Shown here in pieces: positions 1 through 64,000 of a stretch of 64,000 nucleotides of DNA. Made by a program: the position numbers and the translations under genes. This DNA is from a virus (taxonomy: Duplodnaviria; Caudoviricetes). The stretch lies in the IMG/VR virus record IMGVR_UViG_3300030330_005136, positions 1 through 64,000 of that record. The stretch is one strand, 5' to 3'. The notes beneath the pieces are model-generated. The model was not told the DNA's origin, did no database searches, and saw only the letters and a list, made by a program, of their open reading frames with translations. Numbering within the stretch: the stretch's first letter is position 1; each line of letters starts with the position of its first letter.

Positions 1-2
1 GC

Positions 3-31
3 TTGACTTTGTCAATATTTCTTCGTAAGTT
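3..31 (+). promoter_or_regulatory. sigma70-type early promoter
   Basis: TTGACT(3-8)-N17-TAAGTT(26-31); the same architecture recurs upstream of several early genes. Confidence 0.75.
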
Positions 32-57
32 AAGTGGTAAATAATAAAGGATAAAAC

Positions 58-1197
58 ATGAAAACAGTAGTAAAAGTTGTAAAGAGTGGCGTTAGGTTCA
101 ACGCTTGGGACTCCAAGGGTAAGAAATACACAGGTCAGATCACGACCGGCGCCAGAAAGAAGGCATATGCCAATGGTAATGCCCTCGAACAGAGGGTGAA
201 CAAGAGTGGCAAGACCTATTGGTGGCCAGTACCGATGTCGGTATATGAGGCTACAGAGAATTCCTCGACTATGGACACTCCTCAGCACACCGGCGAGGTG
301 AAGATACCTGAGGGTCATCAAGCCGTGGTCGATTTTATACAAGAGTCATATGGGTTAAAACCCAAGGGGCTGGTCATGAACCCCTTAAAATGGAAGTATT
401 TGGTGCGTAGTGCCGTTCGAGGTAAGAACATCATGATGACAGGCCCAGCCGGTTGTGGTAAGACACTGGCGGCGAAGTCCTTAATAAACGGTTTGGACAG
501 ACCTAATTTTTATTTCAACCTTGGGGCTACCCAAGATCCTAGAGCTACCTTGATAGGGAATGTCCATTTCGACAAGTCCAAGGGTACGTACTTCTCAGAG
601 TCCTTATTCGTTAAAGCCATACAGACACCCAATGCCGTCATACTGATGGACGAGCTAACTAGGGCTCATCCTGATGCCTGGAACATCCTTATGACGGTAT
701 TGGATCAAGGTCAGCGTTATCTCCGATTGGACGAGGCTGATGGTCAAGCCACCATTAAGGTTGCCGAAGGGGTATGTTTTGTTGCCACCGCCAACATAGG
801 TAACGAGTACACCGCAACACGTCAGCTGGATAAGGCCCTTATGGATAGGTTTGTCGTGATAGAGATGGATACCCTAACAGACGAAGAGGAACATGGTCTG
901 CTTACCTACCTATACCCCACAGTGGATAGCGATATGCTGGGTAATGTGTCCAAGATTGCTTTCATGACACGTTCCGAGAGTATGACAGAGAATCCAAGAA
1001 TCAGCAGCGGTGTCAGTACGAGGACATCCGTGGAGATAGCCGGATTACTCTTTGATGGCTTCACCTTGGAGGAGTCGGCTGATATAACGATCTATCCTCA
1101 GTATGACGCTGATGGTGGGGTGGATTCGGAACGTACCTTTGTCAAGCAAATTGTTCAGAAATTTATCGATGACGGCTCCTCGGACGATTTAGTCTAA
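58..1197 (+). CDS. AAA+ ATPase, MoxR/CbbQ-NirQ-NorQ (CobS-like) family
   Basis: Walker A GPAGCGKT, Walker B ILMDELTRA, sensor ATAN, arginine finger ALMDRF, sensor-II STRT; SD AAGGA upstream. Confidence 0.9.
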   Translation: MKTVVKVVKSGVRFNAWDSKGKKYTGQITTGARKKAYANGNALEQRVNKSGKTYWWPVPMSVYEATENSSTMDTPQHTGEVKIPEGHQAVVDFIQESYGLKPKGLVMNPLKWKYLVRSAVRGKNIMMTGPAGCGKTLAAKSLINGLDRPNFYFNLGATQDPRATLIGNVHFDKSKGTYFSESLFVKAIQTPNAVILMDELTRAHPDAWNILMTVLDQGQRYLRLDEADGQATIKVAEGVCFVATANIGNEYTATRQLDKALMDRFVVIEMDTLTDEEEHGLLTYLYPTVDSDMLGNVSKIAFMTRSESMTENPRISSGVSTRTSVEIAGLLFDGFTLEESADITIYPQYDADGGVDSERTFVKQIVQKFIDDGSSDDLV

Positions 1198-1206
1198 CGA
1201 CACCAC

Positions 1207-1248
1207 AAGGGGCTGGTTTTCCTTATTTCCTTTTCCAGCCCCTTTTTT
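1207..1248 (+). terminator. intrinsic terminator
   Basis: AAGGGGCTGG...CCAGCCCCTT stem followed by a T-tract, just after the ATPase stop. Confidence 0.75.
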
Positions 1249-1296
1249 CAGATCCTGTCAAGCAAAAAATTACTAACTTCATTCGGTTGTCCAAGG

Positions 1297-1315
1297 CTTA
1301 AAGCGTTACTTTAAG
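1297..1315. promoter_or_regulatory. perfect dyad CTTAAAG-N5-CTTTAAG, candidate regulator site
   Basis: 7-bp inverted repeat in the intergenic gap, upstream of the sigma54-like boxes. Confidence 0.35.
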
Positions 1316-1325
1316 TGGCGTGAAC

Positions 1326-1357
1326 CGGCAAACATTTTGCTGGTAATTTTTTTGCTA
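1326..1357 (+). promoter_or_regulatory. tandem sigma54-like (-24/-12) boxes
   Basis: CGGCAAACATTTTGCT (GG 1327-28, GC 1339-40) and TGGTAATTTTTTTGCT (GG 1342-43, GC 1354-55), both exact GG-N10-GC with TTGC. Confidence 0.5.
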
Positions 1358-1446
1358 TAGCTTTTTGCTATTGTTCTGGCGAACAGATATATTTATCATT
1401 GAAGGAAATGAATCCTTCAGTTACAATGACAAGGAGAGAATAAGTC

Positions 1447-1785
1447 ATGAGACCCCTAAGAGTATTGTTTACATCAATACTAATGTTAACCACACTACTA
1501 CAAGCGAATGGCAAGAGTAGACACCCAATAGCAAAGAAAACCTTTGAACTCACCTATCAGGATATCAGATCCGAGATCATGGATCATCTACCTGAACGAA
1601 TGTTCATAGTGGACTTCGATATCACCGAGGAGGGCAAGGTTGAGAATGCTAGGATTGTCGATGATGTAAACATCGATCTATCCAATACTGTTATATCAAA
1701 AGTTATGGCTCTAAAGTTTAAACCAGCATTACAGAATGGTCGACCAGTAAGAGTGAGATACAAGCTTCCGATTGTATTTAAGTAA
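1447..1785 (+). CDS. exported or membrane-anchored TonB C-terminal domain protein
   Basis: N-terminal signal-like segment, then FDITEEGKVENARIV...KFKPALQNGRPVRVRYKLPIVF, typical of TonB_C; no Pro-rich spacer. Confidence 0.8.
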   Translation: MRPLRVLFTSILMLTTLLQANGKSRHPIAKKTFELTYQDIRSEIMDHLPERMFIVDFDITEEGKVENARIVDDVNIDLSNTVISKVMALKFKPALQNGRPVRVRYKLPIVFK

Positions 1786-1793
1786 CCTTATCT

Positions 1794-1817
1794 ATGGGGA
1801 TGGGCAACCGTCCCCAT
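1794..1817 (+). terminator. GC-rich hairpin with GCAA tetraloop (terminator or processing signal)
   Basis: ATGGGGATGG-GCAA-CCGTCCCCAT right after the TonB_C stop; only a weak U-tract follows. Confidence 0.55.
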
Positions 1818-1823
1818 ATTTAT
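1816..1823 (+). promoter_or_regulatory. putative late promoter ATATTTAT
   Basis: motif followed 4 nt later by the ATG at 1828; recurs at operon starts. Confidence 0.5.
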
Positions 1824-1827
1824 CTAT

Positions 1828-2199
1828 ATGAGACCATTACTATTACCTATTCTTTCGGCATTCCTCTTCTCTCAGGATTCAACCGACTTCGAACTTGACC
1901 TCGATGCCATGTGGGAAAATACCGTATGGATTGAAATCCAGGATGTGGTAGATGTTAATTATGAAGTAGAGAGGGTCACTGCTGTCGCTGGAGTCAGAGG
2001 AGCAGAAGCAGAGGATGAGGCTTTAAGTCTTCTATACTACCGAAAGTCTATGAAGGGATTGTCAGAACTACAGTTACGTAAGGCGCTAGGTAAACTGCTT
2101 AACAAGCGCTCCATGTTACGAAAACAAGGTACAGAGGTTCCGGCAGAAATCGATAAGTATATACTAGTGCTTCGAAACAAGTTAAAAATATCAAAGTAA
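1828..2199 (+). CDS. hypothetical exported protein
   Basis: ORF 123 aa with signal-peptide-like N-terminus MRPLLLPILSAFLFSQ. Confidence 0.7.
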   Translation: MRPLLLPILSAFLFSQDSTDFELDLDAMWENTVWIEIQDVVDVNYEVERVTAVAGVRGAEAEDEALSLLYYRKSMKGLSELQLRKALGKLLNKRSMLRKQGTEVPAEIDKYILVLRNKLKISK

Positions 2200-2213
2200 G
2201 GTACGAAAAGTGC

Positions 2214-2242
2214 TTGACATGTATTGATATATTTTGTATATT
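2214..2242 (+). promoter_or_regulatory. sigma70-type early promoter
   Basis: TTGACA-N17-TATATT with extended TG; ATG 5 nt downstream. Confidence 0.8.
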
Positions 2243-2247
2243 TAGGT

Positions 2248-2529
2248 ATGAAATTTAAGGTAAATACATTAAAGAAGTTAAACAAACTAATGGTCAAGCT
2301 CTCCAAGGAAAAGAAGGGTGTGTTCACAGTATCAGTTGTATTCGATACAGCATTTGTCAAACAGTTTAAGTTTCCCTCTCAGATAGGTTCTGCTCAGATA
2401 GATTCATCACCAGTTGGTGCTAAAGGATTTTGGACTAAGGGTAAGTTTGTTCCATTCACCAAGGATTTCATACAGAGTAAAAATAAAGTAGATAAGAAAA
2501 AGAAAAGGAGTGTTTTCGGTGGAGGCTAA
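2248..2529 (+). CDS. hypothetical basic protein, probably leaderless
   Basis: start moved to the ATG at 2248, directly after the -10 box; no SD. Confidence 0.65.
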   Translation: MKFKVNTLKKLNKLMVKLSKEKKGVFTVSVVFDTAFVKQFKFPSQIGSAQIDSSPVGAKGFWTKGKFVPFTKDFIQSKNKVDKKKKRSVFGGG

Positions 2530-3031
2530 GAAAACAGTTATATTTGATCTAGATGGCACATTAGCCATAATAGATAAAAGAAAAGAACATGCTACACAAT
2601 CCAATGGTAAGATCAATTGGAATGAGTTCTTCAATCCAGCACACATAGCATTCGATGAACCCAATGAACCAGTTATCAAGTTAGCTCAGATGTTCAAGGA
2701 ACAAGGATTTGAAATTCTAATATTCTCAGGTCGTAACGATAGGATGTATGAAAGAACAGTTGAATGGTTGGAATGGAATGATGTACCATTTGACCTATTG
2801 GTTATGAGACCCGATAAGTTCCAAGGGAGAACATGGCCTGTAGCAGAATATAATCCAGCCACACCTGATATGAGATACATGCCAGATGAGAAGTTGAAGA
2901 AGGCTATGTTGGATGAGTTTGTCGAAGATCTCGATGATGTATTCCTAGTGGTGGATGATAGGGATAAGGTGGTGAAGATGTGGAGATCACTAGGGTTGAA
3001 TACATGGCAAGTAGCCGAAGGAGATTTTTAA
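2519..3031 (+). CDS. HAD-superfamily phosphatase (T4 PseT/PNKP 3'-phosphatase-like domain)
   Basis: motif I IFDLDGTL, motif II FSGR, motif IV VVDDR; GTG at 2519 lies 8 nt after AGGAG. Confidence 0.85.
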   Translation: MEAKKTVIFDLDGTLAIIDKRKEHATQSNGKINWNEFFNPAHIAFDEPNEPVIKLAQMFKEQGFEILIFSGRNDRMYERTVEWLEWNDVPFDLLVMRPDKFQGRTWPVAEYNPATPDMRYMPDEKLKKAMLDEFVEDLDDVFLVVDDRDKVVKMWRSLGLNTWQVAEGDF

Positions 3032-3130
3032 ATGATTATTAAAGGGGGTTGTATTGATGTAAGAGCAAGAAATATTGACGAAAACTACATACATCCTTAT
3101 ATATACCCATTGAAAAAAACAAAATATTTT

Positions 3131-3466
3131 ATGAGCAAACATGATAAGGTTTACTTCATAACTGATAGAAGATATGTCAAGATTGGTAAAACAAAAAATA
3201 TCATTTCAAGACTATCAGGATTACAAGTTGGTCATCCAGAGAAATTATATGTATTAGGATATGTTGATGGTGGTATAGGAGAAGAAAAAGAAATACATAA
3301 ACGATTCAATAGATATCGTGTTCGTGGTGAATGGTTTAGATTAACAGAAGATTTTGCTCAAGAGATAAAAGATTTATGCAAAGGTGAGTATAAAAAAAGA
3401 ATAAAGACAAGCATGAAAGGTAATACCAATGGTAATGGTAGAAATCAATATTCTAAAAAACTTTAA
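3131..3466 (+). CDS. GIY-YIG superfamily protein (T5orf172/MUG113-like)
   Basis: VYFI...YVKIGKT...RLSGLQVG...EKEIHKRF...RVRGEWF; start moved to ATG 3131. Confidence 0.8.
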   Translation: MSKHDKVYFITDRRYVKIGKTKNIISRLSGLQVGHPEKLYVLGYVDGGIGEEKEIHKRFNRYRVRGEWFRLTEDFAQEIKDLCKGEYKKRIKTSMKGNTNGNGRNQYSKKL

Positions 3467-3474
3467 AATAATGC

Positions 3475-3504
3475 TTGACTTATATAGATTTTCTTTTGTA
3501 TATT
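3475..3504 (+). promoter_or_regulatory. sigma70-type early promoter
   Basis: A-rich UP element, TTGACT-N18-TATATT. Confidence 0.7.
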
Positions 3505-3509
3505 TAGGT

Positions 3510-3606
3510 ATGATTGATGGTTCATGGGGGTTAATAGCCGCTTCCGAGGATGACAGGCCTTTTGGGTAAATGATTTAAGGACTACGAGCTAGTACTACAT
3601 CAATCA
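3510..3606 (+). ncRNA. candidate structured leader or small RNA
   Basis: begins at the predicted TSS and is closed by a 9-bp stem TGATTGATG(3511-19)/CATCAATCA(3598-3606); GC-richer interior. Confidence 0.35.
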
Positions 3607-3631
3607 AAAAATTTAAAAAAAGAGGTAAGTA

Positions 3632-3724
3632 ATGAAAGTAAAAGAAGTATTACAATCACTAGTATTATTTGGACTAATGTACTTGGCGCTAGTCATGGCG
3701 TTTATAATGGATGTCACTCAATAA
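3632..3724 (+). CDS. 30-aa hydrophobic microprotein
   Basis: SD GAGGT; MKVKEVLQSLVLFGLMYLALVMAFIMDVTQ; below the ORF-track cutoff. Confidence 0.55.
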   Translation: MKVKEVLQSLVLFGLMYLALVMAFIMDVTQ

Positions 3725-4019
3725 GTTAGGACATTACATATTCAAACGAGTATGTAAGGATCAGAAGTTGTTACGAAAGACCAGACCTATGAACACCTAT
3801 GGTCTATATGTCAATGGTAGAGATATTCAACAATATGTAAATGATTATCTAAACTACGGCATGGATTACATGGGTGATGACAATGTGGCTGCTGATGATG
3901 TATGTCATTACTCTGGCTTACCATCGGTGAAAACATATAACCATTTCAATGAAGGATTTATGGATGGTGATTGGCAAATAGATCGTTATTGGGATGAAGC
4001 AGAAGGAAAGGAAGAATGA
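3711..4019 (+). CDS. hypothetical protein
   Basis: ORF 102 aa in the + strand gene run. Confidence 0.65.
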   Translation: MSLNKLGHYIFKRVCKDQKLLRKTRPMNTYGLYVNGRDIQQYVNDYLNYGMDYMGDDNVAADDVCHYSGLPSVKTYNHFNEGFMDGDWQIDRYWDEAEGKEE

Positions 4020-4327
4020 TGTATTTTCTCTTGGGTGTGTTAGCACCCATAATTCTAAATCTATTACACCTGGTGGTTGGTGTGTATGTTGTCACTGCTC
4101 GAGGTAGTGTGATGTCATTAGGATTTACAGGTATGGGTTTTCTAACTAAGACAGTAGCTTTACTATGGTTGACTTGGTTAGGTGTATCTATAGTAGAATT
4201 AAATTACAAGATATATATGCCACTACTTACATTCTTTTGGTTCTTCACTCATCTGGTCGAAGCATTCGTGATACAACATTACATACAAAAAAATGTACCA
4301 AAACATTTAGAAGATATGCAGATATGA
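4016..4327 (+). CDS. polytopic membrane protein (weakly AtpI-like)
   Basis: 3-4 hydrophobic segments in 103 aa; ATGA overlap with the previous gene. Confidence 0.6.
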   Translation: MMYFLLGVLAPIILNLLHLVVGVYVVTARGSVMSLGFTGMGFLTKTVALLWLTWLGVSIVELNYKIYMPLLTFFWFFTHLVEAFVIQHYIQKNVPKHLEDMQI

Positions 4328-4515
4328 AAAAGATAAGACATAGTAAATTACCACTTACATTATATTCGGAAGATCACTTAACACCTCATATGCTGAGATG
4401 CATCCAAATACAGATGGAAGAATATTCATGGGACGATTGGATTGACGAGGATGGTAATTGGTTCAAGTATTGGGATAAACCTAACCATAGACAATTGGAG
4501 TTATTTGATGATTGA
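4324..4515 (+). CDS. hypothetical protein
   Basis: start moved to ATG 4324 (ATGA overlap); MKKIRHSKLPL...QLELFDD. Confidence 0.6.
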   Translation: MKKIRHSKLPLTLYSEDHLTPHMLRCIQIQMEEYSWDDWIDEDGNWFKYWDKPNHRQLELFDD

Positions 4516-4582
4516 ATATTTATTTATTGGAATATTACTGTTGATATTAATAATGCAAATAAGAAATGGTTGGAAATGGTAA
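4508..4582 (+). CDS. 24-aa hydrophobic microprotein
   Basis: MIEYLFIGILLLILIMQIRNGWKW; overlaps both neighbours and fills the gap. Confidence 0.45.
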   Translation: MIEYLFIGILLLILIMQIRNGWKW

Positions 4583-4701
4583 AGCTGTGGCAAAGATTTA
4601 AAGAGTGGTTGATCATTAGACAATCATCTAAATTCGCAAAGGAATTAAAAAGAAAAAATTACAAACCAAGACAACCTTGGGATGTAGGTATTTGGAAATG
4701 A
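4576..4701 (+). CDS. 41-aa basic microprotein
   Basis: MVKLWQRFKEWLIIRQSSKFAKELKRKNYKPRQPWDVGIWK; stop 1 nt before the ferredoxin ATG. Confidence 0.5.
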   Translation: MVKLWQRFKEWLIIRQSSKFAKELKRKNYKPRQPWDVGIWK

Positions 4702-4702
4702 A

Positions 4703-5026
4703 ATGGCATACAATTACTTTAAAGGTATACCAGAGTTACCTGAGTATGCTAGGGAAAAACGAAAACGACCACCGATGGTGGCAGTTGTTGATGAGGACAA
4801 TTGTACAGGATGTCAAGCCTGTGTTCCTTTCTGTCCTGTGGATTGCATCGAACCCGTAGCACCAGATAAGTATGAATGGCCAGTTATACCACCAGTGCAA
4901 GTCAGATTCAATGAGTGTACAGGTTGTCAGGTTTGTGCTAGGGTATGTACCAAGTTTACATGGGACGCCATAAGAATGTTGAAGACAGATAAATTTGAAG
5001 AACTATATCAGTTTGAGGTAGAATGA
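4703..5026 (+). CDS. 2[4Fe-4S] ferredoxin, RnfB C-terminal-like
   Basis: CTGCQACVPFCP and CTGCQVCARVC (two CxxCxxCxxxC motifs), preceded by VAVVDEDN. Confidence 0.9.
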   Translation: MAYNYFKGIPELPEYAREKRKRPPMVAVVDEDNCTGCQACVPFCPVDCIEPVAPDKYEWPVIPPVQVRFNECTGCQVCARVCTKFTWDAIRMLKTDKFEELYQFEVE

Positions 5027-5313
5027 AAATAACATTAGCACAAAGACATTTATTTAACGATTCAAAACCTATGATACAACTTTGGGGGCCTGATGCCGAA
5101 GAAGAACATCACATGCATCAGAGTGCCGACAGATGGGTTCAATGGGATGAATGTGATTTAAGTGATTCACCACCATACAGATTACCAGGTAGTATGACCG
5201 CACATGGTAAGTTTCCAACATACAATTATGATGAATTACCAACGACATTCAAAGATACTGATGGTGAGGAGCATGAGATAGAGGACATCATAGCATACAT
5301 GAGTAGTAGATGA
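5023..5313 (+). CDS. hypothetical protein
   Basis: ORF 96 aa, ATGA overlap. Confidence 0.65.
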   Translation: MKITLAQRHLFNDSKPMIQLWGPDAEEEHHMHQSADRWVQWDECDLSDSPPYRLPGSMTAHGKFPTYNYDELPTTFKDTDGEEHEIEDIIAYMSSR

Positions 5314-5633
5314 GATACAAACTTTTAGTTTTAATAGTTTTAATATTCAGTATCCATTTTTTCAATCTATATAGAAACAGCGATCTGGCAGTGCCTGAGG
5401 TAAAGACCTACGAGATAAAGGATAAGATTACAAAAAATATACATGTCTTTAGGAAAGAACCCAAGTTGAAAAAGAGCATCCTATACTGTATGAAGGATAA
5501 GGAGCGTAAAGTGGTGTGGGTTGATTGGCATGTCGATCAGATACCAGAATATACATACAGAGTTGACTCCTATAAAAATTATATCGAGAAAACTTGGGTA
5601 GAACAACATTATGGATATAGGATAGCACCTTGA
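5310..5633 (+). CDS. hypothetical protein with N-terminal membrane anchor
   Basis: MRYKLLVLIVLIFSIHFF N-terminus; ATGA overlap. Confidence 0.65.
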   Translation: MRYKLLVLIVLIFSIHFFNLYRNSDLAVPEVKTYEIKDKITKNIHVFRKEPKLKKSILYCMKDKERKVVWVDWHVDQIPEYTYRVDSYKNYIEKTWVEQHYGYRIAP

Positions 5634-6115
5634 AAAAACTAATTTGGTTATTGATATTATTTTGCTGTGATGATAGAATAGAAGAACCTAATAAAGCTAA
5701 TGTGATTGTAACGATGTTACGAGTTGACAGAATTGAGATACAGGATAACCTATGGATTACACCAGCACCGATGTGGGGACACTTAGAATCAGAAGATACG
5801 CCTGTTGATAGGTTAGTGGTTCATTGGTGGAGTAATTTATATTGGGATGAGGATGATTCAAGTGGACATTATAGATTACTACCCAACAGAAGAAACAAAG
5901 CAATATGGTATGATAACTTTGGTAACAGAGATACGATGGATGTAAATGTAGATACTCTGAGATGGATTACAGATGAATATTCTACAGTAGATAGTGCGGG
6001 TTATTTTTACAATACCCTAACACCCACAAAGATGATGCAAGATAGATTCATGAAACTATATTGGAGTATCGAAAATACACTGATAGATTCACAAGAAATA
6101 TTTTTAATGGATTAG
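5630..6115 (+). CDS. putative lipoprotein
   Basis: MKKLIWLLILFCCDD: short signal-II-like peptide ending in Cys. Confidence 0.55.
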   Translation: MKKLIWLLILFCCDDRIEEPNKANVIVTMLRVDRIEIQDNLWITPAPMWGHLESEDTPVDRLVVHWWSNLYWDEDDSSGHYRLLPNRRNKAIWYDNFGNRDTMDVNVDTLRWITDEYSTVDSAGYFYNTLTPTKMMQDRFMKLYWSIENTLIDSQEIFLMD

Positions 6116-6117
6116 AT

Positions 6118-6591
6118 ATGAATAAACCAAGTTATGTAGGATTTGAGCACGACAAGTATTCGTGGAAACCAGATATAGATTATCGTGAGAATCCACATCT
6201 ATATAAAATAGGTCGTGGTCAACAAGGTGTGTTGATATGTCAACCATATAAATCGGAGTTACATCAGTATTGGAGATTCAAGACACCAGAAGAAGCACAG
6301 AAGTCAGCATCTAAAATATATAAAATGTTTTTACAATATATGGATAATGATGAGTTTGTTGGTGCTGATATGGCTAAGAAATATCTACACATGGGTTTCA
6401 CTCGTAGTCGTAGATATTGGAATCACAGTTCAGGTAAGAAATGGACTAACGATGGTGAATGGAAAGTATTACCTTATGATAGAACAGAAAAAAGATTTTA
6501 TGATTCTAGTTTGATATTCCAAAGGTATTGGAAAGCTGCTAGAGAAAACAAAAGATATTTAGAAATGAAAAAACAACATAGGAGTCAATAA
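6118..6591 (+). CDS. DUF4385-family protein
   Basis: YKIGRGQQGVL..PYKSE...WRFKTPE...FVGADMAKKYLHMGFTRSRRY matches the family pattern as recalled; start moved to ATG 6118. Confidence 0.8.
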   Translation: MNKPSYVGFEHDKYSWKPDIDYRENPHLYKIGRGQQGVLICQPYKSELHQYWRFKTPEEAQKSASKIYKMFLQYMDNDEFVGADMAKKYLHMGFTRSRRYWNHSSGKKWTNDGEWKVLPYDRTEKRFYDSSLIFQRYWKAARENKRYLEMKKQHRSQ

Positions 6592-6674
6592 TGACATTAG
6601 GATTAGGAATAGCAGCAGCTATATTATTCTTAACTTTTTGGTTATATAAAGATGATTTAAATAATTGGTTTTAA
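6591..6674 (+). CDS. 27-aa hydrophobic microprotein
   Basis: TAATG overlap, SD AGGAG; MTLGLGIAAAILFLTFWLYKDDLNNWF. Confidence 0.55.
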   Translation: MTLGLGIAAAILFLTFWLYKDDLNNWF

Positions 6675-6681
6675 TATTTAT
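6674..6681 (+). promoter_or_regulatory. putative late promoter ATATTTAT
   Basis: intergenic copy upstream of the 6708 ORF and phoH. Confidence 0.45.
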
Positions 6682-6707
6682 AGATAACTATAAATCAAGA
6701 GGTCATT

Positions 6708-6782
6708 ATGGATAGTTATTGGACAACGGATACAAGCTACGACATACCGATTGAATACACTTATGTCAGCTCGGAAGTATAA
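6708..6782 (+). CDS. 24-aa upstream ORF overlapping the phoH start
   Basis: SD GAGGT; MDSYWTTDTSYDIPIEYTYVSSEV. Confidence 0.4.
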   Translation: MDSYWTTDTSYDIPIEYTYVSSEV

Positions 6783-7491
6783 GAGTCAGGTAGGTGCCAT
6801 TCCCAAAGTAGTAAATAACTTCGAACCTAAAACAGAGAATCAAAAGTTATTATACAACAAGATAAGTGACTTTAATAATCAATTGATATTATGTCATGGT
6901 ATAGCTGGAACTGGTAAGACTTATGTATCGATCTACAAAGCATTACAAGATGTTTTGAGAAGAGGTCTGCCCTATGATAAACTCATCATTATAAATCCTA
7001 CTGTTGATGTGGGTAATGAAGATAAACTAGGGTATCTGCCTGGAGAGCTACAACAAAAAATACAACAGTATAACGAATCGACATTCACCATATTAAATAA
7101 GATCATTGGTAAGTCAAGGGCCAATAAAATGATTACTGATGGTAAGGTAGAGATTGGCGTGTTAAATTTTCTACGAGGAACTAACTTGGAGAATTGTTAT
7201 GTCATTCTAGATGAAGCACAAAATGTATCACCGATGCAGATCAAAACTCTAATGACTAGGATATCAGATAATTGTAAGATGATCATACAAGGTGATTTAT
7301 CTCAGTGTGATAAGTATAAAGCCAATGGTATCACTGCTTACGAGAAGAGTGGATTCTATGATGTGTGGCATAGACTTAAAGATATTGAAGGTGTGGAACA
7401 TCATGCCTTTACCCGAGAGGATTGTATCAGACATCCTTTAGTCAAGAGAATATTAAAGACATATGAGGATGAGCATGAGATTAAATTATGA
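6763..7491 (+). CDS. phoH: PhoH-family ATPase
   Basis: Walker A GIAGTGKT, LGYLPG, FLRGTNL, VILDEAQN, GDLSQCD. Confidence 0.93.
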   Translation: MSARKYKSQVGAIPKVVNNFEPKTENQKLLYNKISDFNNQLILCHGIAGTGKTYVSIYKALQDVLRRGLPYDKLIIINPTVDVGNEDKLGYLPGELQQKIQQYNESTFTILNKIIGKSRANKMITDGKVEIGVLNFLRGTNLENCYVILDEAQNVSPMQIKTLMTRISDNCKMIIQGDLSQCDKYKANGITAYEKSGFYDVWHRLKDIEGVEHHAFTREDCIRHPLVKRILKTYEDEHEIKL

Positions 7492-7754
7492 GGCAAAGAA
7501 GAGAAAGAAAAGGTATTGATTGGAAAAACCTTACTAGTATAATCGGTTTTATTGGGGCGCTTGGTGGTGGTTACTACAAGTTACAAGAAGACAATAAACA
7601 AATGGTACAAGAACAACTTATTATTCAAAAGGCTGAAAAGGCTAGGTGGCAAATTGACTCTTTGAGAATAGATAGAAAGTTTAAAGAACTTAGATGGGAA
7701 ATGAAAGATTCTCTACGAATGGAAATAGCAAAGTTGAAAGATGAATTAAAATAA
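7488..7754 (+). CDS. single-TM coiled-coil protein
   Basis: TM LTSIIGFIGALGGGYY followed by a charged helix. Confidence 0.65.
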   Translation: MRQRRERKGIDWKNLTSIIGFIGALGGGYYKLQEDNKQMVQEQLIIQKAEKARWQIDSLRIDRKFKELRWEMKDSLRMEIAKLKDELK

Positions 7755-7757
7755 TAC

Positions 7758-16087: not shown

Positions 16088-16091
16088 AAAC

Positions 16092-18074
16092 ATGGCATAT
16101 ACAGATCAAAAGGTATCACCGACAAATATTAATTACACGAGTAAAGATTTTTCAAGTCTAAAGGCCGACTTAATTCAATATACGAAAGCATATTTTCCTG
16201 ATACATATAGAGATTTTAATGAGACATCACCTGGAATGATGTTGATAGAATTAGCTAGTTATGTGGGTGATGTGTTAAGTTATTACATTGATTACAACTA
16301 TAAGGAAAGTTTACTCACCACTGCTACTGAACGAAAAAATGTGATAAGGTTAGCAGAATTTTTAGGATATAAGACAACTCCTATAACCCCATCTGTTGTT
16401 AAACTTACTGTTACCACCGATGTATCTGCCGTCAATGGTATGCCTGATTTTAATTCTATACCTGCATCAACTAGAACTATTGATAGTGGATTACAGGTTT
16501 CATCGACTGAAAACTCTTCATTAGTATTTGAAACGTTAGGAGAGGTTGATTTTACCATATCTGGTTCACCCGATACACCTTCACCTGAAATAATCAGTCG
16601 TGATGATACCGGCATTGCAAGTCAATACAGATTGACTAGATTTGTAAATGCTGTATCCGGTGAAACAAAGACAAAATCCTTCACCATCACATCTCCAACC
16701 AAATTTTTAGAATTGAATTTAGGTGAAACTAATGTTGTTGAAATACTTGATGTAAAAGATAGTTCAAATGCTAAATATTTCGAGGTTGATTATCTAGCAC
16801 AAGATAGAATACTCAAGGAGATTCACTATTCGGATGATCCGGATAGACAGACTGCATATCAACAAGGTAGTGTTGGATTAGGAGAACAAGTTTCTGTTGA
16901 TGTATCTATACCATATACTTTAGAATATATAAAGACTAATAAAAAGTTTGTGAGAAAAGTTGATCCGATAACCAACAATACTAAACTACAATTCGGTAAT
17001 GGATTATACAGATTCAACATATCAGGTTCATCAAGTGCCGGATTATTCTCAACAATAGAACAACAAGGTATGTCGGTTTCGGGTGTTCCATCAACTGTGA
17101 TCAACAGTGCAATAAACAATCTTACTACAAATAATTCACTGAACCTCGGTGAGACACCGGCTAATACAATTATCACAGTAACCTATAGAGTTGGTGGTGG
17201 GGCTAATACCAATGTTCAAGCTGGCGAATTGACAAACTTGGTTACTGCTATTAGCGGTATATCAGTGAACAATAGTGAACCAGCAAGTGGTGGTACTGAT
17301 GGTGAAACTATTACTGAGATAAAAGAAAATGCTAAAACATTTTTTGCCTCTCAGCTAAGATGTGTGACTCGTGAGGACTATCAAGCTAGGATATTAAACT
17401 TACCAGCAAAGTTTGGTAATATAGCAAAAGCTCAAGTCGTTAGACTGAATGATATAAGCGGATTAAAAATTTATACATTATCCTATGACCAACGTAGAAA
17501 ACTTACACAAACACCATTGTTAGTTTTGAATAATTTAAGATTATATTTAGAACAATTTAGAATGATAAACGATGCTCTTGACTTTGGTTTTGATCTTAAC
17601 ATCGTAGACCCAAGCAATTCTGCATATGATACATCACTAATTTTTTCTGGCTATAAGATAAACTTTGGTGTTTTCTTTGAGGCAGTCGCCGATAGAAGAT
17701 TTAATAAAACAGAAGTAAAACTAGAAATCATAGATTGTATTAGACAGTTTTTCATAATTGATAAAATGCAGTTTGGTCAAGCTATTAATCTCAATGAACT
17801 AAGATATGAAATATTAGGAAAAGATGGTGTTATCGGGTTACCCACACTAAAGATTTTTCAAAGTACAGGAAACTTAGGTAACGAGTTTAGTGGAACTGAA
17901 CGAATTTTATCTAGTGTTGATGCCGCAGGTAATTCTGTTGGGACTGAAACAGGCTATGGTTTTTCATATCCATTTGAAGGTGCTTTAGAAAATGATATAA
18001 TCAGACCATCGGTGACACCCGCAGTGTTTGAGCTAAGAGAACCAAATAATGATATCTATGGGAGGGTCTTGTAA
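16092..18074 (+). CDS. baseplate wedge subunit, T4 gp6/baseplate J-like
   Basis: NYTSKDFSSLK..LI....YFP....DFNETSPGMMLIELASYVGDVLSYYID; GGTDGETITEIK; RCVTREDY. Confidence 0.88.
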   Translation: MAYTDQKVSPTNINYTSKDFSSLKADLIQYTKAYFPDTYRDFNETSPGMMLIELASYVGDVLSYYIDYNYKESLLTTATERKNVIRLAEFLGYKTTPITPSVVKLTVTTDVSAVNGMPDFNSIPASTRTIDSGLQVSSTENSSLVFETLGEVDFTISGSPDTPSPEIISRDDTGIASQYRLTRFVNAVSGETKTKSFTITSPTKFLELNLGETNVVEILDVKDSSNAKYFEVDYLAQDRILKEIHYSDDPDRQTAYQQGSVGLGEQVSVDVSIPYTLEYIKTNKKFVRKVDPITNNTKLQFGNGLYRFNISGSSSAGLFSTIEQQGMSVSGVPSTVINSAINNLTTNNSLNLGETPANTIITVTYRVGGGANTNVQAGELTNLVTAISGISVNNSEPASGGTDGETITEIKENAKTFFASQLRCVTREDYQARILNLPAKFGNIAKAQVVRLNDISGLKIYTLSYDQRRKLTQTPLLVLNNLRLYLEQFRMINDALDFGFDLNIVDPSNSAYDTSLIFSGYKINFGVFFEAVADRRFNKTEVKLEIIDCIRQFFIIDKMQFGQAINLNELRYEILGKDGVIGLPTLKIFQSTGNLGNEFSGTERILSSVDAAGNSVGTETGYGFSYPFEGALENDIIRPSVTPAVFELREPNNDIYGRVL

Positions 18075-19708
18075 TGCATCGTTCATTTTTTGCTGTAAAA
18101 GATACGACAATAAACAGTGGTTCTGATCTTATCGATGGAACAACTTTTCAAGATAAAAATGTTGGTCAAGATGAAGTACTAGAATTAAAAAAAGTTTTTG
18201 ACAATAGAGAGTTTAAACATCCAACTCGTATGTTGATACAATTTGATACTGATGAAATAGAAAGCTATATCAGCTCATCGGTTTTACCAAGTGATTATAA
18301 ACTAGTATTGAGACTATTTGAAACTGCTGGAACAAGTGGACTTAGTAATGATTACACCATAGCTGCTTATCCACTGAGTGAATCATGGGATGAAGGTATT
18401 GGTAAGGAAGAAGACAATCCAAAAACAACTATAGGTTGTAGTTGGTTGAATAGAGAAAATGACAGCCCTAATGTATCAGAAGTAAGTTGGTCTGATGCTG
18501 GTGGTACTTATATAAGTGAGGATGAAGTAACACAATCATTTTCACTATCATCACCTGACATCGAAATGGATATCACTAATATGTCCAAAAAATGGTTCGG
18601 TGGTGTAAATCAAAATCATGGAATCCTACTTAGATTTTCAGGTAGTTCTGAAACTGGTGATATCGTTTCAAGTTCAATAGACTTAGTAGCATCATCTTCA
18701 TTTCAACGTAGTGTAACAGGCACTGCCGCAGGTGATGGTTCATTGTTAGCACATGCTGTTTCGGTTCAGAGCATTGGACAATTCAATGGATATGGAAGTT
18801 CGAATAAATATCTTATAAATAGTGAAGTCACTCGTAGTGTCAATTTATTATCAGGTAACACATATAGATTTTACCAACAAGATAGTACTAATAATAATCA
18901 TCCATTTAGGTTCTCTACAACTTATCAGCAAAGTGGAGTCGATGCTGTAGATTACAGTACTGGTGTCACAATCGTTGGTGTTCCTGGTAATACAGGTGCT
19001 TATACTGAAATAGTAGTTACCGATTCAACACCCACATTATATTACTACTGTACAAATCATGGTGGAATGGGTGGTAGTGGAAAGCTCGTGGATGGTGTGG
19101 AACAAGGTAGGGTAACAACATCAACATCTTCATTGGCAATATCATCATCCATATCTTCATCAACAGTAGAAACAACTGTAAATCATACCTTACAAAGTGG
19201 TGAAGCAGAAGACCTAAAATTCTTTTCAAGACAAACCAATACAATTTATTCACCAAAGTTAGAGTTACGATGGGATGATCATTTACCAGCAACTGGTTCA
19301 AACACAGGTAGTTTGACTCCATTAGATCTATCTGGTCAATCGGAAAACTTTTTATATCAATTACACAAAAGAGAATCGTACAAAGAAACTGAAACCGTTA
19401 AGTTTAGATTCGGTGCTCGTAAAAGACATATCGATAAGAGTTTTACAACATCGATACAGAGTGTAAGTGGTAGTTATCTTGCTGAAGGATCAGCATCATA
19501 TTCGATTATCGATATGGCAACTAATGAAGATGTGATACCTTTTAGTCAATATACCACGATGAGTTGTGATCCAATATCACCATACTTTACACAAGACTTG
19601 AATACCTTTGAACCTAATAGAGCATACAAGGTGTTGGTAAAGGTAAAACATAATGATGGACAAGTCATTGTTTATGATGATGATTTTGAATTCATACTGA
19701 GGAGTTAA
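18074..19708 (+). CDS. baseplate-region structural protein with inserted cupredoxin-like module
   Basis: DNRLRE-like N-terminus (KDTTI, YPLSESWDEGIG, PKLELRWDD); insert contains HPF...YYYCTNHGGMG. Confidence 0.7.
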   Translation: MHRSFFAVKDTTINSGSDLIDGTTFQDKNVGQDEVLELKKVFDNREFKHPTRMLIQFDTDEIESYISSSVLPSDYKLVLRLFETAGTSGLSNDYTIAAYPLSESWDEGIGKEEDNPKTTIGCSWLNRENDSPNVSEVSWSDAGGTYISEDEVTQSFSLSSPDIEMDITNMSKKWFGGVNQNHGILLRFSGSSETGDIVSSSIDLVASSSFQRSVTGTAAGDGSLLAHAVSVQSIGQFNGYGSSNKYLINSEVTRSVNLLSGNTYRFYQQDSTNNNHPFRFSTTYQQSGVDAVDYSTGVTIVGVPGNTGAYTEIVVTDSTPTLYYYCTNHGGMGGSGKLVDGVEQGRVTTSTSSLAISSSISSSTVETTVNHTLQSGEAEDLKFFSRQTNTIYSPKLELRWDDHLPATGSNTGSLTPLDLSGQSENFLYQLHKRESYKETETVKFRFGARKRHIDKSFTTSIQSVSGSYLAEGSASYSIIDMATNEDVIPFSQYTTMSCDPISPYFTQDLNTFEPNRAYKVLVKVKHNDGQVIVYDDDFEFILRS

Positions 19709-19709
19709 A

Positions 19710-20612
19710 ATGCCATTTCATACATCAGGATCCATGAGCAGAAGTTTTGGTGGTGGTTATGGAACTATTAAGATTTTTCTAGAAGAAACCGCCGGATTAA
19801 CCCAAGGTGAGGAGTACTCGTATCGAGTAGCAAATGGTCAAACCATACATACAGCGATTGCTGCACGAATCAATGGTCATGTAGTCTTAGTGGATAGTAA
19901 TTACACCATTGGTTCTAATCCACCACCATTTTTTGTTGGTCAATCTTTAACAGTTCTTGTACCAGATGCAGGATCTGGCATGGGGGATATTCCCTTACTT
20001 ACAACTGTAATTAATAGCATAACACCATTGAATGAGCCGCCGCCTGGAGCCGAATCTGAGCCAACTTCGCCACCAGCTGGTATAACCCTTCAAAATCCAA
20101 TGATCGGTGCTTTGAGTCCACAAGGACAATGGACATGGTCAGGTGCTCGTTGGGATAATATACCAGGTCCGCCTCTTGAGGAGAAAATTGTAACTTTATT
20201 CGATGGTGCAAATTTAAGAACCTTTCAACTCAGAGAAGAAATACCGATAGAAGAGTTTATGTCCACTGTACTCAAGGATGTACCGATAGAAGCAATACAA
20301 GAATTAGATTCCAATAATGAAGTGGTTGAAACTTATGAAGTTGAGCATCAAACATCTGATACTACCTTTACTGGTATCGTAGGCAGAAAATCACAAAATA
20401 GAAAGGCAAAAAGAAGAAGTAAATTTAATATAAAGAAGACAAAAGGTAAAAGGGTGGTGCCTGATAATACACGATCTGTCACGGATGTAAATACGAATAG
20501 ATCAATACAACAACCAGGTGGTGATCAACAGTCACGAGGTGGTGGTGGTAGATCAGCAACAACTCAAATACCGGGTGGTGGTAGATCAGGAGGTGGTGGT
20601 GGCACTTACTAG
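19710..20612 (+). CDS. hypothetical structural-operon protein with Pro/Gly-rich segments
   Basis: ORF 300 aa; C-terminal GGGGRS repeats. Confidence 0.65.
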   Translation: MPFHTSGSMSRSFGGGYGTIKIFLEETAGLTQGEEYSYRVANGQTIHTAIAARINGHVVLVDSNYTIGSNPPPFFVGQSLTVLVPDAGSGMGDIPLLTTVINSITPLNEPPPGAESEPTSPPAGITLQNPMIGALSPQGQWTWSGARWDNIPGPPLEEKIVTLFDGANLRTFQLREEIPIEEFMSTVLKDVPIEAIQELDSNNEVVETYEVEHQTSDTTFTGIVGRKSQNRKAKRRSKFNIKKTKGKRVVPDNTRSVTDVNTNRSIQQPGGDQQSRGGGGRSATTQIPGGGRSGGGGGTY

Positions 20613-20640
20613 TATAAAACCCAATGTAAAGTATAATATA

Positions 20641-21861
20641 ATGGTTGATGCACCAGAGGGAACTTTGCAATATAGGCTAAGTTACCAAGGTGAACCAGCT
20701 CCAGCAGCGGTCTACTATGATGAAGCACCGATTGAACCGATACCAGCTAGTTTACCAGTATTACCACCATCAAATCAATCATATCAGAATTCAAATAACC
20801 AAGGTGTTGAAGGATTATTGACTGGTAGAAAATGTAGTAACTGTGTATTCTATGAAGCAGAGTCCGGCAACTGTAGTCGTTGGAATGCCTTGGTCAGAAG
20901 TTATTATTGGTGTATATCTTGGAAAACAATGCAACCTGTGATTGCCGAAGAAAATCAATTTACAAAATATATAGATCAAACAGCTGCTATAGTAGATCCA
21001 ACCATACCAGTCGAAGAAGATAATTTATATAATTTTTTTATAGGACGTGTTAAAGATCCTAATACTCAAGAACCTAATCTTTCTAATTTACTTACACCTT
21101 TAAATGCTTTATTCTCAACCTATGGTGCTTATGTTTACGGAGATATTCTCAGGAGGATGATAGACTCAGGTAATGCATTTGATTTTGACAATGTTCCAAT
21201 GAATTTATTTTTTACAACACAAGAAGATTTTTTAAATGCTATCGAGTTTGTTAACAATGGTGGATTGGTTGAGTTTGATACACCATTGGATCAGCACGAT
21301 TCAGTTCAACAGCATTTAGTTACTTATGAGTTATCAAAGAGAGGCGATTCAACATTGCCAATGAATTATCCACAATCATTGACAATAAATCTACATGGAA
21401 GTTTTTATGGCGAACCGATAAATATTTTATCACAGATGGATTTTGTAAATGGTAAGATTGCTTACAACCCTAAATTTACTGCTAGTCGTAGACATGTGTT
21501 ATTGGATAATAGATTTTTAGAATATGAACAAACAGGTAGAGTAAAGATTGATATAGTAAAACAAAGTATTCGAGAGAGGTTGTTAAAATTTTTGAATGAT
21601 AATTCAAAACCCTATATCATATCAAACCCATCGGCAATAACTTTTATACAATGGGTTGGTGATAGAGCATTTACATCCGAATCATGGCAAGAATTATATA
21701 GTTATATGCTAACAGTTGATAGACTTTCTGCTGATGATCAGCAATTGATAACATTGATACAAAATACTTTAGGTGAAGTGTTGATTGATGAACCTGCCAG
21801 AGCTGAGATACCTTTGATAACAAATGTTATTAATCAACCAACAAAAGAAGAGACAGAATAG
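20641..21861 (+). CDS. hypothetical structural-operon protein with HiPIP-like Cys motif
   Basis: first ATG after the upstream stop is 20641; CSNCVFY...GNCSRW...V...YWCISW. Confidence 0.65.
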   Translation: MVDAPEGTLQYRLSYQGEPAPAAVYYDEAPIEPIPASLPVLPPSNQSYQNSNNQGVEGLLTGRKCSNCVFYEAESGNCSRWNALVRSYYWCISWKTMQPVIAEENQFTKYIDQTAAIVDPTIPVEEDNLYNFFIGRVKDPNTQEPNLSNLLTPLNALFSTYGAYVYGDILRRMIDSGNAFDFDNVPMNLFFTTQEDFLNAIEFVNNGGLVEFDTPLDQHDSVQQHLVTYELSKRGDSTLPMNYPQSLTINLHGSFYGEPINILSQMDFVNGKIAYNPKFTASRRHVLLDNRFLEYEQTGRVKIDIVKQSIRERLLKFLNDNSKPYIISNPSAITFIQWVGDRAFTSESWQELYSYMLTVDRLSADDQQLITLIQNTLGEVLIDEPARAEIPLITNVINQPTKEETE

Positions 21862-24237
21862 ATGCAGTGGGTAACATTACCAAGAGCTATTGATGGCATT
21901 GTAAGGGATTGTCGTGTTTTAAATTTTGCCATAGAGGCTGGTACACAAGGTGGAATCATATCTGCAAATTCCAACGGAATTGTACCTGATCCAACCGGTG
22001 ATACAAATCCATTTAAGCCATTGATGTACGAAAGGTTTGATATTACAATTGATCAACTCGAAGGGGAGATAAACTGTCCTTATATTTTTCGTAGAGAACC
22101 ACCTGAAATCGAAGAAGATGGTGAGGTGATAAACAAGACAGAGATAATTATTCCTTTTTCACCACTAGGTGGATTTGCTCAATTCAGAATTAATTATCAA
22201 TTTATACTTTATCCTAGTGATCCTGAGGCCGAACAGTTTTTAGTAGACTTGGATAACGATGGTAACTTAGATGGTATAGTCTACAATGGTAGTGTGGAAA
22301 CACCAAGGACACTTGTTCCTAGAAGACCATTCACTCCACCACCACCCCCACCACCTGTATTTACAATAGATGAAGGTCAGATTAAGGAAGCATTGGCCGA
22401 CAAGATATACGAAAAGTTTTTCAACTCTGAGGAAATACAAGCAGATATATCTGATGTTTTAGCATTACAAACCACAACTTCTGAGGATGGGGTTAATTAC
22501 AAAACTGGTCGAGAATCGGAGGATCAACAACTTATACTTTTCAAGAAAGATCGAAACACGCCAGAAAATAAAAAAGATTTCGAAGGTGATGGTTCGGACG
22601 GTATACAGGCAATATCTAACATCATTAGTGCCAGTTTTGCCGGAACTGATGAGAGTGGAGTGATCGATCTTTCGGAAAAGCTTAATGATGAAATAAGCAT
22701 TATTCGAGATGACAGCCGTTCACCTGACGGTTCTTTGGGTAGGGTATCATCTATAGATCCGAATTATTTTGATCCACCAATACCTGTAAGCACAAGTGCA
22801 CCAGACATACCAAAATTTTATGTACAGATTACAAAATACGTTTTAAAATATAGTGCTAATTTTCAAACAATAGATGTAGATTTTGCCGAATTATGGCAAT
22901 ACTATCAACAAGCCAAACCAGATGATAGCGGTTTAGATCCAAAAGAACCTGAAATGTCTGATGAGTGGAAAAACAGACTAAACCTCTCACAATTAACACT
23001 TGTCAAACCAAGTAACAAAATTGATACTATTAAAGCTAGAGCTACTTTGGATACAAACATTTTTGAATTACTGCCACCAGGACGTGAAAGACAAATACAG
23101 ATTGATAATTTCTTTGATCTATTTACTCAATTGATCGGCACGCCTCCAGGTTTTCAAGATGAAAATCTAGATAATATACCTGAAACGATCGTGGATGAAC
23201 AGACTGATTTGAATCAAAGAATAAGCACAGCAACAGAGGAATTGTATCAACAGTCATTCATAACAAGGACTGATGAAGATGCTGATGATGTGAATCAAAA
23301 TAAGACTTTAGAGTCCATGAGAAATAGGTTGAATCAATATTTGTTCGATGTAGATTCCGTGGTGGAAGATGTTGTTGATTCGAGACCTGAATACGAAAAT
23401 CAATCATCAGGTTTTCTGAAGTTAAGAAGATTAAATCAATCCATACTGATCAAAGGTCCTAGTGAAACTCCGTCATTTGGTAATTGGACTGAAGATGGTT
23501 TCACGATAACCATGTGGGTAAGGTTTTTGAATACAACCGGTGGTGGTAGTCTGTTCACCTATGGTAATCCCATGATGAGAACAAAATCCAGCTTTAGATT
23601 AGAGACCATGACGGTTCAAGAGGGTGATAATGTCAAAGATGATACCACCTATGATAAAGCAAGAAGGGTGATTCGATTGGTGGTATGGGAGGATCGAAGA
23701 GAAGATCCTTGGTGGCAAGAAAAAATTTCTACGGGACAGATGGATTGGGATGCTCCATGGGAAAGAAGAGCAGGATATTTATATGAAAGTGCAGTGCCTT
23801 TTGATAACTCCATCAATCCAGATGGTCGTGAATCTAAACTACCATCCTTTCATAGTCAGATGCCTTCTAGTGATATTCCAGATAGAAAATATTATTTTTT
23901 AAATTACACAAATATTCCAACTGATGATTTAGAGGAATGGTTCTTTGTGTGTGCTACATATGATCCGAGCATAAAAGAAATACCATCTTTTGGTGCAGAT
24001 TTTCCAAACTATTACGGTGGATTTGACTTTCACCTATCAAATCCAAATGATGATTTAAAACCAGGCACTTTACAATTTACAAATAGTAATAGTCACCGTA
24101 AGGATGAACTATTTTGGTTAGGTCATAAGGACGTTGGTTCTACCGGATTAACATCTAAGTCCAGTGTAGGAAACAGATGTAAAGTGGAGATAATAAGTCG
24201 AAGTGATTTATTAAGAGCTCGTGGTTATAGGGTATAG
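21862..24237 (+). CDS. structural protein with C-terminal LamG/ConA-like domain
   Basis: GFTITMWVRF...LFTYG...EWFFVCATYD; poly-Pro linker. Confidence 0.65.
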   Translation: MQWVTLPRAIDGIVRDCRVLNFAIEAGTQGGIISANSNGIVPDPTGDTNPFKPLMYERFDITIDQLEGEINCPYIFRREPPEIEEDGEVINKTEIIIPFSPLGGFAQFRINYQFILYPSDPEAEQFLVDLDNDGNLDGIVYNGSVETPRTLVPRRPFTPPPPPPPVFTIDEGQIKEALADKIYEKFFNSEEIQADISDVLALQTTTSEDGVNYKTGRESEDQQLILFKKDRNTPENKKDFEGDGSDGIQAISNIISASFAGTDESGVIDLSEKLNDEISIIRDDSRSPDGSLGRVSSIDPNYFDPPIPVSTSAPDIPKFYVQITKYVLKYSANFQTIDVDFAELWQYYQQAKPDDSGLDPKEPEMSDEWKNRLNLSQLTLVKPSNKIDTIKARATLDTNIFELLPPGRERQIQIDNFFDLFTQLIGTPPGFQDENLDNIPETIVDEQTDLNQRISTATEELYQQSFITRTDEDADDVNQNKTLESMRNRLNQYLFDVDSVVEDVVDSRPEYENQSSGFLKLRRLNQSILIKGPSETPSFGNWTEDGFTITMWVRFLNTTGGGSLFTYGNPMMRTKSSFRLETMTVQEGDNVKDDTTYDKARRVIRLVVWEDRREDPWWQEKISTGQMDWDAPWERRAGYLYESAVPFDNSINPDGRESKLPSFHSQMPSSDIPDRKYYFLNYTNIPTDDLEEWFFVCATYDPSIKEIPSFGADFPNYYGGFDFHLSNPNDDLKPGTLQFTNSNSHRKDELFWLGHKDVGSTGLTSKSSVGNRCKVEIISRSDLLRARGYRV

Positions 24238-24239
24238 AC

Positions 24240-27200
24240 ATGTCAGATATCATCATAGAAGGCAAAAATCTAAGTGATATAAACCAAAGCAACTTTCAAA
24301 CCGTTGGTGTTCGTAGTGCTCTTTATTTCGATACAAATTATACTGCAAATGAATCACTTAGTGTTGATGAAGATGTTTTTAAACATGATACAATAGATGT
24401 ACACTTAGCAAGATTAAGTCCTGATCCAATTAAAGATTTATTACCAAGTAAGTTAATAGAGGTTGCTACTATAGAACCATGGCAAGGTAGATTACATTTC
24501 GATAGAGACTTCAGTTATGATTCAGCAGCTCCTACTGAGGGTCCATATCTTGGTCTTTTTGAAGGTGTTAACAATTTTATACCTAATTGGCAACCTTTTA
24601 ATAGTGGTAGACCAAGTGGTAATCCAGCTAATCCTACTAGTAAATTTTATTACCCATATTTTTATACAGGTAACTTGTACGAAGTGGATTTTCAAAATGA
24701 AAAACTTACAAGGCTTGTGGTCAACAATTTATATGCTAGAATACCAAATAATATAGGCTTTGGGGTAGAGGAAAGGGAATCAACATCTACATATGTCGTA
24801 AAGGATGATAGGTTTCCATTGGGAACTTACACCGAAGAAAATAAACAGTATTGGGAAATTCAAACAAGTGATCCTGTATCACGTAATTCTCAATTTAGTT
24901 CAACGAGAATGCAAATAGCATTGTCAACAAAAATGTCAGATGGTATTATTCGTAGTGAAGAAGAACAGTTTTCAGTTGATGCTTTTACTTTTACAGAAAG
25001 GGATGGTGTTATAACTCCATTGTTTTTTTACTATGATAAAAACTTACATCCCGTTGAATATAATAATGCCACGACTGGTAAAGTAAGTATGAAGATAGAA
25101 CTTCGTGAATCAGGTAGAAATGGTGACAATGAGTTAGATTTGTATCAAGAAAGAAATCCAGTCAGACCATTTCTCATGGGTTTTGAAAAAGACGAATTAC
25201 GTAACGGTGGTTTTACCATAGACGATCCACCTGAAGAGTTAATTGGAACTGGCGAAATATATGGTGAGGGTTTGTATTTTGCTGATTACAGTATAACTTT
25301 ACAGGCAATTGCTAATCCCGATAGTTACCTTTTAGGTATATTTGATATACCTGATGATAACTTGAAATCAACTGGTGGAGCTAATGGTTCATATACCTTT
25401 CAAATGCCCAATGAGGATGTTCAATATTTAGCAAAATTCAGACCTAATCCTTATATTGTGCTGGGTCAAAAATTTCTTAATCCGGAGACTGGTAATGAGC
25501 AAAGCGGAGGTTCGGAATCCAAGGGACAGGTTAGACTATGGCTATCAAAACTTCAATTAAATATTAATTCAAGTAATTACGAAACTGTTCCATTAGAGGG
25601 TGGTTTTGATTTACCACTATTTCAAGATCCTGGTGGTAGAGTCATCAGTAGGAATTTTAGACCAACAGATTTTGGTGGTGATTTCCTTACATTGGAGCAA
25701 AAAGAAGCAACAACTAATTTTAAATTCAGAGGTTGGACTTACGAATCAGGTAGTGAATCGATAATTGCATCTTTTGAAGATATAGAAGTACCAACAAACA
25801 CTCCAGGTGGAGTTTTCCCTTTGCCTGCTGACCAACATTATAATGGATCTCTTTATGGTAATTTGGGAGGTAACGCGGGAAATATAAAAACCATAAAACT
25901 CAATGAGGATTTTCGTTATCCAAATGGTCGATTGTTTATCTATGCTAATTATAGTCTAATAATGTTTACTTTAAACAATTTGAACAATCAAGTTGATTTT
26001 GAAAATAATTTTGCTGATGCCTTAAAATATGGACCTTTTAAATTTGTCACTGCTAAGGGAAACTCACCGAGTATCGATGATTATAAATCTACTGATCTTT
26101 CTCAGTTTGAAGCATTTGCTGCTGGAGATGAAAAAGTAAGACTTTTAATAGCAGGTCCTGGTATGGGATATGCAAATGCCGAATATTTACCAAGTGGTGA
26201 TAATGCACATCTAACACCAATAGAAGAAACTGGTTATGAATTTGGTGATTTTTTTTGGCATAAAACTGATGATGAAGAAATACCTTTAAGAATTGATGTA
26301 CCTCAACCAATACCCAACACAATGGAAAATGCAATAGAATTGAATGGAGGGTCTGAACCCACTCCAACTGTTGTAGAGGGTGATGCGCCATTTAACCAAA
26401 ATGGTATTACTTTAGAGGATACTCAACCTAGTGGTTATAGTGTGGGAACGGTAGACATCACTGGTTTATTCAAAGTCACAAATGTTCAATTTTCTCATTA
26501 CGGTGGTACTGAAGAGGGAAGTGAGGGGACTATTGCACAATACTCAATAGATTGGGGTCCCAATATAACTAATCAAACTAGAAACGTAAATAAATTTCGA
26601 CTTGATGAAAATGAAAGGGATGATTATAAAGGTGTGTTACTAGGTGATACAGTATATCTAGGATCATTCGAAGATGCTGTTGCACATAATGGTGGTCCTT
26701 TGGATGACGAGGTCGCTCTTCCAGCAGGAGCTCCTATACCAGCTGGTACTTTACAAAGTGGATTGGAATATGATTATTCTATCGGATCAACGCATGGATT
26801 AGATGATGTTTTTATAGTCGAGGATTACGATGTCTCAGCAGTATCTAGTGATGTAAATGTGATATATATAACTTGGGGGGTAAACCCAAACGCAGATGTC
26901 GCTGGTGGGTTGTCAAGTAATGAGATCAATCAAATCATAACAACAGAGACCACCTCTTCGATAAGTTACCAACCTCTGCAAAATGGAATTTATATTAAGT
27001 CAAGAGATTTAGGTGCTAATACTAGTCTTACAACTGCTATTGTAGAAAGTGATACTAGTATTTCAGGTCGGGTTAGATCGAAAGAAGATAGTGGCGCTAT
27101 AGACGCCGACATGTATGGGTTTGGTCAAACCTATAGAGTAACAATGACACCATCTCAAGCATCTCTGCCGCCAGAGATAGATGTTTTTCTTGCACAGGAA

Positions 27201-27887
27201 AATGGAGACTTGACATTATCAACTAATATTTTTCCAGGACTTACAAAAGAAGCTTTAGGTGTGGAATGGAATCCTGATGATTGGAGTCCAAACGGTGGTG
27301 GTTCTTTTTCTTATACTTTGCCTGAGTCACGAGATGCCACCCTTGGTGAACTAAATTTACCATTGTTTTACAAGTATATAGAATTTAGAATTCAAACATT
27401 ACAAACTGCTGAAGGTGAGCAATCAGAAAATAATGAACTTGTAGATCCAAATTTTTATGTTGGATTAAATGTATTTGGTATGCCAGGAGCTGGTGGACAG
27501 ATATTCAATGACTTTCAACAGGATCAAGAACCTGTATTAGTATCAACCGGTGGTTTGGTCAATTTATTTAATATAGAAGAAATGGTTGATGAAAATGGAA
27601 TACCATATCAAGAATTTTCTCAAATACCAGATGGGCTGAGAACCGTTGTTCTAAGAGCCGTTCCAACTTCAGGTGGTTTTTCTGATGAAAATTCTGTAGG
27701 GACTTGGAGTTTCGTGGCTGATCCTGGTGTAGATGTAGACACGGTTGGTTCTATTACTCAATTTTGGGTTGGTGATCCAGAGAATGATAACTTTGGACAT
27801 CATTTAGGAATTATCACATTTAATCAAGAAGGTCCTGTAACTGTAAAATATCAGTGGTTTGGTGATGGAAGTGGAGGTGGTCCATAA
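24240..27887 (+). CDS. large virion-associated protein, possible InlB-B-like repeats
   Basis: 1215 aa; YTFQMPNEDVQYLAKF and NFKFRGWT resemble divergent InlB-B repeats. Confidence 0.6.
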   Translation: MSDIIIEGKNLSDINQSNFQTVGVRSALYFDTNYTANESLSVDEDVFKHDTIDVHLARLSPDPIKDLLPSKLIEVATIEPWQGRLHFDRDFSYDSAAPTEGPYLGLFEGVNNFIPNWQPFNSGRPSGNPANPTSKFYYPYFYTGNLYEVDFQNEKLTRLVVNNLYARIPNNIGFGVEERESTSTYVVKDDRFPLGTYTEENKQYWEIQTSDPVSRNSQFSSTRMQIALSTKMSDGIIRSEEEQFSVDAFTFTERDGVITPLFFYYDKNLHPVEYNNATTGKVSMKIELRESGRNGDNELDLYQERNPVRPFLMGFEKDELRNGGFTIDDPPEELIGTGEIYGEGLYFADYSITLQAIANPDSYLLGIFDIPDDNLKSTGGANGSYTFQMPNEDVQYLAKFRPNPYIVLGQKFLNPETGNEQSGGSESKGQVRLWLSKLQLNINSSNYETVPLEGGFDLPLFQDPGGRVISRNFRPTDFGGDFLTLEQKEATTNFKFRGWTYESGSESIIASFEDIEVPTNTPGGVFPLPADQHYNGSLYGNLGGNAGNIKTIKLNEDFRYPNGRLFIYANYSLIMFTLNNLNNQVDFENNFADALKYGPFKFVTAKGNSPSIDDYKSTDLSQFEAFAAGDEKVRLLIAGPGMGYANAEYLPSGDNAHLTPIEETGYEFGDFFWHKTDDEEIPLRIDVPQPIPNTMENAIELNGGSEPTPTVVEGDAPFNQNGITLEDTQPSGYSVGTVDITGLFKVTNVQFSHYGGTEEGSEGTIAQYSIDWGPNITNQTRNVNKFRLDENERDDYKGVLLGDTVYLGSFEDAVAHNGGPLDDEVALPAGAPIPAGTLQSGLEYDYSIGSTHGLDDVFIVEDYDVSAVSSDVNVIYITWGVNPNADVAGGLSSNEINQIITTETTSSISYQPLQNGIYIKSRDLGANTSLTTAIVESDTSISGRVRSKEDSGAIDADMYGFGQTYRVTMTPSQASLPPEIDVFLAQENGDLTLSTNIFPGLTKEALGVEWNPDDWSPNGGGSFSYTLPESRDATLGELNLPLFYKYIEFRIQTLQTAEGEQSENNELVDPNFYVGLNVFGMPGAGGQIFNDFQQDQEPVLVSTGGLVNLFNIEEMVDENGIPYQEFSQIPDGLRTVVLRAVPTSGGFSDENSVGTWSFVADPGVDVDTVGSITQFWVGDPENDNFGHHLGIITFNQEGPVTVKYQWFGDGSGGGP

Positions 27888-29884
27888 TGGCTATCGTTAG
27901 AAATGCTAAGAAACAAGATTTTGACTATTATTTAACCAATATAGATTGGGATGATGGCACTGAAATAGATCGCGATATACATCAGTTTACACGTAATGAT
28001 GTGTTTGATCACACATATGAAAAACCAGGTTTCTATTCTGTAAAGGGATTGGTGTTTAAATTTGAAAGGGTAATGATTGATGCAACACCACCATCGGAAT
28101 TTCCTCAAGGTTCTATCTCTGTTCCTTCTATGATAGTCAATTGGATAGAGGTTGAAGCTGACGATGGAGATAAGGAAATAAGAAGTAAACAACAAATTAG
28201 GAACATAAGAGAACCTCTGTCTGAATTTAAGATACGTGATAGGTTTGAAGATACATATTGGGTGATAAAACATAAAAGTAGTGTAAACCATGATGTAAGG
28301 ATGGGTACTGAAAATTATATATCGAGTAAAAATTTACCAGCAAGTTGGGTAAATACAATTGTTGCTCCTATCACAAATGCATCATCGGGTGAACAACAAG
28401 ATGGAATTTCAATTCAAATACCGATCAAAATGGATATATCAGATATAGATATGATTTACTATTCCTTTGAAGTCAATGTAGCAAATCCAAATGGTGAGAA
28501 TAATCCATCGGAATATGCTATTTTAGAAAGATCACACCCACCCTTGATCTCAGATAATGGAGATATAAATCCTGACTATGGCATACGATTTGACTCAGCT
28601 AGATTTATTGAAGGCATGGGTGGTGATTCAACTGATCCCAATAGAGATGACACAGATGTAGTAAAAAATCAAGGTTGGCAAACAGTCAGTGGATATATTT
28701 TCGTTCAAGAGCCACCTAGTAATACAGCAACCAATGGTTCTAATATCGAAAATTTAGATTTTCAAACAATTGAATCTCAAATTATGATATTCCCAAGAAG
28801 ACGTAGTGATACTCCACAGGATGAAGATGAGATTACTTACATTGGTTTAAGAAAAGTAGTTATCAGAACACCAAATACAAAAAATATAATCAGACCAAAT
28901 GAATGGCAAAGATTTTATTCTAATATGATTGTAAATCCAAGAGATGATTATCAATCTCCACTATATGAATTAAACGATTTCGCTATGATCGGTGGTGTAT
29001 CGGAAAAATCATCACATTTCAAGACATTAACAGCTTTAGCTGCTTTTGATAATGATAATAAAGAATATAAAAATAGTTCACTGATATCAGGTTATAACCC
29101 TTACGATTTTATTGCTATTTATGATACCATGGCAAAATATAATGCTGATTATTATAATGAAGTTTTAGATCCATATACCAATCCCATACATGAGGATTAT
29201 GCTCCATATTGGAGAGATGAAGACAACCTTAGTGAAAAATTTAGCTTATTTGATAAAAAAAGAATTCATAATGGTTTTGTTGATAGACAATATCATGGAG
29301 TGCTTAAAGACACAGAGCTTGTAGATGTAGATATTAGCACAACAAAGGTTTATAAAGGTGCGATACCTATCTACGAACATTTGGGGGTTACAGGTTATGC
29401 ACTTGGAAATCCATCTAGACCAAATTATTGGAAAAACATAATACCAAAGGATTACAAACTTACTGATAGAAGTGGGTTTTCTCAAGAACCATTGGAAGAT
29501 CCAACCAAAGGATCGATAACTCCAAGAATACCAAGGTTAGTTTGGGTGATTGATGAAGAAGATGATCAGACTTGGAATGGTGGATATTACTGGCCACAAT
29601 TACCAAAGATGACAAAGGGTGGGGTGTTTGCTGAACCAATTGATGAATACGAATATGGTGGTAGAAATAGTTTGATAACAAGTGATGAACCGATTGATAA
29701 AACTCTATTCAACCTTACTTTTGATGCCGATGATATAGAGGAATTACAAGACATCACCAATAATTATAATATAGAGTACAGAGTTGATGGGTTATTGGAT
29801 CTCAATGATGATAAAAGAGTTGATTTGATAACAGCAGATATCACAGATACTTTAGAAAAAGATTTTGATAGGCAGGCATTCTAA
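27887..29884 (+). CDS. structural protein with PKD-like domain (paralog A)
   Basis: IDWDDG...FDHTYEKPGFYSVKGLV; ends RQAF. Confidence 0.7.
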   Translation: MAIVRNAKKQDFDYYLTNIDWDDGTEIDRDIHQFTRNDVFDHTYEKPGFYSVKGLVFKFERVMIDATPPSEFPQGSISVPSMIVNWIEVEADDGDKEIRSKQQIRNIREPLSEFKIRDRFEDTYWVIKHKSSVNHDVRMGTENYISSKNLPASWVNTIVAPITNASSGEQQDGISIQIPIKMDISDIDMIYYSFEVNVANPNGENNPSEYAILERSHPPLISDNGDINPDYGIRFDSARFIEGMGGDSTDPNRDDTDVVKNQGWQTVSGYIFVQEPPSNTATNGSNIENLDFQTIESQIMIFPRRRSDTPQDEDEITYIGLRKVVIRTPNTKNIIRPNEWQRFYSNMIVNPRDDYQSPLYELNDFAMIGGVSEKSSHFKTLTALAAFDNDNKEYKNSSLISGYNPYDFIAIYDTMAKYNADYYNEVLDPYTNPIHEDYAPYWRDEDNLSEKFSLFDKKRIHNGFVDRQYHGVLKDTELVDVDISTTKVYKGAIPIYEHLGVTGYALGNPSRPNYWKNIIPKDYKLTDRSGFSQEPLEDPTKGSITPRIPRLVWVIDEEDDQTWNGGYYWPQLPKMTKGGVFAEPIDEYEYGGRNSLITSDEPIDKTLFNLTFDADDIEELQDITNNYNIEYRVDGLLDLNDDKRVDLITADITDTLEKDFDRQAF

Positions 29885-31854
29885 TGGCAATACAATGGAA
29901 AAGAAATACTAGATATCCATCGGTCACAAGACCAGGTGCATTTCCTAGAATACAAGAGTTTGATGATCTAACCGGAGAGGACATTCTTGAAGATACTTGG
30001 TTTGAGCTAACCGGTATAGATGAAGAGGAGATAAACAAGTTTAAGTTTTCCTTGGGGACTTGGATACATTTAAGTAGAAGAAATAGAAAGATACGAGTTT
30101 TAACTGCTGAAGAATCAAATAATATCACATATCCAATTACATCAGATCAAGAAGATGAGGAAATAACTACAGAGCCTAAACCAGATTTTAAACCGCCTGA
30201 TTTTTTAGGGGGAGCAAGTAGGCCTCATGAATGGGCAAAAGATAAAGGTGGTGCTATACCAGATGAAAGTCAAAATCCTCTCAATATAGTGGATTTAGAA
30301 GTTTTAAAACCAAATGGTGATAGAAGAATACGTGAAGGACTTGGAGAGGGTGGTGTGGATGTGCCTGTAAATGTAGCAGCACATGATAAAATTACACAAT
30401 ACACTGATTCGTTTAAAACTATGAATCGGAGATTTCCACTTGTAGGTCCTGGCCCCAATCATGTTGCTGTGGGTGATAGAACAGAGGATAGGATTTGGAT
30501 TTGTTATAAGAATTCAGCCGAAACACAAAAGATTCTTGGGGTTCCAGTTGCTGTTGATTATTATTATGAGTGGAAAGCCAATTTAGCAGATGAGTATTGG
30601 TCAGAAGAAAACAAATTACTCTTTCCAAGTCTTGGTTTTCAGTGGGTGTGGATACCTAGTAATAAGCGTATTACTGATGCGGAAACTGGTCTCTCAGCCT
30701 ATGGTGATTGGGTACCTGGTGGTAATTTAGTCGAAACGGAAAACCAAGCTGGTTCTGATAATCAATATGTTGGTCTAGTCACAAAATCACCTATTCAAAA
30801 TGTATCGAATATCGAACAAGATGATTTATTTTTATATCATCAGATAGGTTCTGATGAATACAAAGATATATCTGCTCCATTAGAAGTATACTTTAGTTTT
30901 AATTATTTAGAACGTGATGAAACTAGCGTGGATAAGATAAAATATAAAGTGATAGAATGGGGCGATGAAGAAGATCAAATGTCTGATCAACAAATTTTAG
31001 ATAGTGAATTTTTTTATCTGTATGAAAGCGATGATTCTGTTTTTGATGGCGCAAAATATAAAAAACTCTGTTTAATTGCCTCAGAAGCGATCGAATTAGA
31101 GGGTGAAGACGTAAACGATGGTGTTGGTGCTGATAGGGGTGTAATACATAGCCATGTTTATATTGAACCTGGTATAAAAACAATAAAAACAATCGTGTTT
31201 AGGTTTGATGAAACAGGAATTTTCTTACTAGAAACATCAATTGTTCACACCAACATATTTATCGGAGATCCAAATCAAAAGATACAGAATTTTAATATAT
31301 TTGGTGGAGAAGAATTTACGGTATTGCCGTTGGAAGAAGAACTTGAACCAATCATAGGAAATATAGATAAGAGATCAGAGTATGTTAGATCGATTGAAAA
31401 AATTAAAAATAATGATTTATATCAAAGTTCTGATTATTTGGAAAAACTATATGCTGATGAATTTTTACCTAATGTTAATAACGACTTATATGGTGAATAT
31501 GCTGGTAATATAGATTTAGGTATTACAAGAGTTTTCAAAAAAACATATAATATCTTTGATTTTATCGGCGGTGATGCTTTACAAATTATAAATAACAATT
31601 TTGAATATCCACAAAATAGTTTACCACTCAATAGTTCTGCTACCGAGATACTTATAGATAATGGAGATTGTGTTGTGAATCTTGATCCAAGTAATCAAAA
31701 TAATGATCAATTAGAAAATAATGGTACATCTGATGAAAAGGGTGTATTGATGGGTGATTTTAGATTAGTCAAAAATCCAAAACAAAAAATTAGAAAAGAA
31801 GATGCTATGCAGTTGCCAAAATTAAACACACAAAAGAAAAGACAGGCTTTTTAG
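29884..31854 (+). CDS. structural protein with PKD-like domain (paralog B)
   Basis: IEWGD...HSHVYIEPGIKTIKTIV; ends RQAF. Confidence 0.7.
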   Translation: MAIQWKRNTRYPSVTRPGAFPRIQEFDDLTGEDILEDTWFELTGIDEEEINKFKFSLGTWIHLSRRNRKIRVLTAEESNNITYPITSDQEDEEITTEPKPDFKPPDFLGGASRPHEWAKDKGGAIPDESQNPLNIVDLEVLKPNGDRRIREGLGEGGVDVPVNVAAHDKITQYTDSFKTMNRRFPLVGPGPNHVAVGDRTEDRIWICYKNSAETQKILGVPVAVDYYYEWKANLADEYWSEENKLLFPSLGFQWVWIPSNKRITDAETGLSAYGDWVPGGNLVETENQAGSDNQYVGLVTKSPIQNVSNIEQDDLFLYHQIGSDEYKDISAPLEVYFSFNYLERDETSVDKIKYKVIEWGDEEDQMSDQQILDSEFFYLYESDDSVFDGAKYKKLCLIASEAIELEGEDVNDGVGADRGVIHSHVYIEPGIKTIKTIVFRFDETGIFLLETSIVHTNIFIGDPNQKIQNFNIFGGEEFTVLPLEEELEPIIGNIDKRSEYVRSIEKIKNNDLYQSSDYLEKLYADEFLPNVNNDLYGEYAGNIDLGITRVFKKTYNIFDFIGGDALQIINNNFEYPQNSLPLNSSATEILIDNGDCVVNLDPSNQNNDQLENNGTSDEKGVLMGDFRLVKNPKQKIRKEDAMQLPKLNTQKKRQAF

Positions 31855-34800
31855 ATGAAAATTGTAAATAACTATACAGATAAGATAAGTAATCTTATAT
31901 CCGGTACTGATCAATATGAAATACCAAGTGGTCTAACCACAATTGCTTACCAAAATGCATCAATTTTCCAAAGACCTGAAATAGTTCTTAATGTATTATC
32001 TACCGGTGGAACATTTCAATCATCTTTTACTTTAGAAAACAACACTGATTTTTATGTAAAGAACAATCAAATTTATCTAAAACCAAATGAGGTATTGGAT
32101 AGAGAGGGATTTTTTGCCGGTCAGTATAATCTTAGATTTAATTTTATACAACCCTTAAAATCTAGTGAGAATGATAAATTATATCTCGGTGAAGTATCAC
32201 CATCAAGAAGGGAAATAAGACTTAGCACCGCTTTTGACGTTAATATCAACCTTACTAAGATAAATAGCTTTTTCATCCTTGAGGGTGATGATTATAACTT
32301 CGATTGTCAACTAGAGTTATCACGTGGAAGATATATACCAATAAATGCCTTCGCTATCGATAATCAAACCGGCGGTAGAAATAGTTTAATACTAAAATTA
32401 AATGAAGAGTTCCCGACTGATGTTGCATTACTAGATACGGATTTTCGTCTAGTAAAAAAATGGTTTGCTTCACAAGAACAGACGATCTCCTTTGTAGATG
32501 AGGAGGGTTTGGCAACAGGTGGTGGTAGATTTTTACAAGTTGACACAAGTTTCTTAACTGAAAATAGTTCAATAGAAGATGATATAACAACTTACTCTGA
32601 GATCATAACTGGTTCGGAAGATGTTGTATCTTTATTTACACAAAGAAAGAAAGATCAAAATCTCAATATAGATTTTTCTGAATTTTCAAACCATGTCTTC
32701 TTTGGTTCTGCTGTAAGTAAATTAGAAAATTTTAAAGATAAAGTTGTAAAACTTGAAGGTTTGTTTAATCAATTATCGGCATCATTATCCATCAGTAGTA
32801 GTATGGATGAGATTGAGCATAGAAAAAGTTTATTTAAACAAATTAGAACTGAAAAAGAAAATTTCACTTCATATGAAAAATTTATGTATGAAGATAATCA
32901 AAAAAGATCTCCTAATTCGGCGCCTGGATTACAGACAAATTTAGCTGGTGGAAATTATAAAAATAAAAGAGATGATAATTATACAACTTTAAGTGGCAGT
33001 AAATCTGAAGGTTTCGATAAACTGCACAAAAAAAATTCTACAAGTGAATATATACATTTGTTCACAGATGTATACAATGTTGAACAACCACCTTTTTATA
33101 ATAGAAATGATTTTGTTTATCTAAGTTTTATACTAAGAAACGAAGCCCACACTGCTGATTCAGGTTACACTTTACATATAAGTGGTGGGGTAGCTAATGA
33201 TAAAATGGAAGGACAAACTTATAAAGAATATGATTATGGTCGATCTTATAAAATACCATTTAATGCTTTTAGTGGTTCAGTATTAGCAAATCCTGAGTCA
33301 ACAGGCTCACACTATAAGAGATACATATTTAAATCACAACAAAATTATTTTAGACCGGAAGAAGCAAATCCTGATGTATTTACGATAAGTGATTATAGTT
33401 CGACATCAACTGCTTGGGAAATACTAACTGGTTCAAATGTACAATCAGCTTCAACCAATGGTTCTATAGGTGATGGTTTTGCCTATGGTATTAGAGACAG
33501 CTCAGGTCAACAAACACAATACATATTTCCATCTGTGGTTGATAGGAATAATCTTAGTAACACATTTACTTTTATTACTGGTTCTTTATTACCACAAGGT
33601 GATTTATTTCCTGTTTATGCTCAACAGAATCCTGCTTTCATTCCCCATTTTTCTTCATACTTTACAGATGTTCATGTATCGTATAATGATCCGACAAATG
33701 TTCACCCCTTTTCAACTGTCTACAGACCACCTAGTGGAAGTTATGCTGGTTCGGATGAATGGAATAATTGGTACGATGGTATTCATGCTTCTGCTTCTCT
33801 ATACGATACAAACAATATACATTCGCTAGTCAACAACTTACCACTTGAATTACGAACAGGTGATCAACATGAGGTGTTAAGAAGATTTGTTAATATGTTG
33901 GCTGAGCAATATGATTTACTTAGAAACTATATTGACAACTATTTAAATTTTTATAAATTAGGATATACAAATCCAAATTCGATGCCGGATAGTTTATTAC
34001 CGATACTTGGTGATACTGTTGGGTGGGAGTTATTGAATGTACAAAACAAAAACACATCTATTGAAGATTATGCTGAAAGTACGGCAGGTGATGAAATCGG
34101 TGTACAAGCTGTTATTAATTCTACATGGAAAAAAATTCTAAACAATTTAGTTTATGTCTACAAAACAAAGGGAACTACAGAAGCAATTCAAAGTTTACTA
34201 AATCTATATGGATTCGATTCTAATGGGTTTAGAATGCATGAGTATGGTGGTTCTACTGCTGAACACAATCCAACAATCATCACTAATGAGGCAACTAACT
34301 TTGAAAATGGATTAAAAAATGTTCAAGGTAATGTATCATTTGTTCAGAACATAGAACCATTTCCCATGATCAATTTCAGAGGAACAAATTCACTCGGTGT
34401 GGATTGGTGGAGAAATGATGCGACTGCTAATGGTGTTGAGTTTGTGTTCAATGCTGATAAGTCATTAACTGATCAAACGATACTAAGGTCAAGTGGATCA
34501 AATAATGATCTATGGGATTTACGACTAATACCATCAGCATCATCAACTGATTTTAGTCAACTACAATTTAGATTGAATACAAGTAACAGTGGTTCTAGTG
34601 TTATAGCTTCTAATGCTGTATCTATGTCATCTCCATTTGTTGATTTTCAAAATGGTAATATCTACAATGTACTGTTACAAAGGGCTGTTGTGACTGGTTC
34701 ATCACCACATAATGCTTTTACTCAATCCTATGAGTTATTCGTAGCTAGAAAAGATGATGATAAGATATTAGATGTAAGTGCCACAAGTATGTCGTGTGCT

Positions 34801-36951
34801 ATATCAGGTGCTAATTATAACTTTGTCAATCAAGATGTTTCAAAAACATCAGAGAATTTATTTGTAGGTGAAACCCTAAGTGGTTCACTGGCTGAACTAA
34901 GGGTGTGGAATAAAAAATTAGACATATCTAAATTCAAACAACATACCTTGAATTATAGAAGCACGGTATCAAACACCATAACTGGTTCAGTTGATGATAT
35001 TATATTTAGATATCCGTTTGATGAAAACATTGTTAATTGGTCAACTAATCCAAATTCTGCTTCACTAAAAGTTCATGATGCTAATTCACAGAATGTAAAA
35101 GATTATTCTATATTCATAGTATCACAAAGTAATTTTAATTACACGACAACGATGACAGAACAAACATTTTATAGATTTGCTATAAAGGGAAATGATAAAT
35201 TACCAAATGATAATCAGACAAATCTAACACCTAGAATGAAAACTACTGGCCAATTAAATCCTGATCAAGCTTCTATTGAAGATCCAACGGATGCCAGTGG
35301 TCAGCCAGAAAGACAATTCACAAATAGATTTGGACGAGATGTTTCTTATGTAAATGCGGTTGATGGATTGGTGATGAACCTTATGCCTGATTTTAGAATA
35401 GATGATTTTATCGGTGATCCTGATGAATCTCTTACAGATACTTATGAAGATTTAATGACATTACGTAGAAAATTGTTAGATGAGCCTGGTGTAAGAATTG
35501 ATGTAGAAGCTAATATTAGAGCTGTTGAAAATATTCTAAGTGATGAAATAAAGGAAACATTAGAAGTATTGACACCCGCAAAAACTAATTTTGAAATGTT
35601 CTATGATATCAAGAATGATTCTTTATTTCGATCAAAAATACCAAAAAGAGCTCAACTCACCACTCAACTAAACCCAAATAAAGCCATAGGTGTAATTGAT
35701 GCCGATAAATTTGACGAACCAACAATCGTATCTACTGCAAATGAAAACATTAAAACAGCATTTATTGATGCAGATAAATTTGATGAACCTACTGTAATTT
35801 CATTTGCTAATAACAATGTAAAAGAGGGTAAGATTGATGCCGATCAATGGGATGAACCAACGATTATATCTACAGCAAATGAAAATTTAAAAATTGGAAA
35901 CATAGATGCTGAACAATGGGATGAACCTACGATAACATCTACTTTTGAAAACATCCAAGGTGGAACTGATATAGAAATGGTTGATCTAACTAAGTCAAGA
36001 TTAGCAAATAATTTCAGTGCTACTGCAGAAAAAATGAATGAATTTTTCTTAGGGTCTAAGAATCATATTGGTAGAAACCAAGGAACAGGTTCTAACAGTA
36101 GATTTTTTAAATCCATTAATGGTGGTGTTAATGGAGATTTTAACACTTACAAATTCGAGAATAGATTTACATTTAAAACCATCGGTGATACAGAGCATTT
36201 TATTAATTCATCAAGTCATCATGATGAATTTAGGTCTTTTCAAAATAGACATTTTGTAGATCAAAATCATCCAGAAAGATATGTTTATAATTCATTTTTT
36301 GGAAGTAATGGTAATGGCACAGTTGCTGGTCGAATGGTCGGTAGAACAAAATTTTTCAAAACAGACTCGGATGGTAACATAACATATCCGTCTAATCATT
36401 ATATAAATGCGCGTACCAGTAAGGACAGATTATTAAGATTGACATATTTAGGCACACAACATGATGGTTCTAACCCGACCCAAGATCCATTGAAAAATGA
36501 TCCACAACCATCGGTCTCGGCATATATCATAAATGTTCGTGGTTCGGATACATTGAATAGATTAAAAGTTGAACGACCAATAGCAAAAGAATTACAACAG
36601 ATGAGACTGAGATTAGATTCTGCCGGTGGTGGTGTTGGAGAAGCAACTTTTAAATTGTTCAGAAAAAACAAAGAATTGTTTACTGAAACATTCAATACAG
36701 ATACTAGAATTAAAAACACCAAATTTTCTTTAACAGGTGCTCTTTCAGAATATCGTTTATTAATTACACCGGAATCAGGTAAAAAAATTGGAGATGCTTT
36801 TGTAATTGGTAGAACTATAAAACAAAAAGATGGTAGTAATAAAGTTCAGAAACTTGCCAGTATAAGTGCAGCTCGTAGACCAAATGGTACAATGTCAGTA
36901 AAATTTACAAAAATAAGAGGACCTTTTACTATTTTATTTAGAATAAAATAA
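31855..36951 (+). CDS. large baseplate wedge-type protein (gp7/P2 gpI-like segment plus LamG-like domain)
   Basis: 1698 aa; FVNMLAEQYD...VYKTKGTTEAIQSLLNLYG; GSLAELRVWN. Confidence 0.65.
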   Translation: MKIVNNYTDKISNLISGTDQYEIPSGLTTIAYQNASIFQRPEIVLNVLSTGGTFQSSFTLENNTDFYVKNNQIYLKPNEVLDREGFFAGQYNLRFNFIQPLKSSENDKLYLGEVSPSRREIRLSTAFDVNINLTKINSFFILEGDDYNFDCQLELSRGRYIPINAFAIDNQTGGRNSLILKLNEEFPTDVALLDTDFRLVKKWFASQEQTISFVDEEGLATGGGRFLQVDTSFLTENSSIEDDITTYSEIITGSEDVVSLFTQRKKDQNLNIDFSEFSNHVFFGSAVSKLENFKDKVVKLEGLFNQLSASLSISSSMDEIEHRKSLFKQIRTEKENFTSYEKFMYEDNQKRSPNSAPGLQTNLAGGNYKNKRDDNYTTLSGSKSEGFDKLHKKNSTSEYIHLFTDVYNVEQPPFYNRNDFVYLSFILRNEAHTADSGYTLHISGGVANDKMEGQTYKEYDYGRSYKIPFNAFSGSVLANPESTGSHYKRYIFKSQQNYFRPEEANPDVFTISDYSSTSTAWEILTGSNVQSASTNGSIGDGFAYGIRDSSGQQTQYIFPSVVDRNNLSNTFTFITGSLLPQGDLFPVYAQQNPAFIPHFSSYFTDVHVSYNDPTNVHPFSTVYRPPSGSYAGSDEWNNWYDGIHASASLYDTNNIHSLVNNLPLELRTGDQHEVLRRFVNMLAEQYDLLRNYIDNYLNFYKLGYTNPNSMPDSLLPILGDTVGWELLNVQNKNTSIEDYAESTAGDEIGVQAVINSTWKKILNNLVYVYKTKGTTEAIQSLLNLYGFDSNGFRMHEYGGSTAEHNPTIITNEATNFENGLKNVQGNVSFVQNIEPFPMINFRGTNSLGVDWWRNDATANGVEFVFNADKSLTDQTILRSSGSNNDLWDLRLIPSASSTDFSQLQFRLNTSNSGSSVIASNAVSMSSPFVDFQNGNIYNVLLQRAVVTGSSPHNAFTQSYELFVARKDDDKILDVSATSMSCAISGANYNFVNQDVSKTSENLFVGETLSGSLAELRVWNKKLDISKFKQHTLNYRSTVSNTITGSVDDIIFRYPFDENIVNWSTNPNSASLKVHDANSQNVKDYSIFIVSQSNFNYTTTMTEQTFYRFAIKGNDKLPNDNQTNLTPRMKTTGQLNPDQASIEDPTDASGQPERQFTNRFGRDVSYVNAVDGLVMNLMPDFRIDDFIGDPDESLTDTYEDLMTLRRKLLDEPGVRIDVEANIRAVENILSDEIKETLEVLTPAKTNFEMFYDIKNDSLFRSKIPKRAQLTTQLNPNKAIGVIDADKFDEPTIVSTANENIKTAFIDADKFDEPTVISFANNNVKEGKIDADQWDEPTIISTANENLKIGNIDAEQWDEPTITSTFENIQGGTDIEMVDLTKSRLANNFSATAEKMNEFFLGSKNHIGRNQGTGSNSRFFKSINGGVNGDFNTYKFENRFTFKTIGDTEHFINSSSHHDEFRSFQNRHFVDQNHPERYVYNSFFGSNGNGTVAGRMVGRTKFFKTDSDGNITYPSNHYINARTSKDRLLRLTYLGTQHDGSNPTQDPLKNDPQPSVSAYIINVRGSDTLNRLKVERPIAKELQQMRLRLDSAGGGVGEATFKLFRKNKELFTETFNTDTRIKNTKFSLTGALSEYRLLITPESGKKIGDAFVIGRTIKQKDGSNKVQKLASISAARRPNGTMSVKFTKIRGPFTILFRIK
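35695..35960 (+). repeat. coding tandem repeat, 69 bp / 23 aa x4
   Basis: IDA(D/E)(K/Q)(F/W)DEPT(I/V).S..N units start at 35695, 35764, 35833 and 35902. Confidence 0.9.
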
Positions 36952-36978
36952 AGGTAAATGGTATTTTTAGTTTTCACT

Positions 36979-36986
36979 ATATTTAT
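36979..36986 (+). promoter_or_regulatory. putative late promoter ATATTTAT
   Basis: intergenic, upstream of ATG 37005. Confidence 0.55.
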
Positions 36987-37004
36987 AACTAAATAGGATT
37001 AATT

Positions 37005-37685
37005 ATGGGTATATTAAATAATGACACAGTAATTGTAGATGCTATCTTAACTAAACTTGGTCGAGATAAGTTGAGACAAGGTGAACCTTTAGGCATCACA
37101 CAATACGCCTTTGGAGATACAGGCGTAGATTATAATTTATACAATCCGAATCATCCATCAGGATCAGATGCTTATGGTCAAGCAATTACAGGCTTACCAC
37201 AATTAGAAGCTGTGCCGGATGACGATGTTTTTATGAGATCAATATTATTTGGTAGTGGAGAACGTGGTATACAGAACTATGGATTTATTGATTTGCCAGA
37301 TGGTTTAACGAGAACCATACAACATATACCTGGTGGTATTCAAAGTACAGCAATTGTATTGAGACCAAGAGTATTCTCTGCTGGTACAGAATTAACCGAT
37401 ACAGAATTTAAATTCACAATTTTAGACCACAGAGGATTAACTGCTACCATAGGTGGTAATACAATCGTTGGTAATAATTTTAAATCAGTTGATGTAGATA
37501 AGAGATCAGCTAATGGAGTTGAGTTACAACTAAATGCTCAAGCTGGACAAATTTCTAATCAAGTCATTAGAACTGTTAGAGTACAACTAGTTGGTGATGG
37601 AGCAGCACCAGTTCAAGTAACGATCACTGTACAACCCAATACCGATGTTAATAGTAGTGGTAATACTTTTGGTGAAGGTGGATAA
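37005..37685 (+). CDS. conserved virion structural protein
   Basis: VDAILTKLGR...ITQYAFGD..VDYNLYNPNHPSGS pattern typical of the tail/baseplate region of large marine phages. Confidence 0.7.
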   Translation: MGILNNDTVIVDAILTKLGRDKLRQGEPLGITQYAFGDTGVDYNLYNPNHPSGSDAYGQAITGLPQLEAVPDDDVFMRSILFGSGERGIQNYGFIDLPDGLTRTIQHIPGGIQSTAIVLRPRVFSAGTELTDTEFKFTILDHRGLTATIGGNTIVGNNFKSVDVDKRSANGVELQLNAQAGQISNQVIRTVRVQLVGDGAAPVQVTITVQPNTDVNSSGNTFGEGG

Positions 37686-37697
37686 TAGGAGTAAAAC

Positions 37698-38729
37698 ATG
37701 AAAGCTTTTAATTTTGCTGAAGATGTAGTAACAACCGAAGTAACTGTAACTGATGGATTTGGTGATGGTGGTGTTGGTATATTAACTGGAACTAATTTAA
37801 CAACTGCATCATTATCAGACGCGCAGAAAAGAAAATACTATAATATACAATTTAATTCCAAGGATCACTTATCTGTTGCCTATGGTCATATACAAGGTAG
37901 TGGAAGTGCTCAACAAAGTACTACTGTGGAGGGTGAGACTAAAGCTATTTATGGTCAATTTTTTAATTTATTAGAAACCGATAGAAGTGCCTTAAAATCA
38001 AACAGAGGTTTTCTAATTGGTAATGTTACTGCTTCTGATGCTTACTTTATTGTAGCTGAAAGATTACAGATGAAGGATAGATTAAATCCTGGAACATTCA
38101 CTTTATCTTTTTCAGGTTCTAATTCTGCTGGTACGGCTACGACACTTAATTTGACAGATGACAGTAAAGTAAACAATGCTACTGCTGCTCCCTTTGGTGA
38201 AAGATATTCTATACAAGTAGGTTCTGCAGGTGTGATAACTGATACTACTGAACATGGTCATTTTTATCCGGACGCCGGTATATTTGTTTTGAGTGGTACT
38301 CAAATGTCTGCAAGTTTACCTGGTAAACCTACTTATGTGACTTCGGGTGTTGTAAAACCATCGACTGAAATGGGAACTGGCTTGACACCAGATTTACGAG
38401 TCGCTGATGCCGTTGATAACGCTCATAAAATGGTTACTGCCTTATCCAAAGGTTCGGTGACATTGAGATCAGAAGAAAAACAATTTATCTATGATTACTT
38501 CTGTAGGGCTAAAGCAAATGAGTTTAATTATTCACAAAACCTAACATTTTGGAGTGGTTCACAATATGATATTCGTCATTCTGATATGATTAACAATCCA
38601 CAGGTTTATATTACAGAAGTTGGTTTATATGATGAAGCTGGTGAATTAATGGCTATCGGTAGATTGAGTTCTGCTCTAGAAAAGAATTTTAGTTCAGAAG
38701 CAATTATCAAAGTCAGATTAACATATTAG
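37698..38729 (+). CDS. baseplate/tail-collar-type protein (paralog C)
   Basis: C-terminal YITEVGLYD..GELMAIGRLS, like tail-fibre collar domains. Confidence 0.7.
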   Translation: MKAFNFAEDVVTTEVTVTDGFGDGGVGILTGTNLTTASLSDAQKRKYYNIQFNSKDHLSVAYGHIQGSGSAQQSTTVEGETKAIYGQFFNLLETDRSALKSNRGFLIGNVTASDAYFIVAERLQMKDRLNPGTFTLSFSGSNSAGTATTLNLTDDSKVNNATAAPFGERYSIQVGSAGVITDTTEHGHFYPDAGIFVLSGTQMSASLPGKPTYVTSGVVKPSTEMGTGLTPDLRVADAVDNAHKMVTALSKGSVTLRSEEKQFIYDYFCRAKANEFNYSQNLTFWSGSQYDIRHSDMINNPQVYITEVGLYDEAGELMAIGRLSSALEKNFSSEAIIKVRLTY

Positions 38730-38738
38730 TGTTATGGG

Positions 38739-39572
38739 ATGCTTAAACAATTTACTGAGGAAAATGTAAATTTATACGAGTTCAAATCGAATAAAAATTA
38801 CACAAAAAACCAATCTCAAATAATAAGATACAACTTTGTATCTGGTTCATCAGACGAAACTCTATCACGAAATTACAATTTTGCTAGAATAAATTTTTAT
38901 CTTAGTGGTTCTGATTACAGTCAACATGTAAAAAGATATAATTCATACCCAACTGCTGGCAACAGATTCAATACCGATAATATGTTTTTTAATAAATTTT
39001 ATATCAGTGGATCTGTTTTGTCAATCCCACAAAATGAATTCGGTGACAAGATAAAACCAGGCACATTTACACTTACAGATAACTCAACAGCAACAGAAAT
39101 CACAATTATTGATGATTTCAATGGTAACCTATATGCTCCAAATGCCCCATCCTCATCCAATCCAAGTCTAGCACTATCATCATCAGCAAACTATGTGGGA
39201 AATATATTTTACGAATTAGGTGTATTTACAATAGTAGAAACAGGCTCATTCGATGGGACAAATAATTATTCAGATGTAACTAGTGGTAATTTTACAATAA
39301 ATTACAAAGGAGTTCATGACTTGACAACCTATGAATATGTCTGTACTGCTTTACCTAATGAATTAAATCAAACACAAAATATGTCAATTTTTAAGGCTCA
39401 AAGTGCTGGTAGATTGAAGGATAATTTGACTGGTAGTTTATTTCCAACTTATGTAACTGAAGTCGGTTTGTATGATGATTCTGAAAACCTAGTAGGTATC
39501 GCTAGATTGTCAAAACCAATACCAAAATCAAGAGTTATTCCCATGAGATTCTTCGTTAGAATGGATTATTAA
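38739..39572 (+). CDS. baseplate/tail-collar-type protein (paralog D)
   Basis: C-terminal YVTEVGLYD..ENLVGIARLS; shares PGTFTL with paralog C. Confidence 0.7.
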   Translation: MLKQFTEENVNLYEFKSNKNYTKNQSQIIRYNFVSGSSDETLSRNYNFARINFYLSGSDYSQHVKRYNSYPTAGNRFNTDNMFFNKFYISGSVLSIPQNEFGDKIKPGTFTLTDNSTATEITIIDDFNGNLYAPNAPSSSNPSLALSSSANYVGNIFYELGVFTIVETGSFDGTNNYSDVTSGNFTINYKGVHDLTTYEYVCTALPNELNQTQNMSIFKAQSAGRLKDNLTGSLFPTYVTEVGLYDDSENLVGIARLSKPIPKSRVIPMRFFVRMDY

Positions 39573-39585
39573 TAAGATATATATG

Positions 39586-39593
39586 ATATTTAT
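39586..39593 (+). promoter_or_regulatory. putative late promoter ATATTTAT
   Basis: intergenic, upstream of GTG 39623. Confidence 0.5.
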
Positions 39594-39622
39594 TATTGTA
39601 ATCTAAACCACAGGAGAAAAAC

Positions 39623-39910
39623 GTGATTGAAACATATGCCGAATACGGCGCTATTGGTGTTATAATAATGTTATTCGTTGGTATGATTAAGTTTTTACAA
39701 TCATCTTTGACTAATAAATTAGGAGAAATCGAAGGTATCTGTATAAAACTTATAGATCGTTGGAATCGTAGTGATGAAACTCGTGACAGAAGACATGAAC
39801 AGAGTAATTCTGAGAATGATAGAAGACACGAGCAGATGCTACAGGCGATTAATCGTATCACAGATGACTTAAACTACCTGAAGGGTAGAATAAATAATAC
39901 ACCAAAGTAG
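39623..39910 (+). CDS. single-TM protein, holin-like (BhlA/UviB-like topology)
   Basis: SD AGGAG; N-terminal TM YGAIGVIIMLFVGMI followed by a charged coil. Confidence 0.55.
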   Translation: MIETYAEYGAIGVIIMLFVGMIKFLQSSLTNKLGEIEGICIKLIDRWNRSDETRDRRHEQSNSENDRRHEQMLQAINRITDDLNYLKGRINNTPK

Positions 39911-40234
39911 ATGGATAAACCACAGACAGCAAGAAGTTATAGGGCAACCGTGTTAGACGATAATGCGGTAGTATCTATCAACCTAAAATGGTTGGCTCAG
40001 ATAGGTGCATTGTTGGCGATGTTAGTCTATGGTTATTGGAATATGGTCACACGCATAACTAATTTAGAACAAGAGGTGGCTGATGCTGATGCTCAAATAG
40101 CAGAATTGGTAGAGAAGCATATTAAAGAAGAAGAAGTTAGATATACTGAAATGGAAAAACAGCTTAAATTTTATGAAAAGGAATTCAATATAAATCCTCT
40201 GAGCTGGGGTAGAAAGAAAAAGAAAAACAGGTAA
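39911..40234 (+). CDS. single-TM coiled-coil protein (lysis-module candidate)
   Basis: TM WLAQIGALLAMLVYGYW, coiled coil, basic tail. Confidence 0.6.
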   Translation: MDKPQTARSYRATVLDDNAVVSINLKWLAQIGALLAMLVYGYWNMVTRITNLEQEVADADAQIAELVEKHIKEEEVRYTEMEKQLKFYEKEFNINPLSWGRKKKKNR

Positions 40235-40248
40235 CACCCACAAACAAA

Positions 40249-40278
40249 TTGTTACAGTCATCGTATACTTTTGTTACA
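40249..40278. promoter_or_regulatory. candidate enhancer-binding-protein site (TTGTTACA x2, 22-bp period)
   Basis: exact 8-mer direct repeat at 40249 and 40271, upstream of the sigma54 box. Confidence 0.4.
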
Positions 40279-40309
40279 ATAGACACCTAAAAACATCCTC
40301 AAAAAAGTT

Positions 40310-40325
40310 TGGTACAGTTCTTGTA
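40310..40325 (+). promoter_or_regulatory. sigma54-type (-24/-12) promoter of the pilin cassette
   Basis: TGGTACAGTTCTTGTA vs consensus TGGCACG-N4-TTGCW; GG-N10-GT spacing exact; SD and ATG follow at a suitable distance. Confidence 0.7.
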
Positions 40326-40358
40326 CTATATAGGTATAAACTAAATAGGAGAACTGAA

Positions 40359-40985
40359 ATGTTCAAATCAATAATACGATATCTAAAGAGCACTAATGGT
40401 AACTCATTAGCTGAATTTGCAGTAACAACTGCTATGATGGCTACATTGGCTACCACTGCTGCACCTAAATTTTCTGGTGTTGGTGAAGGTGCTAAGGAAA
40501 AGAAAACATTAGCTGATATTGACAAGATTGTCAAATCTGCTAACAACTTTTATAACGCTAAAGTTACCGAAGAAGGTCGTGGAAGATTTCCAGGACAGAC
40601 AAAGTATGATGCTGCTGTAGGTGGATATGCTTCTGATTCTTTACTACTTGCTGGTGTAGAAAACTTTACAACTTTTAGCTCTAATGAAGGACAAAATTGG
40701 GCTTCTGTATTCGGAACAACTACAGATGGTGCTAAAGCACCAGTTGGTCATAATATATCTACAGATGAAGATGATGATAAAGATGGATCATATGATGTAT
40801 ATACAGGTGCTGAGGAGTTCTTAAATGAGTTTGGTGGTAACCCAATCAAGACACCATTTCAGGATGGTCACTACATCTATGCGGTAATCGCTGGTGGTGG
40901 AAGTGGTTCATCTTCTTATTCACCCATTCTTTATGTTGCTGACTTAGAAAATCCAAGCAACTTTAAAAAGAAATTACAACCATAG
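40359..40985 (+). CDS. type IV pilin/pseudopilin-like protein 1 (atypical Asn at +1)
   Basis: basic leader MFKSIIRYLKSTNG|NSLAEFAVTTAMMATLATTAAP with Gly-1, Glu+5 and Pro+22. Confidence 0.7.
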   Translation: MFKSIIRYLKSTNGNSLAEFAVTTAMMATLATTAAPKFSGVGEGAKEKKTLADIDKIVKSANNFYNAKVTEEGRGRFPGQTKYDAAVGGYASDSLLLAGVENFTTFSSNEGQNWASVFGTTTDGAKAPVGHNISTDEDDDKDGSYDVYTGAEEFLNEFGGNPIKTPFQDGHYIYAVIAGGGSGSSSYSPILYVADLENPSNFKKKLQP

Positions 40986-40995
40986 GAGAACTAAA

Positions 40996-41421
40996 ATGTT
41001 GAACCAGAAAGGATTTACATTAATCGAACTTATCATGGTTACAATTATTTTAGGTATCTTAGCTGCTGTTGCCATACCGAGATATATGACAACAGTTACA
41101 AAAGCCCATGAGGCTGCTGAAGATGCGGTAATTAACTCTATAAAAGCTGGTTTAGAAACTTATGCTGTCGAACAACTAATGGATAATGGTAGGAAATCAT
41201 GGCCTACAAATCCATTCGATGCTCTAGACACCAAACCTGCTGGACACACCACAGACACAGATGATGCTGATGTTGATGGAGAGTGGACATACAATACCAC
41301 TAGTAAGAAGATCACACATCAGAGAAGTGATAACACACGTGTGGCTTGGCAATACGATGAGGGAACACAATCAGGCGACAATGCTGCTGTGGGAACTCTA
41401 GGATCAAGAGCTAGTCTGTAG
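40996..41421 (+). CDS. type IV pilin/pseudopilin 2
   Basis: canonical N-methylation motif MLNQKG|FTLIELIMVTIILGILAAVAIPRY. Confidence 0.93.
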   Translation: MLNQKGFTLIELIMVTIILGILAAVAIPRYMTTVTKAHEAAEDAVINSIKAGLETYAVEQLMDNGRKSWPTNPFDALDTKPAGHTTDTDDADVDGEWTYNTTSKKITHQRSDNTRVAWQYDEGTQSGDNAAVGTLGSRASL

Positions 41422-41430
41422 GAGTTAATA

Positions 41431-41859
41431 ATGAAAAACTCTAACGGATTTACTCTGATAGAGTTGGTTGTAACCATCGCTTTAGTGGGGATATTGCTGG
41501 GAACGGCTATCCCCACTTTTCATAGGGTGGTTGCTGAAACTCAATCCCAAGTAAACATATCAAACATGGAAATAATAAAAGACACATTTCTACAGTATTA
41601 TTACGACAATCACATGAGTGGTGATCCACATTTTCCACAAGTTCCATCTGATAGTTTGTTGAATACTACATATCGTCAGACGACCTTGGGTGATGGTAGA
41701 ACGCCTGATATGTTGTTCAGTGGAGACTTACCTTACAACAGCAATAAGAAACCATTTTTATACTATTGGGATGATGATTCCTTAACAAAAAGAATTGTTG
41801 TAAAGGATAATGATTTAGATAGCCCATCATATAATCAAAAGGTAATTGGTGAAATATAA
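41431..41859 (+). CDS. type IV pilin/pseudopilin 3
   Basis: canonical motif MKNSNG|FTLIELVVTIALVGILLGTAIPTF. Confidence 0.92.
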   Translation: MKNSNGFTLIELVVTIALVGILLGTAIPTFHRVVAETQSQVNISNMEIIKDTFLQYYYDNHMSGDPHFPQVPSDSLLNTTYRQTTLGDGRTPDMLFSGDLPYNSNKKPFLYYWDDDSLTKRIVVKDNDLDSPSYNQKVIGEI

Positions 41860-41862
41860 CAC

Positions 41863-41894
41863 TTGACTTTTATATATTTTTTCTGTATATTTAT
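41863..41894 (+). promoter_or_regulatory. overlapping sigma70 promoter and ATATTTAT late motif
   Basis: TTGACT(41863)-N17-TATATT(41886); ATATTTAT at 41887-41894. Confidence 0.7.
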
Positions 41895-41898
41895 GAGT

Positions 41899-42291
41899 AT
41901 GAAACTAATGGATATATTATTAGAAAGGGTGGATTTTCATCAAATAGCAACCGAGTTAGTGAAGAAAGCTGGGTTAAATTCAAAAGTAAAATTTACAAAA
42001 ACAGGTAAAAACAAAGCAGATTATAATGTTGATCAAGACATAATCAACATTAAACCAACATCAAGATTTAAAGATTTTTTAGTTACAGTATTTCATGAAA
42101 TAGATCATGCAAAAGATGCTCAACGGATGGGTAAGGAAAAGTATAAGAAAGCATACGAGATGGAAATGAACAAGGCAGTTCAAAGAGGCGAAGACCCACA
42201 TGATGATAATTTTTATGAAAAGAAAGCAGAAAAGTTTGGTCGTAAGATGGCAAAAGATTACCTGAAGATAAACAGGAAAAATATTTATTGA
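41899..42291 (+). CDS. zincin-like HExxH metallopeptidase-fold protein
   Basis: FHEIDH plus downstream NFYEKKA; start moved to ATG 41899. Confidence 0.65.
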   Translation: MKLMDILLERVDFHQIATELVKKAGLNSKVKFTKTGKNKADYNVDQDIINIKPTSRFKDFLVTVFHEIDHAKDAQRMGKEKYKKAYEMEMNKAVQRGEDPHDDNFYEKKAEKFGRKMAKDYLKINRKNIY

Positions 42292-42791
42292 AAAAATTAG
42301 GCTTGGATGCCTCTACAACAACGGTTGGTTATGCTTTTGTGGACGGCAAAGAAATAGTTACAATGGGATTTATACCCATTCAAAAAGAAGATACGATTCG
42401 AGATAAGGTTGAACTTACTATGAAGGAGATAACTGCGGTTGATCCCTTTAATCAAGTTGAACAGATATACATCGAGGATAGTTTATCTGGTTTTATGCGT
42501 GGTAGAACATCACAACAAACAATAGTAAAGTTAGCAAAGTTCAATGCTGTATTGGTTTACTGTTTAGAATTTGCCTATGGGGAGATTGTAAAGGGTGTGA
42601 ATCCAATGACGGCTCGTAAAAAGTTATTCGGTAAATCTCGTGTAAAGGGTAAATCAGCAAAAGAATTTGTAAAAGAAGAAATAAATTGCTTGTATTCTTT
42701 AGACGAATATATTAAATTAACACCAACAGGATTGTGGGATAAAAGAAACATGGATAGTTATGATGCTTTAGTATGTGCTCTGTATGAGTGA
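42288..42791 (+). CDS. RuvC-like Holliday junction resolvase
   Basis: LGLDASTTTVGYA (D), IYIED (E), YDALV (D) acidic triad. Confidence 0.8.
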   Translation: MKKLGLDASTTTVGYAFVDGKEIVTMGFIPIQKEDTIRDKVELTMKEITAVDPFNQVEQIYIEDSLSGFMRGRTSQQTIVKLAKFNAVLVYCLEFAYGEIVKGVNPMTARKKLFGKSRVKGKSAKEFVKEEINCLYSLDEYIKLTPTGLWDKRNMDSYDALVCALYE

Positions 42792-43695
42792 TAAAGTTGT
42801 AAATCTATTAGAAAGAGCATTAAACAGTAGAGGTAAGAAACTAACAAAACCAAATGAGTATATGTTTTACTCACCTTTTGTTAATCATTATAAACCAAAG
42901 CTACAGATTAATGTCTCTACACAGAAATGGCATTGTTGGGTTTCCAACATGGGTGGTCATTCTATATACTCTTTGTTTAAGAAACTTAATGTCAATAGAG
43001 AGTTATATGGTGAGCTAAAAGACATCTTTTTCGTACCTGAGACTACAGATGTAGAGAAGAAAGAAGTTGTTGTTTTGCCGAGGCATTACAAACCATTGTG
43101 GGTTAGGTCAAGATCTTTGTACCAAGGACATGCTCTAAAGTTTTTAACAGATCGTGGTATTACAAAATATGATATTAAAAAATATAAAATAGGTTTTTGC
43201 GAGGATGGTTTGTATCAGCACAGAGTGATTGTACCAAGTCATGATGAGAATGGTATATTGAATTACTTCGTAGGTAGGTCATACATGGAAAGTGGTATGA
43301 AATATAAGAATCCAAATGTATCTAAGGATGTGGTTGGATTTGATTATCACATAGCCTGGTCAAAACCAATTGTTTTATGTGAGGGTGTGTTTGATGCCAT
43401 GACTATTCGTAGAAATGCCATACCGATGTTTGGTAAAAAACCATCAAAAAAATTATTAATGAAGATATTTCAGAAAAGATGTAAGACAATTTATATAGCA
43501 TTGGATGACGATGCTAGAAAAGAAGCTTACATGTTAGGGGAATTTTTTAGTGACTTTGGTATAGATTCTAAGGTTGTGAATCTACCAAAGGATAAAGATC
43601 CGAATGACTTGGGATTTGAAAGGATGAGTGCTCTAATAGAACAGACACTATCCTCAAGTTTTTCAGACACAATACAGGCAAAGTTATATGGGTGA
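42784..43695 (+). CDS. DNA primase (DnaG/TOPRIM type)
   Basis: FLTDRGI, YFVGRS, KYKNP, VLCEGVFDA, IALDDDA, DPND. Confidence 0.9.
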   Translation: MSDKVVNLLERALNSRGKKLTKPNEYMFYSPFVNHYKPKLQINVSTQKWHCWVSNMGGHSIYSLFKKLNVNRELYGELKDIFFVPETTDVEKKEVVVLPRHYKPLWVRSRSLYQGHALKFLTDRGITKYDIKKYKIGFCEDGLYQHRVIVPSHDENGILNYFVGRSYMESGMKYKNPNVSKDVVGFDYHIAWSKPIVLCEGVFDAMTIRRNAIPMFGKKPSKKLLMKIFQKRCKTIYIALDDDARKEAYMLGEFFSDFGIDSKVVNLPKDKDPNDLGFERMSALIEQTLSSSFSDTIQAKLYG

Positions 43696-46600
43696 TATAA
43701 AAAAGATAGCACACTTAGCTGATATTCATATCAGAAAACTACATAGATTCAACGAGTACAGAGATGTCTTTGACAATCTGTATAAAAAATTACGAGATAT
43801 AAAACCTGATTTGATTTACATCGGTGGTGATGTTGTACATGGAAAATTAGATACATCACCTGAAGAAATCAGAATGGTTGCTGAGTTCTTCTTAAATCTA
43901 GCTGATATATCTGATCTGTTAGTGATACCTGGAAATCATGATTGTAATTTAAATAACAAATCACGAGAGGATGTGCTGTCTCCGATTGTTGATTTGGTTC
44001 AACAGATAAACCCAAGAATACACTTTTGGAAGAAAACAGGTGTGTATGAAATGGGAGGTTGTCATTTTGGTCACCTTTCTGTATTTGACATGACTAAGGA
44101 TGGTAAACCAAATGCTAAAAATATACCACGAGCAAAAGACATAGATGGTGATCATAAGATTGGTATTTATCACGGTGGGGTCGGTAACTTCCAAGTTGAC
44201 ACTGGTTTGGTGATGAGTGATGAACATGTAAATGTTATTGACTTTGATGGTTATGATATGGTGTTGTTAGGTGATATACATAAGAGACAATTCTTAGATG
44301 ATAAAGAAACCATAGCATATCCAGGTTCATTGATTCAACAGAATTTTGCTGAAGCACCTGAACATGGATTTTTACTATGGGATGTGAAGACACGTAAGTC
44401 TGAATTTATACAAGTGGAAAATGAACATGGATTTAAAACTGTAATTGTTGAAGATGGTAAGATAAAAAGTCGAATGAGGTTTGTACCCAAGTATGGTAAT
44501 ATAAAGATAAAACATAAAGATACCACTGCCGAACAATTAAGATTAATCGAATTAAATCTTCGTAAAAAATATACCGATATAAAATCAATAGTCACAGAAA
44601 AAATAGATTCTATAGAAGGTCACTTAAACGAAAGCAAAACTAAAATATCTATCGAAGATATACATGATTTAAAGGTGCAGAATAAACTAATTGAAAAATT
44701 AGCAAAAGTGGAGCAACCAAATATAGATGATAAGACTTTACAAAGAATATTTGATATAAATGAATTAACAAATTCTTCTATTGGGATGAAAAATGAATTA
44801 CCAAGAAATGTAGATTGGAAGCTAAAATACATTGAGTTTGACAACATGTTTAGCTATGGTAAAAACAATAGAATAGATTTTACAAAACTAAATGGTGTGG
44901 TTGGTGTGGTTGCTCCAAATCACAGTGGTAAATCAGCATTGATTGACATTATAGCTTATACATTATTTGATGTATGTAGTAGAACTATCAGAGCTGTTGA
45001 AGTATTGAATAATGAATCTAAATATTTTGAGGTAAAATTATCTCTAGAGGTAAATGGTGAGGATTATATTATTCATCGAGTTGGTAATTTAAAGATCAAG
45101 ACAAAACGAGCTACTGGTGAAGTTCGTAAATTATGTCCTGTTTCTGTAAAGTTTTATATGGAAGAGAATGGTGAGTTGATTGACCTTAGTGGAGCAGCTC
45201 GTAATAATTCACAGTATGGCAGTGGTACAAATGAAGAGATAAGAAAGATACTCGGAACATTTGATGATTTTATTTTAACATCATTATCATTACAGAACAA
45301 TGGTCAGAACTTTATTGATAAGAAACAGGCTGAAAGAAAAAAAATTCTGAGTCAGTTCATGGGTATTGATTTGTTTGATAAGTTGTTTGATGTTGCAAAA
45401 CATGATGTAGCTGATGAACGAGCATATTTACGAAAGGTAAAAGACAAGGATGTATTCGGTCAACTATCTAAATTACAAAAAGAATTACAAGGGTATGAAG
45501 AATCAAAAGAAAAGCTTGATAAAGAAGTAGAACCATTTGAAGTTGAGATAAATGAGTTAGAGGAACAGATTGACAACCTAAAATCAAAACTAAAGTATGT
45601 TCCGAGTGGTGTGGATGAAGTTGATGAAAATATCGAGATAGAAAAGGAACAAGAGCTGGAAAGACAGCAACAACTATTGGAATCCGAAGAAGAATATAGA
45701 GAAGATATTCGACCATTGTATAATAATATCTACAACAAAATAAAAGAATTTGACGAAGATGAGTTAGAGAATAATTATAAGAAATACAAAAAAACAAAAG
45801 AAGATTTGACAAAGATTGAGGCTGATGTCAATGTAAAAGAAACTCAGATAAAACATTTAAAGGAATCTCTAGAAGAAGCAAAAGAACATGAGTTCGATGA
45901 GGATTGTGAGTATTGTGTGAAGAATAGTCAATGGCATATTGAGAAAACAAAATCATTAACAAAAGAGATAACAGATTGTAAATTAGATCTACAAAAAATC
46001 TTATCTGATAAACATAATCTAGAAAAGGATATTGAAAGTTTTGGTGATATAAATCGTGATAGGTCTAGATATCAAGAGTTAAAAGAAGATTTAAAACAAG
46101 TTGAAAATGATGCATACAAAACACAGGCTAAGATGAAAGAATTAGAAGCATTGGTGTTGAGTTTAGAAAAAGATTTGGAGAAGATTTACGAACAAAATAA
46201 ATTATACGAGGAGTATCAATCTGCTCTAGAGTTCAATGATAAGATCAATGATAAGATAGAAGTATTACAATCAACATTGGATAAAAGTAAGAGTTCATAT
46301 GATATCGTTATCAGAGGTATACAGACTATAGAAAATCACATATTGGTAAATAAAACAAACAAAAAGAATTTAGATAGCGAAATCAAAGATTTAGTGGATG
46401 CCGAACAAAAGGTATTGGATTATGAACTATATCTTAGATTAGTCAGTTCAGATGGTATTCCAAGATTGATTATTAATGATGCCCTACCTGTCATTGAGAA
46501 TGAAGTGAATACTGTATTGGATCATATGATGGCTGGATTTCATTTAGGCATAACAAACGAAGATAAGAATATAAATCTATATATACGGTACGACAATCAA

Positions 46601-46894
46601 GAATGGCCATTATCTCTCTCATCGGGTATGGAAAAGTTCGTATCTTCTCTCGCACTTCGTGTTGGTTTGATCAATGTTTCTAACCTACCAAGTCCTAATT
46701 TTCTCGTTATAGATGAGGGTTTTGGTACATTGGATACTGATAATCTCTCAAACATGAAGGGTGCTTTTGATTACTTGAAGACAAGATTTGATTCGGTTTT
46801 TATAATCTCTCATTTAGATACCATAAAAGACTTTATGGATTATCTATTACCCATCAATAAAACAGACAAACACTCAAATGTGACCTATATTTGA
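43688..46894 (+). CDS. Mre11/SbcD nuclease-Rad50/SbcC ATPase fusion
   Basis: N-terminal ADIH, GGD, GNHD, GDIH phosphoesterase motifs; Walker A APNHSGKS, coiled coil with CEYC hook, LSSGME signature, IDEGFGTLD, ISH. Confidence 0.92.
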   Translation: MGDIKKIAHLADIHIRKLHRFNEYRDVFDNLYKKLRDIKPDLIYIGGDVVHGKLDTSPEEIRMVAEFFLNLADISDLLVIPGNHDCNLNNKSREDVLSPIVDLVQQINPRIHFWKKTGVYEMGGCHFGHLSVFDMTKDGKPNAKNIPRAKDIDGDHKIGIYHGGVGNFQVDTGLVMSDEHVNVIDFDGYDMVLLGDIHKRQFLDDKETIAYPGSLIQQNFAEAPEHGFLLWDVKTRKSEFIQVENEHGFKTVIVEDGKIKSRMRFVPKYGNIKIKHKDTTAEQLRLIELNLRKKYTDIKSIVTEKIDSIEGHLNESKTKISIEDIHDLKVQNKLIEKLAKVEQPNIDDKTLQRIFDINELTNSSIGMKNELPRNVDWKLKYIEFDNMFSYGKNNRIDFTKLNGVVGVVAPNHSGKSALIDIIAYTLFDVCSRTIRAVEVLNNESKYFEVKLSLEVNGEDYIIHRVGNLKIKTKRATGEVRKLCPVSVKFYMEENGELIDLSGAARNNSQYGSGTNEEIRKILGTFDDFILTSLSLQNNGQNFIDKKQAERKKILSQFMGIDLFDKLFDVAKHDVADERAYLRKVKDKDVFGQLSKLQKELQGYEESKEKLDKEVEPFEVEINELEEQIDNLKSKLKYVPSGVDEVDENIEIEKEQELERQQQLLESEEEYREDIRPLYNNIYNKIKEFDEDELENNYKKYKKTKEDLTKIEADVNVKETQIKHLKESLEEAKEHEFDEDCEYCVKNSQWHIEKTKSLTKEITDCKLDLQKILSDKHNLEKDIESFGDINRDRSRYQELKEDLKQVENDAYKTQAKMKELEALVLSLEKDLEKIYEQNKLYEEYQSALEFNDKINDKIEVLQSTLDKSKSSYDIVIRGIQTIENHILVNKTNKKNLDSEIKDLVDAEQKVLDYELYLRLVSSDGIPRLIINDALPVIENEVNTVLDHMMAGFHLGITNEDKNINLYIRYDNQEWPLSLSSGMEKFVSSLALRVGLINVSNLPSPNFLVIDEGFGTLDTDNLSNMKGAFDYLKTRFDSVFIISHLDTIKDFMDYLLPINKTDKHSNVTYI

Positions 46895-46912
46895 CATAAT
46901 CGAGATTCCTAA

Positions 46913-46926
46913 ATATTTATATTTAT
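46913..46926 (+). promoter_or_regulatory. putative late promoter, two overlapping ATATTTAT copies
   Basis: AATATTTATATTTATATAGG upstream of the tail-fibre ATG at 46939. Confidence 0.55.
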
Positions 46927-46938
46927 ATAGGAATCGAT

Positions 46939-49900
46939 ATGCCAATACAAGATAATTATACACAGCGACTAGGACTGGCAGAACTAGATGTTTTTTTAGA
47001 TACGCCGGACAATAGTAATAGATATTTTAATATCATCAACTTACCACAAATTGCTGGGTATGGTAAATATTCCTTTCAAATATCCTATAACGATCCTGAT
47101 GATACTGATTTATTATTAAAACAAGGTTCTGGTATTTTATTCGAATTTGTTGATGCCAATGGTGAAACTATATTTTCAGAATTATCAGATATACCAGATG
47201 CCAGTGGTGCCGCATCGGGTTATTTTTGGATAAAAAAAGATCCACTCTGGCTAGCTGGCGAAATAGCTGATGGGCCGGCTACTTTATATATTGTAGGGGA
47301 ACTAGACAATGTACCTGAAGAGTTCGAAGGTACATATAATGTTAGGACTGCCTTTACTTTCGATATAAGAAAATCACAACCAAATATTTCGAGAATTTTA
47401 TTTCATGATGTTCCGGCATTAGAGCAAAGTTCTAGTATTAATGGTCAGATTCAAGAATTTGATAGAGGTAGTTCAACTTTTGCCAGAGGATATATTGAAG
47501 TCAGTGCCTCTCATATGGAAACTCATGGTGGTCAGGTAAACTTCATTGAGTTATCTTATCTAGAATCTGGTAGTAGGACAGAAGAATTTACACCATTGGC
47601 AGAGTATCCGTTACGTGGTTCGTCATCAAGATATGAATTGGATGATACTGGTTCTATTGATGGATTGAATCCGATATCACATGTATTCAGAATGCCTGTC
47701 CCTCGTGATTTTCGTAGAGACAGTGAAGTAAAATTTAAATTAAAATTTTTAGATGCTAATAAATCACCAGCAAAATATTATGATGAGATTAAAAATGATC
47801 AAGTTATAGAAATAACATCTTCTTTTATAACAGTAAGTGGAACGCCTTTTATTATTGAAAATGAAGATAATTTACTCAAGGGTTCGATGTTTACTGGTCA
47901 AGCTGTTGGCAAGGGATTTGAAACATCCGGTAAAAGCAGTGCATTTATGAAAACAGTAGATTACACTGGTTTCAAATCCGCTAGTCTAGGTATAGGTAGT
48001 CCTGGTGTAATGTTCTTTAGTGGTTCTGTGTTGACATCGAGTGGTGACAATTATCAAGGGGTTGGATTAGAATTATTTGCTAACACAGAAAGTTTTTTAA
48101 GATTTAGATCAGACCCATCAGAATTAGATATCAAAACAAAAGCATTTTTTGTAGGTTCAGAAACAACTCAATTTATCAGTGCATCTGGTGGAACAATAGA
48201 GATAAGTTCTAGTAATTTTCATTTAGAACCTAGTGGTGATGTCACCATGACCGGAACAATTGAAGCCGCTGATGGTAAAATAGGTGGGTTTCATATATCA
48301 GAGTCTAGAATAAATTCTGAAAATGAAAAAATAATATTTAAATCAAGTGGACAGATATCAGCTTCTTCATTGTTGTTAGCATCGGGTTCATTTATTGTAG
48401 ATCCTGATAATCTTTCAAGATTTGGTCAAGATGGTTTTCAAAGTTTTGTCATGGCTGAAAATACTGGTGTAATCATACAGACAAGTAATTTTAATCTTAA
48501 CACTGCTAGATTTATTATCAGTTCAAGTGATGTTGGTGTCATGGCTGTTGGTTCAACACCGCCTGTAGCTCATAACAGTGGAACTGGCTTTTATGTAGAT
48601 GGTGATGGTAATTTTCTTGTAGGAAAATCCACAGGTCCTAGATTACAATTCGATGGTTTTCAAACTACAATAAGTTCATCTAATTTCTTTCTTGGTTCAG
48701 ATGCTCAATTTGTAAGTGGTAGTAACGGGAATATTGAGATAAGTTCTAGTAATTTTCATCTAGATGCTGCTGGAAATGTTATAATGGCTGGAACTATAAC
48801 AGCAAATGCTGGAACCATAGGAGGGTTTAATATAACTAATAATGCCTTATCCTCTGATAATTTTTTCATCAGTGGTGCCGCCACAGGTGCTGAATTATTT
48901 ATATCATCATCTGGTTTTTCTGTAGATGCTCAAGGTGTGGTTAGTGCGTCTGATTTATCATTACAAGGTGGAGATGTTGGTGGTTTGTCTGTTGCTGAGG
49001 GAACTGTATCTGTTGGTGAAATACTAAAACTAAAAGATAGTGGACAGATTACAGGTTCACAAGTTTTGTTTACTGGTGGAAAAATCAGTGGTTCTGCTTT
49101 AGATATAATTGTTCCTAAATTCTTTTTAGGTAGTGAAGAACAATTTGTAAGTGGTTCAAACGGTAATATTGAAATAAGTAGTTCTGATTTTCATCTAGAT
49201 AAAGATGGAAGTGTAAACATGTCAGGTACTATTACAGCAACTGCTGGAGCAATTGGTGGATTTGGTATTAGCTCAAATGCTATAAGTAGTTCAAATAATA
49301 ATTTAATACTAAAAGATAGTGGTCAAATAACTGGTTCAACAGCATTATTTACTGGTGGAAAAATTGCTGGATGGACTATAAGTGGTACAACTTTAGTTGG
49401 AAATAATGCGACACTTGATGGTGCTGGTTCTGCTTTATTTAAATCCGATGCGGGTCCTGATACAGATAATAGTGCTCCTTTTGATGAAGCACGAAATGAA
49501 TTTTACATAGATTTTTCTCCATCCGATCAAAGTAACACACGAAACTTTTTTGTAAAGTTTGGTCCTAATTTTATGGTGGATAGTGATGGTATATTGATAG
49601 CCAGTGGTGCTACTTTTGCTGGAACTATAACTGCCAGTGCAGGTTTGATTGGGGGATTTGTAACAGACAGTTCATCTTTTCATGATAATAGCAATAATAT
49701 TTTTATAAGTGGTAGTCCAAAGATAGGTGGAAATCATCATCCATCTTTTATGTTTATATCAAGCTCAAACTTTAATGTAAAACAAAGTGGGGATATAACA
49801 GGATCATCTGCTCTATTTGATGGTATTATAAATGTTACAGGAACAGGTCAGATTGCTGGATTTGGTATAACCCAAACTGCTATTTCAAGCTCAAACGATA

Positions 49901-52900
49901 AACTGATATTAAAATCGAGTGGTCAGATTACTGGTTCTGATGTTTTATTTAGTGGCGGTAAGATTGGTGGTTTTACTTTAGGAACAAATACATTTACAGC
50001 AACAAATTTTGAACTTGATCCGAGTGGAAAGAGGATAACACTTGGTAGTGGAAATAGTATTTTTATTGCTGATGGTGACGAAGGAATACAATTAGGTCAT
50101 GCTACATTTGCTGATGCTCCTTTTAGTGTTACGACTGCAGGTGTGTTAAAGGCTACAAGTGGAACGATTGGTGGATTTACATTAAGTACAAACGAATTAA
50201 CTGCTACTAACTTTGAATTAAATCCAAGTCAAAAAAGAATTACATTAGGAAGTAGTAATGATATCTTTATTGCTGATGGTGATGAAGGTATTCAGTTAGG
50301 TCATGCTACATTTAATAGTGCTCCATTTAGTGTTACTAAAGCTGGATTCTTACATGCTGCCGCTGGTAGGATAGGTGGTTTTGGTATAAGTTCAAATTCG
50401 ATTACCAGTTCTAATGATAATTTAATATTAAAGGATAGTGGACAAATAACAGGATCTACAGTTCTGTTTACTGGTGGAAAGATAGGTGGTTTTACAATCG
50501 ATGCTGATGAAATTAAATCTACAAATCTATTATTAGATTCTAATAATGAAAAGATAACTGTTGGTAGTGCAAACGCCATTACAATACAAGGTGGTGGCAC
50601 AGATAATTTTATTGTGATGGGAAGTAAAACTGCTTTTGCCCAAACATCCACTGCTGGTGTGATATTGGGTATGGATAATAATGTCCCATCCTTTGATCTA
50701 ACTAGAAATTCTACAAATTATGTTAGGTTTGATACATCGACTGGTGTTGATATTAAAACCGATACATTCAAATTAGATACAGCAACATTAGACATAGATT
50801 CATCAACAAGTAGAATACAAGTTGTGGATGGTTCTTCAAATGAGGTTGTAAGATTAGGTGAAATATCCGACAGTGCTTCAGATTTATTTGGTTTAAAGGT
50901 TTACGATGGAAGTGGCACTGCTGATGCCAACACATTAGTAAAACTTGGTGGTGAAGGTAATACCATTGGTGGTTGGACAATTACAAATGATCAGATAAGA
51001 TCCCTAAATCTTGTTATACATTCAAGTGGTAGATTAGAAACTGCTGATTTCGCCAGTGGTGTTAAGGGGTGGAGGATATCTTCTGAAGGTAATGGTGAAG
51101 CTGAATTTGAAAATGCTACAATTCGTGGAACTCTTTCAACTGCCGTATTTGAAAAAGAAACTGTAAACGCCGTAGGTGGTCAGTTGTATGTTGCCAACTC
51201 AACAGCACTTACAGGATCAGGTCAGATATCTGCAAGTTTTGACACAATGAGTGTCGTTAATGTAAGCGGATTTGCACAAGGTGAAATATTAAGTTTAAAG
51301 AAAGTAAGTGATACGGGTTTTACCACAGAATATGTTTTAGTCAATAGTTCTTCTAGAGACGATAAATCAAGTGATACAAATTTTTCTGGTAAATTAAATG
51401 TGACTCGTGGATACGGATCAGGTGTTACTGGCGATAGTGGTTCGTTAGGTGGTTCTCCTAACAATGCTCAATCCTATGAACCTGGTCAAGTAATAGTATC
51501 AACCGGTAAAGTTGGAACTGGTTACATAAGATTAAATGCTAATCCAAATGATCAAGCCACACCTTTCATGGATATTGTAGAAAGAACTGGTAGTGGAATA
51601 TATGATATAGAACTAAAAACAAGGGTGGGAGATCTTAGTGGTTTAAGTAGTGGTTTACTATTTGGAGAATCAAATCCAGGATTTGGTATCTTTACTGGTA
51701 ATGGTTTTTTCAGTGGGGGAATAACTGCTACAACTGGTTCATTTACAGGTGCTGTTCACATTAACACCTCTGCTTCTGAGATAATGAAACTCGGTACGAA
51801 TGTTAGTGGAACTGATGATGGTATCTTTGTAAATAACAATAACTTTCTTTTCACTGATGGTCGGTTTAAGACAGGTAATGCAACCAACTTTATTTCACAT
51901 GATGGTGCTGGAGCAGTAGAAATATCATCACAAAATTTTACTCTAAAGGGTGGAACAAAATTATTAATGACTTCTGAAAGTTTAGCCTTTGATACTTCAA
52001 ATGCTTCAACTGCTACGAGAACTGCTGGAACTGGTGTTTTTATGGATGTCGATGGTAATTTTAGAGTTGGTAATGCCAGTGGTAATAGACTTACATTTGC
52101 AGGCTCATCATTAGAATTAGTAACTACTGATCTTAATATAGATACTTCTACATTTGATGTATCTACTGATAATGGTGGAAAGATTGCTATGGGAGCTACA
52201 CCACCAACAAGTATAACCAGTGGAACTGGTATTTTTATGAGTGGTAGTGGTGAGTTCTTAGCTGGAAATGCCAGTGGAAATCACATAAAATTTGATGGAA
52301 CGAATGTTCAAGTTGCCGGTCAAATAACAATTTCTGCTGGTTCTACATCAGAAGTTGATTTTGGTGCTGGTGCAGCTGCTTCTGCAAGTGCTGCTTCAGC
52401 AAGTGCTGCCACTGCTCAATCCTCTGCAAGTGCAGCACAAACTTTAGCAAGTGAAGCATCGGCATCGGCTGCCGTAGCGTCTAGTTCAGCAGCGACTGCG
52501 ACTGCTGCTGCCTCGACTGCTCAATCTGCTATTGATACTATGGAAACTCAAGTTGTATTAACCAACGAGGGGATGTCATTAAGAGCTGTTAATGATGCAG
52601 GAAACCCCAATTTAAATGGACAGGATGTGGTTCAGGTTGGGACAACTACAAAGTTTTTTGATGGTGTGGATGATACCGATGCCAATCAAAAACTTAGATT
52701 AAACACCGATGGTGTGTTTGCTTTTGCCAACACCACACAATCATTTGCGAGATTTTTTAGTGAGGGTGTTCAGATAGTATCGGGTGGAGTTGAAAGAGCT
52801 AAATTTGCTGGTACAACCACAATAGGTAATACTGCTTTTGAACATGTTGAGATAACAAGTGCTTCTTTAAAACTAAAAGGTGGGGAAAACGGAAGCATAA

Positions 52901-55900
52901 CTAGATTATCCATGGATGCTGATGGTATGCAAATTGGTTCAGTATCAAATGGTATAACTCTAAATGCAAGTGGTGACGCTACATTTAATGGTGCGATTAC
53001 GATATCACCAAGTGATTTACCTGATGGAACTGTTAGTGGTTCAGCTCAGTTAGCCGATGCTATCAGTGGTTCTGCAAATCAAATATCAGCATCTGCTGCT
53101 GCTCAAGCAACACAAGTAGTCTTAGACTCAAACGGAATGTCTCTGAAGAGTCAAGACACAAGTAAGACATTAGCTAGTTTTGGAACAACGGTTACAATTG
53201 GTGAAAATGCTGATGATAAATCAAGAGTTTTTATAGATAATGATTCTGTTGATCTTATCGTAGATTCAGGTGGAACAGATACGACTTTTGCTTCATTTGG
53301 TGCTACAACTACTGTTGGTAATGCTAGTGCTGAACATGTAAGTATAGATAGTGATTCTGTTGATATCATACAAGATGCTAACAATAAAGCCGTGGTAAAT
53401 GCTAGTGGATTGACAATTACACAAGGGGGTAACAATGTTGCGACTTTTGGTTCAACTGCTAGAATGGGACAGACATCAGCAGAACATATTTTAGTTGATT
53501 CAACAGGATTATTATTAAAAGATAACACAGATGTTATTGGCAAATTTGTTCAAGGTGGTGCTACACTAGGTAAAACCGGTGGGGCTCATATTTCTGCTTC
53601 TACAACTGATGTAAGTATTATTAGAAATAATAATAATAAAGCAATTGTTGATGCTGATGGTTTAACTATAACACAAAGTGGAGCTGGAGTTGCTAAATTT
53701 GCTTCTACAACAACTATAGGAGAGACTTCTACTGAACATGTAGAAATTACATCTACATCATTTAAATTAAAAGATGGTTCAACAGATAGATTGATTATGA
53801 ATTCTGATGGTATTAGTATTGGAAATCAATTCTCTGTAGATTCGGATGGTGATGCCACATTCGGTGGAACACTTACTATCGGCAATATAGTTTCGAGTTC
53901 TGCTCAACTTGCTGATGCTATTAGTGGTTCATCAAATGCTTTCTCTGCTTCAGCTGCGGCTAGTATAGCTCAGACAGCAGTCGATTCTGCTTCAGTTGCT
54001 TCTGCTGTACAAATAACCAGTGATGGATTAAATATTCTAAGAGCTGATAATGGAAGTGAACTTGCTTCTTATGGTGCGACCACAACAATAGGAAGTACAA
54101 GTGCAGAACATATATCAATTAGTAGTGATGCCATTGAAATAAAAACCAATGCAAATACCACAGTATTATCTGCTTCATCTGCTGGATTAGATATGGCTGG
54201 TACGATTAAAGCCAGTGGTGGTACAATCGGTGGTTTTAATATTGGAACTGATTTAGATTCTAGTGCAGGAACATTAAAACTCAAAGGTGCTACAGGACAA
54301 ATAACTGCTTCAGATGCTCAAATAACAGGTAAGATAATTGCTACTACTGGTACAATTGGTGGTTTCAATATTGGAAGTGATTTGGGATCAAGTGGTGGAA
54401 CATTAAATTTAAAAGGTAGTTCTGGTCAAATCACAGGTTCTAATGTATTATTCAGTGGTGGGGATATTGGTGGATTCATACTCTCGGACGACAAATTTAT
54501 AGGTCAGATATCAAATGCTAAAACATTCACTATCGACAGTGGTCAAAGCGCTGATTTACAGTATGATGGTAATGATGCCTCAGGAATAATATATGGACCC
54601 AAGAGTTCTCATGATCTAGGTACTGGTGTGAATTTTACTGGTAGTGCTTGGGTTATGTCTGATGCAGGTGGAGCAAATGAAGGTATATTTTTTAGAGCAG
54701 GTGTCAAAGATACATTTGTTAAATTATCAACCACCGGTGGTGAGGACAATGGTGTATTAGCAATAAGTTCATCAAATTTTTCGATAGACAACAGTGGTAA
54801 TGTTACGATGGCTGGAACTGTTACTGCCGATGGTGGTTCTATAGGTGGATTTACCATCAATGGTAGTCAATTAACAGGAAGTTCAGGTGCGATTCTTGCT
54901 ACTGCTGCAAGTGGTGATAGAGCCGTATTTGATGGAACAAATAATGACTTGAGATTTTATGAATCTGGTAAAGGTGGTACATCAACATCATTGAAATTAG
55001 GAAAATTCGGACAGTTAACATTTGGAACTGCTGGTAGTGTTGTAAATCAATATGGTATAATTCTAAGTGGTTCTAGTTTTAATGTGAGTAAATTTAGTGT
55101 AACTAATCCTGATGTAACTGAGAACTTAGATTTTACTGGTGTTCCGAATACTTTTCAAACCAATATTTCTAATATAAGTTCAACACTTGATATGGGATCA
55201 GCTAGAGACGTGTTCAGAGGAAGAGCTGGAGCCGTCTTCACTGCAAAAACTGGTCTAGCATCAGACCTAACCACAACAGGTTTGCTTGCTGGTATGATGG
55301 GACAAATAGAAGATGACAATTTACGTTGGGACATGTCTGCTGGTGGTTTTTTCGTAAGTTCTGAAGATAGAGCTCTAATAGATGCTGATGAAGGTGGTGG
55401 TGTTGGAGATGGAAGTTGGGCTCTGGCAACAGTTGGTAGAGTCATGATGACTGGTAGTAATGGTTCTGGTTTCAGTGCTGCTTCCATGCCACCGACATTA
55501 ACAGTTGGTGGACCTGGTGGTAAAAGTATTCAAGCCGATGGATTAGTGGTTATGAAAGCAGATGCAACTGTTGATGGAGCATTATCAGTTGGTGGAACTA
55601 TAAGTGGAAGTCTGATTCGTAGTTCTGGCGATGTTGTTGCTTTCCATTCATCAGATAAGAGACTAAAAGATAATATAAGAACAATAGAAGAACCTATATA
55701 TAAATTAAGACAACTAAAGGGTGTTGAATATGAGTGGAATAATAAACAAGATACATATCCAAGTGGTTCATTAGATAGTGGTATTATAGCACAGGATGTA
55801 CAAAAAGTTCTACCACAATTAGTAAAGGAAAAAGAAGATGGGTATCTCGGTGTTCGACATGATAGATTAGTCGGTCTATTAGTTGAAGCCATAAAAGACC

Positions 55901-55962
55901 AACAAGATCAAATAGATGAGATGAAAGAACAAATCAAGGAGTTGAAAGATGGCAGTTCCTAG
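46939..55962 (+). CDS. long tail fibre (3007 aa) with C-terminal intramolecular chaperone (peptidase S74)
   Basis: repeated G.IGGF.I / SGQITGS units; C-terminal SSDKRLKDNI...GIIAQDVQKVLPQLV...LLVEAIK coiled coil. Confidence 0.9.
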   Translation: MPIQDNYTQRLGLAELDVFLDTPDNSNRYFNIINLPQIAGYGKYSFQISYNDPDDTDLLLKQGSGILFEFVDANGETIFSELSDIPDASGAASGYFWIKKDPLWLAGEIADGPATLYIVGELDNVPEEFEGTYNVRTAFTFDIRKSQPNISRILFHDVPALEQSSSINGQIQEFDRGSSTFARGYIEVSASHMETHGGQVNFIELSYLESGSRTEEFTPLAEYPLRGSSSRYELDDTGSIDGLNPISHVFRMPVPRDFRRDSEVKFKLKFLDANKSPAKYYDEIKNDQVIEITSSFITVSGTPFIIENEDNLLKGSMFTGQAVGKGFETSGKSSAFMKTVDYTGFKSASLGIGSPGVMFFSGSVLTSSGDNYQGVGLELFANTESFLRFRSDPSELDIKTKAFFVGSETTQFISASGGTIEISSSNFHLEPSGDVTMTGTIEAADGKIGGFHISESRINSENEKIIFKSSGQISASSLLLASGSFIVDPDNLSRFGQDGFQSFVMAENTGVIIQTSNFNLNTARFIISSSDVGVMAVGSTPPVAHNSGTGFYVDGDGNFLVGKSTGPRLQFDGFQTTISSSNFFLGSDAQFVSGSNGNIEISSSNFHLDAAGNVIMAGTITANAGTIGGFNITNNALSSDNFFISGAATGAELFISSSGFSVDAQGVVSASDLSLQGGDVGGLSVAEGTVSVGEILKLKDSGQITGSQVLFTGGKISGSALDIIVPKFFLGSEEQFVSGSNGNIEISSSDFHLDKDGSVNMSGTITATAGAIGGFGISSNAISSSNNNLILKDSGQITGSTALFTGGKIAGWTISGTTLVGNNATLDGAGSALFKSDAGPDTDNSAPFDEARNEFYIDFSPSDQSNTRNFFVKFGPNFMVDSDGILIASGATFAGTITASAGLIGGFVTDSSSFHDNSNNIFISGSPKIGGNHHPSFMFISSSNFNVKQSGDITGSSALFDGIINVTGTGQIAGFGITQTAISSSNDKLILKSSGQITGSDVLFSGGKIGGFTLGTNTFTATNFELDPSGKRITLGSGNSIFIADGDEGIQLGHATFADAPFSVTTAGVLKATSGTIGGFTLSTNELTATNFELNPSQKRITLGSSNDIFIADGDEGIQLGHATFNSAPFSVTKAGFLHAAAGRIGGFGISSNSITSSNDNLILKDSGQITGSTVLFTGGKIGGFTIDADEIKSTNLLLDSNNEKITVGSANAITIQGGGTDNFIVMGSKTAFAQTSTAGVILGMDNNVPSFDLTRNSTNYVRFDTSTGVDIKTDTFKLDTATLDIDSSTSRIQVVDGSSNEVVRLGEISDSASDLFGLKVYDGSGTADANTLVKLGGEGNTIGGWTITNDQIRSLNLVIHSSGRLETADFASGVKGWRISSEGNGEAEFENATIRGTLSTAVFEKETVNAVGGQLYVANSTALTGSGQISASFDTMSVVNVSGFAQGEILSLKKVSDTGFTTEYVLVNSSSRDDKSSDTNFSGKLNVTRGYGSGVTGDSGSLGGSPNNAQSYEPGQVIVSTGKVGTGYIRLNANPNDQATPFMDIVERTGSGIYDIELKTRVGDLSGLSSGLLFGESNPGFGIFTGNGFFSGGITATTGSFTGAVHINTSASEIMKLGTNVSGTDDGIFVNNNNFLFTDGRFKTGNATNFISHDGAGAVEISSQNFTLKGGTKLLMTSESLAFDTSNASTATRTAGTGVFMDVDGNFRVGNASGNRLTFAGSSLELVTTDLNIDTSTFDVSTDNGGKIAMGATPPTSITSGTGIFMSGSGEFLAGNASGNHIKFDGTNVQVAGQITISAGSTSEVDFGAGAAASASAASASAATAQSSASAAQTLASEASASAAVASSSAATATAAASTAQSAIDTMETQVVLTNEGMSLRAVNDAGNPNLNGQDVVQVGTTTKFFDGVDDTDANQKLRLNTDGVFAFANTTQSFARFFSEGVQIVSGGVERAKFAGTTTIGNTAFEHVEITSASLKLKGGENGSITRLSMDADGMQIGSVSNGITLNASGDATFNGAITISPSDLPDGTVSGSAQLADAISGSANQISASAAAQATQVVLDSNGMSLKSQDTSKTLASFGTTVTIGENADDKSRVFIDNDSVDLIVDSGGTDTTFASFGATTTVGNASAEHVSIDSDSVDIIQDANNKAVVNASGLTITQGGNNVATFGSTARMGQTSAEHILVDSTGLLLKDNTDVIGKFVQGGATLGKTGGAHISASTTDVSIIRNNNNKAIVDADGLTITQSGAGVAKFASTTTIGETSTEHVEITSTSFKLKDGSTDRLIMNSDGISIGNQFSVDSDGDATFGGTLTIGNIVSSSAQLADAISGSSNAFSASAAASIAQTAVDSASVASAVQITSDGLNILRADNGSELASYGATTTIGSTSAEHISISSDAIEIKTNANTTVLSASSAGLDMAGTIKASGGTIGGFNIGTDLDSSAGTLKLKGATGQITASDAQITGKIIATTGTIGGFNIGSDLGSSGGTLNLKGSSGQITGSNVLFSGGDIGGFILSDDKFIGQISNAKTFTIDSGQSADLQYDGNDASGIIYGPKSSHDLGTGVNFTGSAWVMSDAGGANEGIFFRAGVKDTFVKLSTTGGEDNGVLAISSSNFSIDNSGNVTMAGTVTADGGSIGGFTINGSQLTGSSGAILATAASGDRAVFDGTNNDLRFYESGKGGTSTSLKLGKFGQLTFGTAGSVVNQYGIILSGSSFNVSKFSVTNPDVTENLDFTGVPNTFQTNISNISSTLDMGSARDVFRGRAGAVFTAKTGLASDLTTTGLLAGMMGQIEDDNLRWDMSAGGFFVSSEDRALIDADEGGGVGDGSWALATVGRVMMTGSNGSGFSAASMPPTLTVGGPGGKSIQADGLVVMKADATVDGALSVGGTISGSLIRSSGDVVAFHSSDKRLKDNIRTIEEPIYKLRQLKGVEYEWNNKQDTYPSGSLDSGIIAQDVQKVLPQLVKEKEDGYLGVRHDRLVGLLVEAIKDQQDQIDEMKEQIKELKDGSS
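49963..50370 (+). repeat. coding tandem duplication, 204 bp / 68 aa x2
   Basis: IGGFTL..N..TATNFEL.PS.KRITLGS...IFIADGDEGIQLGHATF..APFSVT units at 49963 and 50167. Confidence 0.9.
52363..52530 (+). repeat. Ala/Ser low-complexity stretch (lambda Stf-like)
   Basis: GAGAAASASAASASAATAQSSASAAQ...ATAAASTAQSA. Confidence 0.8.
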
Positions 55963-57556
55963 TAGTGGTGAATTATCTTTATTAGGTATAAAAAGAGAAT
56001 TGGAAAATAATAATTATAATTTAAGTTTCAGTTACACGAATATCTCTTTAGAGGATTTATCCGATGGTACGGTAGCTACGATAAATACATCAAATAATTC
56101 TTCGGATAGACCCGATGGTTCTGCTCCTCATGCTATGTCTGAGTTTTATAATTATGACCACGATTTGTCTGGTCTTGGAGATGCGAGTGGACTTGCTGTT
56201 CAATCTCAAACGACCACTGCTGTAACTTTTGTATATACCGAAGGGGCTAATTCAGATCGTACAATAGTAAAATTAACTAATTATAATGGTAGTACAAGTG
56301 GCTTACCCGCAACACTGAATATAAATGGATTCGGTGGTAGTTTTCCCAATCAATTTCAAAATGTTGATGGTAGTGGTACAAGCACTTTTACAGTAACAGG
56401 AGGAACTAGCACTTTTTTCTTGGGTGGAACTGCTGCAAATGTCACTTTATCTGCTAATGATTTTGTTAAGGTAAAGGTTCAGTCAAGTGATGGTAGTAGT
56501 ACAGGAACTCTAACTGGTGAAGTTACTGGATTTACTTTACCAGGTGTACCAACAAGTTTAGGTACAACCAATATTAGTTCTCATGCTATGACCATAGGTT
56601 GGACTGCTCCAACGGGTGGGGTAAATGCTTCTAATGGATACAGATATTATCATGGAACTAACTCCACTGCTACAAATAATTCAGCCGTTGATACTGGTAA
56701 TACGTCAGTAGCACTTACTGGTTTAGATGCAAACACAACTTATTATTGGACTGTTCAAGCAAAAGGGGATGGTGGTGATTTCGGTTCAACTGCTACTCAA
56801 GTTGCCATATCAACCGCGCCAGATTCAGTTGGAACTATTACTGCCATACCTAATATAAATAGTATAACTCTTAGTTGGTCATCGACTCCAGCTGGAACAA
56901 GTGAATATAGAGTTTATTTCGGAACGAATTCTACAGTAACAAGTAATGCTACATCTACTGTAGCTTCTTCCAAAACTGCTGCTACCTTTACAAGTTTAAC
57001 TCAATCAACAACACATTACTTTGGTGTTCAACCTCGAAATTCAGATGGAAATTATGGTGATATTGTAACGGGTAATGCAACCACACTTGCACCAACAACT
57101 TATACTCATCATGTGGGATCGACTTCAAGAGGTTTTAGTGCTATAGCTCTAACAACTTATACGACAACTCATACAGGTGTGGGTTCAGGCACTTCATCTC
57201 TAAGTGACATGATTAGAGTTACGATTGCGAATGGTAATGCCGATGCAGTAACAATCACCACGGATAATCCTACTCCTGCTCTTGGAACTTTTGAATTTCT
57301 TGCTTCTGCCACTGAGGGTGATGTGGTAGGTCCTAGCCCATCAGGTACATTTCAAGCTTTAACCCATAGTTTTAATGTAGGAAATTGGAGTCAAGGTGGT
57401 GTTACTGCTTATTTCTTCAGATTAAAATGGAATCATGGTACACTGCCTGGTTTTGGAACGCAACAAACATCAACTACAGTACGAATCACCACTACAAATA
57501 CAGGTGCGTCACCAGTATCTGGTTTTCTTGATCTAGTAATAAAGGCTTCAGCATAA
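55949..57556 (+). CDS. virion protein with two fibronectin type III domains
   Basis: N-terminus MAVPSSGELSL...APHAMSEFY; PTSL...TIGWTAP...YRYY...LTGLDANTTYYWTVQA and a second similar unit. Confidence 0.8.
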   Translation: MAVPSSGELSLLGIKRELENNNYNLSFSYTNISLEDLSDGTVATINTSNNSSDRPDGSAPHAMSEFYNYDHDLSGLGDASGLAVQSQTTTAVTFVYTEGANSDRTIVKLTNYNGSTSGLPATLNINGFGGSFPNQFQNVDGSGTSTFTVTGGTSTFFLGGTAANVTLSANDFVKVKVQSSDGSSTGTLTGEVTGFTLPGVPTSLGTTNISSHAMTIGWTAPTGGVNASNGYRYYHGTNSTATNNSAVDTGNTSVALTGLDANTTYYWTVQAKGDGGDFGSTATQVAISTAPDSVGTITAIPNINSITLSWSSTPAGTSEYRVYFGTNSTVTSNATSTVASSKTAATFTSLTQSTTHYFGVQPRNSDGNYGDIVTGNATTLAPTTYTHHVGSTSRGFSAIALTTYTTTHTGVGSGTSSLSDMIRVTIANGNADAVTITTDNPTPALGTFEFLASATEGDVVGPSPSGTFQALTHSFNVGNWSQGGVTAYFFRLKWNHGTLPGFGTQQTSTTVRITTTNTGASPVSGFLDLVIKASA

Positions 57557-60498
57557 TGGCAACTTTAGTAAAAACAGGAATAGGTGATGGACAAACTCTA
57601 ACACCAGTAATCATAACTGAACTATATGATGCTTTTACTGGTGACAAGTTATTTGATAATATCATTATAAATAACAGTATGAAAGTTACTCATGATGGTA
57701 AGGTTGCCATAGGACCACCTGGTTCTGATAAAAATACCCCACATCAATTGAATGTCGAAGGAACACTTCAAGCAGATATAGGTAGATTTACAGAATTGAT
57801 AGTAACGAGTCAATCATTCGTTACATCGTCTAATTTGGTTATAAGTGGTTCTAATATATTTGGTACAGTAGCAACAGATTTACATATATTTACTGGATCT
57901 TTACAAGTAAGTGGAAGTGAAAATTTTGATAATTATTTTCTGAATAATGTTGCCATAGGTAAACAAGAAAATACACATAATATATTCGAAGTTCAAGGTA
58001 GTACGACAATATCGAATGCTATCACTGCCAGTGATTTGACCATATCGAACAGTGGTTCATTTGCATATGTAAAAATTAGTGGTGATTTGGAAGTTGATGG
58101 TGACACAACGATTGGTGGTAATCTTACATTTGGTAATGCTCCTACTGATAATATTTCATTTGCTGCTGATATCGATTCTAATTTTATACCAGATGATAAT
58201 GCTACATTTAATTTAGGAAGTTTTGCTCAACAATGGAATAAATTATTTATAACAGATATACAGGCTAATGCTTTAGCTGTTACTAGTTCTGTTTTAACTA
58301 TTGATAGCAGTGGTAATATTAGTTCTAGTATTTCGGCTACAGGTTCATTTGGTTCACTTGTTACACCTGGCATATTAACAGTCGGTGGTTCTACGACAAT
58401 TGGTGGGACATTAGATGTAACTGGTGTAATTAGTTCAAGTGGTGATGTTAATTTTGCGGGAACTGCCTCGTTTGGTAAAATAAATATTACAGATACCATA
58501 TCGATCAATACTGCGTCAATCGATAGTTTAAATGTATCTACCTTACAGATAAATAATCTAACTGGTTCTGTTGATAAAGTATTAGTAACTGATGCCAACA
58601 ACAATCTTAGGTTTGATTTTGCTGATAGAACATCAATAGTTGGTAAAAATTTAACTGGCACTACTATTAGCGCTGGGACACCGATAGTCGTAAGTAGTTT
58701 TGTAGGAACTGATGTGTATGGTGTACAGCCAGCAAGAAATGACATAGAGGCTAGAAGTCCGGCAATAGGAATTGCACAGGAAGATATAGGGGTTGCTGGG
58801 ACAGGTGATGTTATATTAAGTGGTTTAGTTAGAAGTTCTCAACTAGATACCTCTGCTTTTTCAGTTGGAGATGATTTATTTCTTGGTGTATCTCAATTAC
58901 AAAACACAAAACCTACTGGTGCTGGCGTAGAGATCCAATTGATTGGGAGTGTTCTCAGATCATCTGCCACAGATGGTGAGATATTGTTATTATCTGGCGG
59001 TGGCGGTGGTTCATTAGAAGTATTAAACATAGATCATATATTCGTAGGTTCAGGTTCAGTAACAGAAAATCTACATTTATCTGGTGCATTAAATAGAGCT
59101 ACTTTAGACAACGTTACGGCAACTGGTACAGGCTCTTTCGGACATCTAGTCATTAGTGGTAATGTTACAGCTAGTGGGGTGATAAGAGCTGATGCTTTCG
59201 AGTCTGTAACCGAAGGAAGTGCTATTGATTTTCAAGATTCACTAGCCGTATCTGGTAGTATTACGGCACAAGGAAATGTAAGTTCATCACTATCATCAAC
59301 GGCTTCGTTTGGTTTATTGAATTTAAGTGGTATTGAAATAAATCCTGATGGAGTTCAAAGAGATCAAGTATTAAAATTTAACGGAACAGATTTTGTTCCA
59401 GCAGCACCTGATGAAACTTTTGTTTTTACAATTGCCGATTTCGATACTAATGATGGTACAACTCCACAATTAATAGGAACTGGTTCTTGGAAAGCCGCGG
59501 GTGCCCTTACATTTACGGCAACTTATAATAATGGACCACCTGATGGACATAGTGGTGGTTCTGAAGGTGCTCCTAAGATAACCTCTATAATAGATGGTGT
59601 GACTAGTGGTTCAGATATGTTTCCGTTGAGTTCTAGTTTTTCAACCGGAACAAATAATAGAGCCATACTGTTCCCACCAAACAGTAGTGATGATATAAGA
59701 TTTAGATTATTTGCTTCTGCTGGTAGCGATACAGATAATGATTTTTCAGACCAACGGGTATTCTTTTTTAATCAATTTGTATTCGGTGATTCGAGTAAAA
59801 GTGGTAGTTTTAATCAAGCTGATATAAGAGCATTGGCTTCTGCAAATACAATCACCACCAATGATACAACAAGAACTATTTCGGTATCAATCGGTGCCTC
59901 TAATTATTTGAACTTTGCTCATAGAACCGGTGATACAAATGTTACACAAGTATTTTGTGGTAATGATCCGAATCGACTTACAGTTGCCATGGATATAACC
60001 GATGCTACAACTAGAATACCAAAAAGAGAAACAGTCAGTTATATCAATACTGCTGGAAAGACAGAAAACTTTTTTGTGTATTCAAGTAAAGAGCAGAATA
60101 TAGATGCACACTCTACAACTTTTGTGACAAGTACATCATCTCAGATAAAAAATTATACTTATTTTGGAACAGGTTCTTCTTGGACTAACAATGAAGCAAG
60201 CATCGAAGCACTTACTAACAAAACTACGACCATAGATGATGGATCAATTACAGGCAATACTTTAGCTATCGGAACATTTATCAGTAAATTTGTGATTGTA
60301 GCTATTCCAAATCGCTATGGAGATAATAATGTGGATTATCAGTTCAAAGATAATTCTACAAATCTTCCATTTGATTTTACTCAACAATCAGATGTAACAG
60401 TTACCAATGCTGTGGGATTTCAAGAAGACTATAGTGTGTATAGATCAACTAATTTATTAACAATGACGAACGCTACAGTTCTGATAGATACGGTGTAA
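57556..60498 (+). CDS. tail fibre/adhesin protein
   Basis: 980 aa Ser/Gly/Thr-rich with GSFG repeats; AIGIAQEDI...GDVILSG module. Confidence 0.75.
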   Translation: MATLVKTGIGDGQTLTPVIITELYDAFTGDKLFDNIIINNSMKVTHDGKVAIGPPGSDKNTPHQLNVEGTLQADIGRFTELIVTSQSFVTSSNLVISGSNIFGTVATDLHIFTGSLQVSGSENFDNYFLNNVAIGKQENTHNIFEVQGSTTISNAITASDLTISNSGSFAYVKISGDLEVDGDTTIGGNLTFGNAPTDNISFAADIDSNFIPDDNATFNLGSFAQQWNKLFITDIQANALAVTSSVLTIDSSGNISSSISATGSFGSLVTPGILTVGGSTTIGGTLDVTGVISSSGDVNFAGTASFGKINITDTISINTASIDSLNVSTLQINNLTGSVDKVLVTDANNNLRFDFADRTSIVGKNLTGTTISAGTPIVVSSFVGTDVYGVQPARNDIEARSPAIGIAQEDIGVAGTGDVILSGLVRSSQLDTSAFSVGDDLFLGVSQLQNTKPTGAGVEIQLIGSVLRSSATDGEILLLSGGGGGSLEVLNIDHIFVGSGSVTENLHLSGALNRATLDNVTATGTGSFGHLVISGNVTASGVIRADAFESVTEGSAIDFQDSLAVSGSITAQGNVSSSLSSTASFGLLNLSGIEINPDGVQRDQVLKFNGTDFVPAAPDETFVFTIADFDTNDGTTPQLIGTGSWKAAGALTFTATYNNGPPDGHSGGSEGAPKITSIIDGVTSGSDMFPLSSSFSTGTNNRAILFPPNSSDDIRFRLFASAGSDTDNDFSDQRVFFFNQFVFGDSSKSGSFNQADIRALASANTITTNDTTRTISVSIGASNYLNFAHRTGDTNVTQVFCGNDPNRLTVAMDITDATTRIPKRETVSYINTAGKTENFFVYSSKEQNIDAHSTTFVTSTSSQIKNYTYFGTGSSWTNNEASIEALTNKTTTIDDGSITGNTLAIGTFISKFVIVAIPNRYGDNNVDYQFKDNSTNLPFDFTQQSDVTVTNAVGFQEDYSVYRSTNLLTMTNATVLIDTV

Positions 60499-60502
60499 GA
60501 TC

Positions 60503-61972
60503 ATGGGTGTAAAAGTAACAGGACAATTTGAACCAGCTGGTGAATTTTCAATAGTAGATGCTAAGGATGTATCAGGTAATATAACAAGTAGTAATATTCA
60601 ATTATCTGGTAACATAAGTGGTTCAACTACTTCGACTGGTTCATTTGGTAGATTAGAAATTATCGGTAATTCTGTTCTAGGTGGAGATTTAGACTTAACT
60701 GGTAATATAACCATTGGAGATTCTGATACAGACTCATTGACAATAACAGCAGATCTAACATCAAACCTCATACCCAATGCTGATTCAACATTTAATTTAG
60801 GGAGCCCGACTAAAAATTGGAAAGAAGGATATATTGAAGAATTATCCTCTACCAATATAACTGCGAGTGGAAACATAAGTGGTTCTGGCATATCAACGGG
60901 CTCCCTAGCCCATTTACACGTAACTAACAACATTGGTGTGGGCACACTAAGTCCATTAGCAACTGTTCACATAAGTGCTTCCGATGGTATAATAATACCT
61001 GTGGGAACTACATCACAGAGAAGTGGAGATGCTGTTAGGGGTGAGATAAGATTTAATACTGAGATTCAAACCTATGAAGGATATGATGGTAATAATTGGG
61101 GTTCATTGGGTGGAATGACTGATGTTGATAAAGATACACTTATAACTGCTGAAAATTCTGCTGGTGAGGATAATGATGAACTCAAATTCTTTACCGCTGG
61201 TGTTGAAAGATTAAGAATATTTGCTGATGGTCATATCAGTGCAAGTGGAAATATCACTGCAAGTGGGAATATCATTGGAACAAATTTAGTAGCTGATAGT
61301 TCTTCATTTAGTGCTAGAGTAACTGCTGTCACATCAAGTATATCAGAATTAAAAACAGATAGTGGTAGTTTTTCATTAAGAAATACAAACCTTGAAACGA
61401 CAGCAAGTGCCATAATAAATAATTTTGATCAAGTTCAAAGTTTGGGTAAAACTGATAGTGTTGATTTCAACAATATCACAACAACTGGTAATGTGAGTGG
61501 TTCAATGACTTCAACGGGTTCATTTGGTAGAACTATTGCCCAAAGTGGTCGATATTCTGATTTACAAGTTACTGATGATTTGACAGTAACAGATGATGCT
61601 GGTATTGGTGGTGTACTTACAGCAACTGGTGGAACTAAATTAGGTAATGCTTTATCCGATATCCATGAAGTTACAGGATCTTTGACTGTGACAAGTAATA
61701 ATTTAACCGTTGAGAGTAATGGTTCGATAAGTAGCTCTTTGACATCCACTGGTTCATTTGGAATGATAAAAAAAGATGGATTAGATATACGAGAGCATTT
61801 TAGTAGAAATTTAGCGGAAGCATTTGAATTAGATTCAAATGGAGATTTTCAACCATCACCTATGAATAAATACATAGTTGATACCAGATGGGACTTAGAT
61901 GATAATGGAGATTTACAAATGCGGGAAAGAGAACTATGGACTTTATTTCCTGATGATTATTTCTCAGATTAG
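60503..61972 (+). CDS. tail fibre-associated protein
   Basis: TGSFG repeats; IPVGTTSQR...GEIRFNT...EGYDG..WGSLGG fibre motif. Confidence 0.75.
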   Translation: MGVKVTGQFEPAGEFSIVDAKDVSGNITSSNIQLSGNISGSTTSTGSFGRLEIIGNSVLGGDLDLTGNITIGDSDTDSLTITADLTSNLIPNADSTFNLGSPTKNWKEGYIEELSSTNITASGNISGSGISTGSLAHLHVTNNIGVGTLSPLATVHISASDGIIIPVGTTSQRSGDAVRGEIRFNTEIQTYEGYDGNNWGSLGGMTDVDKDTLITAENSAGEDNDELKFFTAGVERLRIFADGHISASGNITASGNIIGTNLVADSSSFSARVTAVTSSISELKTDSGSFSLRNTNLETTASAIINNFDQVQSLGKTDSVDFNNITTTGNVSGSMTSTGSFGRTIAQSGRYSDLQVTDDLTVTDDAGIGGVLTATGGTKLGNALSDIHEVTGSLTVTSNNLTVESNGSISSSLTSTGSFGMIKKDGLDIREHFSRNLAEAFELDSNGDFQPSPMNKYIVDTRWDLDDNGDLQMRERELWTLFPDDYFSD

Positions 61973-61975
61973 TCG

Positions 61976-61983
61976 ATATTTAT
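61976..61983 (+). promoter_or_regulatory. putative late promoter ATATTTAT
   Basis: intergenic, upstream of ATG 62018. Confidence 0.5.
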
Positions 61984-62017
61984 CTATATACCATCAATGT
62001 AACTAGAATGAGAAATT

Positions 62018-62821
62018 ATGTCAACTAGAAATTTTGTACCAAGAAGTGGTTCTGAGGGGCAGATCGGAACATCAGCAAAACCATGGGGGGTGGTTGTTGC
62101 GGATATAGGTCACTTTGCTACCGTAAGTGGAAGTATAAGTGGCTCTGTAGTTTCAACAGGTTCTTTTGGTAGGTTAGAAATAGCTGGAGATTCGAGCCTT
62201 ACCGGTGATGTCTCGATAGGTGGAAACATCAACATAGGAGATGCCGATACAGATTCTCTTACAATTGCTGCAGACCTTACATCTAATCTGATTCCAAATG
62301 TAGATTCGACATTTAATATAGGATCAACTGCAAAGAATTGGAAGATAGGTCATATAGAACAAGTATCATCCACAAATCTTACTGCTTCTGCTGATATCAG
62401 TTCGAGTGGAAATATTTTTGGAACAAATTTATTAGCAGATAGTGCTTCATTTAGCACAAGAATAACTACCGATAGTTCTTCTATTAGTACAAGATTGACG
62501 ACTGAAGAAGCAAATGTCGATGCTCTACAAGTAGACAGTGCAAGTTTTTCAACAAGAATAACTAATCTAAAAACAGATTCAGGTAGTTTTTCTACGAGGG
62601 TAACAAATCTAAAATCAGATTCAGGAAGTTTTTCTGATAGAGTTACATTATCAGAAGCATCAGGTAGTGCGATCTTAGAGGGTGATTTTGTTTTTACAAA
62701 TATCACAGCTAGTGGAAATATCAGTGCTAGTGGAGATATACAATCAGATGGAAGAATTTTTGAACAAGGGACTAGCGTCATAGACCACGCCACGGCTATG
62801 TCAATAGTATTCGGAGGATAA
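62018..62821 (+). CDS. short tail fibre/whisker-like protein with DSxSFSTR coiled repeats
   Basis: shares an approx. 80-aa module with 60503; C-terminus HATAMSIVFGG. Confidence 0.75.
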   Translation: MSTRNFVPRSGSEGQIGTSAKPWGVVVADIGHFATVSGSISGSVVSTGSFGRLEIAGDSSLTGDVSIGGNINIGDADTDSLTIAADLTSNLIPNVDSTFNIGSTAKNWKIGHIEQVSSTNLTASADISSSGNIFGTNLLADSASFSTRITTDSSSISTRLTTEEANVDALQVDSASFSTRITNLKTDSGSFSTRVTNLKSDSGSFSDRVTLSEASGSAILEGDFVFTNITASGNISASGDIQSDGRIFEQGTSVIDHATAMSIVFGG

Positions 62822-62822
62822 T

Positions 62823-63146
62823 ATGGCAAACACATTTAAAAATGCCGCGGTGGCTATTGGAAACACAAACACTACGGTCTATACATGTCCTGCATCAACA
62901 AGTGCTGTGGTTCATGCGGTTTACATCAGTAATGTAGATGGTACTAATGACGCTACAGTGGATGTACTTGTTACAGACAACAGTCAAGGCACTAATTTTC
63001 ACATCATGAAAACAGTCGATGTACCAGCAGACTCTAGTTTGGTGATAGAAAAACCAATAAACTTAGAAGCAAATGATATATTGATATGCAAAGCTTCAGC
63101 TGCTGGTGATCTAGAGGCATTTGCCAGTGTTTTAGAGATTACCTAA
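62823..63146 (+). CDS. small beta-rich virion protein
   Basis: MANTFKNA...TVYTCPA...ISNVDG...LVIEKPINLE pattern common in marine phage fibre loci. Confidence 0.7.
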   Translation: MANTFKNAAVAIGNTNTTVYTCPASTSAVVHAVYISNVDGTNDATVDVLVTDNSQGTNFHIMKTVDVPADSSLVIEKPINLEANDILICKASAAGDLEAFASVLEIT

Positions 63147-63147
63147 T

Positions 63148-64000
63148 ATGGCTGACTTAAAATATATCGGTAAGAATATTTTAACCCATGATCTCATTCT
63201 CAAAAAAGGGAATGTCAGTGGTTCTGCATCCTCTACGGGTTCTTTTGGTAATTTAAAAATCTCAGATAATGCATCTATCACTGGTGATATGGTGGTTGGT
63301 GGTAGACTAACTGCTCAAGAAATACATACAGAGATAGAAAGTGCTTCAATTATATTCACAAGTGGAAGTACAAAGTTTGGTGACACATCAGATGATACCC
63401 ATGAATTTACAGGTTCTATACTTGTAAAGGGTAATCTTACTGCTGAGAACCTAACTGCTGATTCAAGTAGTTTTTCAACAAGAGTAACAAATCTAGTTTC
63501 TGATTCTGCTTCATTCTCAACTAGAATAACAACTGCTGAGACAGAATTAGAAGAAACTATAATAAGTGCTTCTGCTCAGTTAGCAGAAGAGATTAGTGGT
63601 TCGTTTACGGCACCGAGTGCTTCATTATCTACGAGAATAACAAATCTTAAATCAGATAGTGGATCATTTTCAACAAGAATAACTACTGATAGTTCAAGTT
63701 TTTCTACAAGAACAACCACATTAGAAGCAGCCAGTGCTTCATTTTCAACTAGAGTAACAGATTTAAAAACCGATAGTGCATCCTTTTCTTCTAGAATAAC
63801 AACTGCTGAGACAGAATTAGAACTTACTCTAATCAGTGGTTCTGCTCAAATTGCTACACAAATCAGTGGTGCTTTTGATACAGTATCAAGTAGTTTATCC
63901 GATAGATTACAAACTGCTGAAACAGAATTAGAAAATACACTAATCAGTGGATCAGCACAACTTGCTGCTGAAATCAGTGGTGCGTTTACACAAGGTTTTG
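63148..64000 (+). CDS. fibre protein with 14-aa coiled-coil repeats (partial, runs off the window)
   Basis: open from ATG 63148 to the window end: MADLKYIGKN...DSSSFSTRVTNLVSDSASFSTRITTAETELE. Confidence 0.8.
   Translation, partial: MADLKYIGKNILTHDLILKKGNVSGSASSTGSFGNLKISDNASITGDMVVGGRLTAQEIHTEIESASIIFTSGSTKFGDTSDDTHEFTGSILVKGNLTAENLTADSSSFSTRVTNLVSDSASFSTRITTAETELEETIISASAQLAEEISGSFTAPSASLSTRITNLKSDSGSFSTRITTDSSSFSTRTTTLEAASASFSTRVTDLKTDSASFSSRITTAETELELTLISGSAQIATQISGAFDTVSSSLSDRLQTAETELENTLISGSAQLAAEISGAFTQGF

What the first reader, a model, noticed from the sequence alone, without database searches (positions are those of the whole stretch)
40359..41859. Phage-encoded trio of type IV pilins/pseudopilins without assembly machinery
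Seen: three adjacent genes with class III signal peptides (G|NSLAE, G|FTLIE, G|FTLIE), each with a strong SD. They form a discrete unit between late lysis-like genes and the replication operon. No prepilin peptidase, ATPase, platform protein or secretin is in the window. Known: pilins need host PilD and assembly machinery, T4P are common phage receptors, and described phage anti-pilus proteins mostly target the ATPases or regulators rather than supplying pilin subunits. Inference: the phage swaps or poisons subunits of the host pilus/T2SS. This could change receptor identity (superinfection exclusion) or alter adhesion, DNA uptake or secretion. It is the best candidate here for an undescribed system.
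Basis: partly seen in the sequence, partly recalled or inferred. Interest (0 to 1): 0.85.

Follow-up and report, generated by a model that had tools for sequence, protein, structure and literature searches.

The report
Ocean phage carries host pilus genes
A large uncultured ocean phage carries three pilus-subunit genes copied, control region included, from the pilus locus of its probable host (uncultured SAR406/Marinimicrobia bacteria), so infected cells probably build or re-surface a pilus with phage-made subunits; phage-supplied pilins were already known.

Summary
Three intact adjacent prepilin genes lie at 40359-41859, and no pilus machinery is found in the 73-kb phage record or in nine related phage records.

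The cassette is not a chimera. It recurs with the same flanks in independent ocean assemblies and, with phage genes on both sides, in more than 80 viral contigs.

It is a copy of part of a host operon. In dozens of Marinimicrobia (SAR406) genomes the same three genes, in the same order, follow PilD, a PilB-type ATPase, a sigma-54 activator and PilC. Phage copies nest inside the host clade in a tree.

They keep Gly-1/Glu+5, evolve under purifying selection, and retain the host-type sigma-54 -24/-12 box and an upstream TGTTACA element.

Most likely the host machine processes and polymerises them, giving a pilus with phage-specified subunits. The purpose (superinfection exclusion or keeping the pilus working) is untested.

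I class this as a new variant of a known kind.

This scan reached the same reading earlier on related phage genomes. The by-product is a host assignment for an abundant uncultured phage group.

The parts
40231..40278 (+). Candidate upstream activator region: GTAACA (40231-40236) and two direct TGTTACA repeats (40250-40256, 40272-40278) 22 nt apart
   Evidence: TGTTACA/TGTAACA is the commonest 7-mer that is not all A/T in the 165 nt upstream of the sigma-54 box. It occurs in 51 of 55 distinct phage sequences and 41 of 66 host sequences, against roughly 3-4% expected by composition (my own estimate). Sequence read. Binding by an activator is inferred.
40310..40324 (+). Sigma-54-type -24/-12 promoter box TGGTAC-N5-TTGT, 35 nt upstream of the ORF1 start
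   Evidence: The pattern TGGYAY-N5-TTGY occurs only 3 times on both strands of the 64-kb window. It is kept in 9 of 12 related phage loci and precedes nearly every host PIL1 copy as TGGCAC-N5-TTGC. It is the only conserved island in the intergenic alignment A3. Transcription from it was not tested.
40359..40985 (+). PIL1: atypical prepilin (G|NSLAEF), 208 aa, with a variable central region. It is the ortholog of the last copy of a tandem pilin array in Marinimicrobia pilus loci.
   Evidence: family and conserved G14/E19; pilin-like model; hhalign to PIL2; host orthologs up to 73% identical, and tree; dN/dS 0.27.
40996..41421 (+). PIL2: canonical prepilin (G|FTLIE), 141 aa. Its N-terminal region resembles major pilins and GspG.
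   Evidence: PF07963 and TIGR02532 passed; TIGR01710 GspG 48 bits, below its 88.85 cut-off; PDB major pilins, N-terminal helix only; host orthologs 50-72% identical; dN/dS 0.13.
41431..41859 (+). PIL3: canonical prepilin (G|FTLIE), 142 aa, and the most diverged from its host ortholog (32-43% identity).
   Evidence: phage-host alignment with motifs conserved along the whole length; model pLDDT 88; the 18 best PDB matches are all pilins or pseudopilins, Z 5.1-7.5; dN/dS 0.19.
1828..2199 (+). Small exported protein (123 aa, signal peptide). It belongs to the same module in most related phages, and its host homolog is the last gene of the host pilus supra-operon. In this window it lies 38 kb from the pilins.
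   Evidence: It follows the pilin genes directly in about 70 of the roughly 90 related phage loci examined. Host homologs of 47-62% identity lie about 10 kb beyond the secretin on the pilus-locus contig in all 5 host genomes searched. No Pfam family and no atlas lead.
1447..1785 (+). Exported stand-alone TonB_C-domain protein (112 aa). It follows the exported 123-aa protein in many related phage modules, so it may be a further member of the module.
   Evidence: PF03544 TonB_C, E 1.2e-10. Adjacency in relatives. No host-locus counterpart was seen in the regions examined.

Best explanation
The three genes are a phage-borne copy of the head of a type IV filament (pilus) subunit operon of Marinimicrobia/SAR406 bacteria, the probable host.

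Shown: orthology and shared gene order with the host locus; phage copies nested among host copies; intact Gly-1/Glu+5 processing and assembly motifs; purifying selection on all copies; a retained host-type sigma-54 -24/-12 box with a shared upstream TGTTACA element; no pilus machinery in the phage records searched.

Inferred:
- In the infected cell, host sigma-54 RNA polymerase transcribes the cassette, driven by the PilR-like activator encoded in the host pilus locus.
- Host PilD cleaves the three prepilins.
- The host PilB/PilC/secretin machine polymerises them, alone or mixed with host subunits. The cell then carries a filament whose exposed surface is specified by the phage.

The most likely benefit is receptor replacement: blocking adsorption of pilus-binding phages, including the phage's own progeny, to a cell that is already infected. 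P-FimU works this way. A nearly equal alternative is keeping the pilus working while host gene expression declines.
For: - Gene order PIL1-PIL2-PIL3 follows a response regulator, PilD, a PilB-type ATPase with MshEN domain, a sigma-54 activator and PilC in about 30 Marinimicrobia MAG and single-cell loci. Three more prepilins and a LamG protein come after it, and a secretin lies 14-25 kb downstream of the ATPase gene.
- Identity to the nearest host reaches 73% (PIL1), 72% (PIL2) and 43% (PIL3).
- The PIL1 tree places phage copies inside the clade of the host 'last' copy. The window's clade is sister to three host loci, two of them from genomes labelled Marinimicrobia (SH-aLRT 89). A single phage clade is not rejected (AU p = 0.197).
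- The cassette has phage flanks in independent Tara and JGI assemblies and in 76 further viral contigs, none with host PilBCD.
- dN/dS among phage copies is 0.13-0.27. GFTLIE is invariant in PIL2; Gly-1, Thr+2 and Glu+5 are invariant in PIL3. G14 and E19 are at least 90% conserved in PIL1.
- The first 30 residues of PIL2 are almost identical in phage and host.
- Sigma-54 box and TGTTACA element.
- No PilD, PilB, PilC or secretin in the phage records.
- Precedents in print: PMC12952977, PMC12426801.
Against: - Nothing functional was tested: not transcription, cleavage, incorporation or any phenotype.
- The -12 element is TTGT rather than the consensus TTGC, although several host copies also carry TTGT.
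- The phage records are 19-72% complete, so machinery genes elsewhere are not excluded.
- The nearest sampled host pilins are only 73% or less identical, and PIL3 43% or less. Either the true host lineage is unsampled, or the genes have left the host's functional range.
- The host assignment rests on these host-derived genes alone. Only 1 of 401 genomes sampled from the phylum carries a strong match (39% identity) to this phage's baseplate protein. The phage tmRNA has no DNA match in five host genomes.
- T4-like phages usually redirect host transcription, and it is not known whether sigma-54 holoenzyme stays available.
Confidence: 0.6

Rival explanations
1. Function-sustaining auxiliary genes. 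The phage supplies fresh pilus subunits so that the infected cell keeps a working pilus during a long infection. The pilus might serve attachment to particles or glycans, uptake, or staying suspended. This would parallel cyanophage psbA. The exposed surface need not matter.
For: Three to four different subunits plus an accessory exported protein from the same host supra-operon are kept together under purifying selection. That fits building a complete filament better than changing one epitope. The host locus sits beside fucosidase, GH109 and sugar-symporter genes and includes LamG and FG-GAP proteins, which suggests an adhesion or nutrient role. Host-style regulation is retained.
Against: Phage copies are only 36-73% identical to the nearest sampled host copies, much less than is typical for function-sustaining genes such as psbA (from my own knowledge). 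The phage lacks the other three host minor pilins. Pili are costly, and no nutrient link is shown.
Confidence: 0.25
2. Dominant-negative poisoning. The phage pilins jam PilD, PilC or the growing filament, so the cell loses its pili (or a type II secretion pseudopilus). That would remove a phage receptor.
For: Truncated PilA-like proteins in some Pseudomonas phages have been proposed to act this way (PMC12952977). PIL1 has an unusual +1 Asn. PIL3 is strongly diverged from the host form.
Against: The unusual +1 residue and the Ala/Thr-rich helix of PIL1 are shared by the host's own copies. Gly-1 and Glu+5 and the complete globular domains are conserved in all copies. One small blocker would be enough, yet three to four full-length subunits are maintained.
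Confidence: 0.08
3. The proteins have been recruited to a phage-specific role unrelated to the host pilus, for example as virion or envelope-crossing components, or as part of lysis. The cassette sits between tail-fibre-region and lysis-like genes.
For: In this window the cassette lies after tail-fibre-region genes and two small spanin/holin-like ORFs.
Against: In related phages the same cassette sits in quite different neighbourhoods, such as next to a gp55-like sigma factor or an AAA+ ATPase. It carries a host-type sigma-54 promoter. Class III signal peptides direct proteins to the inner membrane and PilD, whereas tailed virions assemble in the cytoplasm (established knowledge).
Confidence: 0.04
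4. Assembly artefact or host contamination: the cassette is host DNA joined to a phage contig.
For: The genes are clearly of host origin, and cassette G+C (38.1%) is slightly above that of the large phage genes (34.0%).
Against: The identical cassette and flanks occur in at least six independent assemblies from different samples. Diverged versions with phage genes on both sides occur in more than 80 viral contigs. Phage copies form their own clades.
Confidence: 0.01

Closest known systems
P-FimU and P-PilA: pilus subunits encoded by Pseudomonas aeruginosa F10-like prophages, Xylella prophages and several virulent phages (Sztanko et al., Cell Rep 2026, PMC12952977)
   Same: The phage carries a homolog of a host type IV pilus subunit and no assembly machinery. 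The product is expected to enter the host pilus. P-FimU does so and blocks adsorption of tip-binding phages, and some PilA-like genes occur in virulent phages.
   Different: Here three genes (four in most relatives), plus an exported accessory protein, are copied as an operon segment with the host's sigma-54 control region. None of them is a FimU/GspH-family protein (no GspH domain hit). The host is an uncultured marine phylum. No phenotype is known.
SNJ2 PilA1/PilA2: pilins of a haloarchaeal pleolipovirus provirus (Xiang et al., Cell Rep 2025, PMC12426801); also the BaiyanV2 pilin in an Asgard archaeal virus (PMC13700489)
   Same: Viral pilins acquired from host chromosomes use the host secretion machinery. 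In SNJ2 they become the dominant surface filaments. Only pilin genes, not machinery, are on the virus.
   Different: Those are archaeal pilins in temperate or other virus types. This is a bacterial system in a large T4-like myovirus with no integrase seen in the window. Whether the phage pilins dominate the filament is unknown.
RpoN (sigma-54) with PilS-PilR control of the major pilin gene in Pseudomonas aeruginosa and Myxococcus xanthus (established knowledge)
   Same: There is a -24/-12 promoter in front of the first pilin gene. A sigma-54 activator and a response regulator are encoded in the (host) pilus locus, and a repeated upstream element could serve as an activator site.
   Different: The promoter sits on a phage genome and its -12 element is TTGT. 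No sensor kinase or activator is on the phage, and binding and activation are untested.
Phage inhibitors of type IV pili that are not subunits: Tip (D3112, targets PilB), PfsE (Pf, targets PilC), Zip (acts through PilZ), as cited in PMC12426801 and in bioRxiv 10.1101/2024.03.05.583538
   Same: The likely outcome is the same: a change in pilus-dependent phage adsorption to a cell the phage already occupies.
   Different: Those are small non-pilin proteins that block the machine. This cassette supplies apparently assembly-competent subunits.

Membership tests
Type IV pilin / prepilin (class III signal peptide; Pfam PF07963, TIGR02532) | N-terminal motif with Gly at -1, Glu at +5 and a hydrophobic helix, scoring above the curated cut-off | tested here: met
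   ORF2 scores 32.1 bits and ORF3 34.1 bits against a 21.2 cut-off. TIGR02532 gives 32.4 and 27.2 bits against 16.3.
Type IV pilin / prepilin (class III signal peptide; Pfam PF07963, TIGR02532) | The same motif in ORF1 (G|NSLAEF) | tested here: inconclusive
   No Pfam or NCBIfam hit. However, G14 and E19 are at least 90% conserved in 26 family members. hhalign to the ORF2 family gives 89% probability, E 2.2e-6, over 77 columns. The PDB profile search gives only weak hits to Geopilin and MshA (E 0.03-0.4).
Type IV pilin / prepilin (class III signal peptide; Pfam PF07963, TIGR02532) | Pilin fold: an N-terminal helix of about 50 residues packed on a small antiparallel sheet | tested here: met
   AlphaFold models: ORF1 pLDDT 78.8 with helix 16-72, ORF3 pLDDT 88 with helix 9-62. 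VIA-align: 12 of the top 13 matches (ORF1, Z 4.5-5.6) and all of the top 18 (ORF3, Z 5.1-7.5) are pilins or pseudopilins. The Z values are modest; the evidence is the consistency of the matches. Foldseek alone found nothing for ORF1.
Type IV pilin / prepilin (class III signal peptide; Pfam PF07963, TIGR02532) | Cleavage and N-methylation by a prepilin peptidase and polymerisation by a PilB/PilC machine | not testable with these tools
   The host orthologs lie directly downstream of PilD, PilB and PilC.
Type II secretion major pseudopilin GspG (TIGR01710) | Score above the equivalog cut-off (88.85 bits) | tested here: not met
   ORF2 scores 48.3 bits over residues 5-85 only, and ORF3 28.6 bits. 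The resemblance is in the N-terminal half.
Phage-encoded FimU-like minor pilin (P-FimU) | FimU/GspH-family globular domain (PF12019) | tested here: not met
   No GspH-domain hit for ORF1-3. In the host locus the GspH-like protein is the fourth pilin-like gene (PF12019, E 6.9e-4, just below its cut-off), which the phage does not carry.
Phage-encoded FimU-like minor pilin (P-FimU) | Incorporation into the host pilus and block of phage adsorption | not testable with these tools
   No cultured host and no expression or adsorption data.
Host-derived auxiliary gene of a phage (gene captured from the host) | Phage copies nested within host copies in a tree, with synteny to a host locus and phage flanks | tested here: met
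Sigma-54-dependent promoter | GG at -24 and GC at -12 with exact spacing (TGGCAC-N5-TTGC) | tested here: inconclusive
   The window has TGGTAC-N5-TTGT (GG kept, -12 is GT) at 40310-40324. The same variant is conserved in 9 of 12 phage loci, and TTGT also occurs in several host copies.
Sigma-54-dependent promoter | A cognate enhancer-binding protein and upstream activator sites | tested here: inconclusive
   A Sigma54_activat + HTH_8 protein is encoded in the host locus between PilB and PilC. The shared TGTTACA element is enriched upstream in phage and host. Binding was not tested, and no activator was sought on the phage.

The most novel reading that the evidence does not exclude
The phage does not merely swap an epitope. 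It places a multi-subunit filament module (a major-type pilin, two to three further pilins, an exported accessory protein and perhaps a TonB_C protein) under the host's own sigma-54/PilR-like sensory control. The infected SAR406 cell would then build a distinct, phage-specified surface filament on cue. This could change how one of the commonest deep-ocean bacteria attaches to particles or to other cells during infection, affect carbon flux, and act as a receptor switch between competing phages.
Probability: 0.2. Interest if true: 0.75.

Novelty: new variant of a known kind. Interest (0 to 1): 0.55.

Why it matters
- Host assignment. SAR406/Marinimicrobia has no cultured pelagic representative and, as far as the papers searched show, no described phages. 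This gives a gene-level link between that phylum and a very abundant uncultured group of large marine myoviruses; ORF1 alone has about 3,700 metagenomic relatives.
- Scope of subunit replacement. The strategy of replacing a surface-filament subunit, so far shown for single pilins of Pseudomonas and Xylella phages and an archaeal provirus, would extend to whole operon segments carried by lytic-type ocean phages.
- Regulation. A phage gene set apparently wired to a host sigma-54 enhancer system is an unusual and testable regulatory arrangement.
- Host biology. It points to a previously unremarked Marinimicrobia pilus system with tandem, individually promoted pilin variants. That pattern is expected if the pilus is under phage or grazer pressure.

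Tried and rejected
- Foldseek of the ORF1 model against the PDB gave no match at E <= 0.001. VIA-align was needed to see the pilin fold.
- The complex prediction of the three globular domains (ORF2 34-141, ORF3 34-142, ORF1 42-208) returned 'no answer', score 0.00. I draw no conclusion from it.
- A phylum-wide search for this phage's baseplate protein found one strong match (39% identity) in 1 of 401 genomes and weak partial matches in a second. It gives no independent host support.
- The phage tmRNA has no DNA match in five host genomes, which is uninformative.
- The ESM Atlas gave no lead for the exported 123-aa protein.
- PADLOC has no model matching any cassette protein.
- tblastn of ORF1 against 50,697 deposited phage genomes found nothing, and ORF2 found only N-terminal-helix matches. 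No cultured relative carries the cassette.
- The first scan of genome contigs with the 26-row alignment failed for lack of conserved stretches. A 12-row alignment worked.
- No sigma-70-like promoter excess and no terminator were found around the cassette.
- An MshEN-domain gene, reported by another reader in a related phage, was not found in the five records searched.
- Rejected readings: mis-assembly, a virion structural role, and membership of the GspG or FimU families. Reasons are given under Rival explanations and Membership tests.
Full report
**What is there.** The window is part of a 73,132-base IMG/VR virus record that CheckV rates about 40% complete. It encodes:
- a T4-type baseplate wedge protein and tail-fibre proteins, including one of 3,007 aa;
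- a gp55-like late sigma factor;
- a RuvC-like resolvase, a primase and an SbcCD-like nuclease.

It is therefore a large myovirus. Its nearest deposited relatives are distant: Microcystis phage Mel-JY01 at 34% and Flavobacterium phage immuto at 30% on the baseplate protein.

At 40359-41859 three co-directional genes follow one another at gaps of 10 and 9 nt, each behind an AGGAG box. ORF2 and ORF3 begin with ...KGFTLIEL and ...NGFTLIEL and pass the curated cut-offs of the prepilin N-terminal models.

ORF1 (…NG|NSLAEFAVTTAMMATLATTAAP…) matches no curated family, but several results mark it as a divergent pilin:
- Its own family has 308 representative clusters.
- That family keeps Gly-1 and Glu+5 in at least 90% of members.
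- Its profile aligns to the ORF2 family at 89% probability.
- Its AlphaFold model shows a 57-residue N-terminal helix on a small sheet. Its best structural matches are almost all pilins and pseudopilins, at modest Z.

ORF3 models with pLDDT 88, and its 18 best matches are all pilins or pseudopilins.

**Not an artefact.** The exact ORF1 protein lies on contigs from many samples. Six independent Tara and JGI assemblies show the same flanks on both sides. Twelve viral contigs found through ORF2 and 76 more found through ORF1 carry diverged versions. All of them sit between phage genes, and none has host pilus machinery.

The cassette moves as a unit through different neighbourhoods. In most relatives it has a fourth prepilin, which is a paralog of ORF2. 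That is followed directly by homologs of two genes that lie 38-39 kb away in this window:
- an exported 123-aa protein (1828-2199);
- an exported TonB_C-domain protein (1447-1785).

**Where it came from.** A scan of one genome per prokaryotic species found ORF1 relatives in 46 loci. Twenty are labelled Marinimicrobia/Neomarinimicrobiota (NCBI phylum Fidelibacterota). Twenty are unlabelled 'uncultured bacterium' MAGs. Six carry other labels, each occurring once, mostly on short contigs.

The five genomes I examined further all fall in one GTDB phylum. About 30 of 401 genomes sampled from that phylum carry the family.

These loci hit the window only in the pilin genes, so they are cellular DNA. 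They share one architecture:
- a response regulator, PilD (A24 peptidase), a PilB-type ATPase with an MshEN domain, a sigma-54 activator and PilC;
- one to five tandem ORF1-like genes, then an ORF2-like and an ORF3-like gene;
- three more prepilins and a LamG-domain protein;
- further downstream a PilO-like protein, a secretin, a CHASE2 cyclase, a 1,426-aa FG-GAP protein and a TPR/outer-membrane protein;
- as the last gene, the homolog of the phage's exported 123-aa protein.

So the phage cassette matches the last ORF1 copy plus the next two genes of a host operon. Identity to the nearest host locus is 73%, 72% and 36% for ORF1, ORF2 and ORF3; ORF3 reaches 43% in other host loci.

In a maximum-likelihood tree the phage ORF1 copies lie inside the clade formed by the host's last copies. 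The window's clade is sister to three host loci, two of them from genomes labelled Marinimicrobia (SH-aLRT 89). The best tree needs two to three host-phage switches, but a single phage clade is not rejected (AU p = 0.197).

**Signs of function.**
- Among phage copies dN/dS is 0.27, 0.13, 0.19 and 0.15 for ORF1, ORF2, ORF3 and the fourth pilin.
- Conservation covers the whole globular domains, except a variable central stretch of ORF1, as expected for an exposed loop.
- The first 30 residues of ORF2 are almost the same in phage and host. These residues form the part that packs in the filament core and meets the machine.
- Phage and host ORF3 share motifs along their whole length.

**Control region.** Nearly every host ORF1 copy is preceded by TGGCAC-N5-TTGC, a sigma-54 -24/-12 box. 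Nine of twelve phage loci from both phage clades keep TGGTAY-N5-TTGT at the same place. In the window it lies at 40310-40324.

The degenerate pattern occurs only three times on both strands of the 64-kb window. It is the only conserved island in an alignment of phage and host intergenic regions.

Upstream of the box, TGTTACA/TGTAACA is the commonest 7-mer that is not all A/T. It is present in 51 of 55 distinct phage sequences and 41 of 66 host sequences. The window has two direct copies 22 nt apart (40250, 40272) and a GTAACA at 40231. With the sigma-54 activator encoded in the host locus, this points to host-style regulation of the phage genes. No transcription data could be obtained.

**Machinery.** No PilD, PilB-type ATPase, PilC or secretin was found in the window's record or in four related records. 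The only T2SSE 'hits' are the P-loop of a MoxR/CobS-like AAA+ protein at 58-1197. No PilD was found in five further related records of 106-132 kb. All these records are incomplete, so this is 'not found', not 'absent'.

**How it most likely works.** In the infected cell the host sigma-54 polymerase transcribes the cassette. Host PilD cleaves the three prepilins. The host PilB/PilC/secretin machine polymerises them, alone or mixed with host subunits, giving a filament with a phage-specified surface. Each of these steps is inferred from homology.

The purpose is open. I favour receptor replacement (superinfection exclusion, or sparing progeny from adsorbing to infected cells), for three reasons:
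- The host's tandem, separately promoted pilin variants suggest diversifying pressure on the filament surface.
- The phage copies are clearly different from host copies.
- This is the demonstrated role of P-FimU.

Sustaining pilus function during infection is nearly as plausible. A whole set of subunits plus an accessory protein is maintained, and the host locus sits among glycan-use genes. Poisoning is less likely because all assembly features are kept. A virion role is unlikely given the class III signals and the changing genomic context.

**What is known.** Phage-borne pilins are in print:
- Prophage FimU-like proteins of P. aeruginosa enter the pilus and block tip-binding phages. PilA-like genes occur in Xylella prophages and in four groups of virulent phages (PMC12952977).
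- The archaeal provirus SNJ2 encodes two pilins that use host machinery and dominate the cell surface (PMC12426801).
- An Asgard archaeal virus carries a host-like pilin (PMC13700489).
- PHROGs already holds a 'pilin' family, phrog_3433.

What differs here:
- the capture of an operon segment of three to four subunits plus an accessory gene;
- the retained sigma-54 control region;
- the lytic-type marine myovirus carrier;
- the uncultured host phylum.

None of the three proteins is a FimU/GspH or GspG family member by the curated models. Searches of the paper library for Marinimicrobia with pilin and virus, and for 'phage-encoded pilin', found nothing on this system.

**Earlier scan notes.** Earlier first-stage notes and follow-up reports of this scan, made on related phage genomes, reached the same reading: a host-derived pilin operon from SAR406, a sigma-54 control region, and P-FimU as the closest known system. 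I saw them only after my own analysis. Two of them report that the operon stands out in ocean metatranscriptomes, which I could not check.

**Verdict.** This is a new variant of a known kind. The interest is moderate, mainly for three things: the host link to SAR406, the operon-scale capture, and the host-wired promoter.

Noticed in passing
window 7794-8225 (+): Rfam finds a full-length tmRNA (RF00023, 99.4 bits, gathering score 47). ARAGORN reports no tRNA or tmRNA anywhere in the window. A phage-borne tmRNA that ARAGORN misses may have an unusual tag region. It has no DNA match in five Marinimicrobia genomes.
   Followed up: partly
L025, L027, L029, L037, L038 (Marinimicrobia pilus loci), e.g. 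L037:7206-10732: Host genomes carry two to five tandem ORF1-type pilin genes, most with their own sigma-54 box. Some neighbouring copies are identical and others are below 50% identical. This looks like a pilin-variation array in an uncultured phylum.
   Followed up: partly
L046:9956-20116 and L049:9956-17626: Two genomes of the same phylum (MAGs B_MB92 and MED-G177), on 583-kb and 220-kb contigs, carry 8-15 tandem ORF2-type GFTLIE pilin genes after PilC. This is an unusually large pilin array.
   Followed up: no
L153 (G008:C12:36000-52586): The host pilus supra-operon continues beyond the secretin with a CHASE2-adenylate/guanylate cyclase, a 1,426-aa FG-GAP/Ig protein, a 911-aa TPR protein with a FadL-like N-terminus, and a small exported protein that the phages also carry. 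The combination has no named counterpart that I know of.
   Followed up: partly
window 1447-2199: In this phage the exported 123-aa protein and the TonB_C protein lie next to the AAA+ ATPase gene (58-1197), in the reverse order to that seen in relatives. The fourth pilin is missing from the record. The module has been split and rearranged in this lineage.
   Followed up: partly
window 46939-55962: A 3,007-aa tail-fibre protein with a C-terminal Peptidase_S74 (intramolecular chaperone) domain follows the SbcCD-like nuclease directly, so structural and replication genes are interleaved here.
   Followed up: no
L038, L068, L030, L060: Several public MAGs look mis-binned or mislabelled. A 'Methanobacteriota archaeon' contig carries the bacterial PilB/PilC-pilin locus. 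A 'Dehalococcoidia' MAG contig is a fragment of this phage group. 'Balneolaceae' and 'Gammaproteobacteria' labels sit on Marinimicrobia-type loci.
   Followed up: no
window 41863-42291: The gene right after the cassette has a weak zincin-like metallopeptidase match (MPTase-PolyVal, 22.9 bits, below its cut-off) and a weak match to the anti-restriction family phrog_7245. It keeps its place after the pilin module in several relatives (L080, L082, L086, L116, L128, L147).
   Followed up: no
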